64,000 bases of DNA from contig CAVTUQ010000037.1 of NCBI GenBank assembly GCA_963737905.1, positions 96,001 to 160,000 on the forward strand, written 5' to 3'. The DNA is from an uncultured delta proteobacterium. Lineage in GTDB: Bacteria > Desulfobacterota > Binatia > UBA9968. This document shows, piece by piece, positions 1-64,000 of this stretch (the stretch's first letter is position 1; each line of letters begins with the position of its first letter). The notes beneath the pieces were generated by a model, which saw only the letters and a list, made by a program, of their open reading frames with translations, did not search any database and had not been told where the DNA came from. A program made the translations under genes and the position numbers.

Positions 1-908
1 ATGACCAAATCAAATTTTATAGCCGGTTCCACCGGAAGATTCTCCGGTTTTTGACCCTTCAGTATCTTGTCTACAAGGCCGGCGGCCTGGCGACCCATCT
101 GGTAGTTGCTTGGGCCATAGGCGGCAAGCGCCCCTTTGATGGCCCACACCTCTTCGGTAAACATGGTGACTAGCTTCTTTCGCCTTGCCGCCTGAAAGAT
201 AAAATCCGCTTCGCTGCTGACCAAATTATCTGGAATCTGAAAAAGTGCGTCGCCTGCTTCGTTCTGAAGATTACTTAAGGATGTCCTCAATTCCTCGGCT
301 GACTTGGTGCCGTGCTCCACCACTTCGAGTCCAAGCTTTTCCGCTGACTTCTTCGTAAAAGCAAAATTGTCGCGCGAAAATTTATCATTCAGGTCATAAA
401 AGATGTGCAGCCGGCGGACTCCTGGGACAACTTGCCGCAGAGTTTCCAGCCTCTTTCCGGTCATTTCCAAGCCAAAGCCAGCCACGCCGGTGACATTCCC
501 TCCAGGCCGCGTGTTGCTCTTGACCAAACCCACCGTCTGTGGGTCACCCGGGTAACGGAAAATAATAGGTATGTCACTCGTTTCGGCCATGGCAACCTGA
601 GTGGCCCTGGTCCCAGTCGTAAAGATCACGTCGACCTTTTTGTTTACAAGCTCATTGGCCATGGGTTTTAGAGCTGCCCGGTCGCCCTTGGCATCTCGCA
701 TTTCCACGATAATGTTTTCTCTTTCTTTGTACCCCAACTCTTTGAGCCCGTCCCGCAGTCCCTTGACGCTCTGAGTCTCCGGTCGTCCAGATTCCGGGAT
801 GAGAAGACCGATGCGGGACAGGCGTGGGGTTTCCCCAGCTTCGATTGCGGATGAGCCGAGCAGGTAAAGAACCATTGCTGAAAGAATCACTGCCAATCTC
901 CCGATCAT
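1..908 (-). CDS. ABC transporter substrate-binding protein (ABC_sub_bind family), 3' end runs off the window
   Basis: Not in the ORF track. Manual translation from ATG 908 (RBS AGGAG) gives MIGRLAVILSAMVLYLLGSSAIEAGETPRLSRIGLLIPE...KGLRDGLKELGY, the same family as the 37.9-46.4 kb paralogs. Confidence 0.85.
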   Translation of the reverse strand, partial: MIGRLAVILSAMVLYLLGSSAIEAGETPRLSRIGLLIPESGRPETQSVKGLRDGLKELGYKERENIIVEMRDAKGDRAALKPMANELVNKKVDVIFTTGTRATQVAMAETSDIPIIFRYPGDPQTVGLVKSNTRPGGNVTGVAGFGLEMTGKRLETLRQVVPGVRRLHIFYDLNDKFSRDNFAFTKKSAEKLGLEVVEHGTKSAEELRTSLSNLQNEAGDALFQIPDNLVSSEADFIFQAARRKKLVTMFTEEVWAIKGALAAYGPSNYQMGRQAAGLVDKILKGQKPENLPVEPAIKFDLV

Positions 909-1147
909 GCGGGTTCTCCTATCTAATCTACGCTAAAAATGGGAGGTCCTTCTTTGGAGCATCCATTACCTCTTTTTCACAGTTTCCGCCACAAAAAAAC
1001 ACTGTCCTTTGGCTTCGCTTCCCTTTACAATTCAGTCTGAGTCTAATATCTCTTTGGGGCGCTCGCCAGGAACCGGGACCAACTGAGTCGTCGTTTGTCC
1101 TTGTAAGTAACAGGGGCTGTAAATTCACGGGCGGAAGGAGGAGAGCG

Positions 1148-1918
1148 GTGAAATTTCGCGTTCTGGGTTGCTCTGGAGGACAACTTCCCGGCTATAATCT
1201 GTCGTCGTTTCTTATCGATGATTCGCTGCTCATTGATGCCGGCTCCACCACCGCGGCGTTGACTCTCCCAGCGCAACAGAAAATCAGAAATATATTGGTT
1301 ACTCACATCCATCTCGATCACGTGATGGCGCTTGGCACCTTGGCTGACAATCTCTACGGCAAATGCAAAGTTCCCATCAAGATTTGGAGCGTGGGTCGAA
1401 TCATCGATGGATTAGCCAAGTCCTTTTTCAACAATCAGGTGTGGCCAGACTTTACGCGCATTACCGGCCCAACCCAACGAGTTCCTGTGCTGAGACTTCG
1501 CCGCTTGCCTGAAGGTAAAGCCACGAAAGTTGGCCACCATGCCATCACGGCTATCGGCGTCGATCATGTGGTTCCTACCATTGCTCTTTTCGTCGAAGCC
1601 AAGAACACGAGTTTGCTCCATGTCGGCGATACCGGACCTACGGAAAACGTTTGGTCCTTCGCCCGTAAGCATAAAAATCTCGGCTCGCTTGTGATAGAGA
1701 CTTCTTTCCCGAACCGTCTCCAGGACGTTGCCGACATGAGTTGCCACTTGACACCTCAAACTTTGGCCCAGGAGCTCGACAAGCTCGCGGTGAATTCACC
1801 GCAAATTTTAATTACTCACCTTAAACCTGAGTTCCGCCGGGAGATCATCGCAGAGCTGCACAAGCTCAAAGACCGCCGTCTGCGCATCCTGCGGGATGGC
1901 GACGTGTTGCGGCTTTAG
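1148..1918 (+). CDS. MBL-fold class II 3',5'-cyclic nucleotide phosphodiesterase-like protein
   Basis: GTG start after a GGAGGAG RBS; VLGCSGG N-terminus, LIDAG, THIHLDH (HxHxDH), GDTGPT, HLTP and THLKP motifs. Confidence 0.8.
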   Translation: MKFRVLGCSGGQLPGYNLSSFLIDDSLLIDAGSTTAALTLPAQQKIRNILVTHIHLDHVMALGTLADNLYGKCKVPIKIWSVGRIIDGLAKSFFNNQVWPDFTRITGPTQRVPVLRLRRLPEGKATKVGHHAITAIGVDHVVPTIALFVEAKNTSLLHVGDTGPTENVWSFARKHKNLGSLVIETSFPNRLQDVADMSCHLTPQTLAQELDKLAVNSPQILITHLKPEFRREIIAELHKLKDRRLRILRDGDVLRL

Positions 1919-1973
1919 CAGGGCTCACTCTTGAGGTGTTGTAGCGCCCTTCTTTGGTCACTATGATGGGTCT

Positions 1974-3146
1974 ATGATGCCCGCCGACAAAGCGCCCTTT
2001 TCCCTGTACGTTCATATCCCCTATTGCGTGAGCAAGTGTCCCTACTGCGATTTCAATTCCCACGTCGTCCCGGACATCCCGGAACGAAGTTATACTGCAG
2101 CATTGATTCAAGAATTGCATCACTATGCCCGTAAGGATGATTGGCGGGGCAGAACCATCCGAACGATCTTCTTCGGCGGCGGCACGCCGTCGACTTTTCA
2201 GCCAGCGAGCATCGCGCGCATTCTCGAGAGCGCGGCGGGGTTGTTTCCTGTCGACTCTATCTGTGAAATTACCTTGGAAGCAAACCCGGGAACCGTGGAG
2301 AGCGCCAACTTTGCCGGTTACCGCGCCTGCGGCGTGAATCGTATCAGCCTCGGCGTGCAGTCTTTCCAGCCTCGCCTGCTCAAGTTTCTCGGTAGAGTTC
2401 ACTCCGCCGATGAAGCGGTGAAAGCATTGCAAGTCATCGGCGACGCGGGATTCAAAAACTTCAGTCTCGACATGATCTACGCCAACCCGGGCCAGACCTT
2501 GCGAGATCTCGAAAACGACCTGGACACGGCCCTCAAGTTTCAGTCGCCCCATGTCTCGGCCTACAACCTCACCATCGAAGAAGGGACTCCCTTCCACCAC
2601 GATTATCGCAATGGGCGGATTAGACTCTTAAGCGAAGAAGAGGAAATCGCGATGGCGGAGCTGATAGAACAACGGCTTAGCGCCGCCGGGTTGCACCGCT
2701 ACGAGATTTCCAATTACGCGCGACCTGGTTTTCATTCCCGGCACAACGTCAACTATTGGCAGAGCGGTGATTATCTCGGAATCGGTGCCGGCGCGCATAG
2801 CTACATGAGTGTTTGGAGTGATGAAATTTACGGACGACGGTGGTGGAATGAGAAAAATCCGGCTCGCTATATAAGCATGATCAACAAAAGTTCACAGGCC
2901 GCGACCGACCTAGAAGAAAGTGATCTGACCAGAGCTATGGGAGAGTATATGTTTTCCGGCCTAAGACTCATCGACGGAATATGCCTTGACGCGTTTGCCA
3001 TCCGGTTCGGCAAAAACGCCGTGGAGCTATACCCGCAAATCTCAGGCTGGGTCAGCGAAGGACTGATGGAAACTGACGGCAACCAGCTTCGGCTCACGCC
3101 CCGGGGCATTTTGGTCGCCAACTCCATATTCGTGCATTTTGTCTAG
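1974..3146 (+). CDS. hemW: Radical SAM heme chaperone HemW
   Basis: LYVHIPYCVSKCPYCDFNS, FFGGGTPS, EANP, YEISNYA, HNVNYW. Confidence 0.9.
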   Translation: MMPADKAPFSLYVHIPYCVSKCPYCDFNSHVVPDIPERSYTAALIQELHHYARKDDWRGRTIRTIFFGGGTPSTFQPASIARILESAAGLFPVDSICEITLEANPGTVESANFAGYRACGVNRISLGVQSFQPRLLKFLGRVHSADEAVKALQVIGDAGFKNFSLDMIYANPGQTLRDLENDLDTALKFQSPHVSAYNLTIEEGTPFHHDYRNGRIRLLSEEEEIAMAELIEQRLSAAGLHRYEISNYARPGFHSRHNVNYWQSGDYLGIGAGAHSYMSVWSDEIYGRRWWNEKNPARYISMINKSSQAATDLEESDLTRAMGEYMFSGLRLIDGICLDAFAIRFGKNAVELYPQISGWVSEGLMETDGNQLRLTPRGILVANSIFVHFV

Positions 3147-3175
3147 CAACGCTCAATACAATGGAGGCAAGTTTG

Positions 3176-4360
3176 ATGAATTCATCGTCAGCGGAAGATT
3201 TGAAACGACTTCGCATCGATCATATCGGCAGCCTCGTTCGACCTGAAAGATTGAAAGAAGCGTTCGCCCGCTTCGATCGCGGGCGGCTTAGTCACGAACA
3301 ATTGCGCCTTGCCCAGGACGAGGCGATCCGTGAAGTGATCGTCGGACAGGAAGCGCATAAGCTTCCGGTTGTGACGGATGGCGAGTTTCGCCGACATAGT
3401 TTTCAGGAAAGTTTTTCCGAGGCGGTTTCAGGTTTCGACGTGCCGAAAGGTGTGGGTGTCTATTACGAGCAGCGGCAGCTCAACCTGAACCCGCTAGAAC
3501 GAGCGGAGCAGAACTTTGACGAGAGGGGACCGGCGATCGTTACTCGACGGCCCGCCGTTGAGCGGCTGAAGCTCGTTAGAAATATTCCTCTGGACGAGTT
3601 TCGCTTCGCCCAAAGCATCGCGCAGAAACCGGTGAAAGTCACTCTCATCGGCCCCGACCGCATCGCCCAGCGATTCAAGTGGGAATCATCAAAGGGCGTC
3701 TACAAGGACTTGGACGACTTCGTCGCCGATGTCGTTGCCATCGAGCGTCGAATGATTGGGGAGCTGGTGGAAGCCGGTTGCAAGTACATCCAGATCGATG
3801 CTCCCGGTTATACGGCCTACGTCGATCAGGTTTCCCTTGACCGAATGCGTTCGCGCGGCGAAGATCCTGAGCGAAATCTCCAACGTTCCGTCGACGCCGA
3901 TAACGCTCTCATTGAAGGTTTTGCCGATGTGACGTTCGGCATTCATATCTGCCGCGGCAACGCGCGCACCATCGATCCCAAGACCGGCAAGCTCGTTCCG
4001 CAATGGCACCGCGTGGGCCACTACGACGCCATCGCCGAGCGGCTTTTCACAAGCCTCAAGCATCATCGGTTATTGCTGGAATATGACAGCGAACGGGCCG
4101 GGGGCTTTGAACCGCTGAAATTCGTGCCCAAAGATAAAGTGGTCGCTCTCGGTTTGGTCACGACCAAAAGCTCCGAGCTTGAATCGCTCGACAAACTCAA
4201 GCGGCGAATCGATCAAGCCTCTCGCTACGTCCCCCTCGATCAGCTCGCACTGAGCCCCCAGTGCGGCTTCGGCGGCATCGATTCCAAGATGATGAGCGAG
4301 GACGAAATGTGGTGGAAATTCGATCGAATCGTGGAGGCAGCGGAACAAGTCTGGGGCTAG
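3176..4360 (+). CDS. Cobalamin-independent methionine synthase II family protein (single barrel)
   Basis: HIGSLVRP, TDGEFRR, HICRGN, LEYD and LSPQCGF zinc-site motifs; GGAGG RBS before ATG 3176. Confidence 0.85.
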   Translation: MNSSSAEDLKRLRIDHIGSLVRPERLKEAFARFDRGRLSHEQLRLAQDEAIREVIVGQEAHKLPVVTDGEFRRHSFQESFSEAVSGFDVPKGVGVYYEQRQLNLNPLERAEQNFDERGPAIVTRRPAVERLKLVRNIPLDEFRFAQSIAQKPVKVTLIGPDRIAQRFKWESSKGVYKDLDDFVADVVAIERRMIGELVEAGCKYIQIDAPGYTAYVDQVSLDRMRSRGEDPERNLQRSVDADNALIEGFADVTFGIHICRGNARTIDPKTGKLVPQWHRVGHYDAIAERLFTSLKHHRLLLEYDSERAGGFEPLKFVPKDKVVALGLVTTKSSELESLDKLKRRIDQASRYVPLDQLALSPQCGFGGIDSKMMSEDEMWWKFDRIVEAAEQVWG

Positions 4361-4361
4361 C

Positions 4362-4649
4362 TTAGTGGCTTTCTTCCGGTTGCAGTGAACTCAGCCATTC
4401 TTCATGCACGTCGACCCAAATCGAATCTTGATCGTGGCAAGTCGATACTTCGCTCAAGTCGAATCTGACCGTGTATAGTGGGTTATGAATACCACGGTGG
4501 TCTCTGATGTTTTCCAAAACCCCATGGACGAAACCGATGACGCCGCGCTTGCCCCTGATGTAGCGAGGCGTGCGCGGGTTACCGGTGGGATTTTCGGCCG
4601 CAACCAGTACAGCGTCGCCGATCTTATATTTGCTGTTGGGGAGTTCCAT
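4362..4649 (-). CDS. Nitrile hydratase beta C-terminal SH3-like domain protein (thiocyanate hydrolase alpha-like)
   Basis: YKIGDAVLV...RTPRYIRGKRG...LYTVRF...VDVHEEWL; lies 9 bp downstream of the NHase alpha-like gene. Confidence 0.85.
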   Translation of the reverse strand: MELPNSKYKIGDAVLVAAENPTGNPRTPRYIRGKRGVIGFVHGVLENIRDHRGIHNPLYTVRFDLSEVSTCHDQDSIWVDVHEEWLSSLQPEESH

Positions 4650-4658
4650 AGTATTCTC

Positions 4659-5732
4659 TCAATCCGGCCTCATTCTGGGGGCTTCCTGTGTCGCTCCTAA
4701 TTTCTCCGCTTCTTTCTGCTGCGAAGGTTCCAGTGCGTAGCCGGCGCCGATCAAACTATCGACAGTGACGAGCTTGGCTAATTCTTCTTGCGACAATCCC
4801 TCCGTACCCACGGGACGTTGGGGTAGAACAAAATACCGAATATCGGAAGTGCTATCATACACTTGAACTTCTTTAGTGCCGGGAATATCCAGCCCGAACA
4901 TATCCCGCACGCAGGCGCGGGGATTTTGTACGATCTTCGTTCGGTAGCTCTCGTGCTTGTACCACCACGGCGTATCGCCAAGAATGTCGTAGGGATAACA
5001 GGAGCACAACGTACAAACGATGACGTTGTGAACCTGGTCGGTATTCTCCACCACTACCAACTTGCCGACTTTCCCCTGGTGCACGCCCATCTCTCGGAGC
5101 GCCTCGCGGCCGGTCGACAGCAACGCCTGCTTGAACGCCGGATCCGTCCACGCTTTGGCGACGATCACTCCGCCGGCCCACGGGCGTTCCTCATGGAGCT
5201 CCTGCCAACGCTGCTGCAACTGCTCGCGCGTAGACCAACCCCGCGTGATAAGCGCTTGGACAAATACCTCAAGCAGATCTTGGTAATCTTTCAAATCCTG
5301 CTCCACGTTCACCATGCGTTCTTCGAGAGTGCCGTGGTGTTCCTTCTTCTTGATTTTAAAAAAGTCGTCGTAATCGCCGCGCTCCTTCCGGTTGTCTTCG
5401 GTTACCATGTCCATAGCTTCGACGGCGCGGGCAGACACCAACGCGATGCCCTTCACGTATTCATCGAGCCATTCTTCCAGATGGCGCACCCGCGCTTCGA
5501 TGTTCTTGCCCTGTGGTTTTTTCAGCTTGAAGAATTGGTTGCTGCGACTGAGCGCTACCCTTGCTTTTAGCAAATCGTAGAAGGTCACAACCCCGCGACG
5601 AATCAAATAAATGATGCGCGGCTCAAACCGTTTGGCCCGGTAATATTCCAGGTCCTCTTCGACGGCCCGAATATGAGCCTCGATGTCATGCATGTGTCCC
5701 TCAAAGGGTTTGTGGTCATGTTTCCCTGACAT
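4659..5732 (-). CDS. Co-type nitrile hydratase alpha / thiocyanate hydrolase gamma-like subunit with long N-terminal extension
   Basis: VCTLCSCYP metal-binding motif, AKAWTDPAFKQALL, PWWYK...YR, DSTSDIRYFVLPQRP. Confidence 0.88.
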   Translation of the reverse strand: MSGKHDHKPFEGHMHDIEAHIRAVEEDLEYYRAKRFEPRIIYLIRRGVVTFYDLLKARVALSRSNQFFKLKKPQGKNIEARVRHLEEWLDEYVKGIALVSARAVEAMDMVTEDNRKERGDYDDFFKIKKKEHHGTLEERMVNVEQDLKDYQDLLEVFVQALITRGWSTREQLQQRWQELHEERPWAGGVIVAKAWTDPAFKQALLSTGREALREMGVHQGKVGKLVVVENTDQVHNVIVCTLCSCYPYDILGDTPWWYKHESYRTKIVQNPRACVRDMFGLDIPGTKEVQVYDSTSDIRYFVLPQRPVGTEGLSQEELAKLVTVDSLIGAGYALEPSQQKEAEKLGATQEAPRMRPD

Positions 5733-5767
5733 CGATTTCCTCCGAAATGATCCGCGAGCAGCCGGGA

Positions 5768-7483
5768 TCAGTGGGTATCGAACACTTCCTGGTATTGCTT
5801 CAGCTTTGCTTTGGTCGCTTCCGTTTCTGCTTCCGTCGGTTTATTGGGATCAACCGCCGGCGGTAGACTGCCCACCCTCATTAAGCAAGCCATAAGTAAC
5901 AAACGCGCTTTGGTTGCGGTGAGATTGCTCCCGGCAATCGCCAGCGGATCGCGGCTGGCATCGACGAAACCACTCGTGTTTCCCCTTGAAACTTTAACTA
6001 CCGGCATGCCGCTGAACGTCCCGCGCTTGAGCGCGGCATCCACGGAGTTGCTCATGGCGCCGAAGGGCGCCGAACCCTCGGCAACGAATCCGGCCAACGG
6101 CGCATCGATTAGATTCTTTTCAATGCGGGCGAGAATATCGACTTCTTCGTCCGCGTTGCCCGTTGTATCTTCCGGCAAATAACGCGCATGCTTGACGATC
6201 ATGACTTTCGGAATCGCCGTTGGCAGCAATTCTCCCGCATTATTTTTGATCGGCACCGTGATGGCAACGACCTTGGAACTTTGAAGCCTTGAACCTTGAA
6301 CCTCTATCGGCAGTCCCGCCGTATTTACGGATGAGTTGTAGGTATGCCGCTTGACCGTCTTAAACGAGAACTGTGGTAAACCGGGATGCCCTATTCTGCC
6401 GATGATGCCGCCATGGCCGCCCGTGGCGATGTAACCCCCGGGGCGCGCGTCGGCTTTTTGCACGTCCCGCGCGGTGAAAATCTGTTCGTCAAGGATCGCA
6501 ACTGCGCCGATACAGTCGCGCCCGCTTTCGTCGGCCCAAATGCGAGACGTGATGTAGTCCACGGAATCGACGATATTGCGATCTCCGTCATTGCCTACGG
6601 CCCCATGGGGCCGCTGCGATGAATTGCCAACGATCGGCACCTTCGTGTCGATCAGCAGGTTCAGCCAGTAAATCGTCTCTTCAACAAACGGGCTCCCCTC
6701 AAGCCATATCCCGCCCAGATACTTGCCGCTGCTAAGCGCACGCTGAACCACATTGGTCAGGCGCGCTAACGCGGCCATAGGAGGTTCTTTACGCAAGTAA
6801 CCCGGCCGGTACGGAAAGAAATCTACGCCGCGAACTTCCGGTGTGATGTCTCCATCGCCGACGTCGGTTCGTTCACCCGCGCTCCGACCTTTTGCGTAGC
6901 CGCCGGACGGCAGCGCACGGTAGAAATCGAATTCGGCTTTCGCCGTAAGCAGGCAACCGACGCCTTCGTCAGAGATGCCGAACCGATCGATCTCTTCAAA
7001 TAAACGCGCGCCATCCGGAAAGAACGGCACCCGGCAAAGTTCCGCCGGGGCGTTTTTTTCGGTGCCGTCCATCTCCCAGGGCTGACCGTTGGCTTGCCGC
7101 GCCATATAGGGCAACGGATACAGGCCGTCCTCCGGCTTCAGAGTTATTTCGTAGACGGGTTTGTCATTGGGACGGGTGCGCTCTTTGTGAAAAACGCCCC
7201 CGGAATCCAAATAGCCGTCGGGCAACGCGTAAAGCTCGGCGGCATCCCGTTCCAGCGGGTGAGCACTGAATTGTTCAACGTAAACCGTCACGGGTGCGGC
7301 CAAACGTTGCGCGCGCAACACGTCGTAGCGCATGGGCGAGCCGTCCGGACTCGTGCGCAATGGCAAGCCGCATTTTTCACGCGCCTTGTTGCTCGTGACA
7401 AGCGGCTCGCTGTTTTGAATTGTAGCGGTGGGCCCCGAAAAGACAGCGATGCGGGGTCTATCGCCAGTTCCTGATTCTGCCAC
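5768..7483 (-). CDS. Divergent asparaginase/glutaminase-fold protein
   Basis: VEETIYWLNLLIDTKVPIVGNSSQRP...DGDRNI, ARDVQK and GSNLTATKARLLLMACL match the asparaginase scaffold; GTG start. Confidence 0.7.
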   Translation of the reverse strand: MAESGTGDRPRIAVFSGPTATIQNSEPLVTSNKAREKCGLPLRTSPDGSPMRYDVLRAQRLAAPVTVYVEQFSAHPLERDAAELYALPDGYLDSGGVFHKERTRPNDKPVYEITLKPEDGLYPLPYMARQANGQPWEMDGTEKNAPAELCRVPFFPDGARLFEEIDRFGISDEGVGCLLTAKAEFDFYRALPSGGYAKGRSAGERTDVGDGDITPEVRGVDFFPYRPGYLRKEPPMAALARLTNVVQRALSSGKYLGGIWLEGSPFVEETIYWLNLLIDTKVPIVGNSSQRPHGAVGNDGDRNIVDSVDYITSRIWADESGRDCIGAVAILDEQIFTARDVQKADARPGGYIATGGHGGIIGRIGHPGLPQFSFKTVKRHTYNSSVNTAGLPIEVQGSRLQSSKVVAITVPIKNNAGELLPTAIPKVMIVKHARYLPEDTTGNADEEVDILARIEKNLIDAPLAGFVAEGSAPFGAMSNSVDAALKRGTFSGMPVVKVSRGNTSGFVDASRDPLAIAGSNLTATKARLLLMACLMRVGSLPPAVDPNKPTEAETEATKAKLKQYQEVFDTH

Positions 7484-7543
7484 GGTTACCTCAGAGGTTG
7501 GAAGTTCCTATAACGACGAACGAAAATCAGGTTTGTGACTTGC

Positions 7544-8119
7544 TTATTTCAATTCGTAGGGAATCTGCTCCGGACCGTAACCCTGCCAGTATTTTTTCGT
7601 CGCTGGATCGTATCGACCCTGCAGGAAGCCGCCGGCTTTTTCCGCCCGAACGATAATCGCCACGGTTCGCTCTTCTCCGCTCTCTTCCGCATGAATTTGA
7701 TACGGCGCAACCAGATCGACTTTGCCGGGCCCTACCTTCACATTTTCCGTCTGCCGTACATCGGCGAATTCGGGCCTTGATCGATCGTCCATGCGCTCGT
7801 AACGCTCGATGGTCTCGTGACCGTCGAGGACACCATACAGAGTCCAGTTGTGGGCATGATCGTGGATTTGGGTGCGTGACCCTGGATCTTTGATCAATCC
7901 GTTAATGACGAACTTGTAGTCGGGGTCTTCGTAGAAGAGTAGGTTTTGTGCTCGATCGCTTTGCCGGCAAGCAGGCCAACTTTTCGATTGCTCCTTGACC
8001 GCCGGGTCGGTGATCAGCTCCTGGAGCAGCGGCGTCATTTTCTCCCAGCGTTTCACGGCATCTTTTTCCTCGGCGTGAAGCTTGCGGGCGGAGGCGATAA
8101 ATGTTTGCACTGCATTCAT
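7544..8119 (-). CDS. Cysteine-dioxygenase-like cupin
   Basis: IHDHAHNWTLYGVLDGHETIERY and a distal IH (3-His cupin pattern); AGGAGG RBS. Confidence 0.75.
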   Translation of the reverse strand: MNAVQTFIASARKLHAEEKDAVKRWEKMTPLLQELITDPAVKEQSKSWPACRQSDRAQNLLFYEDPDYKFVINGLIKDPGSRTQIHDHAHNWTLYGVLDGHETIERYERMDDRSRPEFADVRQTENVKVGPGKVDLVAPYQIHAEESGEERTVAIIVRAEKAGGFLQGRYDPATKKYWQGYGPEQIPYELK

Positions 8120-8217
8120 GGTGTCCTCCTTGTACGTTCAGACTTGATAGATCCTTCAGGACATTATTATTCCGGCGGCTAGCTCTAGGTCAAGCTGTCC
8201 TTTGGCGTTGATGAAAA

Positions 8218-8258
8218 CAAAAGGCCTCGGAAAGCATCCGGCCTTCCGAAGCCTTTTG
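8218..8258 (-). terminator. Intrinsic terminator after ahcY (possibly bidirectional)
   Basis: CAAAAGGCCTCGGAA...TTCCGAAGCCTTTTG hairpin flanked by A/T runs. Confidence 0.7.
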
Positions 8259-8280
8259 AAGAAAATTCTTGATGCGAAGG

Positions 8281-10754
<2,474 letters not shown>

Positions 10755-10820
10755 TGAAGTTACCTCCAGGGCGCTAAATGAATCAGTTTTCTATATCGGA
10801 TAAGAGAGGTCGATTCAACC

Positions 10821-11096
10821 TCACTCGTTTTCATTGAATTTCCTATCAATCAATTTTTCGATGGCCCGAACCACTCGTTCCGCTTCTTCGCCGGTCGCCT
10901 CGACTTGGATCTTGCTACCCTGCGCCGCAGCTAACGTCAATACTCCCATGATGCTCCGGCCGTCGGTTGTTTGACCGTCTTTGGAAAAAGTCACTTGGGC
11001 TCCGAATTTATTTACAGTTTGCACCAGCAAGGCCGCCGCTCGAGCATGGAGCCCGAGCTTGTTTTTGATCTCCAACTTCTTGATAACTTTGCTCAT
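10821..11096 (-). CDS. ptsH: HPr/NPr phosphocarrier
   Basis: NKLGLHARAA and GRSIMGVLTL motifs; position in the rpoN operon; start moved to MSKVIK. Confidence 0.9.
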   Translation of the reverse strand: MSKVIKKLEIKNKLGLHARAAALLVQTVNKFGAQVTFSKDGQTTDGRSIMGVLTLAAAQGSKIQVEATGEEAERVVRAIEKLIDRKFNENE

Positions 11097-11100
11097 TCCG

Positions 11101-11967
11101 CTATTTATCGATATCTCGGTGTTTGGCATGGACGGGGAATTTATCCTTGCTTAATCTTTTCTGCAGCTCCTCAACCAGGACAACAGAGCGATGTCGTCCC
11201 CCCGTACATCCCAAGGCAAGGGTCAAACTGCTTTTTCCCTCCCGTTCGTACAGAGGTAACGTAAACTCCAAAAGCGCCAGAAGCCGATCGAGAAATATCC
11301 GCGTCTCTTCGACTTTGAGGACATACTCTTTAACCTCGCGTTCCAGACCGCTTTTTGCTCTGAGTTCCTGGACGAAATGTGGATTGGGGAGGAATCGAGC
11401 ATCGAAAATGATATCGGTGTCGTGCGGAATGCCATACTTGTATCCGAAGGAGGTCAGAAACACAGTCATACGGCGGGAGTCTGAGATCTGGCAAAAATTC
11501 TCCTCCATCTCACTCTTCAGCTGGTGAACATTCAACTCACTCGTATCGATCACCTTATCCGCGAGTTCCCGCATGCCTTCCAACGCTTTACGCTCCCGCG
11601 TAATCCCCTCCTGAATCGATCCTTGACCCGCCTGGGGGTGCGGGCGCCGAGTCTCATTAAATCGGCGCAGCAATACCTCATCCGAGGCATCGAAGAAAAG
11701 GACTTGGACATGATGGCCAGCGGCGCGCATCTCAGTTAAGACTTCCGGCCAAGGTTGCAGGAACTGGCCGCCTCTTAAATCAACGCCGAGGGCGATCCGT
11801 TTGATCTCTTCTTGATACCCTTGGCAAAGATCAATGAATTTTGGGATCAACAGCGCGGGCAAGTTGTCGATGCAGAAGAAGCCGTTGTCTTCTAACGCGT
11901 GGATAGCACCGCTTTTCCCCGAACCGGAAAGGCCGGTGATGATGAAGATATCCAGACCATCGGCCAT
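11101..11967 (-). CDS. rapZ: RNase adapter RapZ
   Basis: TGLSGSGKS, CIDNLP, SFGYKYG, RFLPNPH, GCTGGRHRSV. Confidence 0.95.
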   Translation of the reverse strand: MADGLDIFIITGLSGSGKSGAIHALEDNGFFCIDNLPALLIPKFIDLCQGYQEEIKRIALGVDLRGGQFLQPWPEVLTEMRAAGHHVQVLFFDASDEVLLRRFNETRRPHPQAGQGSIQEGITRERKALEGMRELADKVIDTSELNVHQLKSEMEENFCQISDSRRMTVFLTSFGYKYGIPHDTDIIFDARFLPNPHFVQELRAKSGLEREVKEYVLKVEETRIFLDRLLALLEFTLPLYEREGKSSLTLALGCTGGRHRSVVLVEELQKRLSKDKFPVHAKHRDIDK

Positions 11968-11973
11968 AAGGGG

Positions 11974-12435
11974 TCAGAACTTTTGATCTTCTTGGGCGAT
12001 GATTTTGAAGATATCTTGCCCCGTCTTCCCTTCGATAAGGCGGCTGCGAAAAGTGGGGTCCTTGAGCAATCGGGAGATTCTCGCCAATGCTTTTAGGTGA
12101 TCGGCGGCTGCATTCTCCGGGGCGATCAACACGAAAAACAAGTGCGTCGGTCCGCCATCGAGAGAAGCGAAATCGATTCCCTCCAGACTACGGGCGAAGA
12201 TTCCGACCACGCGTTCGACCCCCCGAAGCTTTCCATGCGGGATCGCCACGCCTTCACCAATGGCCGTGGTGCTGATCCGTTCCCGTTCCAATAAAACTTC
12301 AAGAACCTTTCGCTCATCCAGCTCTGGATGATTAGCAACCAACCCGGCCGCCATTTCTTTTAGGACAGCATTTTTTTCGCGCGCCGTGAGTGCAGGGATG
12401 ACCGCTTCCTCAGTCAGAAAATCTGTAATCTTCAC
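11974..12435 (-). CDS. ptsN: PTS IIA-Ntr protein
   Basis: RERISTTAIGEGVAIPHG, HLKALARISR. Confidence 0.92.
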   Translation of the reverse strand: MKITDFLTEEAVIPALTAREKNAVLKEMAAGLVANHPELDERKVLEVLLERERISTTAIGEGVAIPHGKLRGVERVVGIFARSLEGIDFASLDGGPTHLFFVLIAPENAAADHLKALARISRLLKDPTFRSRLIEGKTGQDIFKIIAQEDQKF

Positions 12436-12749
12436 TCTTTCGCCCTTCTTCGGTTAAGCTTGGTCTTTTCTTTTTGCTTTTGCACCTGGCGCTGAAGCTT
12501 GTCAATCACTAAGTCAATGGCTGAATAGAGATCGTCGGTTTCTTCCTTGCCGTGGATCATGGCTCCATGCGTATGCAGCTCGATTTCCGCCGTATGGCGT
12601 TCCTTAGAGTCCACGGAAAGAACCACATGGGCTTCCAAAGACCGTGAGAAATGCCGTCCGAGGCGGTGGACTTTCTCTTCAGCATAACGTTTCAACGCGT
12701 CCGTGGGTTCCATGTGGCGGAAAGTCACCGCAACTTTCACGTCGCTCAT
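12432..12749 (-). CDS. hpf: Ribosome hibernation factor (short HPF/RaiA type)
   Basis: VTFRHMEPTDALKRYAEEK...DLYSAIDLVIDKL; follows rpoN. Confidence 0.9.
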   Translation of the reverse strand: MSDVKVAVTFRHMEPTDALKRYAEEKVHRLGRHFSRSLEAHVVLSVDSKERHTAEIELHTHGAMIHGKEETDDLYSAIDLVIDKLQRQVQKQKEKTKLNRRRAKE

Positions 12750-12772
12750 TGTGAAATCCACCCCTTCGCCGC

Positions 12773-14245
12773 TTATTTTCTGAAGTAGGGCTGTCTCCGC
12801 TTCGACGAGGGAAGAATGCCCATGGCCTCCCGGTACTTGGCCACCGTACGACGCGCGATATCGATCGAGTCGTTCGACAAAAGCGCGGCGATGTGTTGGT
12901 CGCTGTGGGGTTTTCGCGGGTCTTCGGAGGCGATAATGCCGCGGATTTTCTCCTTTACACTTTCGCTCGCGACGTCGTCCCCGTTACCGCTCTTGAGACC
13001 GCTTTGGAAAAAGAACTTGAGCTCAAACAGCCCCTGCGGTGTGTGCACGTACTTGTTCGCCGTGGCTCGACTCACCGTGGATTCATGCATGTGTATATCT
13101 TCAGCCACATCCCGAAGCACCATGGGTTTTAGCTGGCTCACTCCGTGATCGAGAAATTCCAGTTGAAATTTAAAAATGCTTTGGGTCACGCGATAGAGGG
13201 TTTGTTGTCGCTGCTGAATGCTTTTGATCAACCATGTCGCTGCGCGCACCTTCTCTTGGAGGTATTGGCGCGCCTGTTCTTCTGCCGCGCCTTCCTGGCC
13301 CGCCATGCGCCGGTAAAGAGAACTTACCCTTAACCGCGGCACACCGTCGTCGTTCAAGTAGATGACATATTCGTTCCCGATTTTCTCCACGAAGACGTCG
13401 GGCAAAACGGTAAGAACTTCCTCCTGCCCGAAACCACGGGACGGCTTCGGCTCAAGGGAGGCAATCACATGAGCCGCATCCGCGATTTCATCCACGGTAA
13501 CGCCCATCTCGCGAGCCATCTTTTCGTATCGTTTGGATTCCAGGTAATTCAGGTAATCGCGCACGATTCGAGCCGCCAAGCTATCACCGAACTGGAGACT
13601 CTCAAGCTGGACCAGGAGACATTCCCTGAGATCACGCGCTGCAACCCCTACCGGATCAAAGAAATGAATGCGCTTTAGAACTTTCTCGGCTTCCTCAGCG
13701 CTACTTTCTGTAGCCTTGCAGAGCTCCTCTAGAGACAGGGCCAAGTAGCCATTCTCGTCCAAGTTGCCGATGATGTAAAACCCGATGCTCTCTTCGCGTT
13801 CAGAGATCTTCGAGAGACGAAGTTGCCAAATCAGATGATCTTCGAGCGAGCTCTTCTTGGTTAAGCTATTCTCCCAGGAGGGCGGGCTGTCACCATCGTC
13901 TCCGGTGGCCTCGGCGGTCAGAGATCCGTGGATGGAGTTGGAATGGGTATCGAGATATTCTTGCCAGTCCAACGTACCGATCTTGTCAACGGCAGGTTCG
14001 CGGTTGATCACCGGCTCCGTTATTGACTCCGCGCCATCGGGTGCCAACTCCAACTTGGGTTGGTCTCCATTTTCACTCTCTTCGGTGGTTCCTTCCTCTA
14101 GGGCGGGGTTATCCTGCAACTCCTTCGAGATCGTCTCCTGTAATTCGAGACGGGACAGCTGAAGCAGCTTGATCGCCTGCTGCAGCTGGGGTGTCATGAC
14201 CAATTGCTGCGCGAGTTTCTGGACCTGACGAATCTCTAGTGCCAT
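12773..14245 (-). CDS. rpoN: RNA polymerase sigma-54 factor
   Basis: MTPQLQQAIKLLQL, HESTVSRAT, RpoN box ARRTVAKYRE. Confidence 0.98.
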   Translation of the reverse strand: MALEIRQVQKLAQQLVMTPQLQQAIKLLQLSRLELQETISKELQDNPALEEGTTEESENGDQPKLELAPDGAESITEPVINREPAVDKIGTLDWQEYLDTHSNSIHGSLTAEATGDDGDSPPSWENSLTKKSSLEDHLIWQLRLSKISEREESIGFYIIGNLDENGYLALSLEELCKATESSAEEAEKVLKRIHFFDPVGVAARDLRECLLVQLESLQFGDSLAARIVRDYLNYLESKRYEKMAREMGVTVDEIADAAHVIASLEPKPSRGFGQEEVLTVLPDVFVEKIGNEYVIYLNDDGVPRLRVSSLYRRMAGQEGAAEEQARQYLQEKVRAATWLIKSIQQRQQTLYRVTQSIFKFQLEFLDHGVSQLKPMVLRDVAEDIHMHESTVSRATANKYVHTPQGLFELKFFFQSGLKSGNGDDVASESVKEKIRGIIASEDPRKPHSDQHIAALLSNDSIDIARRTVAKYREAMGILPSSKRRQPYFRK

Positions 14246-14247
14246 AA

Positions 14248-14970
14248 CTAAAACTTAAAACCTTCTCCCAAATAAAATTTTCTCGCCTTCGTGCTCGAGG
14301 CGATCTTGTCCGGCGTTCCTTCTTCCAGAACGGTGCCTTCGCTAAGAATATAGGCTCGGTCACAAATTCCCAACGTCTCTCGGACATTGTGATCGGTGAT
14401 GAGAATCCCGATTCCGCTCGCGATCAATCTACGGATGATTTTCTGAATTTCGGCAACGGCGATGGGATCCACACCCGTAAAAGGTTCGTCGAGAAGAACA
14501 AAGTAAGGAGAAAGGACCAAGGCACGGGCAATTTCTACTCTTCGCCGCTCTCCACCCGATAACGTAAACGCCCTGTGGTCGGCTAGGTGATCTACACCGA
14601 GCATTTTCATAAGCGCCTGACATCTCTCTTCCTGTTGCGCGCCGCTGAGATCAAGGGTCTGCAAAATCGCAAAGAGATTATCCTCTACGGTTAGGCGGCG
14701 AAAAACCGACGATTCCTGCGGAAGATAGCTGATTCCCGCCCGCGCCCGCTGGTAAATGGGCGCGGCGGTCAGATCCTGATCGTTCAAAAGCACCTTACCC
14801 TCGTCCGGTTGAACCAAGCCGACCATGATATGAAACGTCGTGGTTTTCCCTGCGCCATTGGGGCCAAGCAAGCCAACAATCTCACCACCTCTAACCTCAA
14901 TATTGACTCCGTTGACGACGCGACGACCGCTGTAGGATTTTGCCACCGCCTCCGCTGTAAGAACGCTCAT
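14248..14970 (-). CDS. lptB: LPS export ABC ATPase
   Basis: GPNGAGKTT, LSGGERRRVEIARAL, ITDHNVRETL. Confidence 0.96.
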   Translation of the reverse strand: MSVLTAEAVAKSYSGRRVVNGVNIEVRGGEIVGLLGPNGAGKTTTFHIMVGLVQPDEGKVLLNDQDLTAAPIYQRARAGISYLPQESSVFRRLTVEDNLFAILQTLDLSGAQQEERCQALMKMLGVDHLADHRAFTLSGGERRRVEIARALVLSPYFVLLDEPFTGVDPIAVAEIQKIIRRLIASGIGILITDHNVRETLGICDRAYILSEGTVLEEGTPDKIASSTKARKFYLGEGFKF

Positions 14971-14972
14971 CT

Positions 14973-15542
14973 CTAATTACTCGGAGCGGTTTCTCCTTTG
15001 TCCTGCTTCCCTAGCTCTTCGGGAAATATCGTCGCCTTCACCCTTACTTTGCCGTCTCCTTCAGCCACAGCTTTATCCTGCTCGACAAAATAGATGACCC
15101 GCGATCCACTGATTTGGCTATTGCCTTGCCGCATAATCGGATTACCGGTCATCGTCACCGTTTTGGCCTGGTCGTCAAATACCGCCTTCTCTCCCGTGGC
15201 TACCCGATCGCCTTGCGTGGCGTTCACTTTCCCCTCGGCAACGATTTGCTTAATCTGCTTCATATCCGAAGTATATTCGGCGGTCAGGGTCTCACTTCTT
15301 ATGGTCATATCTCCTTGGATTGTAACCACATGCCCCTTATACGTGATCGTACCCTTGGTCTGATCAAATTCCATCCAGTCGGAGTTTATGTAAATAGGAT
15401 CCTTTTTGTTGAGTTCAAACCCCGGTCCGCCCTTTTTCTTCGACTCATCTTTCTCCGGCGTCGCAGCGTCGCCTAGCGCAATCACCATGGAAGCAGATAA
15501 GAGGAAAAAAAATAGCGATACCCTTAGCACTGAATAACCCAT
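14973..15542 (-). CDS. lptA: LPS transport periplasmic protein LptA
   Basis: Signal peptide, OstA-like beta-jellyroll pattern, synteny. Confidence 0.88.
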   Translation of the reverse strand: MGYSVLRVSLFFFLLSASMVIALGDAATPEKDESKKKGGPGFELNKKDPIYINSDWMEFDQTKGTITYKGHVVTIQGDMTIRSETLTAEYTSDMKQIKQIVAEGKVNATQGDRVATGEKAVFDDQAKTVTMTGNPIMRQGNSQISGSRVIYFVEQDKAVAEGDGKVRVKATIFPEELGKQDKGETAPSN

Positions 15543-16172
15543 TTACCCTCCGCTCATCTGGTTCGGGCCGGATTTTTTGTCTTTTCTTGCCACCTTGTCA
15601 GGCTCGATCTTGGTCTTGACGTTCTGCATCAAGCGCACTTTTTTGACCTCCATTTCAATCTCCATCCGCGATCCTTCTACTTCCAGGCCGTTCCCCACCA
15701 CGGTTGCTCGCTTCGGTAAAACAATCCGTCCAGTGTCGGCGAAATAGGTCGCTTCCTCGGACTTCAGCACGTACCCCTGATAGGTTACTTGGACCTCACC
15801 CTGGAGCTGCATTTTCTCCAACTCTTTCTCGTTAAAGAATAGCCGCGCACTATTGCCGGTTGTTTCAGCGGTCTCGCCTTGTTTGTTGTAGTAGTAAAAG
15901 CGTGGCTTTTTTATGACCGCTTCTTTCTGCTCCTTGAAATAGTTTGCCTCATCGCCGAAGAGTTCCCACAGCTTTTTTCCATTTTCGATTTTTGCACGGC
16001 GAAAATCCTTCATCTGAAGCGCCGACTCTGGAATATAATCCAGCGCCTTAAGTGGATTTTTTCTGATCTCCTCGGCCTTCATAATCCAAAGACTCTCGGC
16101 GACTTTGTAGCCCACACCTCCCAGAGATAGAAAAATGACCACCAGCAATATGAGCCTTTTACGCCTACGCAT
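15543..16172 (-). CDS. lptC: LPS export protein LptC
   Basis: N-terminal TM anchor followed by a beta-rich domain; position between kdsC and lptA. Confidence 0.82.
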   Translation of the reverse strand: MRRRKRLILLVVIFLSLGGVGYKVAESLWIMKAEEIRKNPLKALDYIPESALQMKDFRRAKIENGKKLWELFGDEANYFKEQKEAVIKKPRFYYYNKQGETAETTGNSARLFFNEKELEKMQLQGEVQVTYQGYVLKSEEATYFADTGRIVLPKRATVVGNGLEVEGSRMEIEMEVKKVRLMQNVKTKIEPDKVARKDKKSGPNQMSGG

Positions 16173-16196
16173 TGATGAACCCCCGGGATAAGCTAT

Positions 16197-16225
16197 AAAA
16201 ATACCATTCTTTGAAAAAACTGTAA
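16197..16225 (-). promoter_or_regulatory. Internal sigma70-type promoter for lptC-lptA-lptB-rpoN
   Basis: Minus strand TTTACA-17 bp-TATTTT with an extended TGn; coordinates approximate to 1-2 bp. Confidence 0.5.
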
Positions 16226-16231
16226 AGCAAT

Positions 16232-16246
16232 GGGCACGAAAATTGC
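16232..16246 (+). promoter_or_regulatory. Sigma54 -24/-12 site, antisense to the operon
   Basis: GGGCACGAAAATTGC = GG-N10-GC containing GCACG and TTGC. Confidence 0.65.
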
Positions 16247-16279
16247 TAAAGCCCCGGAGAAATCAGGCTTATCTTCACC

Positions 16280-16807
16280 TTAGCGCTCTGTGAGATCCTT
16301 CCACATATTCTGCGCTTTAAGTACCAGCTCTGAAACCTCCCTCACGGCCCCCCTTCCTCCCCCACTTTTAGTAACGTAATCGACCCGCGTTTTAAGACCT
16401 GGCCAACCATCCCTAACCGCAATCGCCAACCCCACCTGTCGCAATACGGGTAGATCCAGAATATCATCTCCCACATAAGCGATTTGCTCGTCCTTAAGTC
16501 CGGTTTTCCGTTTAATACGAATGTAGATCTCGGCCTTGTTTTTCACACCTTGATGGACAATGGTTACGCCTAGTTCTTTCGCGCGATGGCGCACAATATT
16601 GGAGTAACGTCCGGTGATAAAGCCGACTCTGATTCCGCAACGGATAAGCAACGTGATGCCTTGGCCGTCGCGCACATCGAAGCGTTTGGCCTCCACTCCC
16701 CGATCGTCGAGGATGATGCCGCCGTCCGTGAGAACGCCATCGACGTCAAGGAGGATGAGTCTTATTTTGGCGGCTTTCTTTTGCACGCCGGGAGAGATGT
16801 GCTTCAC
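16280..16807 (-). CDS. kdsC: KDO 8-phosphate phosphatase
   Basis: LDVDGVLTDG, RDGQGI, YVGDDILD, GGRGAVRE. Confidence 0.95.
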   Translation of the reverse strand: MKHISPGVQKKAAKIRLILLDVDGVLTDGGIILDDRGVEAKRFDVRDGQGITLLIRCGIRVGFITGRYSNIVRHRAKELGVTIVHQGVKNKAEIYIRIKRKTGLKDEQIAYVGDDILDLPVLRQVGLAIAVRDGWPGLKTRVDYVTKSGGGRGAVREVSELVLKAQNMWKDLTER

Positions 16808-16813
16808 CGCTTG

Positions 16814-17803
16814 CTAAACGATCCCGGCTTTGAGGAGGTCGTGAATGTGAAGGACCCCAATCGGTACCCTATGACCGGGTTTGTCCACAACAAAAAGCGA
16901 GGTGATCGGGCGGGGCACATTCTCTTCCATCTTTACCAGAGCCTGTGATGCGAGGGCATCCTTCTCGATCGATTTCGGGTTTAAGGTCATAATTTCTTTC
17001 GCTCTCTTGCTGAGAACGCCATCGCCGTGGGCTTGCAGTCCTCTCCGCAAGTCGCCGTCGGTGATAACCCCAATCAGATCACCGCGTTTATCGGTAACTC
17101 CCGTGACACCCAAACGCTTCGAAGTGATGACTAGAACGGCCTCCTTCATGAGAGTTTCTTCATCTACCAGCGGTAAATCGGCATCCCGATGCATCAAGTC
17201 CTCGACCCGAAGCAGCAATTTGCGGCCGAGTATTCCCCCCGGATGGCGCAGCGCAAAATCCTCTTCTTTGAACCCCTTTTTCTCTAAGAGAATAACCGCA
17301 AGGGCATCCCCCAGAGCGAGCGCCGCGGTGGTACTCGCCGTCGGCGACAGCCCGAGAGGGCAGGCCTCTTCCATGACGCCTGCATCGAGAACGACGTCAG
17401 CCGCACGGGAAAGGGTTGAGCCGTGATTCCCGGTCATGACGATGAGCCTCACACCGATACGCTTAAGAATGGGGATCAAGGTTAAAATCTCTTCGGTCTC
17501 CCCGCTATTGGAGACGGCGAGAACAACGTCTCCTTCCTTAATCATCCCCATGTCGCCGTGATTTGCATCCCCAGCATGAAGGAAAAAAGAAGGTGTGCCC
17601 ATGCTCGAAAAGGTAGCAGCGATTTTTCGGCAAATCAGCCCAGATTTTCCCAACCCGGTAACGACCACTTTGCCGCGACAGTCGTCAAGCAATTCGACCG
17701 CTTGGATAAAGCGATCATCAAGGCGATCGATCAGCGAAACAATACCTGTCGCTTCGATGTTCAGCACTTCTCTCGCTCGCTGCAAGATGACGGCTTTGTT
17801 CAC
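16814..17803 (-). CDS. kdsD: Arabinose-5-phosphate isomerase (SIS + CBS)
   Basis: GLGKSG, SNSGET, PTASTTA, HPGGILG, CBS pair. Confidence 0.95.
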   Translation of the reverse strand: MNKAVILQRAREVLNIEATGIVSLIDRLDDRFIQAVELLDDCRGKVVVTGLGKSGLICRKIAATFSSMGTPSFFLHAGDANHGDMGMIKEGDVVLAVSNSGETEEILTLIPILKRIGVRLIVMTGNHGSTLSRAADVVLDAGVMEEACPLGLSPTASTTAALALGDALAVILLEKKGFKEEDFALRHPGGILGRKLLLRVEDLMHRDADLPLVDEETLMKEAVLVITSKRLGVTGVTDKRGDLIGVITDGDLRRGLQAHGDGVLSKRAKEIMTLNPKSIEKDALASQALVKMEENVPRPITSLFVVDKPGHRVPIGVLHIHDLLKAGIV

Positions 17804-18636
17804 GTCCCCAATTCCTGTTTCAAGATGCCATCAATTTCCTTAACAATCCGCAGCACTCCTTCAAACTCCTGCAATGGCAGTGAGTTGGGACCGTCACTGA
17901 GCGCTTGATCCGGATTTTCGTGAACTTCCATGAAGAGCGCATCGACACCCACAGCGACCCCGGCGCGCGCCAACGGGCCAATGTATTTTCTTTCACCGCC
18001 GGATGCTTTTCCTAACCCGCCGGGAAGCTGCAAGCTGTGGGTGGCATCGAAGACCACAGGATACCCGAGTTCTCGCATAATCAGCAACGACCGCATGTCG
18101 GAAACCAAATTGTTGTAGCCGAAGGAAACTCCCCGTTCGGTCAGTAAGATTTGATCGTTGTTGGCGGAGCGTATTTTGTCGACGATATTGCCAATATCCC
18201 AAGGCGCCAGAAACTGCCCTTTCTTTACATTGACGACTTTCCCTGATTGAGCGACCGCGACAACGAAGTCTGTCTGCCGGCAGAGGAACGCGGGGATCTG
18301 GAGCACATCGGCGACTTCGCTCACAGGCGCAACTTGCTCTCTCTCATGCACGTCCGTCAATACGGGCACCCGCATCTCTCTTTTGACCTCGGCGAGGATT
18401 TCCAAGCCCTTGTCCAATCCCGGCCCGCGATAGGAATCGGCTGATGAACGATTCGCCTTATCGTAGGAAGATTTGAAGATGTAGGGAACCCCAACCCGAT
18501 CAGCGACTGCTTTAAGCGCCGAAGCGTGTCTTAAGGCCGACTCCCTGCTTTCGATCACGCAAGGACCGGCGATAACCGCAAGGGGGCGCCCGGCACCGAT
18601 CTCGATATTTCCTACTTTTACGCGCTTGGTGCTCAT
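17800..18636 (-). CDS. kdsA: KDO 8-phosphate synthase
   Basis: IAGPCVIES, KSSYDKANRSS, QIPAFLCRQTD, KKGQFLAP; start moved to MSTKRV. Confidence 0.96.
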   Translation of the reverse strand: MSTKRVKVGNIEIGAGRPLAVIAGPCVIESRESALRHASALKAVADRVGVPYIFKSSYDKANRSSADSYRGPGLDKGLEILAEVKREMRVPVLTDVHEREQVAPVSEVADVLQIPAFLCRQTDFVVAVAQSGKVVNVKKGQFLAPWDIGNIVDKIRSANNDQILLTERGVSFGYNNLVSDMRSLLIMRELGYPVVFDATHSLQLPGGLGKASGGERKYIGPLARAGVAVGVDALFMEVHENPDQALSDGPNSLPLQEFEGVLRIVKEIDGILKQELGT

Positions 18637-18665
18637 GGATAAAAAGGCCCGACGGCTCGCAACAA

Positions 18666-20321
<1,656 letters not shown>

Positions 20322-21095
20322 TCAGTTCCTATGCTGTCTCCAATATTTTTCCGCCTTTGCCAAATCCTCCGCCGTATCGACCTCTACGGATCGCTCTTCC
20401 ACGGCTGCAACAAATATCCGATGACCGTACGCCAAAGCCCGGAGCTGCTCAAGACTTTCGATTCGCTCCAGCGCCGTGGGCCGCAACCGCGAAAACTTCA
20501 GCAGAAAATCACGCCGATAGACATAAAGGCCTATATGGCGATTACCCCATAATCGGCTTTCTGGACGGCGTCCTGTTTTCCGATCATTGAGATCAACGGC
20601 GCCATTCCGAACATAGGGAATCGGCGAACGGGAAAAATACAGCGCAAAGCCCTTACGATCTGTAAGAACCTTGACGATGTTCGGGTCGCGCCATTCCGCT
20701 TCATCAAAAATCGGCGTACCGATGGTGCCCATGGGAATCGAGCGGTCACGGCGCATGGGGCGAACCGCACGCGTGATCGTATCGGACTGAATAAACGGCA
20801 AATCCCCTTGTACATTTACGAACCAATCCGCCTTGATCTTTCGTGCCACCTCAGCCACACGATCCGTCCCGCTGGCGTGGTGCTTCGATGTCATCATCAC
20901 CTCGCCGCCAAACCCCCGGACTGTTTCCTCCACCCGCCGGTCGTCGGTAGCCACCAAAACCCGATTTAAACCTCTCGCCTTTGACGCACTTTCGTAAACA
21001 TGCTGGATCATCGGTTTGCCGCCGATTCTGGCTAAAGGCTTTCCCGGAAGCCGGGTCGAACCATAGCGCGCCGGAATGATTGCCACGACAGCCAT
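20322..21095 (-). CDS. kdsB: CMP-KDO synthetase
   Basis: IPARYGSTRLPGKPL, SGTDRV, NVQGD, LYFSRSPIP, ESLEQLR. Confidence 0.96.
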   Translation of the reverse strand: MAVVAIIPARYGSTRLPGKPLARIGGKPMIQHVYESASKARGLNRVLVATDDRRVEETVRGFGGEVMMTSKHHASGTDRVAEVARKIKADWFVNVQGDLPFIQSDTITRAVRPMRRDRSIPMGTIGTPIFDEAEWRDPNIVKVLTDRKGFALYFSRSPIPYVRNGAVDLNDRKTGRRPESRLWGNRHIGLYVYRRDFLLKFSRLRPTALERIESLEQLRALAYGHRIFVAAVEERSVEVDTAEDLAKAEKYWRQHRN

Positions 21096-21207
21096 CGGTT
21101 TACTGTTTTATAGCTACCCTGAGAAACGGAAGAGACCGAAAATTGCGCGCCCGCTCCAAAAATAAAAAACCGCAATGGCCTTCTAGGAAAGCGCATCACG
21201 GACTTAA

Positions 21208-21236
21208 AATATACGCCGAGGCCGAAAGGGTGTCAA
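21208..21236 (-). promoter_or_regulatory. Sigma70 promoter of the kdsB-pyrG operon
   Basis: Minus strand TTGACA-17 bp-TATATT. Confidence 0.7.
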
Positions 21237-21302
21237 TGACGAATCGCAGAAGTTTCTCTACGATCTCGGATTATTCACCTTACGAGGGAAAGCATGACCG
21301 AA

Positions 21303-21475
21303 CCGAGGAGTGAGCCTCGAAGCGAGCGGGCACAGGAGCGTAAAAACACACCGACTTAACTGGTGCTTGACTAAAAGCTCGCCTTTCTTAAGCAAAGTAT
21401 GCTTCACCACTCAAATTTGCAGGCCTCCTCAAGGTAGAGGTCCATTGCCCGCGACCGGAGAGGCTTACTCCTCGG
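21303..21475 (+). ncRNA. Putative structured RNA, 6S-like size and architecture
   Basis: 16-bp closing stem 21303-21318/21460-21475, second stem GCGGGCA/TGCCCGC and internal hairpins; the non-Watson-Crick pairs are G-U on the + strand. Confidence 0.45.
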
Positions 21476-21607
21476 GCCGTCTTACCCCGGGAATGAACCG
21501 TGCTAGCAACCTTTTGGGGGAGCATTAGAAAAAAGATCGGCACTGAAACTTGACTTATTATTGCCGGCCTATGATAGGAGTGACATTAAGAATCCATAAG
21601 GACAGGC

Positions 21608-22543
21608 ATGACGGACCTCATTAAGATCAACGCAGGATTCGCTACCATCGGGCAAGGTGCCGGGCCGATGATGGTGACGTGGAAAGCCGACCTGTTTCAG
21701 AAATATGGCCTGGCTGTCGAGAAACCCGCCATCATGGGCGGCGCGAAGGGCGTCGTGCGCGGCTTGATGTCAGGGGAGATCCAATTCGGTAATCTGGCAG
21801 CGCCGGCACCGCTCAGAGCCAATGTTAAGGGTGAAGCGGATTTGATCTTTTTGACCGGGGGTATCAATCAGCAATTCATCATGGGAAAACCCGGTATCAC
21901 CGACCGTAGAGACTTGGCGGGCAAAAAAATGGGTTTCGTTGGCGATGGAGGTTTGAACGATGCCCTGGTGCAATTTGTCATCGAAAAGCTGAACGCCACG
22001 GGTATACGGGGCTTGCAGAAGGAACCCATTCCGGCCGGCGGTGACAAAGAGCTCGAAGCGCTTCTGAGCGGCAGGTGCGACGCGATTGTCATCACACCTC
22101 CGGAGTCCGTTTACGGTCGAAGAAGAGGTTGCAAGTACCTCGTCGATTTCGCCGAATACGGGTTGAACTACGCCCTCGGAGGGATCGCGGCTCGTCGCGA
22201 TTACGTTGAAGAGAATCCTGAAATTACGAGGAAGTTTATCAAAGCCTATGTCGAAGGAATGCACCGTTATCGCACAGACCGAGAGTTCACGGTCGACGTC
22301 CAAGCCGAATACAGCGGCATCGCGGATCGAAGCGTGGCGGAGGAAACCTACGACTTGACCCAGCCAGGCATGCCGAGCGTTCCCTACCCTGTTGTCTCTT
22401 CCCTCCAAACGTTGCTCGATTTCATGGCCAAGGAACTTCCTGAGGCCAGAGACGCTGATGCGAGGCGATTTGTCGACGATCGGTTTATCCGCGAGCTTGA
22501 CGAGAGCGGATTTATCGCCTCGTTGTCCAACCAACGTCGATGA
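21608..22543 (+). CDS. ABC substrate-binding protein, NMT1/THI5/SsuA-like
   Basis: FQKYGLAVE, DLAGKKMG, NPEITRKFIKAYVE, RFVDDRFIRELDESGFI; no obvious signal peptide. Confidence 0.8.
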   Translation: MTDLIKINAGFATIGQGAGPMMVTWKADLFQKYGLAVEKPAIMGGAKGVVRGLMSGEIQFGNLAAPAPLRANVKGEADLIFLTGGINQQFIMGKPGITDRRDLAGKKMGFVGDGGLNDALVQFVIEKLNATGIRGLQKEPIPAGGDKELEALLSGRCDAIVITPPESVYGRRRGCKYLVDFAEYGLNYALGGIAARRDYVEENPEITRKFIKAYVEGMHRYRTDREFTVDVQAEYSGIADRSVAEETYDLTQPGMPSVPYPVVSSLQTLLDFMAKELPEARDADARRFVDDRFIRELDESGFIASLSNQRR

Positions 22544-22555
22544 CGAGCATCCCCC

Positions 22556-23563
22556 ATGGCCCGGTTACAAAGATGGTTGGTCCTTTTCCTGCCTTTGTTT
22601 GTTGGCTCGCTTCCAATCGCGCGCGCCGCGTCAACGGATGCTACATCCGAGGCTGCGCGGCGTGAGGGCGAAGTCGTATTCTACGCTTCGATGAATTTAG
22701 GTGAGGCCAACATCATGATCGCCGAGTTCGAAAAGCGTTATCCGTTTATAAAAGTTAAACTCAATCGAGCGGGCAGCGAAAAGCTTTTGACCCGGGTCCT
22801 CGCCGAGGCCAGGGCTAAGAGGGTTTCCGCTGACGTCATTCAAACGGTCGAATTTAGCATGCATATCCTCAAACGCAGCGGCGTGCTGGCGCGCCACGTT
22901 TCTCCGAACGATGCTCTCTATCCAAAGAATTTTAAGGAAGAAGAATTTTGGACAACCGTCTATTACAACCCCTACGTCGCTGCCTATAACACTAGGCTCG
23001 TGGCGCCGCGAATGGCACCCAAAACTTACGACGACCTCCTCGATCCCAAATGGAGAGGAAAGCTGATGATGGAGGGCACGAAGGCGGACTGGTTTGCCGG
23101 AATGTTGCAGATCATGGGACGGGAGCGCGGTCTTCAATACATGCGTCAACTCGCCAAGCAAGAACCGATGCTTCGGGAGGGACACGAGCTATTGGCACAG
23201 CTGGTGGCTGCTGGAGAAGGCCTTTGCGATATAAACATTCCGGCGTCTTCGGTGGACCGCGTGAAAGAAAAAGGCGCTCCCATCGACTGGATCGCGTTGG
23301 GCGAGGCACCGGCCATCATGGTAGGCATCGGATTAGCCTCGCAAGCCGCCCATGTAAACGCGGCCAAGCTTTTCATTGAATTTGCATTGTCTCGCGAGGG
23401 ACAGAAACTCCAGCAAGGTTTTGGGCGACTCGTCGCCCGAACCGACCTTGCATCCGAGCAGCCGGCGGCGATAAGACAAATTAAGATGGTGCCCGTTAAT
23501 CCGGAACTGGCGGAAAAGATGAACGACTACGCCAAACAACTCAGAACGATCTTCGGTAGCTGA
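22556..23563 (+). CDS. Extracellular solute-binding protein (Fe3+/thiamine-type)
   Basis: Signal peptide, EGEVVFYAS, YNTRLV..PKTYDDLLDPKWRGK, NAAKLFIEFALSREGQ. Confidence 0.85.
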   Translation: MARLQRWLVLFLPLFVGSLPIARAASTDATSEAARREGEVVFYASMNLGEANIMIAEFEKRYPFIKVKLNRAGSEKLLTRVLAEARAKRVSADVIQTVEFSMHILKRSGVLARHVSPNDALYPKNFKEEEFWTTVYYNPYVAAYNTRLVAPRMAPKTYDDLLDPKWRGKLMMEGTKADWFAGMLQIMGRERGLQYMRQLAKQEPMLREGHELLAQLVAAGEGLCDINIPASSVDRVKEKGAPIDWIALGEAPAIMVGIGLASQAAHVNAAKLFIEFALSREGQKLQQGFGRLVARTDLASEQPAAIRQIKMVPVNPELAEKMNDYAKQLRTIFGS

Positions 23564-23611
23564 AGAGCCTTGATCAGCGCCACAGCCTATTGAAAAAAAA
23601 GGAGTCATTCT

Positions 23612-24385
23612 ATGCGTATTATGTTCTTGAACCATTCCTTCGTGCGTCATTCAACGGCATTGGAAGCTCACATTAGAAAGCTTCTCGCGAGCTATGCCTC
23701 ACCCGGTACGACGTTTGAATTGGCGTATCCTGATGATCTCGGCGGCGGGGCAGTATTGAGCCTCTTGGAGGAACGAAAAGCCCTCTCCGGCCTGCATCAT
23801 ATCTTGGAAACTCCGGCCCTCGTGCAAAAGGCCATCGAGGCTGAGCGTTCAGGGTTCGATGCCGTGATGCAAAGCAATACCTTTGATCCTGGAGTAGAAG
23901 CCAGCCGGCTTGCTGTGCGCATACCGGTGATCGGTCTGCTACGCGCTTCGCTTCACTTTGCCGCCAGCATCTGCGACCGCTTTGGTCTGATCGTTCCCCT
24001 CGAGACCCACATGCCGCACACCATGAGATTGGTGCAAAGCTATGGGATGACCCCTTTTGTCTGCGGCATGAGAACAGTGGGTCTCTATGATACCGGCGAT
24101 CTATCCGGTTACCATGACGTTGTCGTCGAGCGCACCCTGGCCGTCGGTAAAGAGCTAGTGGAGCAAGGTGCCCAGGCGATTATCCCGTTGGGAGGCAAGA
24201 TTTATCCTTATGTTGTCACCCCGGAGGAGCTAGAGCCGCATCTCGGGGTGCCCGTCATCAATACCAAAGCCGTGGGAGTGGCCTACGCCGAGCTGATGGT
24301 GCGGTCAAAGATCAGCCACAGCATAAAGGCTTATCCCTGCCCGACCGGACTCTCTCCTGAGGCAGTCTCCAAACGCTCGAAGTGA
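23612..24385 (+). CDS. Asp/Glu/hydantoin racemase-family protein lacking the catalytic Cys pair
   Basis: AERSGFDAV, DPGVEASRLAVRIPVIG, GAQAIIP, GVPVIN scaffold. Confidence 0.75.
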   Translation: MRIMFLNHSFVRHSTALEAHIRKLLASYASPGTTFELAYPDDLGGGAVLSLLEERKALSGLHHILETPALVQKAIEAERSGFDAVMQSNTFDPGVEASRLAVRIPVIGLLRASLHFAASICDRFGLIVPLETHMPHTMRLVQSYGMTPFVCGMRTVGLYDTGDLSGYHDVVVERTLAVGKELVEQGAQAIIPLGGKIYPYVVTPEELEPHLGVPVINTKAVGVAYAELMVRSKISHSIKAYPCPTGLSPEAVSKRSK

Positions 24386-24434
24386 GACGCGACAGTTCAA
24401 CTGGATACGAAGAGGATCCTAGTAAAGAAAGGAC

Positions 24435-25535
24435 TTGGCAATGATCATTGACGGCGATGGTCACTTTTTTGAAACGGAAGAAATGTTTGAAAAGTATATG
24501 GAGCCTTCGCTCAGAAACTATCGTCCGAGACTGCTCACTGATGACCAAGGGTATAATTTCTGGGTTGTTGACGGCGAGACTCCGTACAAAAGGCCTTCGA
24601 TCAAAGGGGCCGGTGCTCCCGGCACGGCTGCGCCTCCCGGAAAAGCGATACAATCCGCGCGGCGCGCGTCCGCAGGCAGCCAGACTCTAACCAACATTAA
24701 AGACCGGCTTGACGATCTGGACAAAGAAGCCATCGACATGCAATTCCTTTACCCGAGCTTTCTTTTGCATGTCAACGCATGGCCGGACGGCATCCTGGCG
24801 ATGGGTGTTTGCCGCGCTTACAATACCTGGCTGGCGGAGGCCTGCAAAAAAGCACCGGATCGTCTCAAAGGTGTCGGCGTCGTGTCTCTGCAGAATCCCG
24901 AAGGTGCCGCCAAAGAGCTGTCACGTCTCAAAGAGCTGGGGATGTCTTCAGTGATGATTAACGGAACCGCCGGCGCCAAGCGGCTCGACCATTCCGACCA
25001 CGATCCGTTCTTTGCCGAGGCCGATCGTTTAAATCTGCCCATTGCGGTTCACTTCAGCCTCCAGTTTCCATTGGTCGACAAACTTTTTGAGCACCATTTT
25101 CCGAATCGGGTGCTGGCTGGCATATTCCCCATCATGGCGGGTCTGACCAGCGTGCTCTGCTCCGGCCTATTGGACCGCTACAAGAATCTCAAGTTTGCCT
25201 TCCTCGAAGGAGGCATCAGTTGGGTTCCAGCTCATGTAGAGCGCATGGACGATCACTTTGACAATCCCCGTTATAACGCGCGAGACCTCATTAGCCACCC
25301 GCCGAGCGATTACTTGAAATCCGGCAGGATCTTCTTCGGCTGCGAGGGCAATGAACCTTTTCTCGGCCGCGTGGTAGAAGAAGTCGGAGAGGATCTGTTC
25401 ATCTATTCATCCGATTATCCACACGCGGACCGGACAGAAGGGACGGCACAGTATCTGAAGCTGCGGGATGATATCCCGGGAGCTGTCCGAAAGAAGCTTT
25501 TGGAAGACAACGCCCGTCGGTTTTACAGTCTCTGA
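24435..25535 (+). CDS. Amidohydrolase_2 family metal-dependent hydrolase/decarboxylase
   Basis: IIDGDGH, RAYNTWLAE, PIAVH, FLEGGISW, SSDYPHAD, LEDNARRFY. Confidence 0.88.
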   Translation: MAMIIDGDGHFFETEEMFEKYMEPSLRNYRPRLLTDDQGYNFWVVDGETPYKRPSIKGAGAPGTAAPPGKAIQSARRASAGSQTLTNIKDRLDDLDKEAIDMQFLYPSFLLHVNAWPDGILAMGVCRAYNTWLAEACKKAPDRLKGVGVVSLQNPEGAAKELSRLKELGMSSVMINGTAGAKRLDHSDHDPFFAEADRLNLPIAVHFSLQFPLVDKLFEHHFPNRVLAGIFPIMAGLTSVLCSGLLDRYKNLKFAFLEGGISWVPAHVERMDDHFDNPRYNARDLISHPPSDYLKSGRIFFGCEGNEPFLGRVVEEVGEDLFIYSSDYPHADRTEGTAQYLKLRDDIPGAVRKKLLEDNARRFYSL

Positions 25536-25685
25536 CCCGGTGATCGTTCTGATTCGCGTATTGAAAACGGTTTGTGAAGCAATCTGGACGCTTCGGCTCT
25601 TCATCTCCCTTGCGTTTTTTTCTTCCCTGTTCAGTTTGAAGCATTTTATAATAGTGGCGTCTAATGAAGGAGAGGAGGTGATATT

Positions 25686-26030
25686 ATGAAAAGCATGCTC
25701 AAGGTTTTAGTTATCGCTTTAACCGCCTTGGCTTTTAGTGGCGTCAGCTTTGCAGCCGATACGGCAACGAAGTCAAAGCCGAAGGCCATTAGCGCCACGG
25801 GTGCAGTTACGGCGGTGGATGCCAAGGCGGGTACTCTGAGTGTCAAGACCAAAGATAAAGATCTTGACCTGACCGCTACTTCCAAAGCGAAAGGCACTCT
25901 GGGAAAGGTCAAAGTAGGTGACACGGTTAAGGTTTCCTACACCGCGAAAGACGGCAAGATGAACGCCAGCAGCATAACTATGGCTAAGGCCCCGTCCAAA
26001 GCCCAGGCTGAAAAGGCTGACACGAAGTAA
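25686..26030 (+). CDS. Small secreted Lys/Ala-rich OB-fold-like protein
   Basis: GGAGGTG RBS, signal peptide ending SFA, GAVTAVDAKAGTLSV...KVGDTVKVSY; own terminator. Confidence 0.8.
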   Translation: MKSMLKVLVIALTALAFSGVSFAADTATKSKPKAISATGAVTAVDAKAGTLSVKTKDKDLDLTATSKAKGTLGKVKVGDTVKVSYTAKDGKMNASSITMAKAPSKAQAEKADTK

Positions 26031-26051
26031 CCGTTTGTTCGTGACACTTTG

Positions 26052-26091
26052 AAAGAGGGATAGTAGACAAATCTGCTGTCCCTCTTTTTTT
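26052..26091 (+). terminator. Intrinsic terminator
   Basis: AAAGAGGGATAGTAGA-loop-TCTGCTGTCCCTC followed by a T run. Confidence 0.85.
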
Positions 26092-26230
26092 GGATCCGTC
26101 CAGAACGCGATCTCGCTTGAGCTTTTCGAGCTTCACTCGGCCAAGATCGCCCGCTTGATTCCAACCTGCTCGATACTATAGAATTTTGCTTTGTGAAGGG
26201 TTGTTTGGCGCGCTGAAAGGAGGAGTGGAG

Positions 26231-26413
26231 ATGGACCTGCCGAAATGCCAAAAATGCAACAATGGGATTCTTATCCCGTTATCAGACTACGGACAGGATG
26301 GCGCAGCGGTAATATTCAAAGCCTGGGTTTGTACGAATCCGGAGTGCGGTTTCTCACTGCGGGTGGATAAAGGCGAGGTCAGTTACGGCAAGAAAGTCGA
26401 ACCTAAGCACTGA
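26231..26413 (+). CDS. 60-aa zinc-ribbon-like hypothetical protein
   Basis: AAGGAGGAG RBS; CQKC...CTNPEC. Confidence 0.7.
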   Translation: MDLPKCQKCNNGILIPLSDYGQDGAAVIFKAWVCTNPECGFSLRVDKGEVSYGKKVEPKH

Positions 26414-26481
26414 TTAAATCAAGCAAATCGGCGATTCTCGATCGGAGCCCGTATCTAATCGTCGCTCTCCACGTCTTAATC

Positions 26482-27138
26482 TTAAGCGGCAATGGTTCGA
26501 TTAAAGCTCTGAATTGCCCGGCCAAAAAGCTCACATCCAGTTTGCAGGGCCTCTAAACAACGCTGTTGCGTCTTCGCATCTGTGCCATAGCGACGTAGCA
26601 CCTCAGGCGCCAGCCACTCGTGACCCGCCTCATCGGCTAAGAGCGTATCTCGATAAATGGACGCAGTCTCTGGATCGATGGGCTCGATCCGTTCGATGAA
26701 TGACTTTGAAGTTCGGGGAAAGAATTCCTCGTGACCATACTGTACGCTCGCGAAAAGCTCGCAAAAAGAGCCCAGGGCAGCATGAAAATCCCAAAGGCGC
26801 CCAAGTTCTTCCAGAGGTTTGTTCCACAAGGCGTCGGGATCGCCGTTGAGCTCCGTGATCCTCTTACGCAGAATGGAGGCGTGCTTCAGCTCATTGGCCA
26901 CGTACTCCGACAGACAGTGTTGCAGTTCCAGCTCAGGCAGATGCGATACCCAGGGGGCGCTGACTTCGGCAGCCTTTCGCTCCATCACGACGCCAAACTG
27001 CAACCGCCGCAGGATAATCTCAGGTGTCAGGGGTTTTTCCGCGCCATAGCTCTTGCGTTCCGTGGTCATCTTTTCCCAAAAGGCTTCGCGACGATCCGAC
27101 AATCGCTTCAGAAAGTCCTCGGGGCTCAGTGCTTCCAT
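26482..27138 (-). CDS. Ferritin-like diiron-carboxylate protein
   Basis: Two ExxH motifs (NELKH, DEAGH), each preceded by an acidic helix. Confidence 0.7.
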   Translation of the reverse strand: MEALSPEDFLKRLSDRREAFWEKMTTERKSYGAEKPLTPEIILRRLQFGVVMERKAAEVSAPWVSHLPELELQHCLSEYVANELKHASILRKRITELNGDPDALWNKPLEELGRLWDFHAALGSFCELFASVQYGHEEFFPRTSKSFIERIEPIDPETASIYRDTLLADEAGHEWLAPEVLRRYGTDAKTQQRCLEALQTGCELFGRAIQSFNRTIAA

Positions 27139-27278
27139 CGTTCACCTCTCATGCATCAAAAAACGGTGATTGACTTAGGAAACCTTTTAGGTTTTAACAA
27201 TACAGAAAATTCCCTTTATGTAAAGGCTCATTGGAGTCAGTCTAACCTCTGAATTTTATCTCCAACCGTTGGATTTTC

Positions 27279-28022
27279 ATGGATCCTATCGAAGCCAAAG
27301 CCTACGTCGACAATCTGTATCACGAACTCTATCTCCATTGGGAACGGAAGATTAGTCAAGGACCGTTCATGACCCAACTGAGAGAAGGGCGCCTGCCGTT
27401 GCCTTGCATGCGCCGCTTCTTTAAAGATTGGGGGCTTTTTTCCGTGGAGGTGGTTGCCTTGAACGCGGTCTCCTATTACGTTCATCTGCCATTTTTTATT
27501 GGCAACTATGATCTCCTGCCCGGGTTCACGGAAAAGATCGCTGAGGAGTTGATTTCGCCCAAACCTCCCGGACATACGCTAATCTTGCTCGAAACCGCGG
27601 AAGCGCTAGGGCTTTCCCGGCAAGAAGTGCTCGAGCAACCTGCTTCCGCCGCCGGAAGGGCTATCAGCGATTATTGCCGGCGCATTTTCCAAGACGGCTC
27701 GATCATAGAGCTCTGGGGCATGCATGTCTACGAAGAAACCCTCGGCTATTGGTCGAAGCAATGGGCGGAAGCGCTGGTCTCCAACTACGGTTTGAACCAG
27801 AAACAGGCCGCTTATTTTACCGCCCACGCCGAAGCGGACTTGGTTCAGCACGACGGGCGCATGGGTCACGGCCCGCTGAATCGTATGATCCTCCAGCGCA
27901 TTCTGGAGCAAGGCATGACAGCCAAAAAGCTGGGCTATGATCCAAAATACTGCGCTTTCACCATGGTAGATCTTCAGTCGCTCATGGAAAACAACGCTCT
28001 CGAGAACCCGTATCCCGCTTAG
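27279..28022 (+). CDS. Heme-oxygenase-like (TenA/PqqC/CADD) iron redox enzyme
   Basis: PFMTQLREGRL, EELISPKPPGH, VYEE, YFTAHAEAD...H. Confidence 0.75.
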   Translation: MDPIEAKAYVDNLYHELYLHWERKISQGPFMTQLREGRLPLPCMRRFFKDWGLFSVEVVALNAVSYYVHLPFFIGNYDLLPGFTEKIAEELISPKPPGHTLILLETAEALGLSRQEVLEQPASAAGRAISDYCRRIFQDGSIIELWGMHVYEETLGYWSKQWAEALVSNYGLNQKQAAYFTAHAEADLVQHDGRMGHGPLNRMILQRILEQGMTAKKLGYDPKYCAFTMVDLQSLMENNALENPYPA

Positions 28023-28097
28023 AACCTTGAGTCTCATTCGATTCTTAGAGAAACACCTTCCATTGCTAGCTGTTTTCACCTCCTTTGTGGGTTCGGT

Positions 28098-29057
28098 ATG
28101 AATAAGGTTTTAAACACGTACATCAAGCCTATGTTCGTAGCCTCGCTTTTCCTTGCTCTTTGTTTCCATTCTCTTGTGAGCGCCGCTGCGCAGCCACGAG
28201 GAAAGTGGGTGATTCGCACGCCTCTGCCATCGACGAGAACCGAAGTGGCCGCCGTTGAGCTTAACGAGAAAATCTATGTGATGGGCGGTTACGAAAAAAA
28301 CGGCGATCTCGTAGAAGCCTATGATCCGGCTAAAGATAGCTGGCAGCGCCGCGCCGCGCTCCCGCGGCCGTTGCATCATGTGGGCGCCGCCGCGGTGGGC
28401 GGAAAAATCTACCTCATCGGCGGATACATCTCCGGCGAAGGTCCGGTCAACACGGTCTATGAGTATGATCCAGTCATGGATCAATGGCGTATGCGGGCGG
28501 CCATGCCGACGGCGCGAGGTGCATTGGCCGTCGGTGTGATTGAGGGAAAGATCTACGCCATCGGTGGTGTGGGCTCGAATCGCAGAAACACGAACGCAAA
28601 CGAATCCTATGATCCCGTCCAAGATCGTTGGGCGAAACTCGCCCCCATGCCGACGCCGCGAGACCATCACGCGATCGGCGTTCTGAACGGCAAGCTCTAC
28701 GCCATCGGCGGGCGCATCAATGGTAGGCACGATAAAAGCATTACGGAAAACGAAGAATATGATCCTGCAACAAACCATTGGCGGGCCCGGGCCCCATTGC
28801 CTACTGTGAGAAGCGGAATTGTGGCTGCTTCTCTAAACGGCCAAATTTTTGTTTTCGGCGGCGAGTCCAATTCCGGAACCCACAGCCAAACCGAGTCCTA
28901 CAACCCGGCTTCAAATCGATGGCAATCCTGGGCTCCCATGCCCACCCCCCGCCACGGATTAGGAGCCGCGGTGCTTGGTCACTCCATTTACGTCATCTCG
29001 GGCGGGCCCAAGCCTGGCGCCACTTTTTCCTCGGTAAACGAAGTCTTCACACCGTGA
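28098..29057 (+). CDS. Secreted Kelch-repeat beta-propeller protein
   Basis: Signal peptide; six IYxxGG...YDP..W...PMPTPR-type repeats. Confidence 0.9.
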   Translation: MNKVLNTYIKPMFVASLFLALCFHSLVSAAAQPRGKWVIRTPLPSTRTEVAAVELNEKIYVMGGYEKNGDLVEAYDPAKDSWQRRAALPRPLHHVGAAAVGGKIYLIGGYISGEGPVNTVYEYDPVMDQWRMRAAMPTARGALAVGVIEGKIYAIGGVGSNRRNTNANESYDPVQDRWAKLAPMPTPRDHHAIGVLNGKLYAIGGRINGRHDKSITENEEYDPATNHWRARAPLPTVRSGIVAASLNGQIFVFGGESNSGTHSQTESYNPASNRWQSWAPMPTPRHGLGAAVLGHSIYVISGGPKPGATFSSVNEVFTP

Positions 29058-29123
29058 ACTTATATCTGCAGACTACTGTAGTGGGAACATGCGAACCATA
29101 CGCTATAAGCCAACCGAAGCACG

Positions 29124-30764
29124 CTAGCTTTTTAACTCTTCCGGCGCCACAAACCCATGACGCAAAGTGTTTTCAGAAATAGTCCTGGGTTCAAGAAATT
29201 GGAGCAGATAATCCGGGCCGCCGGCTTTAGAGCCGATGCCAGACAGCTTAAGGCCTCCGAAGGGTTGTCGTTCGACAATGGCGCCCGTGATGCCGCGGTT
29301 AATGTAAAGATTACCCACACGAAACTCCCGGCGCGCTCGATCGATATGCGCGGGCGAACGGGAGAAAACGCCACCCGTCAACCCATAGGCCGAGCGATTC
29401 GCGATCTCCAACGCACAACTGAAATCCTTGGCTTTGATAACCGAAAGCACAGGTCCAAAAATTTCCTCGTTAGCCAGGCGATGATCCGGCTCAATCTCGC
29501 TGAAAATGGCCGGTCCAACAAAAAATCCCTTCGTTGGTGCTTGCCCCTCGAGCACGCATTTTCCTTCCCGCTTGCCGAGAGCGAGATAGCCGATGATCTT
29601 TGAGTGCGCGGCGGCATCGATGACCGGACCGATAAAATTCCTCGGATCCTCGGGCGGACCGATCTTGAGGCTCCGAACCGCTTCAATCAACCGTTCCAAC
29701 AGAATGTCATGAATTTCATCGACAAGGATGATGCGCGAAGCAGCCGAACACTTCTGACCCTGGTACCCAAAGGCCGACTCGACGATGTGAACTACAGCTT
29801 CGTCCAGATCGGCATCTTCATCGACGATGATGGCATTCTTGCCGCCCATCTCGCACACGACCCGCTTTACATGCTCTTGGCCCGGTTGATGATCGTAAGC
29901 CGTGCGCAGAATTTCCAAGCCGACCTCCCGCGATCCGGTAAAAGCGATGAGTTGCACCGAGGCATGGCGTACTAAATAGGCCCCCAATTCGCCACCCCCT
30001 TGAACAAGTTGGACCGCAGAACCCGGCAAACCGGCCTCACGGAGGATCTCTACCAACAGGGCGCCGAGCACGGGCGACTGCTCCGCCGGTTTTACTACGG
30101 CGCAGTTTCCCGCCACCAAAGCCGCTGCCGTCATACCGGTGAGAATTGCCAGCGGGAAATTCCACGGTGCAATCACGATGGCCACTCCCCGGGATTCGTA
30201 AAGGTAAGCATTGATTTCTCCGGGCAATCTTTGGGTTACCCTCGGTGCGCTCAGCCGCAGCATCTCCCGGCCGTAATACTCAAGGTAGTCAATGGCCTCA
30301 GCGACGTCGGCATCCGCTTCGCGCCAGCCCTTGCCAACTTCAAAGACTTCCCAAGCTGCCAGTTCAATGCGGCGGCCGCGCATGATCTCAGCGGCGCGGA
30401 ACATAAAAGCGGCACGCTCCTTGGCCGGCGTGTGTCCCCACTGAGGAAAATACTCCGTTGCATTAAGGAGAGACCGCTCTGCCTCGCCTCGCCCCGCAAC
30501 AGGGACACGGCCGATGATTTCTTGAGGAGCGGCCGGGTTCACCGAATCGATCCATGTTTTTGTTTCCACATCCTCCCCACCGATCCAGAGTGGGTAACTA
30601 CGAGCGAATTGTTTTCTGACAGTCTTCAGCATCTGGGCAAACTGGCTCCGGTTTTCCACACGTGAGAAATCCAAGAGCGGTTCATTTTGGAACGGCTCCA
30701 CCACGTCGCTCGCTGCTCTTTTCCGCGTGGTCTTGCGGGCCTGCGTGAGTGTCTTCTTCGGCAT
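29124..30764 (-). CDS. Delta-1-pyrroline-5-carboxylate dehydrogenase (C-terminal half of PutA)
   Basis: PFQNEP, PWNFPLAI, FTGS, EMGGKN, GQKCSA, EEIFGP, PFGG. Confidence 0.9.
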   Translation of the reverse strand: MPKKTLTQARKTTRKRAASDVVEPFQNEPLLDFSRVENRSQFAQMLKTVRKQFARSYPLWIGGEDVETKTWIDSVNPAAPQEIIGRVPVAGRGEAERSLLNATEYFPQWGHTPAKERAAFMFRAAEIMRGRRIELAAWEVFEVGKGWREADADVAEAIDYLEYYGREMLRLSAPRVTQRLPGEINAYLYESRGVAIVIAPWNFPLAILTGMTAAALVAGNCAVVKPAEQSPVLGALLVEILREAGLPGSAVQLVQGGGELGAYLVRHASVQLIAFTGSREVGLEILRTAYDHQPGQEHVKRVVCEMGGKNAIIVDEDADLDEAVVHIVESAFGYQGQKCSAASRIILVDEIHDILLERLIEAVRSLKIGPPEDPRNFIGPVIDAAAHSKIIGYLALGKREGKCVLEGQAPTKGFFVGPAIFSEIEPDHRLANEEIFGPVLSVIKAKDFSCALEIANRSAYGLTGGVFSRSPAHIDRARREFRVGNLYINRGITGAIVERQPFGGLKLSGIGSKAGGPDYLLQFLEPRTISENTLRHGFVAPEELKS

Positions 30765-32100
30765 CGGCGGTCATAATCAGTCTATCGATCTGTTCTTCCT
30801 CGGCGTAAGTCTGGCGCAGGAATGAGGTATTCGACGTGTTCTCCATCAGCCTCCGAATGAGATAGGCCATGCCCGGAAGGAGCCTACCCACCGGAAGGTA
30901 GACACGCACCCGCTGGCCATTTTGAACGATCGCCTGCCTAATCGGCTCGCCCATACCGTAGAGCATCTGAATCTCGTAGCCCCGATTCGGCATGCCGATT
31001 TCCTTAGCCGTTACGATCGCATGCGCGAGGCTGCGGATGTTGTGGCTTCCGAAGGCCGCATCGATCACATCGTGGCTCTCCAAGAGCAAGCGCGTTAGCC
31101 GCTCGTAGTGGGTGTCGGTCTCCGCTTTGTCCAGGAAAACCGGTATCGGCCAGCCCTTCTGTCTGGCCCAGGTAATCTCGCTGTCCCAATAGGCTCCTTT
31201 CACAAGACGCACGCCAATGCGTCGCTTTCTGGCGCGCGCCCATTGAATCAGCTCTGTCACGTCATGTTCCGCATCCCGAAGATAGGCCTGAATGGCAATG
31301 GCGGCATGCGGTTGGCTTTCAAATTCGGATTCTTCGAGGAGGTTTTGGAAAATCGCTAAGGTCAAATCTTTAAACGAATATTGTTCCATGTCCAAGGTCA
31401 GTGCGGCATCGAGTCGGGCGGCCTCACGAAATAGCGGCCGAAGACGATCCCGGACAATTGTTTCGCTCTCAGGGTCCAGCGGATCAAAGCGGGCACAGAG
31501 CGATGAGACTTTCACCGACAGATTGACCCTTGGGAGCGGACCGGTTGCGCCCTGATCGATTTGCGGAATGGGCCGCCAACCGGCAGAGATTGTGCTCAAA
31601 CTTTGCAACAGATCGAGGTAGCGGCGCTGAGTCGCCACCGCTTCCTTTTCGCTCAGGGTCGCCTCGCCGACCACGTCGAGCGTGAATGCCGCGGGTTCTT
31701 TGCGCAGAGTTTCAAGCGCCGAGCGAAGCGCCTCCGGTTCCTCGTCGACGATGAAGCGTCGCGCGAGTCGGGTGACGTTATGACGCGCCACCGGCGCCAA
31801 CAGCCAGCCCGCACGAAGCGCTTGAGCGAGAAAAACCAAACCGCCGAAAGCATGATCCACCTTGGCAAAATACTCTTCGAGGTGGCGGCCGATCTCGGCA
31901 GCGGAATCCAAACTGGGTAGAACATCGACGAAGCGAAACAGCGCGACGCGCAGGGACTCATCCTCGAGCGACCACTCGATCATCTTACCCAGCCAGTCCT
32001 GAGGGTCGAACATGGATGGCTTGTGCTCGGCCGCCTGGTGGTAAAGCGAGCAGGCCAGTTGTTGAACCTCTTGCTCTGTTGGATCTATTCCGGGAGTCAT
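30682..32100 (-). CDS. putA: Proline dehydrogenase (N-terminal half of PutA)
   Basis: LFRFVDVLP, LDMEQ, QAYLRD, RLVKGAYWD, SHN, QMLYGM, YLIRRLMEN. Confidence 0.88.
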   Translation of the reverse strand: MTPGIDPTEQEVQQLACSLYHQAAEHKPSMFDPQDWLGKMIEWSLEDESLRVALFRFVDVLPSLDSAAEIGRHLEEYFAKVDHAFGGLVFLAQALRAGWLLAPVARHNVTRLARRFIVDEEPEALRSALETLRKEPAAFTLDVVGEATLSEKEAVATQRRYLDLLQSLSTISAGWRPIPQIDQGATGPLPRVNLSVKVSSLCARFDPLDPESETIVRDRLRPLFREAARLDAALTLDMEQYSFKDLTLAIFQNLLEESEFESQPHAAIAIQAYLRDAEHDVTELIQWARARKRRIGVRLVKGAYWDSEITWARQKGWPIPVFLDKAETDTHYERLTRLLLESHDVIDAAFGSHNIRSLAHAIVTAKEIGMPNRGYEIQMLYGMGEPIRQAIVQNGQRVRVYLPVGRLLPGMAYLIRRLMENTSNTSFLRQTYAEEEQIDRLIMTADAEEDTHAGPQDHAEKSSERRGGAVPK

Positions 32101-32303
32101 GATTGCTGCCTGACCCCGCCCTTCTTCGCCCTCTCGGCCCAGAACGGGAGAGGGAAGGGAGGAGGGATATCATTGTCGATGTAGCAAAACGATTCAAATA
32201 CGTTTGTATTGTTAAGATCTATCATAATACGATCACGGAAGACGATGAAGCCTATGAGAGACAATTTTGCCAAATCATTCAGAAAGCGGGGTGCAACATC
32301 GGT

Positions 32304-34007
32304 ATGAACCAGCCAGTCGAGGGGCAAGGCGGCACACTTACCGGCGCTGAAGCCGTAGTCGAAATGCTGAAGGCGCACGACGTCGAGATCCTCTTCGGTC
32401 TGTGCGGCGACACCAGCTTGCCGTTCTATGATGCGCTCGCGCGAATGTCACACGGCATGCGTCACGTGTTGACGCGCGACGAGCGCTCGGCAGCCTACAT
32501 GGCGGACGGCTATGCGCGCGTCTCGGGCAAGGTCGGCGTCTGCGAAGGTCCCAGCGGCGGCGGCGCGACTTATATCCTTCCCGGCCTTGCGGAGGCGAAC
32601 GAATCTTCGGTGCCGGTGCTATGCATCAACTCCGACATCTCCGTTGTGGCGCGAGGGCGTTACACTCTCACCGAACTCGATCAGGGCGCGCTCATGCGTC
32701 CGGTAACAAAATGGAACGTAGTGCTCGACCGCGCAGAGGACATCCCGCGCGCTTTCCGCACCGCCTTCAATCAAATGACCACTGGCCGGCCAGGCGCAGC
32801 CCACATCGCGCTGCCGTTCGATGTGCAAAACGGGTCGGTGGAGCGCTCCGACGTGTGGGGCGATGCGAGCCTCAGCCGCTACCCATCGCGGCGCGTGGCG
32901 CCCGATCCGTATTTCGTCGAGCGAGCGGCGCAATTGCTAGGCAATGCGGCTCAGCCGGTCTTTATCTGTGGCGGCGGAGTCGTCATTGCCGGCGGGGAAG
33001 AGGAACTCCGCAAGCTTGCGGAGCGGCTCTCGGCGGCCGTCGCCACCACTATTAGCGGTAAGGGCTCGATCAGCGAGGAGCATTCGCTGTCGGTGGGCGT
33101 CGTGGGCTCCAACGGCGGGACGCCGGAAACACGTGGCATCGTCGATCAGGCGGACTTGGTCGTCTTTGTCGGCTGCCGCGCGGGCTCGGTGACCACTGAG
33201 CGCTGGCGCCATCCGCCGACTGGCAAAGTGAGGGTGATTCATCTGGACGTGGACCCGGCGGTGCTCGGCGCCAATTATCCAGTGGAGGTACCCCTGCTTG
33301 GCGATGCGAAGCTTGCCCTGGCGGCGCTAAACGAAGCGCTGGTAACATTGCAACGGCCGCTGGAGACCACGGCAGTGCAAAGGGCCAAGGAAGAGAAGTT
33401 TGCTAAATTCAATGTCCTCGCCTTGTCCGGGGACAAGCCGATCAAACCGGAGCGCGTTGTAGCTGAAATGGCCCGGGCACTCGATCCGGATGCCATTATA
33501 GTCGCGGATGCCGGCACCCCCTGTCCCTATTTCTCCGCTTATTACCAGATGCGCGGCACCGGGCGTCGCTTTTTCTCTAACCGCGCCCACGGCGCGCTCG
33601 GTTATTCCCTGTCGGCGTCTATCGGCGCTCATTTTGCGCGACCGCAGGTGAAGTGCGTAGCGGTGATGGGGGACGGCAGTTTTGGTTTCACCTGTGGCGA
33701 GCTCGAAACGGCGGTGCGTCACCGGCTCCCAATAACCTTCATCGTGATTTCCAACGGTACTTATGGCTGGATCAAGGCCGGGCAAAAGTCAGGGTACGGC
33801 CAGCGCTACTTCTCGGTGGACTTCGACACCACCGATCACGCCTCCGTGGCTGCCGCCTTCGGCGTGAAGAGTTGGCGCGTCACCGAGCCAAACAACCTTG
33901 GTAAGGTGCTCAAGGAAGCATTGGGGCAGGTTGGCCCGACCCTGGTGGATATCGTCTGCCAGCCGCTCCACGAAGCAAAAGCACCGGTCTCGGAATGGGT
34001 CGCGTGA
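32304..34007 (+). CDS. Thiamine-pyrophosphate-binding protein (acetolactate synthase-like)
   Basis: RDERSAAYMADGYAR, GDGS...N TPP motif; start moved to MNQPV. Confidence 0.9.
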   Translation: MNQPVEGQGGTLTGAEAVVEMLKAHDVEILFGLCGDTSLPFYDALARMSHGMRHVLTRDERSAAYMADGYARVSGKVGVCEGPSGGGATYILPGLAEANESSVPVLCINSDISVVARGRYTLTELDQGALMRPVTKWNVVLDRAEDIPRAFRTAFNQMTTGRPGAAHIALPFDVQNGSVERSDVWGDASLSRYPSRRVAPDPYFVERAAQLLGNAAQPVFICGGGVVIAGGEEELRKLAERLSAAVATTISGKGSISEEHSLSVGVVGSNGGTPETRGIVDQADLVVFVGCRAGSVTTERWRHPPTGKVRVIHLDVDPAVLGANYPVEVPLLGDAKLALAALNEALVTLQRPLETTAVQRAKEEKFAKFNVLALSGDKPIKPERVVAEMARALDPDAIIVADAGTPCPYFSAYYQMRGTGRRFFSNRAHGALGYSLSASIGAHFARPQVKCVAVMGDGSFGFTCGELETAVRHRLPITFIVISNGTYGWIKAGQKSGYGQRYFSVDFDTTDHASVAAAFGVKSWRVTEPNNLGKVLKEALGQVGPTLVDIVCQPLHEAKAPVSEWVA

Positions 34008-34013
34008 GAAATT

Positions 34014-34043
34014 GTAGGGGCCGGTTTTTAAACCCGCCCCTAC
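34014..34043. repeat. GTAG-type REP-like palindrome
   Basis: GTAGGGGCCGGTTTTTAAACCCGCCCCTAC between convergent genes. Confidence 0.65.
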
Positions 34044-34085
34044 CTTGTGACCTTTGCGTTCTTTGCGGTCGGCTTAGGGCTGCTG

Positions 34086-34553
34086 CTAATTTTCCAGTCG
34101 GACTTTCGAACCCAGATTTTTACAGTCTTCGTCGGTTTTGAGACCCGCTCCATGAATGCCGTGAGCGGCCAACTCCTCATCACGCTCCTGTGTATCTCCG
34201 GTAACACCCACAGCACCGATGACTTCGCCGTCCTTGTCGCGGATTAACATGCCGCCGCCCTCCGGAAAAATTTGATCGTCCGAAGCCCGGATCAAATACT
34301 GCATAAACAGCGGCCGTTCTTCCGTTCGGACACGGACCAGTGACGAGGACCGGCCCAAGGCAAGCGCGGCATAAGCCTTGCCGTAGGCCATCTCGAAACG
34401 CATCATGGCCGACCCATCTTCCTTCTGAAACGCTTTCACCTTCGCCCCGGGCTCAACCACCACGACACTGAGTGGGCGACAGCCCAATTCACCGCCGCGA
34501 GCGAAAATAACCTCGATGATGCGATTCGATTGTTCCAGAGTAATCATGGTCAT
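34086..34553 (-). CDS. GlcG/HbpS family heme-binding protein
   Basis: AYGKAYAA, GGGMLIRD...GAVGVTG...DEELA. Confidence 0.88.
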   Translation of the reverse strand: MTMITLEQSNRIIEVIFARGGELGCRPLSVVVVEPGAKVKAFQKEDGSAMMRFEMAYGKAYAALALGRSSSLVRVRTEERPLFMQYLIRASDDQIFPEGGGMLIRDKDGEVIGAVGVTGDTQERDEELAAHGIHGAGLKTDEDCKNLGSKVRLEN

Positions 34554-34636
34554 ATTTCCTTCCTAGGGAACGCGGCAGACTTTGAGGCACGCGACAGCGT
34601 GGTAAATAGCGCTAAATTGACTCGTATCTATCCACC

Positions 34637-35491
34637 TTAGCTAAACAACACCTTGGCTAGCTCGGAACGGTATTTCTCTGTCGCAGGGTGATCCGATCCC
34701 AAAACTTCAAAAATTTGGATCATCGCTTTGCGCGCTCCGTCATCCCGAAAGCTCCGGTCCGCTTTGATAATGATTAAAAATTCCGCGAGCGCTTCGTCGT
34801 ATTTTTCCTTGCCGGCTAACGCTTGAGCGAGGTCGAACCGAATCTCGAGATTGTTCGGGTCGCCCTTGAGCTTGGCGCGCAGCTCCGATTCGTCTTGCGC
34901 CGCTCCACCTTGAAGGTTTAACCGAGCGATGAGACGATCCGCTTCTTTTCGTTCTTCGGCCACAAGAGGTACCTTCTCCAGGAGATTCAACGCCGCTTGT
35001 TTCTCTTCCTCGTTGATCAACAGGCGGCCAAGACTGAGTAACGCCTTAGCATGGTTCGGTTCGGACTTTAGAATAGCTTGATACAACGCTTTCGCCTCGG
35101 CAACTTTTCCGTCTTTCTCAAGCTCGGCCGCCTCCAACGCCTGCTCGTCTGCGGCTGAAGGCAAAAACTGAGACAGGAACTCGCGCACCATCGGTTCGGG
35201 CAGAGCGCCCGTAAACTCCGATGCGACGCCACCCTCTCTAAAGAGCTTCACCGCCGGTATCCCCTGGATGCCGAACGCGGCGGCGACAGATGGATTGTCA
35301 TCCACGTTGATTTTGGCGAGGAGAAACTTGCCGCGGTACTCTTCTGCGAGTTTTTCGAGCACCGGACCTAAAACGCGGCAAGGGCCACACCAGGGCGCCC
35401 AGAAATCCACCAGCACCGGTATTTCCTGAGAGCGTTGCAAAACCGCCGTTTCAAAATCATTGTCACCGACTTCAACAGTCCACTGATTCAT
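34637..35491 (-). CDS. Thioredoxin-TPR chaperedoxin (YbbN/CnoX-like)
   Basis: [10 protein letters not shown] followed by a TPR region ending [13 protein letters not shown]...[10 protein letters not shown]. Confidence 0.9.
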
Positions 35492-35597
35492 AGGTATCCG
35501 CCCCAAATACTCAACCGCAAAGCTGGCAAAGAGTTGTTCTATGAGTTCTTTGCGTTCTCTGCGGTTACATTTTCCTTTTTTCGCCCGTCGAAGGCTG

Positions 35598-36092
35598 CTA
35601 CTTCTTCACAAATGCCTCCGGATCGAAGACCTCCCCGTTGAGGGTGTACTGGCACTCCACCGGAGTTGGCTTGAGAATCGTCTGCATCACGTAGCAGCCG
35701 TTCTCCGCATTGCGCATAACTTTCGCGACCTTGTCCGCCGGCTCGCCGGAAGTAAGTTCGCAACGCGTCTCAAAGCCCAAGCCCTCTGCCTGTACCGTCT
35801 CGCGCAACACGGATCCTTCGCTTTTGAATCGCGCAGTGACAAAGACCTTCGCTTTGTCGATATGCGTTTTCAGCATTTCCCCGTACCGGGAAATCTGCGT
35901 GAGCAGTCAAAAAGCCAGCGAGAGACCGAAGTAAGCCAGCGGAGGCGGCGCTGAATTGTCGCCACCGATGCGCTCTCCTTCGTCGCAGTAAACGGTAAAG
36001 CCTCTTGCATGTCCTTCCTTTCGCATCCTCTCCATCGTCTCAGCGTCCGCTTCCAGAACGATTTCGCGCTTAACCTGAATATCTTCCGCCAT
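35598..36092 (-). CDS. OsmC/Ohr-like protein with in-frame UGA, probable selenoprotein (164 aa)
   Basis: Track ORFs 35907..36092 and 35598..35876 are in the same frame and joined across TGA 35907-35909: [30 protein letters not shown]...AENGCYV; AAGGAGG RBS. Confidence 0.8.
35871..35897 (-). promoter_or_regulatory. Bacterial SECIS-like hairpin
   Basis: mRNA CAG-AUUUCCC-GGUACG-GGGAAAU-GCUG; the G-starting loop lies 19 nt after the UGA. Confidence 0.65.
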
Positions 36093-36156
36093 GTTTTTCC
36101 TCCTTGTGAGCCTTACTTATCTACAAGATTCGCAAACTACAACACAGCTCAGTTGA

Positions 36157-37242
36157 TCAGAGCTTGCTCTCCATGGCAGAATCGCTCCCATATTCCTCCA
36201 TATAGAGATCAAGAAGAGCTGTAAGCAATGCTAGCAGGACCGGCCCTAAAATCAGTCCCAGCGCACCGAAGACCGCCAGTCCGCCGAGAATTCCGAAGAA
36301 CAGGAATAGCATGGGAAGTTTAAGCCGCGTGCCGATGAAGATAGGCTTCAACACATTATCCACGCCCCCGACCACAGCGAGAGCCCAGATCACCAACAGA
36401 ACACCTCTGACAATGTCACCCTGCAGAAAAAGGTAAATTGCTGCGGGTCCCGTAACTAGTGTTGATCCTCCCACGGGCAAAAGCGCGGCAAAAGCGGTAA
36501 CTACCCCCCAGACTACAGCGTATGGGACCCCCAGAGCCCAGTAGGCGAGGCCCGCGAGAAACCCTTGAATCATAGCAACGACCAAACAACCGTGAACCAC
36601 CGCCGTAACAGCGTTAGTAATATTTTGGAACAGTCTTTCTTGATGTTCGGGATCCATCGGCAGGAGCCGGCGCAGCCGATAACAGAAACTGGCTCCGTCG
36701 CGGAGAAAAAAAAATAAGGTGAAAAGCACGAGAAAAACATTGGCAACAAAGAGAAAGAAATTCTGTGCCACCCCTGTGACTTGAGATACGACGGCGCCAG
36801 AGGATACCTGGGCCCCTTGCAACACCAGCTTCTTCCAATCGATTTCGAACTTGAGCTCGGCAAGACTCATGCCGAGCATGTTCCACCAACGAAGCAGCTG
36901 CTGAATCCAAGGATTCTGCTTCCAAGTCTCAATGCCGTCCCCATTTACCAGAGCAGCCATGGATTTGACCAGGTCCGCTGCTTCCTCAGAAAGAAACCCG
37001 ACGATTTGGATACCTGGCAAAACGATAATAAGCGTGATTAATACGATGACAGTGAGGGCAGCTAAGGTGGCATTGCCCTTAAAAAGCCTTAACAACCCGG
37101 CATAGGCAGGATAGAACAAGACCGCGAGGATCGCCGCCCAGGTTAAAGCTTTCAAAAACGGGCTAAGAATCAGAAAGGCGCCGTAGAGAAGCACGAGTAA
37201 CAGGACAAAAAAGAAGCCCGTAACCAGCCAGTCTCGGTTCAC
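36157..37242 (-). CDS. AI-2E family transporter
   Basis: Multi-TM; FFFLRDG, QGFLAG, LLPVGGS, DNVLKPIFIG, GLILGP. Confidence 0.9.
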   Translation of the reverse strand: MNRDWLVTGFFFVLLLVLLYGAFLILSPFLKALTWAAILAVLFYPAYAGLLRLFKGNATLAALTVIVLITLIIVLPGIQIVGFLSEEAADLVKSMAALVNGDGIETWKQNPWIQQLLRWWNMLGMSLAELKFEIDWKKLVLQGAQVSSGAVVSQVTGVAQNFFLFVANVFLVLFTLFFFLRDGASFCYRLRRLLPMDPEHQERLFQNITNAVTAVVHGCLVVAMIQGFLAGLAYWALGVPYAVVWGVVTAFAALLPVGGSTLVTGPAAIYLFLQGDIVRGVLLVIWALAVVGGVDNVLKPIFIGTRLKLPMLFLFFGILGGLAVFGALGLILGPVLLALLTALLDLYMEEYGSDSAMESKL

Positions 37243-37407
37243 GTCTCACCCTCTATGATCATTACTCAATGTACGCAGAAGGTGTTGCGGCTGCAAGAAC
37301 TCCGGCTCCGTTGGCAAATATGACTCGCGCAAAGGCGCAAAGGGCGCCACGGAGCTCAAGAACCCAGCCTAAGGCCATGCTCCCTTGTTTACTTTAGCGA
37401 AAGTAGT

Positions 37408-37554
37408 GCAGCAAATTTGATACGGAGGTGTAGCAAGATTGCTACGCTTGGCCTTCTGTTTAGCCGCCAAGGCACTTCTTAAACTCGAAATTTCCTTACA
37501 AGATCAACACATTACTGAGCCGGCATTCCGTTTAACTAATGGCATAACGCTTGC
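37408..37554 (+). promoter_or_regulatory. Sigma54 promoter with tandem activator sites and IHF-like site
   Basis: TGGCATAACGCTTGC 37540-37554; palindrome GTAGCAAGATTGCTAC 37430-37445 and related GCAGCAAATTTGATAC 37408-37423; GATCAACACATTA 37502-37514. Confidence 0.7.
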
Positions 37555-37790
37555 GCTAGGAGGCAATGGATAAGCGGGAAACCCAAATCGGCAATCGTTC
37601 AACCGCGGACCTCGTCCCGAGTTCAAATCGAGGAGATAACATTGACGTCTAAGATCGAAACCCTTTGAACCCTGGACAGCCTTCGACAGACAGCAGTATG
37701 GTGCCATATAAACTCTTAAGACAACCAACCTGATCGGCGGGGAAATAGCGCAGTCGGCGCATATCAGGCTGATAGAGTGATGCTGTGATG

Positions 37791-37825
37791 GTGAAGGGCG
37801 AGAAGTGAAGAGCGAAGCGCGAGAA
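37791..37825. repeat. Heptamer tandem array (GYGARRV x5)
   Basis: gtgaagg gcgagaa gtgaaga gcgaagc gcgagaa. Confidence 0.6.
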
Positions 37826-37874
37826 GAACACCAAAAATTTGACTTTTCGTTTCTGGACTGGAGGGAATAAACCG

Positions 37875-38876
37875 ATGGTGAGCACATCGTGGATGAAAAA
37901 CATCATTAGGCTTGTGGGGGTTTTTTTGGGCCTGCTCGCGGGCGGCGCGGTTGGGAGCGCGCAGCAGCCGGTAAAAACCTGGAAGATCGGCGTGCTGGTG
38001 TCCAGCACACAAGCGTTGAACGCTGCGCGCGACGAAGGCTTGCGTCAGGGACTGCGCGACCTGGGCTACGAAGAGGGCAAGAACATTACCATGGAGTACC
38101 GTTATGCCGAAGGCAAGACGGACCGATTAGATAAACTCGCGCGCGAGTTAGTCGAGCAAAAAGTCGATGTCATCGTTGTGGGCGGCACCAGCGTGGCCGT
38201 TGCCGCCAAGAAAGCGACCAGCACCATTCCCATTGTCGTGGCCGGCGCCGGAGATCTGGTTGAGGCGGGACTCATTAAGAGTTTCATGTACCCCGGCGGC
38301 AATGTCACCGGCGTAGCGAGAATGTCCTCGGACTTTTTCGGCGCGCGACTGAAACTCATCAAGGAGATACTTCCCAAGACGGCTCAAGTAACCGCCCTTT
38401 CGAATCCAAAAAATCCCGGCCATGGCCGCAACCTCAAAGATGCAGAGCTCGGCGCTCGGGCTATGGGCCTCACGTTTCAATCAGTGACGGCTCAAAATGC
38501 CAACGAGTTGGACAGCGCGATTGCTGCTGCCGCCAAGGGCGGCGCGGGCGCTCTGTTCGTGATGACGGACGCCCTTTTCAACAGTCACCTGGCGCGGATT
38601 GCCCAAGCATCGATCAAAACCCAGCTCCCATCGGTTTACGACCGAACCGGATTTGTCGAGGCAGGCGGGTTGATAAGTTACGGAGTGAACCTGCCCGATT
38701 TATCTCGGCGCGCGGCTGAGTACGTCGACCAGATTTTCAAAGGCGCCAAGCCGGGGGATCTGACTCTGGTACAGCCGACGAAGTTCGATCTCGCGCTCAA
38801 TCTCAAGACAGCCAACCAGATCGGCATCACGATTCCGCCCGAGGTGCTCAACCGGGCAGTGAAGGTGATCAGATAA
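37875..38876 (+). CDS. ABC_sub_bind family substrate-binding protein
   Basis: Signal peptide; GLRDLGYEEGKN, PGGNVTG, GGLISYG, LNLKTANQIGITIPP. Confidence 0.9.
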   Translation: MVSTSWMKNIIRLVGVFLGLLAGGAVGSAQQPVKTWKIGVLVSSTQALNAARDEGLRQGLRDLGYEEGKNITMEYRYAEGKTDRLDKLARELVEQKVDVIVVGGTSVAVAAKKATSTIPIVVAGAGDLVEAGLIKSFMYPGGNVTGVARMSSDFFGARLKLIKEILPKTAQVTALSNPKNPGHGRNLKDAELGARAMGLTFQSVTAQNANELDSAIAAAAKGGAGALFVMTDALFNSHLARIAQASIKTQLPSVYDRTGFVEAGGLISYGVNLPDLSRRAAEYVDQIFKGAKPGDLTLVQPTKFDLALNLKTANQIGITIPPEVLNRAVKVIR

Positions 38877-38990
38877 TTTCGGATTGCGAATTTCGAATTT
38901 CGGATTGAGAAACAAAACGATGGAACAAGTTCGGATCGCCTCAATGAACGTTACTTTAAAATCCGCGCTCCGCAATCTCAAATCCGCAAT
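38876..38990. repeat. Heptamer array (ATTKCGR x5) with inverted partner array
   Basis: atttcgg attgcga atttcga atttcgg attgaga ... aatccgc gctccgc aatctca aatccgc. Confidence 0.7.
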
Positions 38991-39942
38991 TCTTCTAGCC
39001 GCTATGCTCCTAGCGCTTTGCCCGTCCGCTAAAGCGCAACAGCAGAAGCTTTACCGCATCGGGGTTCTTTTTCCAGGTGGACCATTGTCTGAGACTGTTG
39101 ATGGGCTTCGGAAAGGGTTAAAGGAACTGGGATTCGAAGAAGGCAAAGAATTCACTCTAACAATCCGAGATACCAAGGGCGATGCAAAGGCTGCGGCTGA
39201 TGCTGCCAGGACCTTCGAGCAGGAGAAAGTCAACTTAATATACGCCATCGCCAGTTCTGTCATCGTTGCGGCCAAGGAAGCAACGCAGAACGTCCCCATC
39301 GTTTTCTCCATCGGCACCGATCCGGTAGCCATGGGATTAGTAAACGACTTTTCGAAACCGGGAGGACGGCTCACCGGTGTTCACTACCTCGTCAGAGATC
39401 TTACGGCGAAGCGCCTTGAGATCCTGAAAGAGATCGTTCCAAAGGTCAGTCGGGTGATGACATTTTATGACCCAAGCAGCGGTATTGGCGTCGAGGGGGC
39501 AAAGTTGGCGCAGGAAGAGGCCAAGCGGTTAGGACTCAAGTTTATTGAACGCCACGTCAGTTCCGCCGAGGAACTTCGCAAAGGGCTGCAGGACCTCAAA
39601 GCCGGTGAGGCGGACGCCTTTTTTTACATCCCGGACCCGATAGTGGTGGGTCAGGCGCAATTAATCATCGACACGGCAAAAGCTAAGAAGCTGCCGAGTA
39701 TGTTTCAAGACGAAAGTCTGGTCGTCAAAGGGGCTCTAGCCAGTTATGGCCAGAGCTACCATGGGATCGGCCGGCTTTCTGCAAAATACGTGCAGAAAGT
39801 TCTAAGCGGGACCCATCCCAAGGATCTCAAGATTGAGACGGTCGACAACGTGGAGCTGGTCATCAATCTCAAAACCGCAAAGGAGCTGGGGTTGGCGATC
39901 CCGCCCAACGTGCTCACGCGGGCACAAAAAGTGATCAGATAG
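38920..39942 (+). CDS. ABC_sub_bind family substrate-binding protein
   Basis: GLKELGFEEGK, DPVAMGLV...PGGRLTG, INLKTAKELGLAIPPNVL; start uncertain. Confidence 0.88.
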   Translation: MEQVRIASMNVTLKSALRNLKSAILLAAMLLALCPSAKAQQQKLYRIGVLFPGGPLSETVDGLRKGLKELGFEEGKEFTLTIRDTKGDAKAAADAARTFEQEKVNLIYAIASSVIVAAKEATQNVPIVFSIGTDPVAMGLVNDFSKPGGRLTGVHYLVRDLTAKRLEILKEIVPKVSRVMTFYDPSSGIGVEGAKLAQEEAKRLGLKFIERHVSSAEELRKGLQDLKAGEADAFFYIPDPIVVGQAQLIIDTAKAKKLPSMFQDESLVVKGALASYGQSYHGIGRLSAKYVQKVLSGTHPKDLKIETVDNVELVINLKTAKELGLAIPPNVLTRAQKVIR

Positions 39943-40045
39943 CCGGGCGAAACGCGTGGCGTGAGAAAGTGGGTAGACGGGAATGTCTTTTTGCGTTTTC
40001 TGGTTTCTATGGGTTAAGAGAGCCTAGCGCAAAATCTGAAATAGA

Positions 40046-42460
40046 ATGTTTCAAAAACTGAAATCCAAATTCCAAAATTTTTCCTTCCCCCGGGTTCTTG
40101 GACGGCGGCGCGGGCGACTGGTTCGCGATTACTTCTTTATCTCCGTGCTGCTGATCGGCGGCGGGTTGATCACGAGCGGCTTGGTCGAAATATATTTCCG
40201 TTATCTTGAAAGCCGCGAACAATTGGCTGCAATTCAGAAAGAGGTCGCTACCGGAGCGGCCGTTAAAATCGAGCGGTTCGTGCAAGAAATTCACAACACC
40301 TTGAAGGGAGCGACCAAGAGCCGTGAGATCGCACCCAAAGGGTTGACGACGGAATTTCGCTTTGAGCTCGAAAAGCTTCTTTTAATCGCCCCGGCGGTCA
40401 CTGAAGCGCTGGCGCTCGACGAAAAGGGCGCGATCCGGGTACAGGCTTCGCGCTTGCGCACGGTGCTTCCCGAAGCCAAACGAGATCTTTCCACCGCGCC
40501 GCCCTTTCTAACGGCGAAGCAAGGTAAATCCTATTTTGGTCCGGTTCACTTTGTCCGAGGCTCGGAACCTTACATGACCATTGCCGTACCGATAGAGCGC
40601 TTTGCCGGCGACGTTATCGGCGTGCTGCAGGCCGAAGTGAATCTCAAATACATCGGCGACGTGGTCTCGGCCATCACGGTCGGGAAAGCGGGCTACGCTT
40701 ATGCCGTTACCCAGACCGGCGAGCTGATCGCCCATCCGGATATCAGTCTCGTTCTACAGAGACGCAACGTAGCGTTGCTCGATCAAGTCAAAGCAGCCTT
40801 TCAGACGAGCCCTGGGAAACCCGCGTCCAATGCGATTATAACCGAGAACTTGCAAGGCAAAAGCGTTCTCGCTTCGTTCGCGCTGATTCCAGGTCTGGAC
40901 TGGGCGGTCATTATAGAACGACCCGTCGCAGAGGCCTATGAAACGCTTTACGCGTCCATGCTGCGAACCTCGACATTGTTCTTGATCGGTCTCGGTATGG
41001 CGCTGATCGCCAGCTGGTTCCTCGCGCGACGAGTCGTCCGTCCCGTCCGGATCCTGCGCGAAGGAGTGGAGCGCATCGGCACCGGCGATCTGGGTTATCG
41101 TCTCGATCTGAAGACTGGCGACGAGATCGAGGTTTTGGCCGACGAGTTCAACAAGATGACCACCCAGCTCCAAGAGTCTTACAGCAACTTGGAGCAAAAG
41201 GTCGAAGACCGGACACGAGAACTTACCGAGTCCTTGGAGCAACAGACCGCAACGAGTGAGATTCTAGGAGTAATCACCAGTTCGCATACCGATGTCCAGC
41301 CGGTTCTCGATGCGGTAGCGGAAAAAGCTGCACGACTGTGCGACGCCAATGATACGCAAATCTTTCGACTCGAAGGCGATTTCCATCGCCGGGTGGCTTC
41401 GTTTGGACCACTACCAGCGCCGGACTTGACCGAGTTGTTTCCCGTGAACCGAGACACTGTGAGCGGCCGCTCCATCTTAGAGCACCGAAGCATCCACGTT
41501 CATGACTTGGCTGCGCAAGTCGACAACGAATATCCAGCTTCGAGGATTTATCTCGAACGGTTCGGCACTCGAACTATTCTTGCCATACCACTTCTGCGTG
41601 AAGGAACACCGATCGGTGGGATAGTGATCCGCCGCACCGAGGTCCGCCCGTTTTCTGAAAAACAGATCGCCTTACTTAAAACCTTCGCCGACCAGGCCGT
41701 GATCGCCATCGAGAACGTCCGCCTGTTCCAGGAAATCCAGGACAAGAATGAGCAGCTCGAAGCCGCGAACCGTCACAAGTCGCAGTTTCTCGCTAATGTC
41801 AGCCATGAGCTGCGGACACCACTTAACTCCATCATCGGATTTACCCGAATTGTTCTGCGCCGGGTCGGCGCGCAAATTCCCGATCTGCAAAAGGAGAATC
41901 TCCAGAAGGTTCTGATCAGCTCGGAACATCTGCTCAACCTGATCAACGAGCTGCTTGACCTGGCGAAGATCGAATCCGGCCGGATGGAGGTGTACGCCGA
42001 AACCTTCCAACTGAACGACGTAGTCCGAATGGCGACGTCAACCGTGGAGCCGATGTTGAAGGATGGTCGCGTTCGTTTAGTGACCGAGATCGCCCCGGAC
42101 ATCCCACCGTTGAAAACCGATCGAGACAAACTCAAGCAGGCCGTGCTGAATCTTTTGAGCAACGCCGCGAAGTTCACCGAGAAAGGAGAGATCAAGGTTG
42201 CGGCATGGCAGGAAAACGGGAACGTAAAGCTTACCGTTTCCGACACCGGCATCGGTATGAAAAAAGAGGCTCTGGATTATATCTTCGAGGAGTTCCGCCA
42301 GGCGGATATGTCGAGCACACGGAAGTACGGCGGCACCGGGCTCGGCCTAGCGATCGTAAAGAGGTTCATCAATCTCATGGGTGGCGATATCGGCGTTGAT
42401 AGTGAAGTCGGCAAAGGCTCGAAATTCACGATCACGATCCCGATGGTTTTGAAAACGTAA
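40046..42460 (+). CDS. Sensor histidine kinase (TM-Cache-like-TM-HAMP-GAF-HisKA-HATPase)
   Basis: Two TM segments, GDEIEVLADEFNKM HAMP, QQTATSEIL/FADQAVIAIENVRLF GAF, SHELRTPLN, NLLSNAAKF, DTGIG, GGTGLGL. Confidence 0.92.
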   Translation: MFQKLKSKFQNFSFPRVLGRRRGRLVRDYFFISVLLIGGGLITSGLVEIYFRYLESREQLAAIQKEVATGAAVKIERFVQEIHNTLKGATKSREIAPKGLTTEFRFELEKLLLIAPAVTEALALDEKGAIRVQASRLRTVLPEAKRDLSTAPPFLTAKQGKSYFGPVHFVRGSEPYMTIAVPIERFAGDVIGVLQAEVNLKYIGDVVSAITVGKAGYAYAVTQTGELIAHPDISLVLQRRNVALLDQVKAAFQTSPGKPASNAIITENLQGKSVLASFALIPGLDWAVIIERPVAEAYETLYASMLRTSTLFLIGLGMALIASWFLARRVVRPVRILREGVERIGTGDLGYRLDLKTGDEIEVLADEFNKMTTQLQESYSNLEQKVEDRTRELTESLEQQTATSEILGVITSSHTDVQPVLDAVAEKAARLCDANDTQIFRLEGDFHRRVASFGPLPAPDLTELFPVNRDTVSGRSILEHRSIHVHDLAAQVDNEYPASRIYLERFGTRTILAIPLLREGTPIGGIVIRRTEVRPFSEKQIALLKTFADQAVIAIENVRLFQEIQDKNEQLEAANRHKSQFLANVSHELRTPLNSIIGFTRIVLRRVGAQIPDLQKENLQKVLISSEHLLNLINELLDLAKIESGRMEVYAETFQLNDVVRMATSTVEPMLKDGRVRLVTEIAPDIPPLKTDRDKLKQAVLNLLSNAAKFTEKGEIKVAAWQENGNVKLTVSDTGIGMKKEALDYIFEEFRQADMSSTRKYGGTGLGLAIVKRFINLMGGDIGVDSEVGKGSKFTITIPMVLKT

Positions 42461-42543
42461 AGGGTAAGGAGTGAGGCGTGAGGGGTTAGGCGTAAGGAGT
42501 GGAGCAAGGCGTGAAGCGTACGCCTAACGCCTGACCCCTACGT
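42457..42543. repeat. Heptamer array (GTDAGGV) with inverted partner
   Basis: gtaaagg gtaagga gtgaggc gtgaggg gttaggc gtaagga ... tacgcct aacgcct gacccct; overlaps the kinase stop codon. Confidence 0.7.
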
Positions 42544-42564
42544 ATCTCCTGAAAGGATAAGAAC

Positions 42565-42930
42565 ATGTCAAAGAAAATCGTTTTGGTGGTCGATGATACC
42601 GAATGGAACCGGGACTTGGTTGTCCAGCTCCTGGAGGATGACTATACCGTCTTGCAGGCCGTCGATGGTGAAGAGGCGGTGAGAAAGACTCAGGAGGATA
42701 AACCCGATCTCATTCTCATGGATCTTGGAATGCCGGTGATGGACGGCTGGGAGGCAACCCGGAAAATAAAAGCCAACGATGCTTTGAAGCATATCCCGAT
42801 TATCGCCGTCACGTCTCACGCTATGGTCGGCGACGAGATCGACGCGCGTAAAGCTGGCTGCGACGACTACCTTCCAAAACCGATCGATGAAAATGAACTC
42901 CTGAATAAGATCAAGAAGTTCCTCGCGTGA
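42565..42930 (+). CDS. Single-domain response regulator (DivK-like)
   Basis: VVDD, ILMDLGMPVMDG, AVTS, YLPKP. Confidence 0.92.
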   Translation: MSKKIVLVVDDTEWNRDLVVQLLEDDYTVLQAVDGEEAVRKTQEDKPDLILMDLGMPVMDGWEATRKIKANDALKHIPIIAVTSHAMVGDEIDARKAGCDDYLPKPIDENELLNKIKKFLA

Positions 42931-43095
42931 TCTTTAGACCTTCGGCTCGACTGCTCTCGACCTGAGCTCGGGTCGAAGGCAGGACAGGGTTAGATTGCTG
43001 ATTCTCGATTAGAATTGGGAAAGGCTATGAACAAAAGGTCGTCGCCGTTTTGACCGAAATACGAAAAAATCGAAAGTCCAAAATAAGGCTCTAGG

Positions 43096-44053
43096 ATGAA
43101 ACTTTTTAGGCTTATCGCGATCGCTGTGGCGCTTATGGTAGGCGCGGCTCTCGCCGGCGCCCAATTCCCCGCGTAGGGATCCTCTTTATTGGCGGTCGCG
43201 ATCAACCGCATCTTGAAGCGTTTAAACAAGGACTGCGCGATCGTGGATACGTAGAAGGTAAAAACATCGCTCTGGAATACCGTTATGCCGAAGGCAGAGA
43301 AGATCGACTCCCTGAGCTCGCTGCTGAGTTAGTTCAGGTCAAGGTCGACGTCATAGTTGTTACGGCCGATATTAGTGCTCAGGCGGCCCAACGGGCGACA
43401 AAGACTATACCCATCGTCGTGACAACCGGGGACCCAGTTACGTGGGGACTAGCCGACAGCTTGGCCAAACCGGGTGGCAACGTTACGGGGCTCAGTGTTC
43501 TTTTAGCGGATTTAAGCGGCAAGCGTGTGGAAATCCTTAAAGAGACTTTTCCAAAGTTGACTCGCGTGGCCGCCTTGTGGAACCCGACCGGAAGAGTAGC
43601 GTCGCCTGTATTTAAGGAAACCAGTGCGGCTGCGCAGGCTCTCTCTTTGCAGCTTCATTCCTTCGAGGTTCAAACGCTCCAAGATATTGAAAAGGCGCTC
43701 GTGGAGATACCAAAGCTACGGTCCACTGCGCTTCTCGTGCTTTTGACTCCCTTGGTAACTCTTCACTCGAAGCGGATTGTCGAGCTGGCGCTTAAGCAAC
43801 ATTTGCCTGGCATGTATCCGACGAGACAATTTGCGGAGGAAGGCGGCCTCATGGCCTATGGACCCCTAGTTGGTGATTTGTATCGACGCGCTGCCACCTA
43901 CGTAGACAAAATTCTCAAAGGCGCCAAGCCCGCCGACCTGCCCGTAGAGCAGCCGATGAGGTTCGAATTCATCATCAATCAAGACCGCCAAGCAGATTGG
44001 ATTAATCATTCCACCGAATGTATCTAGCGAGAGCGGATAGGGTCATAAAATGA
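43096..44053 (+). pseudogene. Frameshifted ABC_sub_bind paralog
   Basis: Signal peptide MKLFRLIAIAVALMVGAALAGAQ is out of frame with IPRVGILFIGG (~43163); further shifts at ~43980 and ~44022 break INLKTAKQIG and NVLARADRVIK. Confidence 0.8.
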
Positions 44054-44106
44054 CAGGCAGCAGTGAGCAGAAAACAGTAAACAGCAAAAAACGCGGACGA
44101 AATTCT

Positions 44107-45087
44107 ATGAGAAAGAAAATCATCCTCCTCGCATTAGGCACCATGCTCTTAGCTCTACGCGTTTCCGCCGAGGCGCAGCAACCAGCGAAATTTTCCCGGA
44201 TAGGCCTGTTGACGTGGGCAGCTTCCCCTCCACCCTCATCCCCTACACCCTTCGAACAAGGCTTGCGCCAATTGGGCTACGTGGAAGGTCAGAACATTGC
44301 TATTGAGCGGCGGTATGCGAATGGACAGCTGAACCGCCTTCCGGAACTCGCGGCCGACCTCGCGCGCCTCCCTCTAGACGTGATTTTGACGCAGTCCTTT
44401 CCGGCGGCTCTCGCCGCCAAGCAAGCGACCTACGACCATCCCCATCGTCGTCATGGGGGCCGGCGATCCGGTGGCGACTGGACTTGTCGCTAGCTTCGCC
44501 CGGCCAGGTGGAAACATCACCGGAGTGAGCGCCCTGGAAACGGAGCTGAGCGGCAAACGTCTGGAGCTGTTGAAAGAAGCCTTTCCCAAGTTAGCCCGCG
44601 TGGCGGTCCTCTGGAATGCGGCGGATCTTGGCATGACCCTTAAATTCGGTGAGCTGGAGCTAGCGGCGCAAGCATTGCGGGTGGCAGTGCAAGCGTTGGC
44701 GGTCCGTGAAGCCAAGGATTTCGACGGTGCTTTTCGGAGATGGTGCACAAGCGGCCGGATGCGCTGTTTGTCATCACCGACCCACTGACCCAGCTCAATC
44801 GGAAGCATCTTTTGGAATTGGCGACAAAGAGTCGGTTGCCGGCGATGTACGAAAATGCACCATACGTGGATGATGGCGGGCTCATGGCCTACGGACCGAG
44901 CCAGGCGGAGAACCTGCGAATAGCCCTCCAGCATGTCGACAAGATTCTTAAAGGCACTAAGCCGAGCGAGTTACCCATCGAGCAGCCGACGAAGTTCGAG
45001 TTCATCATCAATCTGAAGACGGCCAAGCAGATCGGCCTGACGATTCCGCCGAACGTGCTGGTGAGGGCGGACAAGGTGATCAGATGA
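44107..45087 (+). pseudogene. Frameshifted ABC_sub_bind paralog
   Basis: One protein split across track ORFs 44050, 44453 and 44740; shifts at ~44431 and ~44735. Confidence 0.8.
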
Positions 45088-45127
45088 CAGAGGTCAGAGA
45101 TCAGAAGTCAGCTGTCAGAAATCAGAG
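45086..45127. repeat. Heptamer array (RTCAGAR-like x6)
   Basis: gacagag gtcagag atcagaa gtcagct gtcagaa atcagag; begins in the stop codon. Confidence 0.7.
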
Positions 45128-45206
45128 CGCAGATCTTCGACTCAACTCAGGACCGGTTTTGGATTTTCACATGCCAATTTCGGATTGGAAGAAAAGAAAA
45201 GGAGAA

Positions 45207-46259
45207 ATGGCTATGGGTGAGACATTTTATGCGCGGTTTTTGAATTCTCGTATCATCAATCGAAAACCTGAAACCCAGAATGTAAAATTGTGCGCGCTTG
45301 CCCTGGGCGCCCTGTGTTTGGCCGTTTGCTTTCCAGTCCAGGCGCAACAGCCTGCAAAGATCTGGAAGATAGGTGTCCTCGTTTCCACCTCCCGCGCCCT
45401 GAACGCATCTCGCGACGACAGCCTGTGGCAGGGGTTACGCCAGCTGGGCTACGTCGAGGGCAAGAATGTCGCTATGGAGTACCGGTATGCCGATGGGCAA
45501 CTGGATCGCTTACCCCAGCTTGCTGCAGAGCTCGTCGGGCTCAAAGTTGATGTCATTGTTGTCTCCGGCACTAGGGCAGCGGTAGCTGCCAAACAAGCCA
45601 CCAGCACGATCCCGATCGTGCTCGCTGGCGTGGGCGATCCTGTTCAGGCTGGCCTCGTTAGCAGCTTCTCACGCCCGGGTAGTAACATTACCGGGGTGGC
45701 GAGGCTTTCACCGGATTTCATCGGTAAAAGAGTGGAACTGATCAAGGAAGTCATTCCCAAGACTAACCTCATCGCGACCCTTTCGAATCCGGATAATCCG
45801 GCGCAGGCAGCAAATCTGCGTCAGATCGACATCAAGGCACGAGCGTTGGCCATCCAACTTCAAATCGTGACGGCGCGAAGCCCCAATGAATTCGAAAGCG
45901 CATTCGCAGCTGCAACCAAAGCGCGGTCAGATGCTCTTTTGTTGATGCCCGATGCCCTCTTTCACACTTACCCGTCAAAGATTGTCGAACTCGCGGCTAA
46001 GAGCCGGCTGCCAGCGATGTACGACAGGTCCGACTTCGTTGATGCGGGCGGATTGATGAGCTTCGCCGTGAATATAGCAGACTTGTCCCGCCGTGCAGCC
46101 ACCTACGTGGACCAGATTCTTAAGGGTTCCAATCCCGCTAACCTGCCTGTGGAGGAGCCGACCAGGTACGATTTGGCCGTCAACCTCAACACCGCTCACG
46201 CTCTGGAGCTCGCGATTCCTCCGAACGTGCTTGTCCGGGCGGATAAAGTCGTCAAGTGA
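45207..46259 (+). CDS. ABC_sub_bind family substrate-binding protein
   Basis: AAGGAG RBS; GLRQLGYVEGKN, DPVQAGLV, GGLMSF, IPPNVLVRADKVVK. Confidence 0.88.
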   Translation: MAMGETFYARFLNSRIINRKPETQNVKLCALALGALCLAVCFPVQAQQPAKIWKIGVLVSTSRALNASRDDSLWQGLRQLGYVEGKNVAMEYRYADGQLDRLPQLAAELVGLKVDVIVVSGTRAAVAAKQATSTIPIVLAGVGDPVQAGLVSSFSRPGSNITGVARLSPDFIGKRVELIKEVIPKTNLIATLSNPDNPAQAANLRQIDIKARALAIQLQIVTARSPNEFESAFAAATKARSDALLLMPDALFHTYPSKIVELAAKSRLPAMYDRSDFVDAGGLMSFAVNIADLSRRAATYVDQILKGSNPANLPVEEPTRYDLAVNLNTAHALELAIPPNVLVRADKVVK

Positions 46260-46314
46260 GAAGAGGCAAGTGGCAAGTGTCGAGCGACAAGTGGATCGAG
46301 GCAGAAAAAGAACC

Positions 46315-46449
46315 ATGAAGAAAAAAATCACGCTTTTGCTCTTTGCGCTATGCTCTTTGCGCTTTGCCCTCCGGCCGAAAGCGGCCAAGCAAATCGGTCT
46401 GACGATTCCGCCGAACGTTTTAGCTAGAGCTGACAGAGTAATCCGATGA
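46315..46449 (+). pseudogene. ABC_sub_bind remnant with internal deletion
   Basis: Signal-peptide start MKKKITLLLFALCSLRFAL joined directly to the family C-terminal tail AAKQIGLTIPPNVLARADRVIR. Confidence 0.75.
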
Positions 46450-46546
46450 CCGAGCAACCTAAACTAGTACTGAGCCCGGTCAAAGTATCCAAAACGTGTG
46501 CTGAGCAAGCAAAGTCGAAGTATCGAAAATATAAAATGGTGGAGAT

Positions 46547-47632
46547 ATGCCGAATAAAATTCTAATTGTCGACGACGAGCCGTTTAATCTCGATCTGTTG
46601 GAGCAAGAGCTCGAGGACCAGAACTATACCATCGAGCGCGCCAACGATGGCGCCGAGGCGTTGGCAAAAGTTCCCTCCTTTGAACCCGACGTCATCCTGC
46701 TCGATTACATGATGCCCAAGATGAATGGACTGGAGGTTCTAAAGCACCTTAGAGAAGATGAAAAGCACAAGAGTATTCCCGTAATCCTGCTGACGGCGAA
46801 GGCAACTCAGGAAGACAAAGTTCGCGGCCTCGACGCCGGCGCGGACGACTACGTGATCAAACCGTTCGATTCCTTCGAGCTTTTGGCGCGGGTCCGCGCG
46901 ATGATGCGGATCAAACAGATGCATGACACGTTAGATGAATGGAATCGCTCGCTCACCGAAAAGGTCAAACAGCAAGTCGACGAGCTGCAACGGGTGAACC
47001 GGCTCAAACGGTACCTCTCCCCGCAGATTGCCGAAACGATCCTCGGAGAAAATGAAAATCTTTTCAAAAGCCACCGCCGTGAAATTACTGTCGTCTTCCT
47101 CGACCTGCGCGGCTTCACTGCGTTTTCCGATAGCGCCGAACCGGAGGAAGTCATGGAAGTGCTGCGCGGTTATCATGCCGCAATGGGGAAACTCATTTTT
47201 GAGTTTGGCGGAACCCTGGAGCGTTTCGCCGGTGACGGTATCATGATTTTCTTTAACGATCCGATTCCGTGCGACGATCATACCGAGAAAGCGGTCCGCA
47301 TGGCCTTGGCCATGCAAAACCAGGTTGAGGAGCTGCGCAAAGAGTGGCTCAAAAGAGGATATGACCTTGATTTGGGAATCGGGATGGCCGCCGGGTACGC
47401 CACCCTCGGTAATATTGGCTTTGAAGGACGCATGGATTACGGCGCCATCGGCAATGTTACCAATCTCGCCGCGCGCCTCTGCTCAGAGGCAAAAGCGCGT
47501 CAGATCCTCACCAACCAGAGAACCTTGAGCAAGATAGAAAATCTCGTCGGGTATGAGCCCCTGGAAGAACTCCAATTGAAGGGTGTCGCCCGTCCAGTGG
47601 CAGCTTTTAATATCGTGAAACTGAAGCCGTGA
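46547..47632 (+). CDS. Response regulator receiver-class III adenylate/guanylate cyclase
   Basis: REC domain followed by FLDLRGFT, RFAGDG, YGAIGNVTNLAARL. Confidence 0.92.
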   Translation: MPNKILIVDDEPFNLDLLEQELEDQNYTIERANDGAEALAKVPSFEPDVILLDYMMPKMNGLEVLKHLREDEKHKSIPVILLTAKATQEDKVRGLDAGADDYVIKPFDSFELLARVRAMMRIKQMHDTLDEWNRSLTEKVKQQVDELQRVNRLKRYLSPQIAETILGENENLFKSHRREITVVFLDLRGFTAFSDSAEPEEVMEVLRGYHAAMGKLIFEFGGTLERFAGDGIMIFFNDPIPCDDHTEKAVRMALAMQNQVEELRKEWLKRGYDLDLGIGMAAGYATLGNIGFEGRMDYGAIGNVTNLAARLCSEAKARQILTNQRTLSKIENLVGYEPLEELQLKGVARPVAAFNIVKLKP

Positions 47633-47639
47633 TGGGGCC

Positions 47640-47707
47640 TATAGCTTGTGGCTCATAGCATATGGTTCCTCGTTCCATTGATATGCCATACGCCATAAGC
47701 CATAGGC
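47640..47707. repeat. Heptamer inverted arrays (TATGGCT-like / CATAVGC)
   Basis: tatagct tgtggct catagca tatggtt ... gatatgc catacgc cataagc cataggc. Confidence 0.7.
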
Positions 47708-47763
47708 GATTTTCCGGCGACTTGACGCGGCTCCAGGCTCCGCCCTAGAATCCAGCCTTCCAC

Positions 47764-49107
47764 ATGCCAAACCGAATCTTGATCGTTGACGATGAGCCGC
47801 TGAATCTCGATCTCTTGGACCAGGAACTGGCGGACCTGGGCCATGTGACCGAACGGGCCATCGACGGATCCGAAGCCCTCGCAAAACTCGATGCTGCCAA
47901 TCCAGATCTCGTTTTACTGGATTATCAGATGCCGGGGATGAACGGCATCGAGGTTCTGAAGGAGATCCGCAAACGGGACCACAATTTGCCCGTAGTCATC
48001 ATCACCGCCTACGGTACCATTGAACGAGCCGTCGAAGCCGTAAAGGCGGGCGCCGACGACTTCATTACGAAACCCTTCGATCCGGAGCATCTCGCATTAG
48101 TGGTCAAGAAGGCGTTGGAACGAGCGCAGCTCCAATCCGAAGTGGAATTCTTCGCCCAAGAGCTTAGCGGACGCTATCGCCTCGTCGCAGGAAAGAATGC
48201 CTTGATGGTTCAGACGGTAGAGGAAGCAAAGAAGGCCGCAGGCAGCAAGTCCACGGTTTTGCTCCTGGGCGAGAGCGGCACCGGCAAGGAAATCTTCGCC
48301 CGGGCGATTCACGACTGGAGTGACCGGAGATTGAAGCCCTTCATCGCCATCAACTGTGTCGGGCTTGCCAAAGACCTTTTGGAGAGCGAGCTATTCGGTC
48401 ATGAGAAGGGTGCTTTCACCGGAGCTCATCAGCTCAAAAAGGGGAAAATGGAGCTGGCTGATGGCGGCACGGTGTTCCTGGACGAGGTCGGCGATATCGC
48501 GGCGGAGCTCCAGACCAAGCTTTTGCGTTTCCTTCAGGAGCGCGAGTTCGAACGCGTGGGCGGAACCGGGCCTATCACCGTGGACGTGAGAATCATTGCC
48601 GCGACGAATCGCGATCTTGAACAGGCGCTCAAGAACGGAACCTTTCGTGAAGATCTCTACCATCGCCTGAATGTTATCGCGATTACGCTGCCGCCTTTAC
48701 GGGAGAGAAAGGAGGATATCCCGATCCTGGCGAACTATTTTTTGCAACGGTTCTCGTCAGAGGCGAAAAAGAATTTCTCGGAAATCGCCGAGAGCACGCA
48801 GGAAAAACTCTTGGCTTACCGCTGGCCGGGGAACGTGCGCGAGCTTGCCAACGTTATCGAACGGGCAGTCGTTTTAGGGGACGGCCCGATATTGACCGTC
48901 CACCATCTACCGGTAAGGGTCATTGGCGGGCAACCGAGCAACAAGACTGAAGAATTGTCCTACCACGACGCCATCAATACCTACCGCCGCGAGCTGATCG
49001 TTACAGCGCTAGCCACTGCGCAGGGCAATCGTGCTGCGGCGGCCAAAGCGCTTGGCCTGCATAGAACTCATCTGCTGAAAATCATGAGAGCCCTTGCGAT
49101 CAACTAG
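47764..49107 (+). CDS. NtrC-family sigma54-dependent response regulator
   Basis: REC, GESGTGKE, ESELFGHEKGAFTGA, WPGNVREL, Fis-type HTH. Confidence 0.95.
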   Translation: MPNRILIVDDEPLNLDLLDQELADLGHVTERAIDGSEALAKLDAANPDLVLLDYQMPGMNGIEVLKEIRKRDHNLPVVIITAYGTIERAVEAVKAGADDFITKPFDPEHLALVVKKALERAQLQSEVEFFAQELSGRYRLVAGKNALMVQTVEEAKKAAGSKSTVLLLGESGTGKEIFARAIHDWSDRRLKPFIAINCVGLAKDLLESELFGHEKGAFTGAHQLKKGKMELADGGTVFLDEVGDIAAELQTKLLRFLQEREFERVGGTGPITVDVRIIAATNRDLEQALKNGTFREDLYHRLNVIAITLPPLRERKEDIPILANYFLQRFSSEAKKNFSEIAESTQEKLLAYRWPGNVRELANVIERAVVLGDGPILTVHHLPVRVIGGQPSNKTEELSYHDAINTYRRELIVTALATAQGNRAAAAKALGLHRTHLLKIMRALAIN

Positions 49108-49472
49108 TGAGGGCGTCAAGCGGGCGATGACTGTGGAGCATCGTAAATAACCCGCGCTCCCGATGAATTTGAACATTTTATGGCAGCTCACCCGGGCCGG
49201 CCCTCTGAATGAAGATCAGAGTGATTGAAACTCTACGGACGGGCATTTATATGATCCAGCGCCCCTATCGGATCCTAATTAAACACACAGAAGCAAACTG
49301 CAGTCCTACATTTCTTGCGTCCCGTGCTGGCGTGTTTGTCTGGTCGTTAATAAAACACGCTCTTATTATTTCTTTTCTCTAAATTCGTCTCTGACACCGT
49401 TGTTGTACTAAAATCCCGTTTAGGTGAAAATAAAAAAAATCAAAGAAAATTTTGTAAAATGATATTTTTTTC

Positions 49473-49502
49473 TTGACATACAATTTGTTGTGCCGTTATA
49501 AT
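49473..49502 (+). promoter_or_regulatory. Near-consensus sigma70 promoter
   Basis: TTGACA-18 bp-TATAAT preceded by an AT-rich UP-like tract. Confidence 0.8.
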
Positions 49503-49616
49503 CGCCGCACCTACAAAATGTGGGAGGGTTTTTTGAGATTATCTTTCTTAGCCTGAGCCAACACTTACTTCCTCTTACTAAAAGCCCACCGCATGGAATT
49601 TTAAAAGGAGGTACTT

Positions 49617-49667
49617 ATGGCAGTAAAGAAGAAAGCCAAGAAGAAAGCCAAAAAGAAAAAAAAGTAA
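49617..49667 (+). CDS. 16-aa Lys-rich peptide MAVKKKAKKKAKKKKK
   Basis: AAGGAGGT RBS just upstream of the ATG; own promoter and terminator; below the ORF-track cutoff. Confidence 0.7.
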   Translation: MAVKKKAKKKAKKKKK

Positions 49668-49751
49668 CTAAGTTTTGAGATGTGGGGTTGCGGCGGTGAA
49701 CTGAAACCCTCCTTTATCTCAGGCGCTCGGATAGCCGTTCTGGCTATCTAG

Positions 49752-49797
49752 AAAACAGAGCCCTCCGATCAGCCAAGTCGGGGGGCTCTGTTTTTTT
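49752..49797 (+). terminator. Strong intrinsic terminator
   Basis: AAAACAGAGCCCTCCGA...TCGGGGGGCTCTG followed by T7. Confidence 0.9.
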
Positions 49798-49838
49798 GGA
49801 TCTTTGCTATGTTTGGTCCATCCGGCTAAATAGCGGTA

Positions 49839-50654
49839 ATGAAACACCTCATCGCCGGATTGTCGGCGGAGCGGTACCCGCCCGAACAAGCGAAATTCAG
49901 GTCGCCATTGCTTCTGGTTCATGGTGTGTGGAGCGGAGCTTGGTGCTGGCAAAGCTGGGCCACCCATTTTTGCAACTTAGGATGGGAGTGCATCGCCATC
50001 GATCTGCGGCGGCGCTCTCCACAAAATCCAATGGGAAGCCTCCATAACCTCCGTTTCAACGACTGCATCCAAGATCTCGCAGCGTTTATTCATTCTTTTT
50101 CCATACCGCCGGTTTTGCTGGCAATGGATCTAGGTGCGCTAATGGCGCTCAAGGTTTGCGAGCAAAGCAAAAATTCCGCCCTTATTCTGGTGTCGCCCCC
50201 GTCACCGGGAAATCTGGCGGCCAGATCGCGGCCACAGCGCCTCCTGTGGCTCAAATATGGATTGCTGATTTTCTTGCAGCGGCCATTCCGAATCGACGAG
50301 AGGGACTTTCGCACTTATTTTTTAGCACCACTCCCTGAAAATCTCCAAAGTCGACTTAGCCGTCAGATAGTACCGGAACCCAGCGCGCTGGCTCGCGAGT
50401 TTCTCGTGCCGCGCGTCAACCTCGAGTCTGAGCCATTGAATTGCCCGATCCTGGTTTTGGGAGGCAGCGAAGATCGTATTACACCGCCAGCGACCAGCCG
50501 CCGAATAGCTGAGTGGCTTGGCGGAGAATTCAGAGAATATCCCGGCCAGGGCCATTGGCTGATCGAGATGAACAGCGAACCTATCGTACGGGATGTTCAT
50601 CGCTGGATCATCCAAAAGCTGGGTGAGAAAATTCTCCTTGCCGACTTTTCGTGA
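49839..50654 (+). CDS. Alpha/beta hydrolase fold protein
   Basis: LLVHGVWSGAWCW, AIDLR, VLGGSEDRI, YPGQGHW; nucleophile elbow reads AMDLG. Confidence 0.82.
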   Translation: MKHLIAGLSAERYPPEQAKFRSPLLLVHGVWSGAWCWQSWATHFCNLGWECIAIDLRRRSPQNPMGSLHNLRFNDCIQDLAAFIHSFSIPPVLLAMDLGALMALKVCEQSKNSALILVSPPSPGNLAARSRPQRLLWLKYGLLIFLQRPFRIDERDFRTYFLAPLPENLQSRLSRQIVPEPSALAREFLVPRVNLESEPLNCPILVLGGSEDRITPPATSRRIAEWLGGEFREYPGQGHWLIEMNSEPIVRDVHRWIIQKLGEKILLADFS

Positions 50655-50774
50655 GCCAGTTTCCGACCCTGATTCACTTTGCAGTATATTGCGTCGTCCT
50701 AAGGGGTCCGGTAAAGTAAGATGATTCCGCTGAAGAGCATTTCATAGGTTTTTTAGCAAAATCGTAAATCGTTT

Positions 50775-51338
50775 ATGCCGTCCACATTTTTAAAACGGTT
50801 CTGGGGTTTGCTTCTGCTGTTTTTGGCACTCGGGGCAGCGCCTGGGTGGGCTCAGTCGAAGATCAACTTCAAAGTGATCCCGATTCTCCAACCCATGAAA
50901 GAAGTCGCGCCGACACCTGACTTCAGTCTGGCCAACTCTGAAGGGAAAAAAATTTCTCTCAAGGACTTCAGGGGAAAAACCGTATTTCTTAACTTTTGGG
51001 CGACCTGGTGCGAGCCCTGCCGGGAAGAGATGCCGGCAATGGAAAAACTCTATCAGGATTACAAGAACAAGAACTTTGTGGTCCTGGCGATCAACGTCAA
51101 GGATCGGAGACAGGAGGCGCTGGCCTTCGTCAAAGAGCTCAAGTTGACTTACCCCGTAGCCTTCGACCCGAACGCAGAAGTGGCATCGCTATACGGCGCC
51201 TGGGGACTACCAACCACCTATCTAATCGGCCCCAAAGGGGAAGGACTGGCCCGCGGTTGGGGCCCCGCTGAATGGTACGGTCCAGCCTCTAAAAAACTGT
51301 TCCAAGAGTTGCTCGAAGAGCAGAATGGCCGACGTTAA
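50775..51338 (+). CDS. TlpA/ResA-family thiol-disulfide reductase
   Basis: Signal/anchor peptide, LNFWATWCEPCREEMP, GLPTTYLI. Confidence 0.92.
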   Translation: MPSTFLKRFWGLLLLFLALGAAPGWAQSKINFKVIPILQPMKEVAPTPDFSLANSEGKKISLKDFRGKTVFLNFWATWCEPCREEMPAMEKLYQDYKNKNFVVLAINVKDRRQEALAFVKELKLTYPVAFDPNAEVASLYGAWGLPTTYLIGPKGEGLARGWGPAEWYGPASKKLFQELLEEQNGRR

Positions 51339-52062
51339 TTTTTTCGTTGCCTTTGCCGCCGGCATCTTTTCGTTTCTCTCCCCCTGCGTGCTGCCGCTCA
51401 TCCCGTCCTATCTATCGTTCGTCTCCGGAGTTTCTTTGGAAGAGATGCGCAGCGATCAAGCATTGCGGCGGGTGCGGTCGCGGGTGGTTTTGAATTCGGT
51501 CGCTTTCATCCTGGGTTTTTCCTTGGTCTTTGTCTCCCTAGGTGCTTCGGCGAGTTATCTCGGCAGTCTATTTTTGGGCTACCGCAACTTCATTCGCCTG
51601 TTAGGCGGGTTGTTTGTTCTTCTTGTGGGACTCTATCTCGTCGGGCTTTTTAAAATCCCTGCATTGGAGCGTTATCTGCAGGTCAATCTGAAGGATAAAC
51701 CCGCGGGTTACATGGGCTCGGTCTTGGTAGGCATCACCTTTGCCGTCGCCTGGACGCCCTGTGTCGGACCGATCTTGGGAGCCATTCTCGCGCTGGCCGG
51801 AACTTCAGGTGAAGTCGGCCGGGGGATCTTGTTGCTCTCGACTTATGCCGCGGGTCTGGCCTTGCCATTCTTCCTGAGCGCGCTGGCAGTCAACTCCTTT
51901 TTCCAATTTTCGCAGACATTTCGTCGCTACATACAACTGGTTCACGTGATGGGAGGCGTGTTGTTAATCTTCGTAGGGATGCTGCTGCTTACGGACTATA
52001 TGACGTTCCTCAATGCCTACGTGCTTCGCTTCACACCGGACTGGCTGCTTAAAAGACTCTAG
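51325..52062 (+). CDS. ccdA: Cytochrome c biogenesis protein CcdA
   Basis: SFLSPCVLPLIP, WTPCVGPIL, multi-TM. Confidence 0.92.
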   Translation: MADVNFFVAFAAGIFSFLSPCVLPLIPSYLSFVSGVSLEEMRSDQALRRVRSRVVLNSVAFILGFSLVFVSLGASASYLGSLFLGYRNFIRLLGGLFVLLVGLYLVGLFKIPALERYLQVNLKDKPAGYMGSVLVGITFAVAWTPCVGPILGAILALAGTSGEVGRGILLLSTYAAGLALPFFLSALAVNSFFQFSQTFRRYIQLVHVMGGVLLIFVGMLLLTDYMTFLNAYVLRFTPDWLLKRL

Positions 52063-52287
52063 CGAGCGCCTCCGGCTCGCGCATGCGCTTAATCGTTTCC
52101 TTCAACGAACCATCTAGTACGCCTCCTAGCGATCTATCGCGCGCATCGCCTCTGAGTCTTTTTGAGCCGTCTGCAAAGATTGGCTAATCACCTAATTTGA
52201 CCTGCCTATGGCTACATGTTAATTTTTTTGGAATGCTAAACGGCTTAGATGGTCGTTGTCTTATCAGTTGCGAATTCCGGATCAAAC

Positions 52288-52851
52288 ATGAGCATTAACA
52301 ACATGGAAGACCAGATCCGCCATATCTTGAAGGCTTTGGGCGAAGACCCGGATCGTGAAGGGCTTCTAAAGACACCTTACCGGGTAACTCAGGCCCTGAC
52401 TTTCTTGACCCAGGGCTATCAACAGGATCCGGCAAAGGTCATCAATGACGCGCTTTTCACCGAAGAGTACGAAGAGATGATCGTCCAAAGGGATATTGAC
52501 TTTTATTCCCTTTGCGAACATCACCTGTTGCCCTTCTTCGGCAAGGCACACGTTGCCTATATCCCGCATCACAAGATCGTGGGTATTTCCAAACTCGCCC
52601 GTTTGGTAGATGTCTACGCTCGGAGGCTCCAGGTTCAGGAACGGCTGACCAACCAGATCGCGAATACCATTATGGAGAAGCTCGATCCGCTTGGCGTGGC
52701 GGTCGTCATTGAGGCCGAGCACCTGTGCATGAGAATGCGCGGGGTTGAAAAGCAAAACTCTATGATCATCACCAGCACGTTGCTCGGCGCTTTCCGCACG
52801 CGGCAAGAGACACGGCAAGAATTCATGACGTTGATCCGGCACAAAGATTAA
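52288..52851 (+). CDS. folE: GTP cyclohydrolase I
   Basis: [37 protein letters not shown]; start uncertain. Confidence 0.95.
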
Positions 52852-52861
52852 TCGAGCCCCC

Positions 52862-54340
52862 GTGGAAACAAGATTCAGAGACACCAATGCAGATGCTATC
52901 AAGACCGATCTTCTGGTCTTGCCCGCAGAAGAAAAAACACTAGAGGCGCCGGCTATTCGCGCTCTCGACCGCCGTCTCAAAGGAAAGCTCAGCGAGCAAA
53001 TTCAGAAAAGCAGGTTCACGGGGGCCGAAGGAAGCAGCCTCCTCTACTCCACTGCCGGGATCTTACCGGCATCTCATTTGCTCTTAGTCGGCTTCGGTAA
53101 AACGAACGATGTTGACTCCGATACCTGGCGAAAGGCGGGCGCGCGCGCAAGGAAGGAAGCGTTGGCGGTGGGCGCCCAAGAGATCGCCTTCTTTTTTGCG
53201 CCGGACAAAGACTCGGATGACGCGGCGGGGGCCGTTGTCGAGGGCGCGACCCTCGCCTCCTACCGATTCAGCAAGTACCGCTCGAACTCGAATGTCGCGA
53301 CGGCGGTGAAAAGTCTCACATTGTTCAAACCAGGCCTCAAGCGAACCGCGTCCTTGGAGCGTTCAGTGCTCAGGGTAGAGCAGACGATTCCGGGCGTATT
53401 CCTGGCGCGTGATCTCGTGAATGAGCCGCCCTCTGTCACAACCGCTCGCTTTCTGGGCGAGCAAGCAGAGCGCCATTGCCGCGGACGCGGCTTGTCGGTC
53501 GAAGTTTGGGGCAGAAAAAAGATCGAGGCAATGAATCTCGCTGGCCTTTTGGCGGTGAACCGCGGTAGCTATGAGGAACCGCGCTTCATCAAGATCCATT
53601 ATCAACCCGGCGGCAAGGCACGGAAGAAAGTCGTTCTGATCGGTAAGGGAATTACTTTCGATTCCGGCGGTTTGTCGCTCAAACCGGCGAAGTCCATGGA
53701 AACGATGAAGCTCGACATGGCCGGTGGAGCGGCGGTCATCGGCACCATGAGCCGCCTGCCCTACCTCCGCCCGGATATCGAAGTCACCGGCTATATTCCC
53801 GCAACCGACAATCTCCCAGGCGGCAATGCCCAGAAGCCGGGCGACGTGATTCGCTACTTGAATGGGAAAACCATCGAGGTTCTCAACACCGACGCCGAGG
53901 GACGCCTGATCTTGGCTGACGCGTTGGCCCTCGCGGCAAAACAGAAGCCGGACTACATGGTCAACTTGGCGACTTTGACCGGCGCTTGTATGGTTGCTCT
54001 TGGAAACGGAGTGGCAGGAATTTTTAGCAACCAACAGGCCTTGGCCGACAACCTCATGCGCTGCGGGAGGGATGCCGGTGAAAAACTGTGGCAACTACCG
54101 CTTGTGAAAGAGTATCGTGAAGCGTTGAAGAGCAGTGTGGCGGACATGAAAAATGTTGCCGGCCCTCACGGTGGTGCCATCACCGCCGCCTTGATTTTGC
54201 AAGAATTCGTGGATGATATTCCGTGGGCGCATTTGGACATTGCCGGTCCGGCCTTTGCAGAAACGGATACCGCCATCTGTGCCAAGGGCGGCACAGGCTT
54301 TGGAGTCCGTACCCTAGTTAGATTTTTATTGACACTATAA
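52862..54340 (+). CDS. pepA: Leucyl aminopeptidase (M17)
   Basis: GKGITFDSGG, MKLDMAG, NTDAEGRL, HLDIAG. Confidence 0.95.
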   Translation: METRFRDTNADAIKTDLLVLPAEEKTLEAPAIRALDRRLKGKLSEQIQKSRFTGAEGSSLLYSTAGILPASHLLLVGFGKTNDVDSDTWRKAGARARKEALAVGAQEIAFFFAPDKDSDDAAGAVVEGATLASYRFSKYRSNSNVATAVKSLTLFKPGLKRTASLERSVLRVEQTIPGVFLARDLVNEPPSVTTARFLGEQAERHCRGRGLSVEVWGRKKIEAMNLAGLLAVNRGSYEEPRFIKIHYQPGGKARKKVVLIGKGITFDSGGLSLKPAKSMETMKLDMAGGAAVIGTMSRLPYLRPDIEVTGYIPATDNLPGGNAQKPGDVIRYLNGKTIEVLNTDAEGRLILADALALAAKQKPDYMVNLATLTGACMVALGNGVAGIFSNQQALADNLMRCGRDAGEKLWQLPLVKEYREALKSSVADMKNVAGPHGGAITAALILQEFVDDIPWAHLDIAGPAFAETDTAICAKGGTGFGVRTLVRFLLTL

Positions 54341-54352
54341 GGAGACACTACC

Positions 54353-54679
54353 ATGGGAAAAATTACCGAAGTTGGAGACAATAATTTTGATGCCGAGGTG
54401 CTGGGCTGCGATTTACCGGTGCTGGTCGATTTCTGGGCGCCCTGGTGCGGACCCTGTAAAACTATCGCTCCCATCGTCGAGGAAATTGCCGGCCAGTTTG
54501 AGGGCAAGTTAAAGGTGGCGAAGCTGAACGTCGATGATCATCCTGCCACGGCGTCGCGCTACGGCATCCGGGGCATTCCTAACTTGATCATCTTGAAAGC
54601 TGGAGCAGTGAAGGAGCAAATCGTCGGGGCCGTACCCAAGGCACGGTTAGTTAGCGCTATTGAGAAAGCGCTGCAATAG
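54353..54679 (+). CDS. trxA: Thioredoxin
   Basis: [14 protein letters not shown]. Confidence 0.95.
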   Translation: MGKITEVGDNNFDAEVLGCDLPVLVDFWAPWCGPCKTIAPIVEEIAGQFEGKLKVAKLNVDDHPATASRYGIRGIPNLIILKAGAVKEQIVGAVPKARLVSAIEKALQ

Positions 54680-54683
54680 AAAA

Positions 54684-54742
54684 AGACTGACCGATGACAG
54701 AAGACCGTAGACGGTCCCCGGTCTTCAGTCTGCCGTCGGTCT
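54684..54742. repeat. Heptamer-built inverted repeat between convergent genes (probable bidirectional terminator)
   Basis: tgaccga tgacaga agaccgt agacggt ... cggtctt cagtctg ccgtcggtct. Confidence 0.55.
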
Positions 54743-55844
54743 AGAACGTGTAACGTCGCATGCTCACGTTGATCATTACCCCTAAAGCAAACATCATGGA
54801 GGCCAGGGACGAACCACCGTAGCTGACCATCGGAAGCGGTACCCCCACCACCGGCATGATCCCTGTTACCATGGCAACGTTAATAACCACATGCCAAAAG
54901 AAAATCGCAACCATTCCGAATACCAACAAACCGCCAAAACGATCTTTGGCCCGCTCGATCAATCGAAACGAATAGACAATCAGCGCGAAGTAAAGCAGAA
55001 GTAAAATCAAGCAACCCACAAAACCCCACTCTTCGGAGAAAACAGCAAAAATAAAATCCGTGTGCTGGGCGGGCAAGAAGTCGAGCCGGTTCTGTGTCCC
55101 GTGGAGATAACCCTTGCCAAAAAGCCTGCCGGAACCAATCGCGATCTTCGACTGAATGACGTGGTAGCCTGCTCCCAGCGGATCACGATCTGGATCGAGA
55201 AAGGTCAAAATGCGCGCGCGCTGGTAGGACTTCAGAAAATGCCAAGCAATAGGAAGAAGAGCCAGGCCGGCGCCTAGCAGGTAGAGAAAAGAACGCGGCC
55301 TGAGCCCGCCCATCAGTATCATGCTGAGAAAGACAATCCCCAGAATCATAGCGGTACCCAAGTCCGGTTGCACCAGGGTCAGGATAATCAGCGGGATAAC
55401 CAACACAAACGGCACCCAAAGATCACTCAGTCGAAACCCTCGCGAAGGCTCGTCACTTTGCAGATACCTTGCCATCACCAGAACAATCGCGAGTTTCGCG
55501 GGCTCCGAAGGCTGCAATCGGAAAAACCCGAGGTTGATCCAGCGCTGGGACCCGCCGCCGGAATGGCCGACAAAAAGAACTAGAAGCAGCAGCAAGAGCA
55601 TAGCCCCGTAAAACGGGTACGCAAGCCGATCGAGATAGTGATAATCGAAGGCCACGGCCGCCAGCAGGGCTATGAGGCCCAGTCCTAGCCAAAGCAGTTG
55701 CCTGGAGGGTAAGCCGCCGGCGTGCCCTTCGGCGATATTGTAATTTGCGCTGTAGATCGTCGTGACGCCGATAGCAACAAACGCCAGAGCCAAGAGAAGC
55801 AGCGTCCAATCAAAGTGCGCAACCAGTCGCCGGTCAATCTGCAC
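54741..55844 (-). CDS. rodA: Rod shape-determining SEDS glycosyltransferase RodA
   Basis: QRWI, QPSEPAK, QPDLGT, HTDFIF, GVPLPMVSYGGSS; GTG start inferred. Confidence 0.95.
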   Translation of the reverse strand: MQIDRRLVAHFDWTLLLLALAFVAIGVTTIYSANYNIAEGHAGGLPSRQLLWLGLGLIALLAAVAFDYHYLDRLAYPFYGAMLLLLLLVLFVGHSGGGSQRWINLGFFRLQPSEPAKLAIVLVMARYLQSDEPSRGFRLSDLWVPFVLVIPLIILTLVQPDLGTAMILGIVFLSMILMGGLRPRSFLYLLGAGLALLPIAWHFLKSYQRARILTFLDPDRDPLGAGYHVIQSKIAIGSGRLFGKGYLHGTQNRLDFLPAQHTDFIFAVFSEEWGFVGCLILLLLYFALIVYSFRLIERAKDRFGGLLVFGMVAIFFWHVVINVAMVTGIMPVVGVPLPMVSYGGSSLASMMFALGVMINVSMRRYTF

Positions 55845-57717
55845 GCGTTGCTCCTTCGACGTGCGCTTGTTGTTGCTCAACCGGCCGGGCTTGCAGCTCC
55901 ATGTATTTCTCGATCACTTTTTTCGCCAGAGGAGCGGCAGCGTCTCCGCCGTGCCCGCCGTGCTCGACCAAAGTCACCACGGCAATTTTCGGATTCTGTG
56001 CCGGCGCGTAAGCGACAAACCAGGCGTGATCGCGGTTAAAATAGGCCAGCTTTTCGCTCTTCACGTAGGCGCCCCCCTTCATCTCCACAACTTGCGCCGT
56101 CCCTGTCTTGCCGGCAATTTCGACCACGCTTGACCTCGCCGCAGCACCGGTTCCCCCGGGGCCTTTGACTACGTCGGCCAAAGCCTTGTGCAGACGTTCC
56201 AAAGTCGCTGGTTTCAAGTTGATCGTGCGGATCTTCTCCGGTCCGTATTCGCGCGCCACCGTACCGTCCACGGATTCCACTTTATCAACGATCCTGGGGC
56301 GGTAGAGCGTCCCGCCGTTGGCCACCGCGGCCATCATATTGGCGAGTTGCAAAGGCGTTACCGTGAGATAGCCTTGACCAATGCCGATGGAAATTGTTTC
56401 TCCCGGATACCATGGCTGGCGGTAGCGTTTTCTTTTCCATTCACTGTCAGGAACTAAACCACCTTTCTCGTCATCAAGGCTGGCGCCGCTTTTCTCTCCC
56501 AAGCCGAACGTCCGGGCCCATTTCGCAATTCGATCTACACCGATTCTTTGAGCCGCTTGATAGAAGTAAGTGTCACACGACTCAACAATCGCCCGGTGCA
56601 GATCCACGGAACCATGCCCGCCCTTTTTCCAATCACGGAACTGACGATTGCCGAAGTAATAGTAGCCGGGATCGGAGATCCGGCTTTCGGGTTGCAACAC
56701 GCCCTCTTCCAGCCCAGCAATGGCCATGATGATCTTAAAAGTAGAACCGGGAGGATATTGACCTTGAATCGCCCGGTTGCTCAAGGGTCGGAGCCGATCT
56801 TTCAACAGCGTTTGCCACTCATCCGATTTGATTCCCCGCGCAAACATATTGGGGTCAAAGGCTGGCGTGCTGACCATCGCTAGAATAGCGCCCGTATTGA
56901 CGTCGAGAGCAACGATTGTTCCCTCCTTGTCCTTGAGTGCCTCGAAGGCGGTCTCTTGAAGCTGGCGGTCCAAGGTCAAGTGCACCGTGTAGCCGGGAAC
57001 ATCGGTAACTTCATGAAGCACCCGCACCCGTCGCCCGAGCGCGTCCACTTCGACTTGTTGACCGCCGCTCTGACCGCGAAGAACGTATTCCCAAGTTTTT
57101 TCCAGACCGGACTGTCCAAATTCGTCGCCGGTGGCGTAACCCTCATCTTTTAGGGTCTTCAGCTGTTTGGGGCCGATCTCGCCCAGGTATCCGAGAACGT
57201 GAGAGCCAACCGGTCCATCTGCGTAACTGCGCCGCGGACGCGCGCGCAGGGTAACTCCGGGTAAATCGATCTGATGGGATTCCACGGCGACGACGCTCGC
57301 CCAATCCACGTCCTTACCTATTACGATTTCTTCAAAGGCGGGCCGTTTCTTATTCTCTTCGAAAATGGCAAGCAACTCCTTCTCGTCCCTCCGGAGGTAG
57401 CGCGCCAATTGACGCAGTGTATTCTCCGGCTCCTCAGCATCCTCGGCCACAAACAGCAAATCGAAGGAGGGGCGACTATCAACAAGGAGTTGCCCTTGCC
57501 GGTCAACAACCATCCCTCTCGTGCCGGGAATTCTCTTGATGCGCACGCGGTTATTCTCAGACAGAAATGTGTACCGTTCACCATCAACCACCTGGAGGAA
57601 AAAGAGCCGGGTGAGAAGAGCTCCGAATACTAGAATCAGAACAAGGTACAGCAGGCGAGTTCGTCTACGTAGCTCAGGGGCGCCGTCTTGTCTATTGATA
57701 TCAGCGAGTAACGCCAT
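55834..57717 (-). CDS. mrdA: Penicillin-binding protein 2
   Basis: PGSTFK (SxxK), SCD, KTGTAQ; mre operon context. Confidence 0.95.
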   Translation of the reverse strand: MALLADINRQDGAPELRRRTRLLYLVLILVFGALLTRLFFLQVVDGERYTFLSENNRVRIKRIPGTRGMVVDRQGQLLVDSRPSFDLLFVAEDAEEPENTLRQLARYLRRDEKELLAIFEENKKRPAFEEIVIGKDVDWASVVAVESHQIDLPGVTLRARPRRSYADGPVGSHVLGYLGEIGPKQLKTLKDEGYATGDEFGQSGLEKTWEYVLRGQSGGQQVEVDALGRRVRVLHEVTDVPGYTVHLTLDRQLQETAFEALKDKEGTIVALDVNTGAILAMVSTPAFDPNMFARGIKSDEWQTLLKDRLRPLSNRAIQGQYPPGSTFKIIMAIAGLEEGVLQPESRISDPGYYYFGNRQFRDWKKGGHGSVDLHRAIVESCDTYFYQAAQRIGVDRIAKWARTFGLGEKSGASLDDEKGGLVPDSEWKRKRYRQPWYPGETISIGIGQGYLTVTPLQLANMMAAVANGGTLYRPRIVDKVESVDGTVAREYGPEKIRTINLKPATLERLHKALADVVKGPGGTGAAARSSVVEIAGKTGTAQVVEMKGGAYVKSEKLAYFNRDHAWFVAYAPAQNPKIAVVTLVEHGGHGGDAAAPLAKKVIEKYMELQARPVEQQQAHVEGATRAD

Positions 57718-57724
57718 CTTACTC

Positions 57725-58228
57725 TCAGGCAGTTACGCGGATCCGTTCCAGGAAGGCTTGTCCGCGCCGCAACAGAGCGAACGCCACCGGCGCCAGTACC
57801 GCGGCGACCAGCGCTTCCAATAAAATATAGCGGAGGGCGCCCGTCCAAAAACCATCGACGCTTAAAAACACAGTCCAAACCAATATCAAGGCCGCACCTT
57901 TGACCAGGGATGCCAAGAGAACGACGATGGAACTCACCACGGGGCTGTGCAGCCAAATGGATCGCGAACTGAGATAAACTGCCAGAAACACGAGCGACAT
58001 GGCGAACGCGTTGAGACCTAGAATGGGACTCGACACAACATCCACCGAGTAACCCAACAAGAAAGATCCCAGAGCAGCGCCAACGGTGGGATGGTACAGA
58101 CCCCAATAGACGCAAAGCACAAGAATCAAGTCGGGAACCACCGGGCCCAGGGGAAGGAGATGGAGAAAAGTCGTTTGTAATAGCATCAGCAATAGGCCCA
58201 CGATAAAAAATGAAAGCGAAAGTTTCAT
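57725..58228 (-). CDS. mreD: Rod shape protein MreD
   Basis: Hydrophobic, PDLILV motif, synteny. Confidence 0.88.
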   Translation of the reverse strand: MKLSLSFFIVGLLLMLLQTTFLHLLPLGPVVPDLILVLCVYWGLYHPTVGAALGSFLLGYSVDVVSSPILGLNAFAMSLVFLAVYLSSRSIWLHSPVVSSIVVLLASLVKGAALILVWTVFLSVDGFWTGALRYILLEALVAAVLAPVAFALLRRGQAFLERIRVTA

Positions 58229-58264
58229 CGTATATCTACAATAATCAAATCGCCGGAATGGATT

Positions 58265-59098
58265 CTAATTTTTTTCCTGGTTGATGTCAGTCTTGACGAT
58301 CAGAACTTCTTCGGTCCGCTCCAGGTTAACCGCCGGCATGACTTCAATATACTGAAAAAGGCCAAGGGTTTGTTTGCGCACTTTAGTCACGGTTCCCACC
58401 ACGATGCCCTTGGGGAAGATACCGTCGAAACCTGAGGTCACAAGCCGGTCCCCTTCCTGAATATCTTCGCTCCGCTTCACGTACTTTAGGATGGTGCCGC
58501 TATCCAGCGAACCTGAGGCAATACCGCGGGCCCGCGTCCGCTGAACGAAAACATCGACGCCGTTGTTCGGATCGGTGAGCAACAATACCTTTGCCGTCCG
58601 TGTCGTGACCGCCACAACTTGCCCGACAACGCCCAAAGGCGTAACCACCGCCATACCCTTGCGCACACCGTCGGCGCTGCCCTTGTCCAAGAGACAGCTT
58701 TTAAACCAACTACTGCCGCTGTTGGCGATAATCGAGGCAGTCACCGTAGCGGACGGCAGATGGGAACGAAATTCCAAGAGTTCCTGCAGTCGCCGATTCG
58801 TGGCTCCGGCTTCTAGCAGTTGATTTTTTTCAACCTCCAACTGTTGAATCCGTTTTCTGAGTTTCTCGTTCTCGGATTTATAGCCCGCCAACATCGAAGT
58901 GCTGTTTTGAATCTCCTCGATCCAACTCGTGGTCGCCTGAGCAGCGATCTGCAACGGACGGATGATCCAAAGCAGTACGGGACCAATAGGGTCATTTCTC
59001 AGCTGTCCGCGTGCGGCAGCAGTCAAGATATAAAGCGACAGGAGAAGACAGAAACAAGAGCTTAGAAGGATTTGGTTTTTGCGAAGAAAAGCGAACAT
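58265..59098 (-). CDS. mreC: Rod shape protein MreC
   Basis: Coiled coil, DKGSADGV, GVVGQV, VTSGFDGIFPKG. Confidence 0.92.
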   Translation of the reverse strand: MFAFLRKNQILLSSCFCLLLSLYILTAAARGQLRNDPIGPVLLWIIRPLQIAAQATTSWIEEIQNSTSMLAGYKSENEKLRKRIQQLEVEKNQLLEAGATNRRLQELLEFRSHLPSATVTASIIANSGSSWFKSCLLDKGSADGVRKGMAVVTPLGVVGQVVAVTTRTAKVLLLTDPNNGVDVFVQRTRARGIASGSLDSGTILKYVKRSEDIQEGDRLVTSGFDGIFPKGIVVGTVTKVRKQTLGLFQYIEVMPAVNLERTEEVLIVKTDINQEKN

Positions 59099-59148
59099 GG
59101 AAGGCTCATTCGCCTCCAAAGGGCGGGGACCACAGAGGTCTCAGAAAC

Positions 59149-60216
<1,068 letters not shown>

Positions 60217-60228
60217 CTAAGCAGAGAG

Positions 60229-60257
60229 AAAATAACAGATTTGGCGTTTTCTAGCAA
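60229..60257 (-). promoter_or_regulatory. Putative sigma70 promoter for mreB operon
   Basis: Minus strand TTGCTA-17 bp-TATTTT with TGn. Confidence 0.45.
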
Positions 60258-60306
60258 GGTAATGAAAAAATAAAGGAAAAACGCCGACCAGAGGGGGCGG
60301 CAATGG

Positions 60307-60335
60307 TTGCAACTGCGGGAACCTTTTCCTATTAT
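60307..60335 (+). promoter_or_regulatory. Putative sigma70 promoter for ppiD-like gene
   Basis: TTGCAA-17 bp-TATTAT. Confidence 0.5.
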
Positions 60336-60375
60336 GGAAAAATAGTTTTATTTTGATTGAAAGGGTTGACGATTT

Positions 60376-62286
60376 ATGCTTGATGTCCTTCGCAAGCGCA
60401 AGCGATCTTGGATTATTATTTTCCTACTTGGACTCATCATTGTCGTCTTCATCGCCTTCTACGGTGGCAATAAGCTTCGCGACACGTCTTCGCAAGATAT
60501 TGCCGAGGTCAATGGCGAAGTCATTACGCAACGAGAATTTGCCATGCACTACCAAAAAGCGTTGGAGCGGTATCGCGAGCTCTTGAAAGGATCGCTCACG
60601 CCTGAGATTGAGAAAAGTCTAAACATCAGAGGCACCTTGCTCGAAGAGCTCATCCAAAGACGGCTAGTGCTCCAAGAGGCTCGCCAGCTCGGACTAGCCG
60701 CTAATGACGAAGATTTGATGACGGCTATTGCGCAGGTCCCCGACTTTCAGGTCAACGGCCGGTTCAACAAAGAACGCTATCTCCAGCTTCTGCGCGCCAA
60801 CCGAATTAGCCCCGGGCAGTTTGAAGACGAACAGCGAGAGCAGTTGACGATTCAGCGACTCACCAGCATGCTCCTGGACGCAGTGCATGTTACGGAGGCC
60901 GAGGTACGCGACCGCTACCGTTACGAACAAGGAAAGATTGATCTTTATTTCATCCGCTTGCCTCTCAGCAATTATCTTTCAGAAGTAAAGCTAACCGAGG
61001 AAGAGATTAAGAAGTTCTATGATCGCAACAAGGAGATGCTCAAAGAGCCGTTGAAAGTCCAAGTCGAATATCTCTCCTACCCCTTCGAACGATTTTCGTC
61101 TTCAGCCCAGATTACCGACAAAGAGGTCGAGGATTATTATCAAGCGAATCGCGAATCAAAATTCCACCATCCCAAAGAGGTCAAGGCGCGCACCATTCTA
61201 GTCCGCATCCCGCCGGGAGCGGATGCGAAACAAAAAACCGATGCCCAGACGCGCGCGAATCGCATTCTGACAGAGGCGCGAGCCGGGAAGGATTTCGCCC
61301 AATTGGCTAAACAAGAGTCGGAGGACTCGACGGCGGCCAAAGGAGGCGATATCGGGTGGGTGACACAAGCCCAACTGCCTTCGCCTCTCGATAAGGTCGT
61401 TTTCAGCCTGGCCAAGGGCGAGACTAGCAATGTCATCGAGAGTCCCACGGGCTTTCATATCGTTAAGGTTGAGGACGTCAGAGACGAGAAAACCCAAAGT
61501 TTGAAAGAGGCCAGTGCGGAGATCATCCGCACCCTCAAGGCAGAAAAGGGCAAACGCGAAGCTGCAAAGCTCGCGGATCGAGACCGAGAGAAGGCACTCT
61601 CCGGGAATGACTTCGCCAAGTTGGCCCAGGAGAGCGGCGTTGCGGCCAACGTAACTCGTCCATTCACCACGGGTGAAGTACTGCCGGAAGTCGGGCAAGC
61701 GCCGGAATTTTATAAAGCCGCATTATCCTTGAGCCCCAAGGACATCAGCCCCGTCGTCGAGGGTACCAACGCCTATTACGTTTTAAAACTCAAACAACGA
61801 AGCGAGCCGACGGTTTTACCCTTCGAGGCCGTACGGTCCAAGATTGAAAAAAGCCTGAAGGAATCCAAAGCACACGAAATTTTGCAGCAAAAGGCGAAAA
61901 GCTTGTTGGAACAATTAAAAAAAGAAAAGGACATCGGCAAAGTTGCTCAGCAGAACGGGCTAAAACTGGAAGAAACCGGGCTGTTTCTCCGCAGCGCGCC
62001 TCAACTGCCTAAAGTGGGGGAGCTTTCGGAAATGAGTTCGGGAGGGATCGCGCTGTCGGCAGAGAAACCGTTCCCGGAAAAAATTTACACGCAACAGGAT
62101 AACGCCTATCTCTTTGCCTTCAAAGATAGCCAAGGCGCCGACATGGAGCGGTTCGACAAGGAGCAAACACAGCTCACGAATCAGGCTTTGGCCGAGAGTC
62201 GGCAACAAGTGCTGCAGAAATTTGTCGAGAACCTCAAGTCCAAGGCTCAGATCCAAGTTCACCCTAACTCCCTGGAAGAAAGTTAG
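60376..62286 (+). CDS. ppiD: PpiD-like periplasmic chaperone (SurA_N + parvulin)
   Basis: N-terminal TM, AEVNGEVI, GRFNKERY, FAQLAKQESED..AKGGDIGW, GFHIVK. Confidence 0.85.
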   Translation: MLDVLRKRKRSWIIIFLLGLIIVVFIAFYGGNKLRDTSSQDIAEVNGEVITQREFAMHYQKALERYRELLKGSLTPEIEKSLNIRGTLLEELIQRRLVLQEARQLGLAANDEDLMTAIAQVPDFQVNGRFNKERYLQLLRANRISPGQFEDEQREQLTIQRLTSMLLDAVHVTEAEVRDRYRYEQGKIDLYFIRLPLSNYLSEVKLTEEEIKKFYDRNKEMLKEPLKVQVEYLSYPFERFSSSAQITDKEVEDYYQANRESKFHHPKEVKARTILVRIPPGADAKQKTDAQTRANRILTEARAGKDFAQLAKQESEDSTAAKGGDIGWVTQAQLPSPLDKVVFSLAKGETSNVIESPTGFHIVKVEDVRDEKTQSLKEASAEIIRTLKAEKGKREAAKLADRDREKALSGNDFAKLAQESGVAANVTRPFTTGEVLPEVGQAPEFYKAALSLSPKDISPVVEGTNAYYVLKLKQRSEPTVLPFEAVRSKIEKSLKESKAHEILQQKAKSLLEQLKKEKDIGKVAQQNGLKLEETGLFLRSAPQLPKVGELSEMSSGGIALSAEKPFPEKIYTQQDNAYLFAFKDSQGADMERFDKEQTQLTNQALAESRQQVLQKFVENLKSKAQIQVHPNSLEES

Positions 62287-62321
62287 AGTTTTTCTCGCGA
62301 TCTTGTTCTAAGGATGACGTT

Positions 62322-62948
62322 GTGCAAGTCTTCTTGGTTCGTCACGGTGCCACGGATTGGAATCTGCAGGGTCGCTGCCAAGGCGCGACGGATCTGGATC
62401 TGAACGAAGTCGGAGTCCGTCAAGCGGAGCAGATTGCGGCGTCACTGACGAACCGACCGATCCATGGAATTTACTCAAGCAATCTGAAGCGCGCGCAACA
62501 GACCGCTCAGTTCTTCAGTCGGCATCATCAACTCCCCGTGCTTATCGAAACCGACGTTCGCGAACTTGATCATGGCGAATTGGAAGGTCTGACCTTCGCA
62601 GAAATTAAGGCAAACTACTCACAATTTATTCGGAAATGGAGAACCGAGCCGGCAGAGATCCAGGTTCCGGGCGGCGAGCGGCTCGTGGATGTCGCGCGTA
62701 GGGCCTGGAACGGATTGAATCGCATCGTGCAGCGCCACGTCGCCGAAGAAGCCGTCATCGTGGTTAGCCACAACTTTCCGATCCTAGGCATCATCTGCCG
62801 AATCACCGGCACCCACTTGAACAACTACCGCACTTTTCATCTCGACCCGTGCAGCGTTACCCGTCTCAATCATAACGGCGGCGATCACTGGGAAGTCACC
62901 TGTATCAATAATCAAGAGTACACGGCAGAGACACCGCTCGCACGCTAG
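62322..62948 (+). CDS. Histidine phosphatase family protein
   Basis: LVRHGATDWN, RAQQTA, PGGE, VVSH. Confidence 0.9.
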   Translation: MQVFLVRHGATDWNLQGRCQGATDLDLNEVGVRQAEQIAASLTNRPIHGIYSSNLKRAQQTAQFFSRHHQLPVLIETDVRELDHGELEGLTFAEIKANYSQFIRKWRTEPAEIQVPGGERLVDVARRAWNGLNRIVQRHVAEEAVIVVSHNFPILGIICRITGTHLNNYRTFHLDPCSVTRLNHNGGDHWEVTCINNQEYTAETPLAR

Positions 62949-63047
62949 CTTGGTGTCTCCAACGCTTCTTTAAGATGCTTCGAGAGAGCGTGCCTTCCGC
63001 CCGTGGTCAAGGGTCCGGTGGCTTGTGACCGACGACGCAGCCTTGCC

Positions 63048-64000
63048 TTACTTTTGCTTCGTATACAATGCCGCGGCGAAGAACAGTAGCGCCAGTAGCA
63101 GGTAGGCCAGGAAAAACTCCGGCGCCGCGAGGAGTCCGAAGCGATTGACGACACCGCCGGGTGTGAGTTCGTAGGCGTGAATGATGCCCACGGCCGAAAA
63201 GAGCGCGGCGGCCAAGGACCAAAGACTCGCCGTCTGAAACCGCCTTTCGATCAACGCGACCCCGATGGCCGCAAGAATCATGGAAGTAAATATGAACCCT
63301 TGCTGCAGGGAAATCATACCGTGCATCGCCGGGCTCTGGCCGAAGGGCGCTGTTCCGACCAGATAGAGCGATTTGCCGGCGACTCTGAGGCCGGTCTCGA
63401 CCATCAACAGTCCCCACGCGGCTAATGCCGGAACGATCCCCAGCGCCACCGCCGGAGCATGTTCTTTCGGCGTTTCCTGAAACGACTGCGCGACGATAAT
63501 AATGCCGATGTAGAGAAGAATCCCGATTCCACCTTCGAGAGGGATCAAGCCTAGAACAGACTGCATGGTTCCAGTGAGGCAAAGAAAAGCAATGAACAAC
63601 CCATTCAATGCTGAGTATCCGGAGCGGGCGCCGAGGCGTTTCCAACCGGGATGACCAATATAGATGGTCGTAGGAAAGACGCTGCCGAAAAATGCCGCTA
63701 CTACAGAGCCCAGCCCATTGGCCATGAGGGATGGAAAGGTGCGGTAGCGGTCCCCCGCGGCTTCGGCGCTTTCGATGTTCTGCAACGAACCAACGACATT
63801 AAAAATCCCCATCGGTAAAATGATCGAAAAATAATTCAGAAAGCCCGGATGTGACAGCGCCTCCCAAAGCGGACCGCCGGTGAAGACCGGAAATGTCAAA
63901 GCATAGGCCGAATTCCAGGTTTTTCCTGTCATGGTACCCAGCAACCATCCCAGTAAAGTGCCGACTGCAATGGCGACCATACCGCCGGGCAAACCAAGCG
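63048..64000 (-). CDS. NCS2/AzgA-like permease, 5' end outside the window
   Basis: Multi-TM; QNIESAEAAGD, FPTTIYIGHPGWK. Confidence 0.82.
   Translation of the reverse strand, partial: LGLPGGMVAIAVGTLLGWLLGTMTGKTWNSAYALTFPVFTGGPLWEALSHPGFLNYFSIILPMGIFNVVGSLQNIESAEAAGDRYRTFPSLMANGLGSVVAAFFGSVFPTTIYIGHPGWKRLGARSGYSALNGLFIAFLCLTGTMQSVLGLIPLEGGIGILLYIGIIIVAQSFQETPKEHAPAVALGIVPALAAWGLLMVETGLRVAGKSLYLVGTAPFGQSPAMHGMISLQQGFIFTSMILAAIGVALIERRFQTASLWSLAAALFSAVGIIHAYELTPGGVVNRFGLLAAPEFFLAYLLLALLFFAAALYTKQK

Follow-up and report, generated by a model that had tools for sequence, protein, structure and literature searches.

A predicted poly-lysine micro-gene with end-to-end pairing of its mRNA, conserved in the Binatia

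What can a peptide of 16 residues, most of them lysine, be for, and is it likely to be made at all? The question is raised by a short unit of the window (the whole 64,000-nt stretch of DNA analysed here, from an uncultured member of the Binatia), in which a promoter, a leader of ~108 nt, a perfect Shine-Dalgarno (SD) sequence, a 16-codon open reading frame (ORF), a trailer of ~130 nt, a hairpin and a terminator follow one another (table 1; both untranslated lengths assume a transcription start at 49509). An earlier note on this DNA had read it as a stand-alone transcription unit for a polycationic peptide. Every element that it quoted was located at its coordinates, correct to the base, and this central reading was borne out by the conservation of the unit and by selection on the ORF. 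Judged from sequence comparison, the unit is a genuine micro-gene, independently transcribed and predicted to be translated.

Table 1. Features of the micro-gene, given as positions of the window.
Feature	Position	Strand	Remark
A/T-rich block upstream of the −35 element, UP-element-like	49433..49472	+	ends in a T-run before TTGACA
Sigma-70-type promoter TTGACA-18-TATAAT	49473..49502	+	12/12 consensus matches; −35 TTGACA 49473-49478, 18-nt spacer, −10 TATAAT 49497-49502
Predicted primary transcript, ~289 nt	49509..49797	+	start set 7 nt past the −10 element
5'-terminal hairpin CCUAC-AAAAU-GUGGG	49510..49524	+	RNAalifold; weakly supported
Box A GGGAGGGUUU	49522..49531	+	includes 5' GGAGGGTTT, 49523-49531
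Box B (A)GCCUGAG, 5' strand of the closing helix	49550..49557	+	GCCTGAG, 49551-49557
CU-rich segment TACTTCCTCTTA	49566..49577	+	upstream anti-SD of the earlier note
Shine-Dalgarno AAGGAGG	49605..49611	+	within TAAAAGGAGGTA, 49602-49613
ORF for MAVKKKAKKKAKKKKK, 16 aa + TAA	49617..49667	+	ATG 49617, TAA 49665-49667
G/U-rich box GAUGUGGGGUUGCGGCGGUGA in the 3' UTR	49679..49699	+	conserved in families f1 and f2
Box A' AAACCCUCCU, CCUCC anti-SD-like core	49704..49713	+	overlaps CCTCCTTT, 49708-49715
Box B' CUCAGGCG, 3' strand of the closing helix	49718..49725	+	CTCAGGC, 49718-49724
Hairpin GGAUAGCC-GUUCU-GGCUAUCU	49729..49749	+	
Intrinsic terminator, GC-rich stem + U7	49757..49797	+	ends at 49797

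In alignments of relatives, the promoter elements TTGACATACAA and TATAAT are near-invariant across genera, and within the A/T-rich block that precedes them, which may act as an UP element, the pattern ...AAAATG.TAT-TTTTTTC is kept in all 17 full-length rows of a 19-row alignment. The extended promoter word has a single exact occurrence in the genome, at the unit's own locus, and its one-mismatch matches number 6 genome-wide versus 8 for a reversed-pattern control; a shared regulon defined by this word was dropped, given that the exact word is confined to the unit's locus. No similar promoter was found upstream of the 16S gene. The predicted transcript folds at −98.9 kcal/mol (z = −4.1), better than 200 out of 200 shuffles. 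All 10 contig pieces from the RNA libraries of four studies, whose sources include soil and rhizosphere RNA, fall within 49509-49771, none lying in the flanks and neither adjoining gene being covered, and one contig starts exactly at 49509, the predicted +1, with the caveat for all contig evidence that RNA libraries may contain DNA, and that contigs cannot define strand, ends or abundance. RNA runs in which only a small share of words matched (X19, X20 and those at 0.00) were left out of this evidence.

The covariation of stems that the earlier note had asked for was found at the 3' end. Across 58 homologs, the hairpin shows 97.2% pairing, a mean probability of 0.80 and changes on both sides in 7 out of 8 pairs, and the terminator 92.7% pairing with changes on both sides in 8 out of 12 pairs; the 5'-terminal hairpin pairs in just 74% of the alignment cells. 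Alignment among relatives stops at the terminator end. As to the surroundings, here the unit is flanked by a sigma-54 response regulator and, after the terminator, an alpha/beta hydrolase, and in other genomes the micro-gene follows gcvH or eno, all of these names resting on motifs recognised by eye in the raw ORF listing. A functional hint was sought from the neighbours of the micro-gene in several genomes, and none emerged.

The ORF encodes MAVKKKAKKKAKKKKK, with 11 lysines (six AAG and five AAA codons) out of 16 residues, the remaining ones being of the types M, A and V, and a net charge of approximately +11. In the whole 6.7-Mb genome (54.5% GC) there are three ORFs of 10-45 codons with at least 50% lysine, and only that for MAVKKKAKKKAKKKKK is preceded by an SD, which is complementary to the 3' end of the host genome's own 16S rRNA (...CACCUCCUUUCU). 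The AAGGAGG is invariant in 58/58 homologs. The succession of SD, ATG, lysine run and stop codon, whose loss among relatives would have spoken against a gene, is kept, the ORF being intact in all 64 distinct copies, which yield 21 peptide variants of 12-19 aa. The seven ORF lengths among these copies (39 to 60 nt) are multiples of three by construction of the copy set, so that indels were taken from unforced DNA alignments, where they measure 3, 6 and 12 nt. The first stop in any frame was discarded as a frame test, GCU-AAG codons making an out-of-frame TAA (34/64 copies). Variation is concentrated at third codon positions, with entropies of 0.229, 0.277 and 1.003 for the first, second and third position, respectively, and variable sites in 6, 10 and 16 of the 16 codons, and non-lysine positions are conserved (the M-A-A start and the spacing of alanines). 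The codon pattern of the aligned copies thus shows purifying selection on the peptide sequence, and not on the RNA alone.

These data also bear on whether the lysine codons, rather than the peptide, could be the functional element. The run might act as a sensor of lysyl-tRNA supply, or through stalling on poly-lysine, so as to set the fold or fate of the transcript or read-through into the next gene, the peptide itself being irrelevant. Eleven lysine codons out of 16 and a terminator ~130 nt downstream superficially resemble the attenuators that contain leader peptides. However, the sequence past the terminator cannot be aligned between genomes and the downstream genes differ; the ensemble shows a strong, constitutive terminator (mean pair probability 0.77 over the 58 homologs), no conserved antiterminator having been found; and non-lysine positions, which in longer homologs include the KAKKKAPAKKK motif, are conserved. 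We regard a sensing function as very improbable, and the unit is not an attenuator.

The unit is present in 28 out of 41 related genomes (22/24 in family f1 and 5/5 in family f2), with 67-87% identity at the DNA level and flanks that cannot be aligned, a combination that implies more than chance. Among named species genomes, 58 out of 66 pattern matches contain the whole unit, and the carriers are nearly all labelled as Binatia or 'Deltaproteobacteria' MAGs. In the phylum-wide BLAST search 22 out of 401 genomes gave a match, with the whole unit in only 2 and just 27-55 nt of the lysine-codon tract in the remaining 20. Homologs of 21-31 aa, also placed behind AGGAGG, occur in families f7, f114, f116, f117 and f121; MAVKKKAKKKAKKKKK is about half as long and lacks their KAKKKAPAKKK core, and its mRNA differs from those of the long forms by an extra GGGAGGG/CCCUCC box pair and the G/U-rich box of the 3' UTR. 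A similar GUGG-rich box was seen in the 5' UTR of family f7. Common to the long forms and to the MAVKKKAKKKAKKKKK unit is a GCCUG/CAGGC closing helix. Between families the UTRs diverge past BLAST detection, and what persists is the SD with the ORF and the B/B' pair. By these shared elements, the comparison shows a single predicted gene family spread through the class Binatia, with products of 12-19 aa in f1/f2, the family of the window and its sister family, and of 21-31 aa elsewhere. Outside the Binatia, further classes of the phylum also contain stand-alone Lys/Ala micro-ORFs of 17-23 aa, of which one has a perfect 12-nt UTR-UTR complement of its own.

A very small, basic and presumably highly expressed product (as judged from the 12/12 promoter and the perfect SD) could be a lineage-specific ribosomal protein with a fixed site, namely, an analogue of bS22/eL41 or bL37 seated in an rRNA pocket, with the structured mRNA serving for autoregulation. 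Precedents are bL37 and bS22, tiny basic ribosomal proteins that are sometimes unannotated, as described in PMC10081302. Several results do not fit. The Pfam scan, which covered 30-aa homologs (the 16-aa peptide is below the 20-residue minimum), returned no family at E up to 10, the bS22 domain DUF1713 (PF08213) and the Hc2 family PF07382 included, and the same was found with NCBIfam for the long forms P0001 and P0002. A length of 12-31 aa, frequent indels and the failure to find the micro-gene in five near-complete genomes of families f3, f6 and f8 are not what is expected of a protein held in a fixed pocket, and at the loci examined the micro-gene never adjoins ribosomal genes. Mimicry of 16S rRNA by the 3' box was considered and dropped, its likeness to the 16S 3' end being confined to the CCUCCUUU core, with a different order of elements. 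On balance, a ribosomal protein appears unlikely.

Other searches were similarly silent. A phmmer search of 1.84 billion representatives gave nothing at E up to 0.001, and a collection of 15 billion proteins contains no exact copy of the 30-aa relatives, in agreement with the earlier expectation that gene callers would miss the gene. In the ESM Atlas the sole family-bearing neighbour was a cluster containing Hc2, with a score of 0.82, below the lead level of 0.9. In Rfam 15 no match reached the gathering score in the window. The literature search found no description of the micro-gene; ORFs of this kind may be listed in the supplements to papers on small ORFs or on the Binatota.

The second distinctive aspect of the unit is the pairing between the two ends of its mRNA. 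The earlier note had proposed that GCCTGAG (49551) pairs with CTCAGGC (49718), and this B-B' helix turned out to be conserved class-wide, with compensatory changes. It encloses the SD and the ORF in a loop of ~160 nt. Among the 58 homologs it is 99.1% paired, with a mean pair probability of 0.36 and Box B' invariant in 58/58. Its 5-bp core is paired in 87-88 out of 88 copies at each position in five families, the set including the f7 copies L135 and L139, which had failed the core-anchored search and were added afterwards. A flanking pair is C-G in 76 copies and U-A in all four f114 copies, and in one copy a U-A pair of the core is changed to C-G. In 22 out of 24 f7 copies the helix extends to 14-21 bp. 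Similarly, the pairing proposed between the 5' GGAGGGTTT and the downstream segment was recovered as A-A', which can form in 91.6% of cells with a mean probability of 0.37 (58 homologs) and with a single compensatory change, from U-A to C-G. Within f1/f2 the long-range boxes are almost invariant, 6 out of 8 pairs never varying, so that the long-range covariation rests on few between-family changes, and kin copies are not independent. The duplex tests used core-anchored windows, which replaced global 5'UTR × 3'UTR duplex energies; the comparison of the latter with shuffles was dropped, since long GC-rich UTRs give spurious duplexes (z from about −1.3 to +1.4). By taking into account this conservation, the predicted end-to-end pairing of the mRNA is a genuine feature of the gene. 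The A-A' and B-B' helices cross each other, and in the folding model they could be either alternatives or the two parts of a pseudoknot.

The masking of the SD was found to be less definite than first proposed. In the structure ensemble the SD is 65-80% paired, with mixed partners. The upstream CU-rich segment TACTTCCTCTTA does pair with it in the single-sequence minimum free energy fold; however, both its sequence and its partner vary among homologs (~0.07-0.1 probability per pair), and it is not conserved as a single SD partner. The downstream CCUCC box proposed as a further partner is complementary to the SD in 93.1% of cells, so that this pairing is indeed possible, but there is no compensatory change and it is thermodynamically minor, with a mean pair probability of 0.015 as compared with 0.37 for the pairing of CCUCC with the 5' GGGAGGG (58 homologs).

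UTR boxes that are more conserved than an ordinary mRNA requires could reflect an RNA function of their own. Taken to its limit, this would make the RNA the main effector, a dual-function small RNA that reaches other RNAs or proteins through its G/U-rich box, GGGAGGG, CCCUCC and GUUCU-loop hairpin, with the ORF being secondary or serving to load ribosomes. The UTR boxes are in fact conserved as strongly as the ORF, the 3' part is built like a small RNA, with a G/U-rich box that is single-stranded, followed by a hairpin and a terminator, and the best sub-threshold Rfam match is a weak one to OhsC (30 bits versus a cut-off of 50) that involves the hairpin and terminator only. On the other hand, the three-base periodicity and the conserved alanine positions reveal selection on the peptide, across families it is the SD with the ORF and B/B' that are kept as the UTRs diverge, and no Rfam family reaches threshold. 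Such a primary role of the RNA is judged to be improbable, more so than a ribosomal location of the peptide.

A long helix between the UTRs around a very short ORF also brings to mind the type I toxin-antitoxin modules of the hok type, in which a translationally locked mRNA would be activated by processing to give a toxic product. The analogy, already drawn in the earlier note, stands for the fold of the mRNA, its closing 5'-3' helix being comparable to the hok tac/fbi stem (PMC9841398), and fails for the peptide, which is devoid of hydrophobic residues: neither MAVKKKAKKKAKKKKK nor any of the 21 variants contains a hydrophobic segment. Furthermore, the gene is chromosomal and single-copy in the host genome, vertically conserved across the class and driven by a consensus promoter. 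A search for a conserved antisense promoter over the unit found none, the only minus-strand site being a promoter-like one with 9/12 matches that lies over variable codons, and no partner RNA reached threshold in Rfam. A toxin-antitoxin function is the least credible of the alternatives, and we conclude that no type I toxin is encoded here.

Thus, we favour, with roughly even confidence, a micropeptide that binds nucleic acids by virtue of its charge and is made from an end-paired mRNA. The peptide would act through bulk charge as a gene-encoded polycation, coating or neutralising nucleic acids, its presumed targets being nucleoid DNA and/or RNA, ribosomes included, and it would behave like a free tail of the histone-H1 or protamine type that fills no single fixed pocket. 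The bulk-charge reading is suggested by the free drift of length and Lys/Ala spacing (12-31 aa, with frequent in-frame indels), and by the apparent ability of some families to do without the gene. The most likely role of the pairing between the UTRs is to make this very small mRNA more stable and to adjust the access of ribosomes; in the window's family, the second 5' box GGGAGGG would occupy the 3' CCUCC box that is otherwise able to mask the SD. A role as a polyamine substitute is unsupported, as spermidine-synthase domains are found both in carriers (G000, G009 and G556) and in non-carriers (G026 and G150), being absent only in G499 among the genomes compared. More tentatively, poly-lysine micro-genes may represent a widespread, unannotated class of polycations, with the Binatia mRNAs locked by the UTR helix as a hok/icaR-like timer of stability or translation for an abundant housekeeping peptide that neutralises or compacts nucleic acids; we consider this broader proposal somewhat doubtful.

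Gene callers skip ORFs of such length, homology searches fail on low-complexity sequences (0 hits) and tryptic proteomics would probably cut a poly-lysine peptide to pieces. The micro-gene nonetheless pairs a near-ideal promoter and SD with conservation throughout a class of soil bacteria that occurs worldwide. Should peptides of this kind prove to be abundant polycations, models of the charge balance of nucleoid and ribosome would be lacking a component. Its mRNA adds a deeply conserved bacterial case of pairing between 5' and 3' UTRs, for which, to our knowledge, few examples are available so far (e.g. hok and icaR).

The comparison with known systems involves both the mRNA and the peptide. 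In the hok mRNA a long 5'-3' UTR interaction, the tac/fbi stem, closes the molecule and is its hallmark (PMC9841398). As in hok, a distant UTR-UTR helix surrounds a very short ORF and the alternative pairings involve the SD; unlike in hok, the encoded peptide lacks hydrophobic character, the search for an antisense RNA found none and the gene does not belong to a mobile element. In Staphylococcus aureus icaR the 3'-UTR UCCCCUG is complementary to the mRNA's own SD and RNase III acts on the resulting duplex (PMC3868564). The two mRNAs thus share a C-rich 3'-UTR motif (CCCUCC here) with complementarity to their respective SD. The micro-gene differs from icaR in that the favoured partner predicted for its 3' motif is the 5' GGGAGGG, a putative decoy (0.37 versus 0.015), and in that the conserved B-B' closing helix leaves the SD out. 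With regard to the peptide, bL37 (24 aa, pI 12.0) and bS22 (33 aa, pI 12.75), along with eL41, are likewise very small, very basic and often unannotated, and they bind nucleic acids by charge (PMC10081302); the micro-peptide would probably do the same. It differs from the three proteins by the lack of a family match, a variable length, a patchy distribution and a context free of ribosomal genes. Its low-complexity Lys/Ala(/Pro) composition is similar to that of the H1-like tail of chlamydial Hc2 (PF07382). Other Lys/Ala-rich tails of the H1 type are those of AlgP and of mycobacterial HupB. In all of these, such sequences form the tails or repeats of far larger chains, in contrast to the micro-gene, whose 12-31 aa are the whole product of a unit with its own promoter and terminator.

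Re-reading of the sequence confirmed, at the positions claimed in the earlier note, all the elements assigned to the unit, from the promoter to the terminator that follows the Lys-rich ORF (table). In the whole 6.7-Mb genome, ORFs of 10-45 codons with at least 50% Lys number only three, the window's ORF being the only one preceded by an SD; the extended promoter word occurs once in the genome, and the fold of the predicted RNA of approximately 290 nt beats 200 of 200 shuffles (z = -4.1). On these grounds, the unit is no chance pattern.

Elements of the unit (window positions)
Feature	Position	Strand	Detail
Sigma-70 promoter	49473-49502	+	12/12 consensus positions, spacer 18 nt
SD AAGGAGG	49605-49611	+	exactly complementary to the 16S 3' end of the same genome
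ORF	ATG 49617 to TAA 49665-49667	+	translation MAVKKKAKKKAKKKKK
Boxes GGAGGGTTT, GCCTGAG, CCTCCTTT, CTCAGGC		+	each found in the unit
Hairpin	49729-49749	+	confirmed in sequence
Terminator	ends 49797	+	confirmed in sequence

The comparison with relatives proposed in the earlier note, carried out as a DNA search with the 361-nt stretch, found the unit kept in 28 of 41 related genomes at 67-87% identity, including 22/24 of the window's family (f1) and 5/5 of its sister family (f2), with 0/11 in a third family (f3). Aligned conservation runs from the A/T-rich block 5' of the -35 element to the terminator T-run; the flanks do not align between relatives and the neighbouring genes are unrelated. 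The alignments mark the unit as conserved and self-contained. A scan for the 3' box in one genome per species led to 66 loci, namely 58 whole units, one cut by a contig end and seven, from other phyla, matching the pattern only (chance expectation had been approximately 11 hits). Nearly all the records are titled as 'Candidatus Binatia' or 'Deltaproteobacteria bacterium' MAGs. Complete units with a Binatia-type peptide in bins with Chloroflexota, Verrucomicrobiia and Candidatus Eisenbacteria labels (L030, L067 and L086) are probably mis-binned contigs rather than cases of transfer, and two copies with identical cores on different contigs of one MAG (L054 and L057) may have arisen by duplication or be artefacts of assembly or binning. 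The 58-row alignment includes two rows from genomes flagged as unpublished (G012 and G006), on which no claim hangs.

When 86 copies were collapsed to 64 distinct cores, the SD and the ORF behind it were found intact in 64/64, as the proposal of a translated peptide had anticipated, with 21 peptide variants of 12-19 residues that invariably start with M-A, and with TAA (55) or TAG (9) as the stop codon. Indels in unforced DNA alignments measure 3, 6 and 12 nt, the entropy by codon position is 0.229, 0.277 and 1.003 bits (first, second and third), and all 16 third positions vary along with 6 first and 10 second ones. Translation is strongly supported by this three-base rhythm, which no RNA-level constraint known to us produces, and the pattern indicates that selection acts on the ORF as coding sequence. 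A dual function centred on the RNA, also envisaged in the earlier note, is considered quite improbable.

Parts of the stretch are present in 20 public runs, six of them metatranscriptomes of soil or rhizosphere, drawn from five studies. In four metatranscriptomes, each from another study, compared with 49100-50200, 10 of 10 contig pieces fell inside 49509-49771, one beginning exactly at the predicted +1 (49509), and neither flanking gene was covered by contigs. This presence gives supportive but weak backing to expression, as neither strand, transcript ends nor level can be read from the contigs, and DNA may be present in RNA libraries.

A coding-pattern search of 401 genomes of the class, in which the reversed control pattern gave zero matches, retrieved 38/63 of f1 and, outside the order, 6/25 of f7 and 3/8 of f114, two further families whose loci encode 29-30-aa peptides (e.g. 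MAAKKKAKKAKKKSKAKKKAPAKKKGSKKK). Their layout is like that of the window's unit: an A/T-rich block, promoter, G-rich 5' box, (C)GCCUG(A)G and strong SD precede the ORF, followed by CUCAGGCG, hairpin and terminator. The f7 unit, used as query, matched 104 of the 401 genomes, many over the SD and ORF only (by family, f7 23/25, f4 11/13, f5 3/3, f115 14/20, f116 13/19, f117 11/18, f121 4/5, f6 2/55 and f8 0/94), some matches falling in larger Lys-rich proteins such as L154 of f3. Thirty inspected loci encode 21-31-aa peptides behind AGGAGG, with a KAKKKAPAKKK core recurrent in most. The generic SD-ATG-KKK pattern was found in none of five near-complete f3, f6 and f8 genomes, so that the distribution is patchy among the genomes searched. 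Judged from these sequences, the family extends through the class, with the window's peptide as the short form. Rfam gave no family match; for the 30-aa forms, no Pfam or NCBIfam model, that of the bS22 domain included, was matched at E up to 10, the exact sequences are absent from a 15-billion-protein collection, phmmer gave zero matches among 1.84 billion representatives, and the closest clusters in the Atlas consist of unnamed proteins of 22-39 aa. Literature searches on lysine-rich or polylysine small bacterial proteins gave no description of it.

The long-form gene (flanks of L113-L142, neighbours named by eye from end motifs) has as its 5' neighbour a gcvH-like gene in f7 and an enolase gene in f114, f116 and f117; a cysH-like gene converges on it from the other side. 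The f1 gene, unlike it, is now in unrelated contexts. In f7, a box GCTAGGCACGTA, absent from the window's unit and with no partner seen, is kept in the 3' UTR approximately 30-45 nt past the stop in 6/6 loci compared (L103-L108). Contigs of f4, f119 and f122 with several overlapping or tandem Lys-tract matches (G558:C107, G608:C110, G631:C697 and G470:C33) may carry longer Lys/Ala-repeat proteins or tandem micro-genes. Other classes of the phylum have stand-alone 17-23-aa Lys/Ala ORFs (e.g. MAVKKKAAAKKKATKKK and MPTKKKAAKKKAKKPAKKKK) at L143 (G426), L144 (G283), L146 (G133) and L147 (G096); that of L146 is preceded by TTGACATAC...TATAAT and a strong SD, and its 5' UTR GGTCGCCCGGGG is fully complementary to 3' UTR CCCCGGGCGACC (perfect 12 nt). 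Several copies per genome of spermidine-synthase-like domains (G000:C37:27453-27806 and others) were seen in these Binatia genomes, within very long open frames (about 500-1150 aa).

At the RNA level, both-side changes in 7/8 pairs of the GUUCU-loop hairpin and 8/12 of the terminator in 58 full-length copies, 97% and 93% of the cells being paired, give these two stems good support. The long-range helices are pairable yet near-invariant inside f1/f2: the closing helix B-B' (5' GCCUGAG with 3' CUCAGGC) shows no double change at 99.1% pairing, and A-A' (5' GGGAGGG with the 3' CCUCC box) one at 91.6%. Pairing of the SD with the downstream CCUCC box, also claimed previously, stands as complementarity (93.1%, no double change), but its mean base-pair probability in the 58 homologs is only 0.015, with 0.37 for A-A' and 0.36 for B-B'. 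The predicted fold leaves the Lys codons open; the SD is 65-80% paired, its local partners being mixed. A-A' crosses B-B'; the two may be alternatives, as a nested folding model makes them, or form a pseudoknot. Decisive support for B-B', the GCCTGAG/CTCAGGC pair of the earlier note, comes from 88 copies of five families, in which the 5-bp core GCCUG/CAGGC is paired in 87-88 at every position, though the remaining UTRs have diverged past BLAST detection. Just outside the core, 76 copies have C-G, all 4 f114 copies U-A, 4 copies U-G and 4 a mismatch; within it, a single f7 copy replaces U-A by C-G. The helix grows to 13-21 bp in f7, f114 and f116 (-18 to -33 kcal/mol).

A hok-type toxin is rejected, the peptide having no hydrophobic residue run and no antisense partner having been found; the type I toxin likeness drawn earlier is confined to the mRNA fold, and a toxin-like unit is scarcely credible. 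An attenuator is ruled out because no conserved gene lies downstream; that the Lys-codon run is a sensor is very improbable.

Taken together, the results demonstrate or strongly support that this micro-gene is conserved, stands alone and occurs in RNA libraries, that its peptide product is under selection, and that a conserved 5'-3' helix closes the mRNA. The peptide would act on nucleic acids by bulk charge, a reading given an even chance because the peptide varies freely in length (12-31 aa) and in Lys/Ala spacing and some families can do without it. These same properties stand against a ribosomal protein with a fixed site, such as bS22 and bL37 (PMC10081302), which is judged unlikely, and would better fit an H1- or protamine-like counter-ion; the remaining probability goes to something else. 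In f1/f2, the 5' GGGAGGG box would hold the 3' CCUCC box off the SD, which would thus stay unmasked. The closing helix, in turn, may stabilise the small mRNA and tune initiation, by analogy with hok tac/fbi (PMC9841398) and icaR (PMC3868564).
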